Of a DNA stretch of 15,570 nt, positions 1 to 15,570 are shown one piece after another. The notes beneath the pieces were generated by a model. That model worked only from the letters and a program-made list of their open reading frames with translations. It made no database searches and was not told where the DNA came from. This DNA comes from a virus. The DNA lies in IMG/VR virus record IMGVR_UViG_3300045918_000243. One strand, given 5' to 3'. Both the position numbers and the translations under genes were made by a program. Positions within the stretch are counted from its first letter, which is position 1, and each line of letters begins with the position of its first letter.

Positions 1-127
1 CCTTTCGCGGCATTGGCGAAAGTCTCCCACTAATCTATGCCGTCTAATGTCCACCTCCGTGGGATGTTTATCCCGTGGCATTATGGAATCGCGGCACCCG
101 ACTAATTGAGCGGGCGGAATCTGTAGC
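1..127. repeat. Left copy of an exact 127-bp terminal direct repeat (identical to 15444..15570); circular-closure overlap
   Basis: Base-by-base reading: cctttcgcggcattggcgaaagtctcccactaatctatgccg...gcgggcggaatctgtagc occurs at both window ends. It carries the 3' end of the 54-aa ORF (1..33) and the portal start. Confidence 0.95.
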
Positions 128-1214
128 AGCGGAAACCCGCGCCATGAGCGGGGACTCCCTCATCGACGCGCTAGAGGGACTGTCCCGTAACGTGTGGTGG
201 TCCGTTTCGGACGACCTAGCCATGCGGGTCCCGGCGTTCCGCCGGGCCACGAACCTTATTTCGGGGACTGTCGCCCAATTGCCGCTAGTCCAGTGGCGCA
301 ACGGGGAACTAGTCGAAGATAACCCGCTACTCAGGCAGCCGGAAGCGGATAAAGCCGCATGGGTCACGATCCAACGACTGGTGCAGGATCTCGCCCTGTA
401 TGGCAAGGGCTATTGGATGGTCCGGGACGTGGACGCGGCGGGCTACCCCACAAAGGTTCGTGGCTTGGAAGCGGAAGAAGTCACCGAACCAGAGGACAAG
501 CCCCACACGGTCATTTGGAACGGCAAGGAATGGCCCGTATCCCACCCAGCGGGGCCGGGGACACAGGTGGGTCAGGTCATCGTGTTCACCGGGTTCGATA
601 ACGGCGTCCTAGTAGACGGTGCGCAGTCCATCGCCCTGGCGATTGCATTGGAAGAAGCAGCCAAGCGTTACGCAGACGTGCCGCTGCCGTCCATCGCCCT
701 AAAGAATACGGGCGCGGATCTCCCACCGGATCAGGTGGAGGCGCTGCTTGCCGCGTGGGAGGATGCCCGCGCCAACCGCGCCACCGCGTACCTGTCATCC
801 GTCGTGGACACGGAGACTTTCGGGTTCAGCCCCGCAGAATTGACCCTCACGGAAGCTCGCAATTTCGCATCGTTGGAAATCGCCCGTCTGTTTAACCTTG
901 ACGGCTTCTGGATCGGCGCGAACGTGTCCGGGTCCTCCCTCTCCTACTCCAATCGCGTGGATCTGCGTAAGGATCTCATCGACATAACGCTCATCGACTA
1001 CATGGCGCCGATTGAGCAACGGCTGTCTATGCGGGATGTGACCCCGACCCTCACGTCAAACGTGGTGCGGTTCTCAACCGTGGACTTCCTGCGATCCAAC
1101 CTCGCAGACCGGGTAGCCATCGTTGCCCAATTGCTGCCGTATCCCGGCGTGATGAGTGAAGCGGAAGCCCGCGATTTCCTGAGAGACACACCATCGAAGG
1201 GTGGACCCGCATGA
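75..1214 (+). CDS. Portal protein (HK97-type portal family pattern)
   Basis: 379-aa ORF between the large terminase and the prohead protease. The C-terminal region (SLSYSNRVDLRKDLIDITLIDYMAPIEQRL) resembles the conserved portal core. Its stop overlaps the next start (ATGA at 1211-1214). The start is uncertain: GTG 75 is the first start after the in-frame TAA at 45-47, ATG 147 is an alternative, and neither has a strong SD. Confidence 0.8.
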   Translation: MALWNRGTRLIERAESVAAETRAMSGDSLIDALEGLSRNVWWSVSDDLAMRVPAFRRATNLISGTVAQLPLVQWRNGELVEDNPLLRQPEADKAAWVTIQRLVQDLALYGKGYWMVRDVDAAGYPTKVRGLEAEEVTEPEDKPHTVIWNGKEWPVSHPAGPGTQVGQVIVFTGFDNGVLVDGAQSIALAIALEEAAKRYADVPLPSIALKNTGADLPPDQVEALLAAWEDARANRATAYLSSVVDTETFGFSPAELTLTEARNFASLEIARLFNLDGFWIGANVSGSSLSYSNRVDLRKDLIDITLIDYMAPIEQRLSMRDVTPTLTSNVVRFSTVDFLRSNLADRVAIVAQLLPYPGVMSEAEARDFLRDTPSKGGPA

Positions 1215-2725
1215 CCACAATGGATCTGGCCACTGTCCTGACGTTCCGTGAGACACCCGACAACCCCGACGTTGCCGCCACCTTTGAGGGGCTAGCCGTC
1301 CCGTATGGGGAAGCCGCAGACTTGGGGGGCATCCGGGAGGCGTTCGGTCCCGGCGCATTCGATCCTGCGGAAGTCATCGGGAAGCCTCTGTGCTGGCGGC
1401 ACGGTGAACCTATCGGGAAGATTACCCACGCGGAGAACACGGACAGCGGACTGACGGTGCGCGGCGATATCGCTAACACGACGCTCGGGCGTGACGCGGC
1501 AGTCATGGCCCGTATGGGTATCGGACTGTCCGTCGGTTTTGAGCCGCGTGAGTCCGTGTGGAATAAGACTAAGGATTTCGTCACCCACGTCCGTGCCGGA
1601 CTCGGGGAACTATCGCTCACCCATATGCCCGCCTACGCCAGTGCGGGTGTGACCACCACAAGAGAGGAAACGCCAATGTCCGATACGGACACCATGACCG
1701 CGCCGGACAAGGCAGCAGCGGTTGAGTACGCCACGCGGGACGATCTGCTTTCCATCCGGGAACGCATCGCCAGCATGGAAGCCCCGGCCCCCACCACGGA
1801 AGCGAACCCGCTTGCCGCATACCGTTCCCTCGGTGAGTACTCGCAGGCGGTCTACCGTGGCGAGATCTCGACCCGCGCCATCATCGACCAGATCACCGTC
1901 AACAACCCCGGCGTGTTGCAGCCCAACTGGGTGAACGAAGTCAAGGGAATCGTCTCCCACGGACGCCCCGGCATCACCGCCCTCGGTGTGGAGTCCGCCG
2001 GATCATCGGGCATGGACTTCAACTGGCCCTACTTCGACGGCGACCTTGCCGCGATTGTCGCAGTGCAGGCAGCGCAAAAGACCGACGTAAACAGTGTCCG
2101 CATCGACATCAAGAAGGGTACGGCGTCGCTGGCCACCTACGCGGCAGCGTCCGACATCTCCTACCAGTTGCTCATGCGTTCCGCGCCGTCCTACCTGGAC
2201 GCGCACAACCGGATCATGGCCGCGTCATACGCTGCCGTGACTGACAACGCCTTCGTTGACGCTCTCGTCGCGGGTGGTACGGCTTCCGCCGTTGACTACG
2301 ATCTGGCAGCGGACACCGACGGTCACCTGTTCCGGGCTGCTGTGTTCGCAGCATCGGTGGAGGTTGAGGCCGCCACGGGTAGCCCCGCTTCCGTCGTCCT
2401 GGTCGCCACGGACGTGTTCGCCAAGGCAGGCGGCTGGACCACTCTATTCCCGGCCCCATACGGCACGATGAACGCCAACGGAACCGCCACCGCGTCCACC
2501 CTCTCGGTGTCCGTGTCCGGGCTTCCCGTCGTGCATGACCGAAACCTCGCAGCGGGTTCCATCATCGTGACGAACACTCTGGCCGCGTCGTGGATTGAGG
2601 ACGGCCCGATGTTCGCGGACGCGGAGGTTCCGACCCGGCTCGGGCGTGACGTCGCCCTGTTCGGGTTCGGTGTGACCGCGATTTACCTGCCCAAGGGCGT
2701 CGTCAAGGTGACGAACCTCCCTTAG
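1211..2725 (+). CDS. Prohead (capsid maturation) protease fused in frame to the major capsid protein
   Basis: 504-aa ORF. Residues about 20-145 carry the HK97 prohead protease (peptidase S78-like) pattern: FEGLAVPYGE..FGPGAF..GKPLCWRHGEPIG..LTVRGDI..TTLGRD..GLSVGF..GELSLTHMPAY. A short helical linker follows (DDLLSIRERIASME). The remaining roughly 300 aa have the size and position of an HK97-fold capsid protein. No stop codon separates the two parts. Confidence 0.8.
   Translation: MTTMDLATVLTFRETPDNPDVAATFEGLAVPYGEAADLGGIREAFGPGAFDPAEVIGKPLCWRHGEPIGKITHAENTDSGLTVRGDIANTTLGRDAAVMARMGIGLSVGFEPRESVWNKTKDFVTHVRAGLGELSLTHMPAYASAGVTTTREETPMSDTDTMTAPDKAAAVEYATRDDLLSIRERIASMEAPAPTTEANPLAAYRSLGEYSQAVYRGEISTRAIIDQITVNNPGVLQPNWVNEVKGIVSHGRPGITALGVESAGSSGMDFNWPYFDGDLAAIVAVQAAQKTDVNSVRIDIKKGTASLATYAAASDISYQLLMRSAPSYLDAHNRIMAASYAAVTDNAFVDALVAGGTASAVDYDLAADTDGHLFRAAVFAASVEVEAATGSPASVVLVATDVFAKAGGWTTLFPAPYGTMNANGTATASTLSVSVSGLPVVHDRNLAAGSIIVTNTLAASWIEDGPMFADAEVPTRLGRDVALFGFGVTAIYLPKGVVKVTNLP
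1676..2725 (+). CDS. Candidate nested in-frame product: capsid protein alone, from an internal start
   Basis: An in-frame ATG at 1676 (Met156) lies exactly at the protease/capsid boundary. It is preceded by agagaggaaa (1661-1670), an SD-like purine block 5 nt upstream. Confidence 0.35.
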   Translation: MSDTDTMTAPDKAAAVEYATRDDLLSIRERIASMEAPAPTTEANPLAAYRSLGEYSQAVYRGEISTRAIIDQITVNNPGVLQPNWVNEVKGIVSHGRPGITALGVESAGSSGMDFNWPYFDGDLAAIVAVQAAQKTDVNSVRIDIKKGTASLATYAAASDISYQLLMRSAPSYLDAHNRIMAASYAAVTDNAFVDALVAGGTASAVDYDLAADTDGHLFRAAVFAASVEVEAATGSPASVVLVATDVFAKAGGWTTLFPAPYGTMNANGTATASTLSVSVSGLPVVHDRNLAAGSIIVTNTLAASWIEDGPMFADAEVPTRLGRDVALFGFGVTAIYLPKGVVKVTNLP

Positions 2726-2814
2726 TGCAGCAGCTGGCCACTCGCACCGTGGCCCCGCCCGTTGAGCTCCCGGTGACCACGGCTAGACGGCGTAAGACTG
2801 CAAAACCCTAAGAC

Positions 2815-2860
2815 GTGCTGGGGGCGGGGGTAGCCCCCTCCGGGTTCCCGCCCCCAGCAC
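2815..2860 (+). terminator. Perfect 14-bp inverted repeat (stem-loop) downstream of the capsid gene; no U-tract
   Basis: gtgctgggggcggg (2815-2828) pairs perfectly with cccgcccccagcac (2847-2860) around an 18-nt loop. It lies 90 nt after the capsid stop and just before the SD of the next gene. Only tt follows the stem. Confidence 0.45.
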
Positions 2861-2880
2861 TTACACAGGAAGGACATACC

Positions 2881-3228
2881 GTGACCGTTCCCATTCCACC
2901 GGCCCCGCTGGTGACAGCGGACGAATTGGCGGCTGTCCTCGGTATGCCCGTCCCCTCCACGAACACGGACGTCGCCGCGTCAGCTGACGCCGCGAACGGA
3001 TGGCTGGCACACTTCCTGACCCCACTCCCAGACCACTCAACCCATGAATGGTGCAAGCGGGCCGCCTTGGAAGTGTCCGTGTCCATGTATCAAAGCCCAC
3101 GTTCCGCTGGTGGGCAGCCCGTCAACATTGACTTTCAACCCGCCCCGTACGCCATGGGCGCGTCCATGATCCGCCGCGTGTCCGGGCTGGTAGGCCCATG
3201 CCGTGACGTCAACGGAATGGTCGGCTAA
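2881..3228 (+). CDS. Head-tail adaptor/connector (gp6-like pattern)
   Basis: GTG 2881 is preceded by AGGAAGGA (2867-2874) with 6-nt spacing. The N-terminal LVTADELAAVLGMPV and the later KRAALEVSVSMYQS fit the head-tail connector pattern. It is the first gene after the capsid gene. The track start at 2815 would place the hairpin inside the CDS. Confidence 0.6.
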   Translation: MTVPIPPAPLVTADELAAVLGMPVPSTNTDVAASADAANGWLAHFLTPLPDHSTHEWCKRAALEVSVSMYQSPRSAGGQPVNIDFQPAPYAMGASMIRRVSGLVGPCRDVNGMVG

Positions 3229-3656
3229 TGGCACTGACCACGGACGCACGGCATGAGATCACTACAGCATTCCAAGCCGCTGGTCTACCCGCCTACGCCT
3301 ACCTTCCGTCCACAGTGTCCGTTCCCGCCGTGGTCATCACCCCGGCAGACCCCTACGTTGAGCATGACCGCATCGGCGCGACCCTCACCTACACGGCAAT
3401 GTTCCGCGTGTCCATCATCACTGCCGCCCTAGACAATGAGTCCGGGCTTGCGGCGTGCGAGGACTTGATTGACGCCGTGATGACGGCCCTCCCGGACGGG
3501 GTGCGGCCCACCCGTGTCGGCCCGCCACTGACAGACGACCTAGGCGCACAGGGCGCGGCCTACGTCGCGGAAATGATTATCGCCGCTCATGTGACCGGCC
3601 CCGCCCCCGTCCCACGGAAAGCCCCCACCACTAACAGAAAGGTCCGCACGCCATGA
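3228..3656 (+). CDS. Neck protein (tail terminator / head-tail joining type; function tentative)
   Basis: 142 aa, with a TAATG overlap to the adaptor and an ATGA overlap to the major tail gene. Its position is directly upstream of the major tail protein. The N-terminal pattern (..AGLPAYAYLP....VPAVVITPADP..) resembles tail-completion/terminator families. Confidence 0.5.
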   Translation: MALTTDARHEITTAFQAAGLPAYAYLPSTVSVPAVVITPADPYVEHDRIGATLTYTAMFRVSIITAALDNESGLAACEDLIDAVMTALPDGVRPTRVGPPLTDDLGAQGAAYVAEMIIAAHVTGPAPVPRKAPTTNRKVRTP

Positions 3657-4048
3657 CTCTGGTGACCGGAAAGAATTGCGATTTGACGATTGGCACTAAG
3701 GACTACAAGGGCGTCACGAACGCTTTTGAGTTGAAGTTCGATTCCACGGCGGTGGAGTACCAGACCCTTGCCGGTCCTCTCGCCGGTCCCGGCGCGGAGA
3801 CTGGCACGCTGGACCTGACGTGGGCGTATGACTCGGGTGAAACCACGGACAGTCTGTTTGACGACCTGTGGACGGCTGTGGACGCCGGGACACCCATCGC
3901 CTACGTCGCCACCGTCGGCAAATCCAAGTTCACGGGTACAGCTATCGCGGCCCGCCCGAACGCTCCCGCGAACGCTGACGGCGTATCTGAATGCACCGTG
4001 TCCATGGCGCTCAACGGAATCCCCGTGAAGGCAGCCGTAACCCCTTAA
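3653..4048 (+). CDS. Major tail protein (small, 131 aa)
   Basis: It lies immediately upstream of the chaperone/tape-measure block and is followed by a stem-loop. The sequence is beta-rich and T/G/A-rich. The call rests on synteny; no motif is diagnostic by eye. Confidence 0.6.
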   Translation: MTLVTGKNCDLTIGTKDYKGVTNAFELKFDSTAVEYQTLAGPLAGPGAETGTLDLTWAYDSGETTDSLFDDLWTAVDAGTPIAYVATVGKSKFTGTAIAARPNAPANADGVSECTVSMALNGIPVKAAVTP

Positions 4049-4050
4049 TA

Positions 4051-4083
4051 GGACCGGCACCGCTGCTGATGGTTGACCGGTCC
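4051..4083 (+). terminator. Stem-loop after the major tail gene (attenuator/terminator candidate)
   Basis: ggaccgg (4051-4057) pairs with ccggtcc (4077-4083) around a 19-nt loop, starting 3 nt after the stop at 4048. There is no U-tract. Confidence 0.3.
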
Positions 4084-4108
4084 GCCACCGAACCCGGAGG
4101 GAAACAGA

Positions 4109-4390
4109 ATGAAACTAGTGCTAGAGGTAACAGACCTGCAAGGGGCCAAGCGGGAAGTGACCGCTGGGTTTTCTGACCAGGTGCGTTATGAGGAGATCAC
4201 CGGGCGGACGGTGACAACGTGGGGCAGCAGCCCACCCGGTGTCCGTGACTGGGCGCTGCTGGCATGGCTGGCGGAGACACGGGAAGCGAAACCGTTCCGT
4301 GCATGGACGGACGTCGCTGAAATGGTGACGTTAGTCCGCACGGTGGACGCGGACCCTACCCAGCCGGGAGCCGCACCCGGCACGCCATAG
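4109..4390 (+). CDS. Tail assembly chaperone (gpG-like position)
   Basis: ATG 4109 is preceded by GGAGGGAAA (4096-4104). The product is 93 aa and lies between the major tail gene and the tape measure. The -1 frame stays open past its stop. Confidence 0.6.
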   Translation: MKLVLEVTDLQGAKREVTAGFSDQVRYEEITGRTVTTWGSSPPGVRDWALLAWLAETREAKPFRAWTDVAEMVTLVRTVDADPTQPGAAPGTP

Positions 4391-4503
4391 AACTAGCGCT
4401 AGCCCTGAAACGACCACTAGCGGAAGTCAAGGGCTGGACCAGTGAGGAGTTAGCCACCGTGTGGGAGGTGTTGAATGCCGTCGCAGAAAATAGTGGAGAT
4501 TAA
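4321..4503 (+). other. Open -1 frame overlapping the chaperone 3' end (candidate gpT-like frameshift extension)
   Basis: The frame one base back from the chaperone frame is open from 4321 to the TAA at 4501-4503. It reads ...IELALALKRPLAEVKGWTSEELATVWEVLNAVAENSGD and has no ATG; GTG/TTG appear only at 4459-4471, near its end. No canonical XXXYYYZ heptamer is present; the nearest candidates are G CCG GGA (4363-4369) and A CCC GGC (4375-4381). Confidence 0.35.
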
Positions 4504-4915
4504 GGGGCTTAATGCCGTCCTGCGGGCGCTCAACGCCTTCCCGAAGGAAGCCAACGTCGAACTAAAGCAGGAATCATCCATCATCGCCAAGACGCTGATG
4601 GTCCCGTCCTATCAGCAGGCGGCTAGGTCCGTCCCCCACTGGGGGGAAATCCTCGCCGGGACAGTCAGGGCGAAACTTGACCGCATCCCGGCAGTGAACA
4701 TCGGCTACGCGGGAGCTAGGTATCGACTGTCCGGTGGGGCAACCCCGAACATGCTGCGTTACCCGTCCGCGTCCGGTAACCGTCGCGGATCATTCGCCCC
4801 CTTCACCCACACAAATTGGCTGGCACGGGCTGAGGGATACAAGCCCGCAGCAATGCAGGCGTGGGGGGATGCGCTGGAACGTGTCGTTCGCAAATGGAAT
4901 AGGGGTCCGGGCTGA
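4475..4915 (+). CDS. HK97 gp10-like head-tail joining / tail-completion protein
   Basis: ATG 4475 is preceded by GGGAGG (4463-4468) with 6-nt spacing. The N-terminus IVEIKGLNAVLRALNAFPKEANVELKQESSIIAKTL fits the gp10-like family pattern (x-V-E-I-K-G-L-..-L..L...PK). Its stop overlaps the tape-measure start (TGATG). Confidence 0.55.
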   Translation: MPSQKIVEIKGLNAVLRALNAFPKEANVELKQESSIIAKTLMVPSYQQAARSVPHWGEILAGTVRAKLDRIPAVNIGYAGARYRLSGGATPNMLRYPSASGNRRGSFAPFTHTNWLARAEGYKPAAMQAWGDALERVVRKWNRGPG

Positions 4916-6993
4916 TGGCTACCGGTGGCCGCACACTCACCGTCTACCTAGCGGCGGACACGTCGAAGGCGACGAAGGAGCTTAAAGGGTTCGGCGGTAC
5001 GATGGCGTCCACGTTCGGCCCCGCCCTGGCGCTAGCAGGCGCGGCAGCGGGCGCGTTCGCCGTGAAAATCGGTGTGGATGCTGTGCAGGCAGCGTCCAAC
5101 CTCAACGAAACAATGAACAAAACCAATGTGGTGTTCGGTGACTCTGCTGACGCGCTGGGCAAGTGGGCGAAGGACGCCGATACTGCCATGGGGCTGTCAC
5201 AGCAGGCAGCCCTTGACGCGGCTTCCGGGTTCGGTGTCATGGGGCAGGCAGCCGGTCTAACCGGTAGCGACGTCGCCAACTTCGCGCAGGGGTTGACCGG
5301 GCTTGCCGCTGATATGGCGTCTTTCTCCAATACGTCCGTGCAGGATGCTATCAACGCCATTGGGTCCGGTCTACGCGGTGAAGCCGAACCCCTCCGCGCC
5401 TACGGGGTACTCCTGGACGATGCCACTTTGAAGGCCAAGGCCATGGAAATGGGGATCTATAACGGCATTGGGGCGCTCAGCCAGCAGCAGCGGGTACTCG
5501 CAGCACAAGCAGCGATCATGGCGCAGACCGCGCAGCAGCAGGGAGACTTTCAGCGCACATCGGAAGGACTGGCGAACCAGACCCGTATCCTGTCCGCCCA
5601 ATTCGACAACCTGAAAGTAGCGTTAGGTCAAGCGCTGCTACGCGGCATGGGTGGCACCACGGACGCCACGAAGTCGATATCCCAGTCGATGAAGGATGCC
5701 ACCCCGATTGTGGAATTCTTCGGGGCGGCTATCGGTGGGCTGATTGAACCGCTGCTGAAAATCGCGGGCGCGGCAGGGAAGGCCACCGGCCCTATCGCCC
5801 GTCTAGCGGAAGCCGCGTCTGGCGGTTCGGTTGGCGCGTCCGATCTGGCCTACGGGTTGAATCCGCTGTATTGGGCGTTGAAATTCGCGGGGTCCGCCGC
5901 AGATATGGCCGCTAGGGGTATCAACGCCACGACTGCTGCTGGTGCTGCTGCCGCTAATCAGGCCGCTGTCGTCACCGCCCGTTACAACGGTCTGGCTAGT
6001 GCAGCGTTCCAAGCCGCTTTCGCCACGAATCAATTGGCGGCAGCAGAGTCGCGGTCCCGTGCTATCTCTGCGGAAGGTTCCCGCTACACGGCGATGGCCG
6101 TGCAGCAATTTGGGAAGTCGATTTCGTACACCGGTGGCACGTTGCAGACGTACCTCTCCCAATTGCACTCCGTCGCATCGGCCACCGGCGGTGGCGGTGG
6201 CGGTGGCGGCGGCGGTGGCGGTGGTGTTACGGGCGCTACGAAGGCGGCTACTGCCGCTATGGACGCGATGACCGCTGCCACCCAAAAGCACATTGACAAA
6301 CTAGATATTGCCGTAGGCAGGTTGAAAGATGCTAAGGCGGCGTGGCAGGACTACGCCGATTCCATCAGTAAGGGGATCTCCGGTGGTCAGGATCTCGCCG
6401 CGTGGATGAAGGAATGGGAGGACGCCGGGAGGAATGGCACCCTCACTGATTTCATTAACGCCAAGATTGGCGGGCAACTAGATTTCTCTGCGCTGCTGGG
6501 AACGATCCCGAACATTCCCAACACGCCCGGTGGTCAGGCGCTCATAAGCCAGATAGCGGCCATGGGGCCGATAGCGGGAACCGATTTCATTAACCAATTC
6601 GGGATCACCGCCCTCGCTGGTCTGGCAACCACCATGGATACGTCCAATGCGGCGTTCCAAGTGGTGGCCGCACAGTGGGCCACCGTGTTCTACGGCGAAG
6701 GTGTCAACGCTGCCACAGCGATGGTGGACGGCATGACCGCGAAGGTCATTGAAGATGAGAAGAAACTCCGCGCCCTCGGTAAGGCCATCGGTGAACCCAT
6801 CGGGGAAGCAATCAAAACGGCGATTGTCAACGCCCTCAACGCTGCCATGGCGGAAGTAGGCGCAAAGTCATCAGCAGCCAGTAACCGGTCAAGCCAGCAG
6901 TCCGTATCCGCTCTCGGGGTTAACCCGCTGGACGCGGCCCGAACTATTGAGGCTGCTATCAGCGCGAAGCAAGCCCGCCTAGGGGTCAAGTAA
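4915..6993 (+). CDS. Tape measure protein
   Basis: This is the largest ORF (692 aa). It is Ala/Gly/Gln-rich and predicted helical, has hydrophobic glycine-zipper-like stretches (GPALALAGAAAGAFAV), and lies downstream of the chaperone region. Confidence 0.85.
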   Translation: MATGGRTLTVYLAADTSKATKELKGFGGTMASTFGPALALAGAAAGAFAVKIGVDAVQAASNLNETMNKTNVVFGDSADALGKWAKDADTAMGLSQQAALDAASGFGVMGQAAGLTGSDVANFAQGLTGLAADMASFSNTSVQDAINAIGSGLRGEAEPLRAYGVLLDDATLKAKAMEMGIYNGIGALSQQQRVLAAQAAIMAQTAQQQGDFQRTSEGLANQTRILSAQFDNLKVALGQALLRGMGGTTDATKSISQSMKDATPIVEFFGAAIGGLIEPLLKIAGAAGKATGPIARLAEAASGGSVGASDLAYGLNPLYWALKFAGSAADMAARGINATTAAGAAAANQAAVVTARYNGLASAAFQAAFATNQLAAAESRSRAISAEGSRYTAMAVQQFGKSISYTGGTLQTYLSQLHSVASATGGGGGGGGGGGGGVTGATKAATAAMDAMTAATQKHIDKLDIAVGRLKDAKAAWQDYADSISKGISGGQDLAAWMKEWEDAGRNGTLTDFINAKIGGQLDFSALLGTIPNIPNTPGGQALISQIAAMGPIAGTDFINQFGITALAGLATTMDTSNAAFQVVAAQWATVFYGEGVNAATAMVDGMTAKVIEDEKKLRALGKAIGEPIGEAIKTAIVNALNAAMAEVGAKSSAASNRSSQQSVSALGVNPLDAARTIEAAISAKQARLGVK
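6187..6225 (+). repeat. Imperfect (GGC/GGT)13 trinucleotide tract encoding Gly13 inside the tape measure
   Basis: ggcggtggcggtggcggtggcggcggcggtggcggtggt read directly; in the TMP frame it is 13 consecutive Gly codons. Confidence 0.95.
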
Positions 6994-8177
6994 TGGCCCC
7001 TGTCCATTTCGCTCACTCAGTCCTCATCGACGGTGGGGAAGTGGCGTCTATCGTGCTGGCAGGCGCGACGATCAACTACGGAGTGTCAAGGGTCGATGAG
7101 CAACCACAGCCCGCGAATGCTTTCCTTACACTGATCTCCGCTGACGCTGTACCTAACATCGGCACGTCATATCCGGGGTTCTCCTGGGGTGACCGCATTC
7201 CGTCCGGGTTCACCGTCGATTGGACGGACGTCTATGAGGGTGGGGTTCCGCGCATAGCACTGGGTACAGCTGTGCAGGTGAACACGGCGACGCCCACAGG
7301 TTTCGTGGAAGCATGGACGGACACATATGACGCCGGGTTCAATGACACACGTTTTACGGGTCATATCACGGCGATAGATGTGCAACCTGCTGCCGTCAAC
7401 GTTACAGCGGTTACGGCGTCTGAAAGCCTGACCCGGAATCTGATTGATCCCTCGGGCTGGCCGGCGGAGACAGAGTTCGCACGGGTGACGCGGATCATCT
7501 CAGCCGCCAGCACAACCGGGCAGATCAACGGGACCGGCCCCACGATGATTACCGCGAACACCGGGACAGACCCCGCCCAGTCCGCGTGGACGCTGCTGTC
7601 CGATCTGGCTATGGCCTGCGATTCGATTCTTTACACGGACCGGCTGGGTGTCCTGACCTATACCTGCCGTGACGCTGCACCGGGAACCACTACGGATCTC
7701 GCCACCGGCGCGACCCTATTAGACGGGTTGACCATGACCACGGATTTCGGGTCCGTGGTGAACACCGTCACCGTGGAATGGGGGCCAGATGATGCGAGGG
7801 CGAAAGTAACCGCTACAGACACGGAAAGCGTAGCCATCTATGGTGCGCGGGAGGTCAACTATTCGGTGCCGTTCCAGTCTGTGACGGACGCCACCGACAA
7901 AGCAAACCGGGTTCTAGACCACGCGAAGAATCCCGTCTGGCATATGCCCAGCGCCACCGTCGCCATGCGCCTAGCGGAATTGCATGGTCCGTTCCCGTCG
8001 TATTTGCAGGAAGTCCTCGGCATTGACCTGGACGACACAGTGAACCTCCCCCAACTCCTACCCGGTTACCCGATGGAGTCGTACACGTCGCGGGTACTCG
8101 GCTACCGGGAGACGTTGGATTTAACGAATTGGACAATTGCGTTCGCGCTCAACCCCGCAGGATGGACTAAGCCATGA
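6993..8177 (+). CDS. Minor tail protein (distal tail protein position)
   Basis: 394 aa, with a TAATG overlap to the tape-measure stop and an ATGA overlap to the next gene. Being the first gene after the TMP is the usual place for the distal tail protein. Confidence 0.6.
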   Translation: MAPVHFAHSVLIDGGEVASIVLAGATINYGVSRVDEQPQPANAFLTLISADAVPNIGTSYPGFSWGDRIPSGFTVDWTDVYEGGVPRIALGTAVQVNTATPTGFVEAWTDTYDAGFNDTRFTGHITAIDVQPAAVNVTAVTASESLTRNLIDPSGWPAETEFARVTRIISAASTTGQINGTGPTMITANTGTDPAQSAWTLLSDLAMACDSILYTDRLGVLTYTCRDAAPGTTTDLATGATLLDGLTMTTDFGSVVNTVTVEWGPDDARAKVTATDTESVAIYGAREVNYSVPFQSVTDATDKANRVLDHAKNPVWHMPSATVAMRLAELHGPFPSYLQEVLGIDLDDTVNLPQLLPGYPMESYTSRVLGYRETLDLTNWTIAFALNPAGWTKP

Positions 8178-9133
8178 GGAACGCCAACCATGTCACGGAC
8201 CATAACGAATTACGGGAGCTTGTATCCGCTGAGTTGGCACGGTTCGGCATGGGCAACACGCTGGGCGGCCCGTGGCAGCCCGGTGACCCGGACCACGTTG
8301 GACGGCACAACTCTATGGTGGACGCCCTGGCAGCCCTAGCCTCCACCGCTGGTCAGACGTACACGACGCCGCTGCCGCCCCACCGGGCGCTGGGCGCGTC
8401 GGGTCATCTCGGGGACCATGACGTGATGCGGGCCGCAGCGGTGCAGGCGGCAACGTGGGACGCGTTTAACGTTGCATCGGGTGGCAATGCGTTGGCGGAC
8501 TTCGCCGACAGTGAGGGTATTTGGGCGGTCCGCGTATTCACGGCGTCCAGCACGTTCACGGTAACTAAGTCTGTACGCCCGTTTGAGATCATCCTGCAAG
8601 CCGGTGGCGGTGCGGGCGCGGGCGGGTCGCAGCATGGCGGCGGTGGCGGCGGCCACTACACGGCTACCGACCTGATGCTTCCCATCGGCGGAACATCATT
8701 CACGGTGGGCCAAGGCGGGGCATCGAACCTTCCCGGTAACCCGACCCGTATCGAGGGCCACCGGGAGGCGTTAGGCGGGCAGGAAGGCCGCGTCGGCGGT
8801 GGCGCGGGCGGAACACCGAACGGCGGCAACGGCGGTGCAGGACCGACGTCACCCGGTGGGACACCGGGCGTGCCTAGCGCCGGGGTCATCCTTCCCGCAT
8901 GGACGGGTGCTTACGCCGGTCAAGGTCAGGCGGGCGGTGGTGGGGCTGGTCAATGGCTCGGGGCAGGCCCAACGAACGGCGTTAATGGTGGCGGCAACGG
9001 CGGCACGGACGGGCAGCCCGGTGGCGCGGCAGGCGCGGAAATGGGCGGTGGCGGTGGCGGCAACGGGTCCAGTAACGGCACGGGCGGCCACGGCGGGTCC
9101 GGTTCGATCTTCATCCGTTGGCGGAAGGGATAG
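8174..9133 (+). CDS. Glycine-rich minor tail protein (fibre / receptor-binding candidate)
   Basis: 319 aa. The N-terminal part has repeated His/Asp motifs (DHNELRE, GDPDHVGRHN, GHLGDHDVM). The C-terminal roughly 180 aa is dominated by GGxGG/GxGG blocks (GGGAGAGGSQHGGGGGGHY...GGGGGGNGSSNGTGGHGGSGSIFIRW). It is the last structural gene before the lysis genes. Confidence 0.6.
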   Translation: MRNANHVTDHNELRELVSAELARFGMGNTLGGPWQPGDPDHVGRHNSMVDALAALASTAGQTYTTPLPPHRALGASGHLGDHDVMRAAAVQAATWDAFNVASGGNALADFADSEGIWAVRVFTASSTFTVTKSVRPFEIILQAGGGAGAGGSQHGGGGGGHYTATDLMLPIGGTSFTVGQGGASNLPGNPTRIEGHREALGGQEGRVGGGAGGTPNGGNGGAGPTSPGGTPGVPSAGVILPAWTGAYAGQGQAGGGGAGQWLGAGPTNGVNGGGNGGTDGQPGGAAGAEMGGGGGGNGSSNGTGGHGGSGSIFIRWRKG

Positions 9134-9141
9134 GAATCATC

Positions 9142-9264
9142 ATGGAGATTGACCCGTACGACCCGGACTACGCCGACTATGACGACTCGGCAGAGGGAAC
9201 CGACAACGACGGCACACCTAACCCGTCCGTTGACGGTAGCGAACTCATCGAAGGCGGGGAGTGA
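9142..9264 (+). CDS. 40-aa highly acidic micro-protein (unknown function)
   Basis: ATG 9142 follows AGGAA (9132-9136). The product is MEIDPYDPDYADYDDSAEGTDNDGTPNPSVDGSELIEGGE, with 14 D/E and no K/R/H. Third codon positions are mostly G/C. Its TGA overlaps the endolysin ATG (TGATG at 9262-9266). It is below the ORF-track length cutoff. Confidence 0.5.
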   Translation: MEIDPYDPDYADYDDSAEGTDNDGTPNPSVDGSELIEGGE

Positions 9265-10130
9265 TGGCCTACCCGAAACCCACCAGGGGGCAAATCCGGG
9301 AAGCGTTCAAGGATCACCGTGTCAACTATGTGGATCATGCGAAGGTCAGTGGCGGGCGTTCCGTCTGGTCTAACGGTTTGCGGGCCGCGACGATCCATCA
9401 CACGGCGGGGACGAATAGCGCCGACTACCTGGCAACCGCGTGGTCGTACCCTGGCGCTAACGTCGTAGTGAACAACGGCAAATACAACGGCACATCCAAA
9501 GACGGGCGCATAGTCATCCTGTCCTACGGGGACTGCTGGCATTCCGGGGACGGCGGACCGTGGCCGTCGATAGCAGCCAAGAACTCCCTCCACCTTGTGT
9601 CGTGGGGTTGCGAGCTAGAATCCAAGGGAACATCCAAAGACATAACGAACCCGCAGATTGAGTCCGTGGGCCGGATGCTTGCCGCACTGGTGGATCTCGG
9701 TATGCCACGCGGCAACATCCACCGCCACGCCGACTGGACCGATGGCACGACCCCGGTGGGTGGCTACCCGCTTCCCACATTGGGCCGCAAGATAGACACG
9801 AACAAGTCCCTCGGGTTCACGACGGGCTTCTGGGTGGATGCCTGCAAGAAGTACCAGGGGCCACCATCGGGCGGCGGGTACTGGGATGGGGTTGTGCCGT
9901 CCTATGAGGGGTGTTGGAACGCTTGGATTGACCAGACGCTAGCCAACCCACAGGCATGGCGGTTGGCGTGCCGTCTAGCGGATATGGGCTTCTACTCGGG
10001 TACGCCGCAACCTAAGGGGACACAGCGCTACCCCGTCAAGGCGGTAGCGAGCTTGCAGGCGGCTAAGGGCTGGAATGTGCCGCAGCCCGGTCAGTACGGT
10101 CCGAACCTCCACACCTACCTTTGGGGCTAA
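9264..10130 (+). CDS. Endolysin: N-acetylmuramoyl-L-alanine amidase (Amidase_2/PGRP-type) with a C-terminal peptidoglycan-binding-like domain
   Basis: Motifs ATIHHTAG, WGCELES and NIHRHADW...GRKIDT match the zinc-amidase pattern. The C-terminus LADMGFYSGTP...YPVKAVASLQAAKGWNVPQPGQYGPNLHTYLW resembles a PG_binding_1 repeat. ATG 9264 is preferred over the GTG at 9261. Confidence 0.8.
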   Translation: MAYPKPTRGQIREAFKDHRVNYVDHAKVSGGRSVWSNGLRAATIHHTAGTNSADYLATAWSYPGANVVVNNGKYNGTSKDGRIVILSYGDCWHSGDGGPWPSIAAKNSLHLVSWGCELESKGTSKDITNPQIESVGRMLAALVDLGMPRGNIHRHADWTDGTTPVGGYPLPTLGRKIDTNKSLGFTTGFWVDACKKYQGPPSGGGYWDGVVPSYEGCWNAWIDQTLANPQAWRLACRLADMGFYSGTPQPKGTQRYPVKAVASLQAAKGWNVPQPGQYGPNLHTYLWG

Positions 10131-10133
10131 ATC

Positions 10134-10202
10134 ATGACGCTGGACATTGTTGAGGTCATCCTTCTGGCCGTTATTCTTGCCATTCTCATCTTCCGCCGCT
10201 AA
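10134..10202 (+). CDS. 22-aa hydrophobic micro-ORF (single transmembrane helix) inside the lysis cassette
   Basis: It encodes MTLDIVEVILLAVILAILIFRR. It starts 3 nt after the endolysin stop, and its TAA overlaps the next ATG (TAATG at 10200-10204). Confidence 0.4.
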   Translation: MTLDIVEVILLAVILAILIFRR

Positions 10203-10693
10203 TGATCGGCGCGATACCGTCCCCGACACCCTCCCCCCTTGTGCCGGTAGAAATTGACCCAAGCCTGCAAATCCACTTGGGCGGGGCGATTGTCATCTGG
10301 ACGGTTATCGCCATTTCGGGTCTGATTTTCTCTGCCACCTTCTTCGGGTGGATGCTGTACCGGACGGGACGCCTACCGCATCCCGCCCCGCTCATCACGT
10401 CCCTGTCCATGCTCACGGCGATAGCGCTAGTGGGTGCCATGCTCACCGGTGACGACAACGTGGGCAACATTGCCGCTGTGGGGTTCGGGGCGCTGGCGGG
10501 GTCCTTAGCATCGGTCTATGGGTTAAAGTCCCCGCAGGTAGCGGAGGAAGGACCGTCCGCTAAACAGACGATAGCCACCCGACTATCGGACACGGTGGAT
10601 GAACTCACCCGCGACACGCCGGATGTGGTTGACACGGACCCCGATACGCCTACTAATGGACCACAACGGAGGGAAAACGCGCCAGACCAGTGA
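10202..10693 (+). CDS. Holin-like membrane protein
   Basis: 163 aa with about three hydrophobic segments (GGAIVIWTVIAISGLIFSATFFGWML; LITSLSMLTAIALVGAML; IAAVGFGALAGSLASVYGL). It ends in a long acidic, hydrophilic C-terminal tail and lies adjacent to the endolysin. Confidence 0.6.
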   Translation: MIGAIPSPTPSPLVPVEIDPSLQIHLGGAIVIWTVIAISGLIFSATFFGWMLYRTGRLPHPAPLITSLSMLTAIALVGAMLTGDDNVGNIAAVGFGALAGSLASVYGLKSPQVAEEGPSAKQTIATRLSDTVDELTRDTPDVVDTDPDTPTNGPQRRENAPDQ

Positions 10694-10806
10694 TAACGCC
10701 GAGTCTGCACATTATGACAAAAGCGTCCCCATGACAGGGGCCATGTAGCCCACGCGGGCTAGTCACTCACAGCGCGATTCTCTCCCCCTACCGGAGGGAT
10801 TTTGGG

Positions 10807-11058
10807 GTGAGTACTAGCGCATCCGTCAAAGTGACGGCAGGCAGATTTGTTGATAACCGTTTGGCCCGTGTCACGGTTGAGGGTTTCAACGGGTTCGGTA
10901 TCGAAATCGTCATGCATCAGGCGGGCGGTGTGGACGGGTTGCCACCCACGATTACCCGAATAGCCATGTATGGGGCGGAAGCTCTGGCGTTCCGTGCCGC
11001 ATTGGAAACCGCGTGCCAGATGGAAGAAGCAGCCGCAGCGGAACGGGGCGCGGCGTGA
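10807..11058 (+). CDS. Hypothetical protein (83 aa)
   Basis: GTG 10807 is preceded by GGAGGGA (10793-10799) with 7-nt spacing. It is the first gene after a 113-bp intergenic gap. Its stop overlaps the next start (GTGA). Confidence 0.6.
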   Translation: MSTSASVKVTAGRFVDNRLARVTVEGFNGFGIEIVMHQAGGVDGLPPTITRIAMYGAEALAFRAALETACQMEEAAAAERGAA

Positions 11059-11528
11059 CCTACGTTGACCTGCCGTTGTTCCCCACCGTTCGGGTGTGTA
11101 TGCGCTGCGGGCGTCAGGACGTGACAGACCCGCAACATGACGTATGTGACTACTGTCTGCACCTAGACCACCGGCCCGATAACCGTCTGCCTACGGGGGC
11201 CGTGGCGTGCCACTGGTGTGCCGCCACTGAATCCCCCTCGCAGGCGGCCACCAATGGCATGTTCGCGGCAGCAGACGCAGACCCGGAATTCATGCACCAC
11301 GCCACCCGTGCGCTGGCCGTCGTCCGCGACACTCGGGAACCATTCACGGCAGCGGAAGTCCGCGCCGTGCTGGAATCGTGGGGTGTGTCCGTGACCGGGC
11401 GTAACGCCCTGGGTGCCGTGTTCGCTTCCGCTAATGCTGCCGGTGTGATCCGGGCTAATGGGGATTTCGTGCCGTCGCCTGTCAAGGGGCAGCATGGTCG
11501 CCCGCTGAGGGTGTGGGTGGCGGCGTAA
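11055..11528 (+). CDS. Zinc-ribbon protein with a possible C-terminal winged-helix-like domain (DNA-binding candidate)
   Basis: GTG 11055 overlaps the upstream TGA. There are three CxxC pairs (CMRC, CDYC, CHWC). The C-terminal FTAAEVRAVLESWGVSVTGRNALGAVFASANAAGVIRANG..HGRPLRVW resembles small DNA-binding domains. The function is inferred. Confidence 0.55.
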   Translation: MTYVDLPLFPTVRVCMRCGRQDVTDPQHDVCDYCLHLDHRPDNRLPTGAVACHWCAATESPSQAATNGMFAAADADPEFMHHATRALAVVRDTREPFTAAEVRAVLESWGVSVTGRNALGAVFASANAAGVIRANGDFVPSPVKGQHGRPLRVWVAA

Positions 11529-11692
11529 TGGAAATCGTGCAATTCCTTGTCGGCGTGGGGCTGCTAGCCGGCTCTTTGGGTATCGGGTTCGTGGCTGGGC
11601 GTGACGCTGCGGAGCGTAAAGCGGCGTACACGATTGCGAACCTGCGTAAATCCAACCGTGAACTCACCAAAGAGCGTGAGTGGTGGGGCTAG
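11528..11692 (+). CDS. 54-aa membrane protein (N-terminal TM helix, basic C-terminus)
   Basis: It encodes MEIVQFLVGVGLLAGSLGIGFVAGRDAAERKAAYTIANLRKSNRELTKEREWWG and has a TAATG overlap with the upstream gene. It is below the ORF-track cutoff. Confidence 0.5.
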   Translation: MEIVQFLVGVGLLAGSLGIGFVAGRDAAERKAAYTIANLRKSNRELTKEREWWG

Positions 11693-11820
11693 TGGCTAAG
11701 TGGACGTGCAGCGAATGCGGCGCTAACGGGGAAGCTGTCAACAGGATCGTTGCCCGTGAACTCCTGACATTGCATTTCGGGGAAGCTCACAACGACGTGC
11801 CATGGCTAGGTGACGAATGA
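11692..11820 (+). CDS. 42-aa Cys2-His2 micro-protein
   Basis: The GTG start shares one base with the upstream TAG. The product is MAKWTCSECGANGEAVNRIVARELLTLHFGEAHNDVPWLGDE (C6, C9, H28, H33). Its stop overlaps the next ATG (ATGA). Confidence 0.45.
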   Translation: MAKWTCSECGANGEAVNRIVARELLTLHFGEAHNDVPWLGDE

Positions 11821-11981
11821 TGCCCGTAGACCTGTCACATTTCCTTGACCACAAGCCGCCGTCCGTCGTTGCCGCGTATTGCATGGCATGGCACACGGAT
11901 AAGGGACTGTGGCTGTCCGCGTGGCAGCCGGGTGAGCGTGCCACCGTGCGTTTGACCATGCGGCGTGTGTGCCGTGGCTAA
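11817..11981 (+). CDS. 54-aa micro-protein (unknown)
   Basis: It encodes MMPVDLSHFLDHKPPSVVAAYCMAWHTDKGLWLSAWQPGERATVRLTMRRVCRG. It has an ATGA overlap upstream and ends in the cgtggctaa junction motif. Confidence 0.45.
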   Translation: MMPVDLSHFLDHKPPSVVAAYCMAWHTDKGLWLSAWQPGERATVRLTMRRVCRG

Positions 11982-12105
11982 CGCTGCCAAGATTCAAGCT
12001 CGCCTATGGCGCTGCAAGGGCTGCGGTGGATGGCGTTATTACCTGAATCGCCCTTGCCATACCTGCCGCATTCTGGCGAACCGTAAAGCGCTAGGTAGGA
12101 CGTGA
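11974..12105 (+). CDS. 43-aa zinc-ribbon micro-protein (CxxC...CxxC), paralog A
   Basis: The GTG sits within GTGGCTAA, overlapping the upstream stop by 8 nt. The product is MANAAKIQARLWRCKGCGGWRYYLNRPCHTCRILANRKALGRT. Its stop overlaps the next ATG (TGATG). Confidence 0.5.
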   Translation: MANAAKIQARLWRCKGCGGWRYYLNRPCHTCRILANRKALGRT

Positions 12106-12248
12106 TGGGGCGCAAGGTCAAGCAACGGAAGCGGCTCGGGCGCACCTATGGCGGGCCTAACAAGCGTAAACCCACGGATAAGCTGTTAGCACGCTGCGCG
12201 GGCTGTGGTGGATGGGCAGCACAGTCATGCCCGCACGGTCCGCCCTAG
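12105..12248 (+). CDS. 47-aa basic zinc-ribbon-like micro-protein, paralog B
   Basis: It encodes MGRKVKQRKRLGRTYGGPNKRKPTDKLLARCAGCGGWAAQSCPHGPP. It shares RCxGCGGW with the previous ORF; at DNA level 12191-12214 and 12010-12033 are identical at 21 of 24 positions. Confidence 0.5.
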   Translation: MGRKVKQRKRLGRTYGGPNKRKPTDKLLARCAGCGGWAAQSCPHGPP

Positions 12249-12614
12249 AACTAGGGACACACAACCTATGGCCCGCCCCCTGGCAGAAAGGGGGACGTAT
12301 TACACCGCGTCAAGGGTCGCAAGGGGGCCACGCCCGTTAGCAAAGTGGCAGTCAAGGGGACACGACTGAGGTGGTCCCATCCCGACAGAGACACGGGAAC
12401 CCATGGTCAAGGAATGTCCGGGCATGGGGCGGGCGGTTCGCGTCCGTGGCTAAACCTCCCTCTCTGATTCCCGACCATTAGGGCGCAAGCCCTGTCAATG
12501 ACAACCGCGTAACGACTCACCAAACCGCGTGTGCAATTGCCTCCCTCTCACATGAGGGGGGGGCCATTCCCGCCCACGATCTACCGCCCGCGTATGTGAA
12601 AGGAGCAAAGAGCC
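12249..12614. other. 366-bp stretch with no confidently callable gene; hairpin- and repeat-rich
   Basis: Only very short ORFs or ORFs lacking a start are present: ATG 12268 gives 33 aa with four AGG codons, and a frame open over 12255-12467 has its only start at GTG 12345. Contents include cctccctctc twice (12455-64, 12540-49), accgcgt three times (12304, 12504, 12524), a G8 run (12556-63) and several stem-loops. Confidence 0.6.
12540..12561 (+). promoter_or_regulatory. Stem-loop built from the second cctccctc box and the G-run
   Basis: cctccctc (12540-47) pairs with gagggggg (12554-61), 8 bp with one T-G wobble pair (G-U in RNA), around the loop tcacat. It lies about 40 nt upstream of the AAAGGAG SD (12599-12605) of the next ORF. 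Confidence 0.35.
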
Positions 12615-12746
12615 ATGACCCGTGTGACTAAGTGTCAGCGTCCTAGCCGTTGCCCCACATGCCTAGCTCCTATGCGCCGTGGTCAACCCATACGCAAGAG
12701 CAAGGGTCGTTGGCACCACGACGGATGCGAGGAACCGAATGGTTAG
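12615..12746 (+). CDS. 43-aa Cys/His-rich micro-protein
   Basis: ATG 12615 follows AAAGGAG (12599-12605). The product is MTRVTKCQRPSRCPTCLAPMRRGQPIRKSKGRWHHDGCEEPNG. The next ATG overlaps its stop by 8 nt (ATGGTTAG). Confidence 0.5.
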   Translation: MTRVTKCQRPSRCPTCLAPMRRGQPIRKSKGRWHHDGCEEPNG

Positions 12747-12963
12747 GCAATGGCTTGACCCTGGCACGCCTAGAGGTAGGGCTGTGCAAGCAAGGGAACG
12801 CTACACACAGCTACCGTTGTGTGAGTGTGGATGGCGTGGGCAGCCGTCAGCGTCGTATGCGGACGCTTGGGGGCAGGCGGCCCGCCATGCCCAGGGGTGC
12901 CACCCCGGTGATACCCATCAGTCTGCAGCCAAGGCGTGGAAGCGTGCGCGTGACTGTGGCTAA
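12739..12963 (+). CDS. 74-aa Cys-containing small protein (CxCGW motif)
   Basis: It encodes MVRQWLDPGTPRGRAVQARERYTQLPLCECGWRGQPSASYADAWGQAARHAQGCHPGDTHQSAAKAWKRARDCG. It is the internal start of track ORF 12679..12963 and ends in the tgtggctaa junction. The competing frame (track ORF 12650..) is Arg-rich and of low complexity here. Confidence 0.45.
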   Translation: MVRQWLDPGTPRGRAVQARERYTQLPLCECGWRGQPSASYADAWGQAARHAQGCHPGDTHQSAAKAWKRARDCG

Positions 12964-13213
12964 ATGGGGAGGACGGCGGCTACAGCGTATGACGCGGGTC
13001 GTGCAGGAAACGTATGGCTGGGATTGTTGGCTGTGTCTGTCACCCATAGAAGCAAGCCAGTACAGCATTGACCACGTTGTCCCTAGGTCTAAAGGTGGAG
13101 AGGTATGGGACGTGGATAATATGCGCCCCGCCCATATTAAATGTAATTCGTCACGCGGAAATAGAACACCTAAACAAATAAAACTAATCCCTAATCCATC
13201 CCGCCAATGGTGA
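12956..13213 (+). CDS. HNH endonuclease
   Basis: The HNH motif is clear: CWLCLSP...YSIDHVVPRSKGGEVWDVDNMRPAHIKCNSSRGN. GTG 12956 (within GTGGCTAA, overlapping the upstream TAA) is the preferred start; ATG 12989 is an alternative. The 187-aa track version (from 12650) is probably over-extended. Confidence 0.85.
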   Translation: MAKWGGRRLQRMTRVVQETYGWDCWLCLSPIEASQYSIDHVVPRSKGGEVWDVDNMRPAHIKCNSSRGNRTPKQIKLIPNPSRQW

Positions 13214-13270
13214 AAAGAAATAGATAAATAATGCGAATCTAATCAGCGGAACGGTTTTTAAGCGTGCCGT

Positions 13271-13304
13271 GGAAACGCCCCCCCTCGTTTTCGTTTCTTA
13301 TTCT
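13271..13304 (+). terminator. Weak intrinsic-terminator-like hairpin plus T-rich tail downstream of the HNH gene
   Basis: ggaaacg (13271-77) pairs with cgttttc (13086+200-13292, i.e. 13286-13292), 7 bp with one G-T wobble, around the loop ccccccct, which begins with a C7 run. It is followed by gtttcttattct. Confidence 0.3.
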
Positions 13305-13342
13305 GAGGTCCGCGTGAATATGTGGGGGTATTAGATTAGTAG

Positions 13343-13371
13343 TTGAAAGATTAAGTAGTGTCTATTAGTTT
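13343..13371 (+). promoter_or_regulatory. Sigma-70/SigA-like promoter candidate (TTGAAA-17-TAGTTT)
   Basis: ttgaaa (13343-48), a 17-nt spacer, then tagttt (13366-71). It lies about 35 nt upstream of the first ORF of the terminase/structural gene string. Confidence 0.3.
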
Positions 13372-13405
13372 TCATTAGATGGCATTAGATTGGTTAGGGG
13401 ACCGG

Positions 13406-13582
13406 ATGAACTCGGCAGAATACGCATGGCGCGGTGGGTTCCAGACGGGCCGCGATTCCGTGGTGGAACAAGTGTGGGCTTTCATCCGTGACCACGGAAC
13501 CCCGGTCACCGGGAAGGGCGAAACGACAATTAGCGTGGACGCACTGTTCGCGGTCATAGATCCTCGGAGGGATGGCACATGA
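13406..13582 (+). CDS. 58-aa hypothetical protein upstream of the small terminase
   Basis: ATG 13406 is preceded by AGGGGA (13396-13401). Track ORF 13379..13582 starts inside the repeat array. Its stop overlaps the next ATG (ATGA). Confidence 0.5.
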   Translation: MNSAEYAWRGGFQTGRDSVVEQVWAFIRDHGTPVTGKGETTISVDALFAVIDPRRDGT

Positions 13583-13911
13583 CGGACACGATGTTCAGCG
13601 CCCCACGTCGGAAGCAGGGGGCGGCGGAAGCGCTGCTGTCGAAGACTCTGCGGGCGTGGCATGAGTCTGGGCATCTGGCTGGGGACGCCTACGCCGTCCA
13701 CCGGGGCATCCTTCGGGACGCTGCACGGGCTGTGGATGCTGCTAGGGCCGCGTCTAGGAACGGTGAGTGTTCGGACCACACGTTTGCACGGGTGAACAAG
13801 ATGTTCCTTGAATCGGTGCAGGCTTTCGCCCCTGGAGAGGAGCCTAGCCATGACGATATTGACGCCCTTATCGCCAATATCAGCGGCGGCCCCACGATTC
13901 ACCACGGCTAG
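13579..13911 (+). CDS. Putative terminase small subunit
   Basis: 110 aa, predicted helical, immediately upstream of and overlapping the large terminase. The call is by position and size only. Confidence 0.45.
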   Translation: MTDTMFSAPRRKQGAAEALLSKTLRAWHESGHLAGDAYAVHRGILRDAARAVDAARAASRNGECSDHTFARVNKMFLESVQAFAPGEEPSHDDIDALIANISGGPTIHHG

Positions 13912-15274
13912 GAATTCCGCTAACCCCACCCATGGTCCCGGTGTGGCTGCTGTCGCGCTGGCGCTGGGTTGGCCGCTGCTGCCGTGGCAACGGCACGTTG
14001 CAGACGTAGCGTGCGAGATTGACCCGTCTACGGGGACGTGGCGCTACCCGACAGTGGTCATTTCCACGCCCCGACAGGCAGGGAAGTCCAGTCTTTTGGG
14101 GGCGATTCTGACGCATCGGGCGATGACACAGCGCGATTCCCTGCACTGGTACACAGCGCAGACGGGGCTGGCGGCCCGTGACACATGGCGTAAATGGGAG
14201 TACAAACTCACCGAAACGATGCCGGGGCGCTGGCGTATGCGCCGTGCAGCTGGGGAGGAACGCGCCACCTTCCTAGCCACGAATAGTTTCGTCCGGGCGT
14301 TCCCACCCACGCCTAAGAGTCTGCACGGGCAGCAGGCGGACACCGTGGTCATTGACGAATGCTTCTCTTTCACCCCGGATCAAGGCGATTCCATACTGCA
14401 AGCGGTGGTCCCGACGCAGGCGACACGCCGTCAGCGCCAAATGTTCATTATCAGCACCGCCGGAAATGATGAGTCCGTGTGGTTCCGGGCGTGGATTGAG
14501 AAAGGGCGGGCCGCGTGCCTAGACCCTCACTCCTCTATCGCGTTCTTTGAGTGGTCCGCGCCCGACGATGCCCCAATTGACGACCAAGAGACGTGGCGGA
14601 CATTCCATCCGGGTTACCCGATGCTGATAGATGACGCGGCTATGGCAGCAGCCATGGACCAATTCGGCCCGGAGGGGTTCGCTAGGGGCTACCTGAACCG
14701 CTGGCCCACAGCGGAACTCTCTTGGCGGGCGGGTTGGCCCGCCCTGGCATCCGTAGACGTCCTACCCGCTGACGCTCCCGTGTTCATCGCAGCGGACGCC
14801 GCCCCGAACCACCGCACAGCCGCCATCGTCGCCGCCGGGTCACTCCCCGATGGGCGGGTAGCCGTGGAAGTCCTGTCCACAGGTGACGGTGTGGAATGGG
14901 TGCTACCCCGCCTAGCGGATCTCCACCGCAAGCACCGGTGCCGGATCGTCATCCAACGCACCGGGCCACTCGGCTACATGATCGAGGAGCTAGAACGTGC
15001 CGGTGTGAGGGTGACAGCGGCGACGGAAGCGGACTACGGGGACGCGGTGGCACGGTTCCGCACCATGGCCGCTGCCGGGGAACTCGCCCACCAGTCCGAC
15101 CCGCGCCTGAATTCTGCCGTGGATGGGGCCGTGTCCCGGAAGCGTGGGGACCGGGAAGTGTGGTCACGGAAAGACGCCAACGTAGATCTGGCCCCACTGG
15201 TGGCGGCGACGTTCGCTGTGTGGCAGGCGGCTACCCCGCCACCCGTCCCCATGGTCATATCCCTACCCCGGTGA
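13850..15274 (+). CDS. Terminase large subunit
   Basis: Walker A-like STPRQAGKSS, Walker B-like ADTVVIDECF and the coupling motif IISTAG are present, followed by a C-terminal nuclease-size domain. ATG 13850 follows GGAGAGGAG (13835-43). Alternatives are the track start at 13808 and GTG 13943. Confidence 0.85.
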   Translation: MTILTPLSPISAAAPRFTTARNSANPTHGPGVAAVALALGWPLLPWQRHVADVACEIDPSTGTWRYPTVVISTPRQAGKSSLLGAILTHRAMTQRDSLHWYTAQTGLAARDTWRKWEYKLTETMPGRWRMRRAAGEERATFLATNSFVRAFPPTPKSLHGQQADTVVIDECFSFTPDQGDSILQAVVPTQATRRQRQMFIISTAGNDESVWFRAWIEKGRAACLDPHSSIAFFEWSAPDDAPIDDQETWRTFHPGYPMLIDDAAMAAAMDQFGPEGFARGYLNRWPTAELSWRAGWPALASVDVLPADAPVFIAADAAPNHRTAAIVAAGSLPDGRVAVEVLSTGDGVEWVLPRLADLHRKHRCRIVIQRTGPLGYMIEELERAGVRVTAATEADYGDAVARFRTMAAAGELAHQSDPRLNSAVDGAVSRKRGDREVWSRKDANVDLAPLVAATFAVWQAATPPPVPMVISLPR

Positions 15275-15311
15275 GTGGTATTCTGGAAGTGAGTCACGGA
15301 GGGGACTAAAA

Positions 15312-15476
15312 ATGACTATCAAACGTTTCGCGCTGGCTTTCCTACTGTCCGCCATCATCCTGAGTATCGGGTTCGCGGCGGTAGTCTTCACTAATACGCC
15401 CGGAATGCTCGGGCTTATCCCCGTTTTCGGGTTAGCGGTTCTCCCTTTCGCGGCATTGGCGAAAGTCTCCCACTAA
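15312..15476 (+). CDS. 54-aa two-helix membrane micro-protein between the terminase and the portal
   Basis: ATG 15312 follows GGAGGGG (15298-15304). The product is MTIKRFALAFLLSAIILSIGFAAVVFTNTPGMLGLIPVFGLAVLPFAALAKVSH. Its 3' end lies in the terminal repeat and is also present at 1..33. Confidence 0.5.
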   Translation: MTIKRFALAFLLSAIILSIGFAAVVFTNTPGMLGLIPVFGLAVLPFAALAKVSH

Positions 15477-15570
15477 TCTATGCCGTCTAATGTCCACCTC
15501 CGTGGGATGTTTATCCCGTGGCATTATGGAATCGCGGCACCCGACTAATTGAGCGGGCGGAATCTGTAGC
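15444..15570. repeat. Right copy of the exact 127-bp terminal direct repeat
   Basis: Identical to 1..127. Unit genome length is therefore 15,443 bp. Confidence 0.95.

Follow-up and report, generated by a model that had tools for sequence, protein, structure and literature searches.

The window analysed here, a 15,570-nt stretch of DNA from one viral record (IMGVR_UViG_3300045918_000243), carries on its plus strand a portal gene (75..1214; Pfam Phage_portal, E 9.5e-31) adjoined by an open reading frame of 504 codons (1211..2725, plus strand), whose 504-aa, 52.7-kDa protein joins a protease, a linker with a candidate scaffold and an HK97-fold capsid protein. The TGA stop of the portal gene (1212-1214) shares bases with the fusion gene's own ATG (ATGA), an xTGA overlap that is kept in 64 of 69 relatives, and the start of the full-length product is preceded by the SD-like tract gaagggtgga (1196..1205, plus strand; duplex energy -11.1 kcal/mol). 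Further downstream lie small ORFs without matches, together with the tape measure gene, and the window ORFs searched gave no additional head-protein match that could stand for a protease, scaffold or capsid gene of its own. The fusion protein matches PHROG 2263 over residues 26-501 (E 5e-50), and the window falls into a large metagenomic family that is uncultured; a nucleotide-level search with the window sequence retrieved no similar phage record. An earlier note on this DNA had placed protease and capsid in the single ORF 1211-2725, and this is upheld by Pfam, PHROG, AlphaFold2 and Foldseek, which together reveal an N-terminal protease and a C-terminal capsid protein within one ORF next to the portal gene.

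The Peptidase S78 (HK97 gp4-type) prohead protease domain extends over 1271..1666 (plus strand, residues 21-152; 8-137 in the AlphaFold2 model) and passes the curated cut-off of PF04586 Peptidase_S78 (E 4.8e-12; 46.7 bits vs a cut-off of 21). His64 and Ser107 (the latter in a G-x-S-x-G-F motif), candidates for the catalytic His and Ser of the HK97 gp4 type, do not vary across the 45 sequences of alignment A1, and the conserved residues Arg151-Glu152 close the domain. It is followed by an acidic segment of 66 aa (1679..1876, plus strand, residues 157-222; 7.2 kDa, pI 4.5), a candidate delta-domain-like scaffold. The model leaves residues 144-174 disordered, with Met156 inside, and predicts helices with medium confidence at 176-189, 200-203 and 207-215 (the second also given as 200-215). 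The 'mini-scaffold' postulated in the earlier note is thus short and partly helical in this medium-confidence model, but its scaffolding role is one that we infer by analogy, both with the HK97 delta domain and with the 'putative central scaffolding domain' of ORF18 of the Lactococcus phage Nocturne116.

An HK97 fold in the C-terminal part, on which the earlier proposal had been made to depend, is present: AlphaFold2 (mean pLDDT 70.6) places it at residues 239-501, with a spine helix at 326-355, and the top Foldseek matches of the model are HK97 Prohead I chains (3qpr_A, E 4.8e-8, TM (target) 0.59, probability 1.0), chains of encapsulin and T4 gp24 being matched with probability 1.0 as well. 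Pfam Phage_capsid_4 aligns with residues 249-500 below threshold (E 4e-4, 21.2 bits vs a cut-off of 27), and the precomputed Pfam assignment for most relatives is PF25209. The capsid domain (1877..2722, plus strand, residues 223-504) would have 282 aa and 29.0 kDa if cut at 222/223, the same length as mature HK97 gp5. The candidate cleavage site Arg222/Ala223 (1874..1879, plus strand) consists of an invariant Arg and a nearly invariant Ala, a pair that also aligns in the cluster EE proteins, and the modelled spine helix lies about 100 residues downstream of it, a distance similar to that found in HK97. Maturation at this site is proposed with low confidence by analogy with R242/S243 of Nocturne116, a position not mappable onto the window protein by BLASTP, which aligns the protease part only.

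Just 3' of the protease part the ORF contains an in-frame ATG (1676..1678, plus strand; codon 156, Met156) preceded by the SD-like purine tract agagaggaaa (1661..1670, plus strand). Both elements had been pointed out in the earlier note and are confirmed here, with a GAGG core (1664-1667) 8 nt ahead of the ATG, a spacer which in the clade of the window comes near the upper limit of usual spacer lengths. The tract overlaps the codons of Arg151-Glu152-Glu153. An in-frame ribosome-binding site and start codon thereby predicted at 1661-1678 lie 3' of the protease domain, as in the lambda C/Nu3 type of gene. The anti-SD duplex energy ahead of 1676, calculated with a generic actinobacterial 16S 3' tail that may not be that of the host, amounts to -10.4 kcal/mol; such a value is reached at only 1.1% of window positions and is the best among the 31 in-frame ATG/GTG/TTG codons of the ORF.

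Conservation in related genomes, which the earlier note had also demanded of this signal, is extensive. The ATG with an upstream GGAG or GAGG is found in 80 of 80 related IMG/VR loci (53-98% protein identity), and the signal is retained in most distant fusion lineages. A profile anchored on the ATG was drawn from 70 non-redundant genes with 35 distinct 24-mers, sequences whose mutual relatedness makes the gene counts overstate independence. Positions -15 to -4 of this profile are nearly pyrimidine-free, with G at -9 in 70/70 and at -12 in 66/70 genes, and the internal ATG has the top anti-SD energy among in-frame start codons in 62 of the 70. Its mean anti-SD energy is -9.5 kcal/mol vs -0.6 at the equally invariant Met336, and mRNA structure in its vicinity is weaker than the gene average (-8.9 vs -15.0 kcal/mol). 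The codon of Arg151 is AGA or CGA in 69/70 genes, a share that does not exceed 19% at any of 11 other conserved Arg columns. The residues at -1 to -8 are variable (E, G, A, D, T and P among them), and relatives also differ in how many Glu codons they have, the GGAG-to-ATG spacing remaining constant. As read from these alignments, selection at the internal start is acting on bases rather than on residues.

The search for the signal was not restricted to close relatives. The linker of 15 of 16 actinophage lineages likewise contains a start signal, weak in some cases: cluster EE (two subtypes), Barebow, Penoan, Root, Inspire2 (cluster AN), Atraxa, Hadban, RRH1, Rahul, McGonagall, Schiebs, BlueFeather, Whytu and ScienceWizSam. 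No such linker signal was seen in the Gordonia phage EricDab. Weak SD energies are those of Whytu (-4.0), Barebow (-6.5) and Nocturne116 (-6.2, with the linker ATG at residue 145). All 13 distant loci from actinobacterial genomes (25-39% identity) carry the linker signal as well, one of them with GTG instead of ATG and with the strongest SD of all. Among the 17,203 codons of these 30 distant genes, no more than 32 in-frame ATGs reach an SD energy of -8.5 or better; 20 of them represent the linker ATG, and the others, two excepted, are situated at or next to the 5' start.

Two kinds of sequences met in these searches were set aside. An exhaustive search with the 349-aa part retrieved numerous proteins of about 340-390 aa beginning M-S/T-E/D-T, as expected of natural split capsid genes starting at the equivalent of Met156. 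They lie on contigs of 1.1-5 kb, and three of the six clusters checked also have members of 508-534 aa; these candidates are most likely gene calls cut by contig ends and were not counted as evidence. The Bacillus and Geobacillus sequences among the matches listed, considered as a Firmicute outgroup, are stand-alone proteases and not fusions.

The reading that we regard as likely is that of a nested two-start gene. Initiation at 1211, overlapping the portal stop, would yield the 504-aa protease-scaffold-capsid polypeptide, and initiation at the internal SD and ATG a scaffold-capsid polypeptide devoid of the protease (1676..2725, plus strand; 349 aa, 36.3 kDa), predicted from the conserved start signal. 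Both products would contain the whole HK97-fold capsid part and, because they share it entirely, could co-assemble into one procapsid, where inward-pointing N-termini would hold the attached S78 protease domains within the shell. Once the procapsid is assembled, the N-terminal parts would be cut away by the protease, probably after Arg222, and the mature shell protein would be some 282 aa long. To judge from the invariant His64, Ser107 and other residues the protease domain is under purifying selection, and for this reason the long product must also be translated. That the internal start is used, and that it sets the ratio of the two products, we infer from the sequence data. The conservation of a ribosome-binding site and ATG after the protease part implies that the protease is probably absent from most capsid subunits as synthesized, the short product being in the majority. 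A rough volume estimate is compatible with a shell in which every subunit bears a protease, so that geometry does not compel a mixed shell. Neither can the product ratio be read from the SDs in the window, since that of the 5' start (-11.1) is slightly stronger than the internal one (-10.4 kcal/mol); the 5' SD is the weaker of the two in 57/69 relatives, and the 5' start of the fusion gene is GTG in 22/69.

The same gene could give rise to only the 504-aa product, which would remove its own protease and scaffold, the tract and Met156 either being kept for protein-level reasons, because they mark where the protease domain ends or belong to a motif for cleavage or recognition, or surviving from a once separate capsid gene of an ancestor. 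A single product is what the annotation gives in all GenBank relatives and what the papers describe, and the conservation of Arg151-Glu152 at the S78 domain end would fit it. Its model is P2 gpO, a single polypeptide of protease and scaffold that undergoes autoproteolysis and has neither an internal start nor a capsid domain. Nonetheless, the preference for AGA/CGA at Arg151 in 69/70 genes is a constraint on bases, the G at -9 stays constant while the residues change (E, A, D, V), the distance from SD to ATG withstands indels of Glu codons and an invariant methionine elsewhere in the protein, Met336, lacks an SD. A neutral remnant, for its part, would not last across lineages of only 25-39% protein identity. 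We consider a single product improbable.

The short product of the proposed nested gene might also arise from an own transcript starting within the gene, like that of HSV-1 UL26.5, instead of by internal initiation on the long mRNA. The herpesvirus protease/scaffold pair does use a separate promoter for its short form, and the SD would be required here as well. However, a sigma-70-like promoter scan of 1..3300 came out empty, albeit with a model that represents actinobacterial and phage promoters poorly, and the region 5' of the SD is protein-conserved protease coding sequence in which no conserved motif of a non-coding-like kind was seen. A transcript of this kind is regarded as very unlikely. 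Slightly less credit still is given to a role of the tract in elongation, either as a pause for protease folding or by stimulating a programmed frameshift through which the protease would end early. Ribosome pausing has been proposed for internal SD-like sequences, and the dnaX and prfB frameshifts are indeed stimulated by them, but the sole conserved element 3' of the tract is an ATG at the spacing of a start site, the 35 distinct variants have no slippery heptamer conserved between them, and the GTG that replaces ATG at one distant locus suits a start codon and not a pause.

Annotated protease-capsid fusions in small actinophages, cited as precedent in the earlier note, are real: they have been published for Microbacterium cluster EE, Arthrobacter cluster AN and Rhodococcus RRH1 phages (protease-scaffold-capsid fusion, PHROG 2263; Jacobs-Sera 2020). 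Like the window, these 14-18 kb siphovirus genomes encode an S78 protease, a short scaffold and an HK97-fold capsid directly after the portal, have a full-length match to PHROG 2263 and, in most cases, carry an SD and ATG in the linker. The cluster EE proteins are only about 29% identical to the window protein, and tblastn with the latter returned no match to cluster AN or RRH1 even at E <= 1. We found no internal start reported for fusion genes in the literature, the published annotations being all of a single product, and the papers searched yielded no proteomic or ribosome-profiling evidence on a pair of co-terminal proteins. Another fusion of protease, putative scaffold and capsid protein in one ORF is ORF18 of Nocturne116 (PDB 9SZ9/9SZA), the only PDB sequence match to our profile (E 1.4e-6), for which cryo-EM showed that the mature protein begins at residue 243, directly behind Arg242; unlike the window protein, alignable with it in the protease part only, it belongs to a phage with a Firmicute host, a prolate head and a separate vertex protein. 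HK97 gp4/gp5 shares with the window the protease family S78 and the fusion of a scaffold-like N-terminal segment to an HK97-fold capsid, Prohead I being the best structural match, whereas its protease is encoded by a separate gene and targeted without a covalent link. The HK97 delta domain, of about 100 aa, is longer than the 66-aa segment described here.

Nested initiation as such is known from lambda C/Nu3, HSV-1 UL26/UL26.5 and gp17/gp17.5 of the Haloferax virus HFTV1, the last demonstrated by Ribo-seq and LC-MS/MS, where an in-frame start 3' of the protease domain leads to an abundant N-terminally truncated product that has the same C-terminus as the protease and thereby brings the protease into the procapsid. 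What the two products have in common in these three pairs is a free scaffold, the capsid protein coming from a separate gene, whereas in the window the common part would comprise scaffold and capsid protein together; some shell subunits would consequently have the protease covalently attached. The nested protease/scaffold scheme is common to tailed phages, herpesviruses and archaeal viruses, and a shell protein acting as carrier would be its third form.

We lean, by a modest degree, towards nested initiation being a general and unannotated rule of protease-scaffold-capsid fusions in Actinomycetota phages and prophages, with a long product translated at a low level in coupling to the portal stop codon, and with the internal start supplying most of the shell protein. 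If so, protease copy number would follow the low level of the portal, several hundred annotated genomes would lack one gene product, each CDS yielding two co-terminal products, and it is tempting to speculate that the arrangement is a missing link between the lambda type of nesting (C/Nu3) and the HK97 type of scaffold-capsid fusion. Fusion of a protease to the shell protein raises the question, on which the papers describing such fusions are silent, of whether each of the few hundred shell subunits carries a protease, and the conserved internal start would offer a simple and testable answer to it. A nested fusion could, in addition, inform the design of minimal self-maturing capsids. The same signal is present in culturable relatives, such as the cluster EE phages of Microbacterium foliorum and the cluster AN phages of Arthrobacter.

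The open reading frame at 1211-2725 (+), of 504 residues, encodes a protein in which, as the earlier note claimed, a prohead protease and a capsid protein are joined, a reading on which Pfam, PHROG 2263, AlphaFold2 and Foldseek agree. Peptidase_S78 covers residues 21-152 (E 4.8e-12, Pfam), a sub-threshold Pfam match to Phage_capsid_4 lies at residues 249-500 and PHROG 2263 spans residues 26-501 (E 5e-50). The AlphaFold2 model, for which 45 relatives were used (mean pLDDT 70.6), comprises a beta-rich protease domain (residues 8-137), a disordered stretch (144-174) that includes Met156, short helices at 176-189 and 200-215, and an HK97 fold at residues 239-501 with a spine helix of 30 residues. 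The HK97 fold of the C-terminal region is seen in the model and supported by Foldseek, whose top matches were chains of HK97 Prohead I and Prohead II, besides encapsulins and the capsids of other phages (E ~5e-8, probability 1.0). His64, Ser107 and other residues of the protease domain are invariant in the alignment of the 45 relatives, a clear mark of purifying selection on this domain. The precedent invoked for such fusions in small actinophages is borne out by Jacobs-Sera et al., where the fusion is common to small-genome siphoviruses (clusters AN, AX, FE, CW and DM, and phage RRH1), and by Klyczek et al. 2017 (PMC5513430), where it occurs in clusters AN, AM and AU. By cryo-EM, ORF18 of Lactococcus phage Nocturne116 (PMC13595954) has the same three parts, and its mature capsid protein begins at residue 243, after Arg242; the Nocturne116 chain is the sole PDB sequence match to the fusion-family profile. 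Within this known family the fusion gene of the window is a new and distant member. An internal start is mentioned in none of these papers, and a wider search of a limited literature library turned up no paper that mentions one, an absence that is not proof.

The in-frame ATG at 1676-1678 is indeed codon 156, with agagaggaaa ahead of it at 1661-1670, as noted. The fusion protein has 756 relatives in a large protein collection, and the 120 listed are all of ~500-516 aa, many of them on 14-17 kb contigs. In the alignment of 45 relatives (55-85% identity) Met156 is nearly invariant within a variable, indel-rich linker. When the codons of 80 IMG/VR loci (53-98% identity) were mapped onto this alignment, all 80 had an in-frame ATG at the Met156 position, and the Shine-Dalgarno (SD) tract and ATG, whose conservation in related genomes the earlier note had made decisive, were likewise kept in 80/80, whereby GAAGGAG with a 5-nt spacer precedes the ATG in most loci and GAGAGGAA in the window's clade, where the GAGG core and the ATG are 8 nt apart. 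The signal is also carried by L098, a locus of the window's own family at 56% identity. An ATG-anchored profile of 70 non-redundant genes (35 distinct 24-mers), whose counts are to be read as those of sequences that are not independent samples, has G at -9 in 70/70 and at -12 in 66/70, and is almost devoid of pyrimidines from -15 to -4. The residues encoded at -1 to -8 upstream of the ATG are variable, and so is the number of Glu codons ahead of it (two to at least six), but the distance from GGAG to ATG is constant. Arg151 is encoded by AGA or CGA in 69/70 genes, as against ≤19% of genes at 11 other conserved Arg columns, AGA being the rarest Arg codon of the window (6/244).

Duplex energies were computed with a generic 16S 3' tail, which may not be that of the host; on this scale the internal ATG ranks top of all in-frame ATG, GTG and TTG codons in 62/70 genes, with a mean of -9.5 kcal/mol against -0.6 at the equally invariant Met336. 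The 60 nt around it also fold less stably than the gene does on average (-8.9 vs -15.0 kcal/mol). In the window the internal start reaches -10.4, a value attained by only 1.1% of positions, and only 3 of the 16 gene starts scored have a stronger SD.

The same signal recurs in a distant set of fusion genes whose linker resembles that of the window little or not at all in sequence. An SD followed by an in-frame ATG, 5-70 codons (mostly 10-25) past the end of the protease domain, is found in TinyTruffula (residue 166, -9.6 kcal/mol), Concrete (163, -9.6), Barebow (173, -6.5), Penoan (160, -9.8), Root (178, -9.8), Inspire2 of cluster AN (160, -9.2), Atraxa (165, -7.5), Hadban (162, -9.8), RRH1 (274, -9.3), Rahul (307, -8.0), McGonagall (276, -6.6), Schiebs (226, -8.7), BlueFeather (204, -5.8) and Whytu (196, -4.0). 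The best internal signal of the 58-kb phage ScienceWizSam lies deeper in the scaffold region (residue 241, -11.7), that of Nocturne116 is weak (residue 145, -6.2), and no linker start signal was found in the fusion gene of EricDab. All 13 distant actinobacterial genome loci (25-39% identity; Brevibacterium, Brachybacterium, Demequina, Actinomyces, Luteipulveratus, Luteimicrobium and others) carry it, one of them with a GTG whose SD is stronger than any other; some are on megabase contigs and therefore prophage-like, and such related loci point to Actinomycetota as the probable host of the window. Across 30 distant genes (17,203 codons) an SD energy ≤ -8.5 is reached by only 32 in-frame ATGs: 20 of these are the linker ATG, and the others, except for two, are at or beside the 5' start.

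In L104 (Brevibacterium otitidis), L105 and L107 (Brachybacterium) the internal product starts much like the long form, both in its initiation region and in its first residues; in L104 the 5' start is aggacatcagcaATG (peptide MPDTLTRD) and the internal start aggacatccgcaATG (MPETLTRD). Duplication of the initiation region, an N-terminal strand motif common to both products or early-codon selection could each account for this likeness. The Gordonia and Rhodococcus fusion ORFs (L087-L089 and L091, including RRH1, 4439-6424, and Gordonia phage EricDab, 1009-2895) have an extra N-terminal ~100-130 residues, which look hydrophobic and membrane-like in RRH1 and EricDab, and EricDab has a strong SD and ATG at residue 117, ahead of the protease part; their annotated 5' ends may need review. 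Family members also occur in metagenome bins labelled Proteobacteria, namely L098 (Alphaproteobacteria, 14.6-kb contig) and L099 (Porticoccaceae). The chromosomal relatives at greater distance are, but for two short protease-only matches, all from Actinomycetota. The Proteobacteria-labelled bins probably contain mis-binned phage contigs.

The 5' start of the long form is ATG in 47 genes of the window's family and GTG in 22, with a mean SD energy of -8.05. The internal SD is the stronger of the two in 57/69 genes, but not in the window, where the 5' SD (-11.1) slightly exceeds it. A public protein collection lists the product as 501 aa, starting at the second ATG (1220), whose SD energy is -3.0 vs -11.1 for the ATG at 1211, which also has the ATGA overlap with the portal gene. 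In 64/69 relatives the fusion start and the portal stop share an ATGA or GTGA (1211-1214 in the window), which suggests that translation of the long form is coupled to that of the portal gene and that this coupling is conserved. The pattern would fit a long form made at a low level, coupled to the portal, and a short form made independently and more strongly, without proving it.

We infer that the fusion gene makes two co-terminal products; both should exist, since a 5' start signal is present and purifying selection on the protease domain is clear. The long form (52.7 kDa) would be a capsid subunit carrying a tethered protease, and the short form (36.3 kDa) one with only a 66-residue acidic, partly helical N-terminal segment. 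As established for HK97, the N-termini of HK97-fold proteins point to the procapsid interior, so co-assembly would place proteases inside. A mature protein of 282 residues (29.0 kDa) would result from cleavage C-terminal to the invariant Arg222, a candidate site proposed with low confidence by analogy with R242/S243 of Nocturne116 and on the basis of how far it lies from the spine helix. A rough estimate from genome size alone gives a T=4 shell of about 235 subunits; an all-long-form shell is sterically allowed by the same estimate and therefore the argument rests on conservation, not geometry.

As currently annotated, such genes would make only one product, which cleaves itself as P2 gpO does; this leaves the base-level conservation unexplained. 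It is possible that the short form arises from an internal transcript, as HSV-1 UL26.5 does, which would be compatible with internal initiation; a promoter-like site was looked for in 1-3300 and not found. The SD-like tract could instead be a pause or frameshift signal; this is unlikely because nothing is conserved beyond the tract except a start codon, at the spacing expected of a start site. Internal initiation would be a new form of the nested protease/scaffold strategy known from lambda C/Nu3, HSV-1 UL26/26.5 and HFTV1 gp17/17.5, unlike which the part shared in the window includes the capsid protein. An internal start would be a general feature of fusion genes, so far absent from annotations and open to direct test in phages that can be cultured.

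The window ends are identical (bases 1-127 = 15444-15570, an exact 127-nt terminal direct repeat): it is a circularly closed assembly with a terminally redundant copy and a unit length of 15,443 bp, among the smallest of tailed-phage genomes. Its G+C is 62%, and no nucleotide-level match was found among phage records. All recognisable genes are on the + strand: the portal (75-1214), the fusion ORF, several small ORFs without family match, the tape measure (4915-6993), tail proteins, an amidase endolysin (9261-10130), an HNH endonuclease (12650-13213) and the large terminase (13808-15274). GGC/GGT-rich, glycine-coding repeats lie at 6181-6244, inside the tape-measure gene, and at 9044-9086, inside a 319-aa Gly_rich_2 protein (8174-9133). 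The HNH endonuclease gene is ~600 nt upstream of that of the large terminase, a pairing known from cos-type packaging modules.

What the first reader, a model, noticed from the sequence alone, without database searches (positions are those of the whole stretch)
11692..12963. Array of translationally coupled Cys/His-motif micro-proteins with internal paralogy (candidate early/accessory module)
Between the lysis genes and the HNH gene lies a string of six ORFs of 42-74 aa on the + strand. All but one are below typical annotation cutoffs. They are linked by 1-8 nt overlaps.

Metal-binding-type motifs in five of the six ORFs:
- 11692: C-x2-C...H-x4-H
- 11974: RCKGCGGW...CHTC
- 12105: RCAGCGGW...CPH
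- 12615: CPTC...HHDGC
- 12739: LCECGW...GCH
- The upstream 157-aa protein (11055) adds three more CxxC pairs.

The two RCxGCGGW ORFs are adjacent and share 21 of 24 nt over the motif, which indicates tandem duplication. A genome this small devotes more than 1 kb to these micro-ORFs and has no recognisable replication or regulatory genes. The array is therefore the best candidate for undescribed host-takeover, nucleic-acid-binding or anti-defence functions.
Basis: partly seen in the sequence, partly recalled or inferred. Interest (0 to 1): 0.7.

Follow-up and report, generated by a model that had tools for sequence, protein, structure and literature searches.

The report
Phage zinc micro-genes flank structured RNA
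In a tiny uncultured phage genome, six very small genes are real and conserved, five of them with zinc-binding signatures, and they flank an overlooked, conserved 340-base element that folds like a structured RNA and matches no known RNA family.

Summary
The six micro-ORFs exist as described. They are real genes: each has homologues in 1-8 diverged relatives, all about 15-16 kb metagenomic phages, with pN/pS of 0.16-0.6 against the nearest relatives and synonymous sites mostly near saturation. Five carry four invariant Cys/His ligands. Cys makes up 6.25% of these proteins against 0.46% of the rest of the proteome.

The "array" is not continuous. A 366-nt gap (12249-12614) splits it, and this gap is non-coding. 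It holds a roughly 340-nt element found in 8 distinct sequences (the window and seven relatives), always on the + strand. In the core, 16 of 32 base pairs show compensatory changes, and stem loops are GNRA or UUCG. No Rfam family matches.

The last micro-gene (12739) belongs to a family that sits next to terL in cultured small actinophages (RRH1 gp3, Decurro gp5, Schiebs gp3). It therefore looks like part of the packaging unit, not an early gene.

The RCxGCGGW pair is an old paralogy at most, not a recent duplication. The upstream 157-aa protein is a zinc ribbon plus winged helix, so a DNA-binding regulator or initiator candidate does exist.

None of the micro-protein functions was tested. The host-takeover or anti-defence idea has no evidence for or against it.

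The parts
11055..11528 (+). Context gene. 157-aa protein with an N-terminal zinc ribbon (three CxxC pairs) and a C-terminal winged-helix domain. It is the first gene of the coupled block.
   Evidence: 17 homologues. The C52/W54/C55 residues and the C-terminal domain are conserved. AF2 pLDDT is 81.6, with an H-H-H-strand-strand C-terminus. Foldseek matches PadR/Pex and ORC/MCM winged-helix domains at prob 0.9-1.0, E 0.04-0.5. pN/pS is 0.36-0.60.
11513..11692 (+). Context gene. 59-aa protein with a hydrophobic N-terminus and the conserved motif GRDAAERKA. Its stop overlaps the start of the first micro-ORF by 1 nt.
   Evidence: Homologues in 9 loci. pN/pS is 0.18 against L001.
11692..11820 (+). 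Micro-gene o11692 (42 aa). Invariant W4, C6-x2-C9, H28-x4-H33 and P37-W38, giving a C2H2-type ligand set with an 18-residue spacer.
   Evidence: Homologues in L001, L003, L007, L009, L012, L013 and L033. pN/pS is 0.16 against L001 with pS 0.83. Only 5 small-protein clusters were found among 1.84 billion representatives. No Pfam family matches.
11817..11981 (+). Micro-gene o11817 (54 aa). Two invariant Cys (C22, C52) and conserved Trp/Leu residues. No four-ligand motif.
   Evidence: Homologues in L001, L017, L003 and L009. pN/pS is 0.24 against L001.
11974..12105 (+). Micro-gene o11974 (43 aa). Zinc-ribbon type with invariant C14-x2-C17-x10-C28-x2-C31, followed by the basic tail ILANRKxLGR.
   Evidence: Homologues in seven further loci, 8 sequences with the window. 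pN/pS is 0.24-0.31 with pS 0.7-0.9. PDB profile hits are only generic knuckles such as Nop10, Rpo12/Rpb12 and rubredoxin, at E 0.01-0.7. No significant hit in 50,697 cultured phage records (best E 0.2).
12102..12248 (+). Micro-gene o12102 (48 aa). Basic N-terminus (RKR..GR.YGGPN.RKPTD) followed by C32-x2-C35-x7-C43-x-H45.
   Evidence: Found only in the window phage and in L004, at 64% aa identity, pS 0.75 and pN 0.20. In L004 it also follows an o11974-like CxxC..CxxC ORF with a 4-nt overlap. It shares only the 10-residue LxRCxGCGGW stretch with o11974.
12262..12600 (+). Conserved non-coding element, a candidate structured RNA of about 340 nt. It lies directly upstream of the Shine-Dalgarno sequence of o12615. 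The boundaries are approximate.
   Evidence: 83% nt identity to L003 and 75% to L004, conserved in all six frames. Substitutions are spread evenly over codon positions, and indels are 1-2 nt. An RNAalifold run on a MAFFT alignment gave 26 of 77 pairs with compensatory changes. No Rfam match. No tRNA or tmRNA.
12375..12532 (+). Core of the element, modelled as covariance model R1. Helices in window coordinates:
- 12386-12391 / 12461-12466
- 12395-12397 / 12457-12459
- 12400-12405 / 12423-12428
- 12411-12413 / 12417-12419
- 12431-12435 / 12441-12445
- 12480-12484 / 12489-12493 (GCAA loop)
- 12506-12509 / 12526-12529 (weak)
   Evidence: R1 finds it in 8 distinct sequences: window, L003, L004, L009, L017 (also L018), L007 (also L008), L033 and L012. 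Scores are 174 to 25 bits, all on the + strand. 16 of 32 pairs have changes on both sides. 91.5% of cells are paired against at most 54% when partners are slid, and 0/500 shuffles reach this. On the MAFFT-only alignment, 13 of 32 pairs have double changes.
12540..12563 (+). G+C-rich 3' hairpin of the element (CCUCCCUC / GGGGGGGG) with no U tract after it. Its 5' arm repeats the C-rich strand of core helix 1 (12456-12465).
   Evidence: A hairpin is present at this place in all 8 sequences, with different stem sequences. Examples are L007 GGGACUCCC/GGGGGUCCC and L017 GGUCCC/GGGGCC. This was read directly from the sequences and was not scored statistically.
12598..12605 (+). Shine-Dalgarno sequence GAAAGGAG, 9 nt before the ATG of o12615. 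It is the only strong stand-alone ribosome-binding site in the region.
   Evidence: Read directly from the sequence. Similar GGAGG/GAAAGGA sites occur at the same place in relatives.
12615..12746 (+). Micro-gene o12615 (43 aa). Invariant C7, RPSR, C13-x2-C16, RRG and W33-x-H35-x2-C38.
   Evidence: Homologues in L003, L004, L007, L009, L017 and L033, directly downstream of the element in five of the six. In L003 a 96-aa ORF lies between the element and the gene. pN/pS is 0.27-0.34. Weak PHROG match to phrog_1581 (unknown function, E 1.2e-5). Distant versions in L001 and L013 (E 3-5e-4). No hit in cultured phages.
12739..12963 (+). Micro-gene o12739 (74 aa). Invariant Q4, D7, L25, C28-x-C30-G-W-R and H50-x4-H55. 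It overlaps the HNH start by 8 nt.
   Evidence: Homologues in L001, L004, L007, L009, L013, L017 and L033. pN/pS is 0.54-0.78, the weakest of the six, so the frame rests mainly on the invariant residues and on reaching the most distant relatives. The family HMM also hits the gene just after terL in these phages:
- Schiebs gp3 (8e-10)
- RRH1 gp3 (2e-8)
- McGonagall gp3 (1.5e-7)
- Decurro gp5 (4.5e-7)
- Emperor gp3 (5.6e-7)
- L040 (4e-14)
JGI names one member 'predicted small metal-binding protein'. One of 7 members hits DUF1059 at E 0.006. AF2 pLDDT is 73, showing a beta-hairpin plus two helices, with no significant PDB fold match.
12956..13213 (+). Context gene. HNH endonuclease (85 aa), the last gene before the A+T-rich region and the terminase genes.
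   Evidence: Pfam HNH at E 1.3e-7, above the cut-off. 69-77% aa identity in relatives. The long 187-aa reading of this frame (12650-13213) is not conserved upstream of 12956.

Best explanation
The region is the right arm of a roughly 15.6-kb uncultured siphophage related to small actinophages. It holds two translationally coupled gene blocks separated by a structured RNA-like element.

Block 1 runs from 11055 to 12248. It contains the zinc-ribbon plus winged-helix protein, a 59-aa membrane-like protein and four micro-genes.

Block 2 runs from 12615 to 13213. It contains two micro-genes and the HNH endonuclease, and it continues across the A+T-rich region into the terminase genes.

Shown here:
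- All six micro-ORFs are genes under purifying selection.
- Five encode single mini-domains with four invariant Cys/His ligands.
- The 366-nt gap is non-coding and keeps a base-paired architecture through compensatory changes.

Inferred:
- The mini-domains each bind one zinc ion. Being too small for catalysis, they act as binding modules for nucleic acid or for partner proteins.
- The four proximal ones work with the winged-helix protein in regulation or replication set-up.
- o12739 works with the HNH/terminase packaging machinery, because its family always sits among packaging genes.
- The element is transcribed on the + strand. It acts as a structured leader in front of whichever gene follows it, setting the expression of the o12615-o12739-HNH unit and possibly the packaging genes after it.
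For: Genes are real:
- tblastn homologues occur in up to 9 diverged loci, and the stated frames always reach furthest.
- pN/pS is 0.16-0.27 against the nearest relative for five of the six, with pS 0.4-0.9. o12739 is weaker at 0.54-0.78.
- For o12102 against L004, pS is 0.75 and pN 0.20.

Metal ligands are invariant. Cys enrichment is 13-fold, p = 2.8e-6.

o12739 links to packaging. The family HMM hits the post-terL gene in five cultured small actinophages and in L040.

The upstream protein has a winged helix.

The element:
- It is conserved in all frames.
- Substitutions are even over codon positions and indels break the frame.
- Covariation is present.
- L007 and L033 were not used to build the model, yet keep the helices with new compensatory pairs.
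- Stem loops read GCAA, GUAA or UUCG on the + strand only.
- It always lies 75-98 nt upstream of a start codon with a Shine-Dalgarno site. In L003 that downstream gene is a different one.
Against: - No experiment or expression data exist. The phage is known only from metagenomes.
- Zinc binding is inferred from ligand patterns alone.
- No micro-protein matches a curated family above threshold, so function rests on size and synteny.
- The minimum free energy of the element is not better than shuffles (z = -0.10).
- G-U against A-C counts do not identify the strand (6 against 10).
- No promoter and no canonical terminator were found.
- The motif ACCGCGT occurs three times inside the element, which would also fit protein-binding sites on DNA.
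- L001 and L013 carry distant o12615-like genes without the R1 core.
- Only 8 distinct sequences support the covariation.
Confidence: 0.6

Rival explanations
1. The micro-proteins form an early accessory module for host takeover or anti-defence, acting on host proteins and not on phage processes.
For: - They are small, lineage-restricted and mosaic in content between relatives, with gains and losses of genes.
- The o11692 family has only 5 clusters among 1.84 billion representatives.
- Phage small proteins often target host factors (review PMC11323111, listed).
Against: - No match to any known anti-defence or takeover protein. The best is a meaningless E 0.35 to AcrVIA2.
- The core set and its order are conserved across relatives whose endolysins are only 36% identical. 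Accessory cargo is not usually this stable.
- o12739 is syntenic with packaging genes.
- The timing of expression is unknown.
Confidence: 0.2
2. The conserved gap acts as DNA, not RNA. It would be an origin of replication or another protein-binding site, for example for the winged-helix protein, with repeated ACCGCGT sites and hairpin-prone DNA.
For: - Three ACCGCGT copies lie within 340 nt, against 9 in the whole 15.6 kb and 4.25 expected.
- The genome has no replication enzymes of its own, so an origin with an initiator is needed somewhere.
- The fold is not thermodynamically exceptional.
- The G-U/A-C count is strand-neutral.
Against: - Sixteen base pairs are maintained by double substitutions across long distances, such as 12386-12391 with 12461-12466. 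Double-stranded binding sites do not need this.
- The GNRA and UUCG loops are meaningful only in + strand RNA.
- The element's position and orientation relative to the next Shine-Dalgarno site are fixed.
Confidence: 0.2
3. The element is a trans-acting or ribonucleoprotein RNA. It would be a discrete stable RNA ending at the G+C-rich hairpin, bound by the adjacent zinc-finger protein o12615.
For: - Many invariant unpaired stretches suggest tertiary or protein contacts: CCCGAC, GGUNAAGG, UCCGGGC, UGAUUCCCGA.
- The R1 core occurs together with close o12615 homologues in 7 of 7 loci where the downstream sequence is available.
- The 3' hairpin could be a U-less terminator. That such terminators are common in Actinobacteria is from my own knowledge.
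Against: - In L003 another gene lies between the element and o12615.
- L001 and L013 have distant o12615-like genes without the core.
- No promoter was found.
- No binding data exist.
Confidence: 0.15
4. The micro-ORFs are chance ORFs of G+C-rich DNA, or the real genes lie in other frames, such as the 187-aa ORF 12650-13213 that automatic annotation calls.
For: - Gene callers called a 184-aa HNH-frame ORF over this stretch in L015 and skipped several micro-ORFs.
- The window has 166 ORFs of at least 35 aa in six frames.
Against: - The stated frames are the ones conserved in the most distant relatives. Other frames match only where the DNA itself is still similar.
- The N-terminal extension of the HNH frame is not conserved.
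- pN/pS is well below 1 with saturated pS.
- The ligand residues are invariant.
Confidence: 0.02

Closest known systems
Small post-terminase proteins of cultured small actinophages: Rhodococcus phage RRH1 gp3, Arthrobacter phage Decurro gp5, Gordonia phages Schiebs gp3, McGonagall gp3 and Emperor gp3. All are annotated 'hypothetical protein'.
   Same: The o12739 family profile hits all of them at E 8e-10 to 5.6e-7. They share the layout of a strand, then C-x(1-4)-C-x-W-R, then a helix with H-x4-H. All sit among packaging genes.
   Different: In those phages the gene lies between terL and portal. Here it lies just before HNH, upstream of terS/terL, and a 54-aa membrane ORF fills the terL-portal slot (15312-15476). 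No function is known for any member.
Pfam DUF1059 (PF06348), described by JGI/COG as 'predicted small metal-binding protein'
   Same: Similar size and ligand order to o12739, with two Cys in a hairpin followed by a helix with two His. JGI gave one homologue (P0019) that name. One of 7 members hits the model at E 0.006.
   Different: The window protein and 6 of 7 members do not match at all. No member reaches the gathering score, so membership is not established.
Zinc-ribbon micro-proteins in the right arms of other small actinophages (RRH1 gp16, Schiebs gp21)
   Same: These are 60-80-aa proteins with CxxC-x16-CxxC, next to an HTH protein and upstream of HNH. I read this from the translations. 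The genomic setting matches that of o11974.
   Different: No detectable sequence homology to o11974 or o12102 (HMM searches). The spacing between knuckles is 16 residues, against 10 here.
Phage Mu Com, a small zinc-finger protein that binds a structured mRNA leader and activates translation of the downstream gene (from my own knowledge, not tested here)
   Same: It combines a zinc-finger protein of under 70 aa with a structured leader RNA in a phage late-function operon. This is a possible working analogy for o12615 and the element.
   Different: There is no sequence similarity. Com is encoded upstream of the leader it binds and that leader is short. Here the RNA is about 340 nt and the protein gene lies downstream.
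Phage leader or anti-termination RNAs (HK022 put, the lambda late 6S leader) and large phage-associated ncRNAs (GOLLD, ROOL), from my own knowledge; the Rfam families were searched
   Same: These are structured RNAs encoded by phages, placed in front of late genes or in non-coding gaps, and recognised through covariation.
   Different: No Rfam model, including these, gives more than two chance-level hits at E up to 10. At about 340 nt the element is much larger than put and smaller than GOLLD or ROOL. It was found only in this phage clade.
HNH-terminase packaging modules of cos phages (from my own knowledge: HNH proteins next to terminase genes assist cos cleavage)
   Same: An 85-aa HNH gene is the last gene before an A+T-rich region and the terS/terL genes. 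Decurro, RRH1 and Schiebs have the same layout.
   Different: Here two zinc micro-genes are translationally coupled to the HNH gene, and a structured element precedes them.

Membership tests
Zinc ribbon / rubredoxin-like knuckle pair (o11974) | Two CxxC knuckles separated by a short spacer, all four Cys conserved | tested here: met
   C14-x2-C17-x10-C28-x2-C31 is invariant in 8 sequences.
Zinc ribbon / rubredoxin-like knuckle pair (o11974) | Significant match to a curated zinc-ribbon model or a solved structure | tested here: not met
   Only Zn_ribbon_IS1595 at E 0.025, below the cut-off. PDB profile hits are at E 0.01 or weaker, to Nop10, Rpo12 and rubredoxin.
Zinc ribbon / rubredoxin-like knuckle pair (o11974) | Binds one Zn(II) ion | not testable with these tools
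   Needs metal analysis of purified peptide.
Classical C2H2 zinc finger (o11692) | C-x2-4-C-x12-H-x3-5-H spacing and a match to zf-C2H2 models | tested here: not met
   The ligands are C-x2-C-x18-H-x4-H (C-x4-C in P0024), so the spacer is 18 residues, not 12. No zf-C2H2 hit. Only scattered sub-threshold hits appear, such as zf_CopZ at E 0.037 and Zn_ribbon_DnaG at E 0.0044 in one member.
DUF1059 (PF06348) small metal-binding protein (o12739) | Score above the Pfam gathering threshold | tested here: not met
   The window protein has no hit. One of 7 family members hits at E 0.0063.
SWIM zinc finger, CxCxnCxH (o12739) | Third Cys and the His of the CxH pair conserved | tested here: not met
   The Cys of 'GCH' is present only in the window protein and L001. 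The conserved ligands are CxC and H-x4-H.
Post-terL small protein family of small actinophages (o12739) | Profile match to RRH1 gp3, Decurro gp5 and Schiebs gp3 | tested here: met
   hmmsearch E values are 8e-10 to 5.6e-7 in a database of 1451 ORFs. L040 scores 4e-14.
Post-terL small protein family of small actinophages (o12739) | Position between terL and portal | tested here: not met
   Here the gene lies directly upstream of HNH (12739-12963). It is still within the packaging neighbourhood, but in a different slot.
Any Rfam RNA family (element 12262-12600) | Covariance-model score at or above the gathering score, or at least a low E-value | tested here: not met
   No hit in the region at E up to 1 on the whole window. 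On the sub-region alone only two chance-level hits appear, at E 1.6 and 9.1. Nothing was found in the related loci L017 and L018.
Structured RNA in general (element) | Base pairs kept by compensatory substitutions beyond the controls | tested here: met
   16 of 32 pairs have double changes. 91.5% of cells are paired against at most 54% when slid, and 0/500 shuffles reach this. The result holds on the MAFFT-only alignment.
Structured RNA in general (element) | Thermodynamic stability beyond shuffled sequence | tested here: not met
   z = -0.10 on the + strand and +0.56 on the - strand.
Cis-regulatory leader or riboswitch-like element | Fixed position and orientation upstream of a coding start | tested here: met
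   The core ends 75-98 nt before a start codon with a Shine-Dalgarno site in window, L004, L009, L017, L007 and L033. In L003 another gene starts at that point.
Cis-regulatory leader or riboswitch-like element | Alternative terminator/anti-terminator or SD-sequestering structures; a ligand or bound factor | tested here: inconclusive
   A C-rich 10-mer (12456-12465) is repeated in the 5' arm of the 3' hairpin (12540-12549). Both could pair with the G8 run. This was read directly from the sequence and only for the window subgroup. No ligand can be inferred.
Winged-helix DNA-binding proteins (157-aa context protein) | H-H-H-strand-strand fold matching solved winged-helix domains | tested here: met
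   AF2 pLDDT is 84-97 over residues 75-157. Foldseek prob is 0.9-1.0 to PadR/Pex and ORC/MCM8 winged-helix domains, but E is only 0.04-0.5.
Tandem duplication (o11974 / o12102) | Similarity between the paralogues exceeds what selection on a shared motif would give | tested here: not met
   Only 10 residues align. 21/24 nt between paralogues compares with 20/24 between the o12102 orthologues of window and L004. The pair is already present in L004.

The most novel reading that the evidence does not exclude
The 340-nt element is a new class of phage RNA with an active role. It could be a riboregulator that times the switch to packaging-gene expression together with the zinc-finger protein encoded next to it, forming a small RNP. 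Alternatively it could be an RNA that primes or licenses replication in a phage that encodes no replication enzyme. The surrounding zinc micro-proteins would then be its partners.
Probability: 0.12. Interest if true: 0.85.

Novelty: new variant of a known kind. Interest (0 to 1): 0.62.

Why it matters
Small actinophages of about 15 kb are the minimal tailed phages. Almost everything outside their structural genes is unannotated.

This work shows that about 1.3 kb of such a genome is filled with real but mostly uncalled or miscalled features:
- Six micro-genes, five of them single zinc-binding mini-domains.
- One family that turns out to be shared by all five cultured small actinophages examined, next to their packaging genes.
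- A structured RNA-like element that gene callers either skip or annotate as a 103-aa protein.

If the element and its neighbours control late gene expression or replication, they would explain how a phage with no polymerase, primase or known regulator runs its programme. The covariance model and protein profiles built here give concrete handles for finding more members and for experiments in culturable relatives such as RRH1, Decurro and Schiebs.

Tried and rejected
DNA and protein searches in cultured phages and public collections:
- Near-identity DNA search of 11000-13400 in cultured phages gave nothing.
- The search for related loci with the 157-aa protein in viral contigs gave nothing. 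With the HNH alignment it returned only the relative already known.
- The search for homologous proteins with o12615 found no candidate, probably because such short genes are not called in that collection.
- tblastn of o12615 and o11974 against cultured phages gave nothing or only E of 0.2 or weaker.

Pattern scans for the element:
- The metagenome scan returned 9 loci, all chance matches in coding DNA.
- The genome-collection scan returned 5 loci, none confirmed by the model.

Family and structure assignments:
- Pfam, PHROGs and PDB profile searches of the micro-protein families gave only sub-threshold or generic zinc-finger hits. UVR8 and TAL-effector hits are repeat artefacts.
- A profile-profile comparison of the o11692 and o12739 families showed no relationship (prob 3%).
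- The Foldseek search of the o12739 model had its best hit at E 3.2.

Work on the RNA-like element:
- Strand assignment by G-U against A-C counts and by minimum free energy was not decisive.
- Homology of the element to the unannotated gap of Gordonia phage Schiebs, or to the gaps of L001 and L013, could not be shown.
- The sigma-70 and terminator scan found nothing useful in the region.

I also considered and rejected SWIM, classical C2H2, recent tandem duplication, and the long 187-aa HNH-frame ORF. The reasons are in the membership table.

Full report
SETTING

The window is a complete, circularly permuted phage-like genome of 15,570 bp. The gene order is portal, capsid-protease fusion, tail genes, tape measure, endolysin, holin-like protein, the region in question, HNH, an A+T-rich stretch, and terS/terL.

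It has no close relative among 50,697 cultured phage records. Its large terminase is 31-36% identical to those of Rhodococcus phage RRH1, small Gordonia phages and Arthrobacter cluster AN phages. Identical copies of the region occur in two other metagenome samples (L014, L015).

Diverged relatives came from two routes. One was protein look-ups through the 157-aa neighbour. The other was pattern scans. Together they gave ten distinct loci with endolysin identity from 86% down to 24-36%. All are 15-16 kb metagenomic contigs or fragments of such contigs.

CHECK OF THE OBSERVATION

The six ORFs, their lengths, the quoted motifs, the short overlaps and the 21/24-nt repeat are all present.

The Cys/His content is far above chance:
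- The six proteins contain 6.25% Cys against 0.46% in the other proteins of the genome.
- Every CxxC in the proteome lies between 11055 and 13213.
- A two-pair Zn-like pattern occurs in 5 of 6 micro-ORFs against 6 of 159 ORFs of the same length taken from all six frames (p = 2.8e-6).

ORF 12102 ends at 12248 and ORF 12615 starts 366 nt later, behind its own strong Shine-Dalgarno site (GAAAGGAG, 12598-12605).

THE MICRO-ORFS ARE GENES

Each micro-ORF has homologues in relatives:
- o11692 in seven further loci.
- o11817 in four.
- o11974 in seven.
- o12102 in one (L004).
- o12615 in six, plus two distant versions.
- o12739 in seven.

When every stop-to-stop segment of the region in all six frames is searched against the relatives, the stated frames always reach the most distant loci. 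Other frames match only where the DNA itself is still similar.

Nei-Gojobori counts give pN/pS of 0.16-0.27 against the nearest relative for five of the six, with synonymous sites mostly near saturation (pS 0.4-0.9). For o12102 against L004, pS is 0.75 and pN is 0.20. o12739 is weaker, at 0.54-0.78. Its frame rests on the invariant residues and on reaching the most distant relatives.

Automatic annotation calls a 187-aa reading of the HNH frame (12650-13213). This reading is not conserved upstream of 12956.

The invariant residues of each family are:
- o11692: W, C-x2-C, H-x4-H, PW (12 sequences).
- o11974: C-x2-C-x10-C-x2-C.
- o12102: C-x2-C-x7-C-x-H.
- o12615: C-x5-C-x2-C ... W-x-H-x2-C.
- o12739: C-x-C-G-W-R ...
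- o11817: only two invariant Cys.

WHAT THE FAMILIES ARE

None reaches the threshold of any Pfam, PHROG or PDB-sequence family. The hits are generic zinc knuckles.

The o11692 family is tiny. It has five small-protein clusters among 1.84 billion representatives.

o12739 is the exception:
- A profile of the family matches the small gene directly after terL in Schiebs, RRH1, McGonagall, Decurro and Emperor, at E 8e-10 to 5.6e-7.
- It also matches that gene in a further metagenomic phage, L040.
- JGI labels one homologue 'predicted small metal-binding protein', and one member touches DUF1059 at E 0.006.
- The AF2 model (pLDDT 73) shows a beta-hairpin carrying the two Cys, followed by two helices carrying the His pair. 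It has no significant PDB fold match.

This family is thus a constant companion of the packaging genes of small actinophages. In the present clade it has moved to the slot in front of HNH.

THE PARALOGY CLAIM

o11974 and o12102 align over ten residues only. The 21/24-nt identity of the motif compares with 20/24 between the o12102 orthologues of the window and L004. Other orthologues use other synonymous codons.

L004 is the most distant relative with this part. It also has an o11974-like ORF followed by o12102 with a 4-nt overlap. If the two are paralogues, the duplication is old. A recent tandem duplication is not indicated.

THE UPSTREAM 157-AA PROTEIN

Seventeen homologues share a conserved C-terminal domain and a CxWC motif. 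The N-terminal CxxC pairs are missing in several of them. AF2 (pLDDT 81.6, above 90 in the C-terminal domain) gives three helices and a beta-wing. Foldseek matches PadR/Pex regulators and ORC/MCM winged-helix domains, with prob 0.9-1.0 and E 0.04-0.5.

The genome therefore does have a candidate DNA-binding regulator or initiator. Cluster AN phages have an 'O-like' HTH protein with Cys-rich repeats in the same arm.

THE GAP IS A STRUCTURED, NON-CODING ELEMENT

Evidence that the gap is non-coding:
- Window 12260-12595 is 83% identical to L003 and 75% to L004, although the flanking proteins are only 62-73% identical.
- All six frames appear 'conserved'.
- Substitutions fall evenly on the three codon positions (16/18/25 and 25/29/27).
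- Indels are 1-2 nt long.

Evidence for structure:
- RNAalifold on a plain MAFFT alignment of five sequences predicted 77 pairs, 26 with compensatory changes.
- A covariance model of the 157-nt core (12375-12532) found the element in L007/L008, L012 and L033 as well. It was always on the + strand and nowhere else in these loci.
- On eight sequences, 16 of 32 pairs show changes on both sides. 91.5% of cells are paired against at most 54% when partners are slid, and no shuffle out of 500 reaches the observed values.
- On the alignment not fitted to the model, 13 of 32 pairs show double changes.
- The hairpin just 5' of the core reads GGGAC/GUCCC in the window, GCGGA/UCCGC in L003, GCAUGGG/CCCAUGC in L009 and CGUGUCC/GGACACG in L033. 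This hairpin and the G+C-rich 3' hairpin also keep pairing with different sequences. I read this directly.
- Loops are GCAA, GUAA or UUCG on the + strand. On the other strand they would have no special meaning.

Evidence against, or neutral:
- The fold is not more stable than shuffles (z = -0.10).
- G-U against A-C counts are 6 against 10.
- No promoter or U-tract terminator was found.
- ACCGCGT occurs three times inside the element.

Distribution:
- No Rfam family matches, and there are no tRNA or tmRNA genes.
- The element was not found in 185,579 species genomes by pattern plus model.
- It was not found in cultured small actinophages.
- Gene callers annotate a 103-aa protein over it in L007.

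HOW IT MOST LIKELY WORKS

Shown: two coupled gene blocks, a structured element between them, a strong ribosome-binding site right after the element, and o12739 tied to packaging genes.

Inferred:
- The mini-proteins each fold around one zinc ion and act as binders.
- The proximal four act with the winged-helix protein in regulation or replication set-up.
- o12739, and perhaps o12615, act with HNH and terminase.
- The element is a structured leader on the + strand transcript. It governs expression of whatever follows it. In L003 a different gene has been inserted at exactly that place.
- In the window subgroup, the 5' arm of the 3' hairpin repeats the C-rich strand of core helix 1. Both can pair with the G8 run, which is the kind of arrangement a switch would use. 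I could not test this.

None is excluded. The chance-ORF explanation is excluded.

COMPARISON AND NOVELTY

Zinc-finger micro-proteins and structured leaders are known kinds of phage parts. The particular families here are not in curated libraries, the RNA has no family, and the arrangement has not been described. That arrangement is zinc micro-genes coupled on both sides of a 340-nt structured element, with the distal ones coupled to HNH.

A preprint on small actinophages notes only shared terminase, portal and tape-measure families. It does not mention the post-terL small gene, HNH or zinc proteins (10.1101/2022.02.05.479200).

I rate this a new variant of a known kind, with interest 0.62. 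The micro-proteins alone would rate about 0.45. The RNA element, and the link of o12739 to a pan-small-actinophage packaging-associated family, raise the score.

Noticed in passing
window 10202-10693; L001 6932-7396: The holin-like 163-aa protein is 95.6% identical to its L001 counterpart, while the neighbouring genes are 49-83% identical. This looks like a recent exchange of one gene between two otherwise diverged phages.
   Followed up: no
window 13214-13378: An A+T-rich stretch (G+C 0.47 against 0.62 for the genome) lies between HNH and the first terminase-side ORF. It holds a terminator-like hairpin (13269-13294) and a 14-nt direct repeat (13327-13340 / 13381-13394). It is probably the cos or genome-end region.
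   Followed up: no
window 15312-15476: A 54-aa ORF that is hydrophobic throughout lies between terL and portal. Cultured small actinophages carry the o12739-family gene in exactly this slot.
   Followed up: partly
L001 8753-9000 and L013 2856-3115: These two relatives lack the R1 core. Their gaps at the same place share a 33-nt stretch (E 6e-4) containing CCGTTA and TAAACCAACC, plus GNRA-capped hairpins. This may be a second variant of the element, in front of a distant o12615-like gene.
   Followed up: partly
L049 (Gordonia phage Schiebs, MN234213.1) 13225-13733: An unannotated 510-nt gap sits in the right arm between small genes and HNH. It contains 'CGCCGTTAGAGGG' and 'CCCGATCACGTAG..CAACCGAATACCGA', which resemble parts of the element. 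nhmmer, blastn and model R1 gave no support.
   Followed up: partly
L013 1619-2733: One relative carries a Vut_1 (PF02592) family membrane protein, named for a vitamin uptake transporter, and a 206-aa gene. Both are inserted in the middle of the micro-gene block.
   Followed up: no
L001 8046-8351; L004 6318-6515: Relatives carry further Cys-rich micro-ORFs that the window lacks. One is a 101-aa ORF with many Cys in L001. The other is a 65-aa ORF with C..CxxC in L004. The block gains and loses such genes.
   Followed up: no
L007 6025-6336; L015 1930-2484; L009 4972-5238 (- strand): Public gene calls in relatives place a 103-aa protein over the RNA-like element, a 184-aa 'HNH' over o12615, o12739 and HNH together, and a minus-strand 88-aa ORF over the o11974 homologue. 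Several micro-genes are not called at all.
   Followed up: yes
window 6150-6200 (tape measure gene 4915-6993): The tape-measure protein contains a run of 13 consecutive Gly residues.
   Followed up: no
window 13579-13911 and 13808-15274: The terS-like ORF and the listed terL ORF (TTG start at 13808) overlap by 104 nt. The true terL start is probably further downstream.
   Followed up: no
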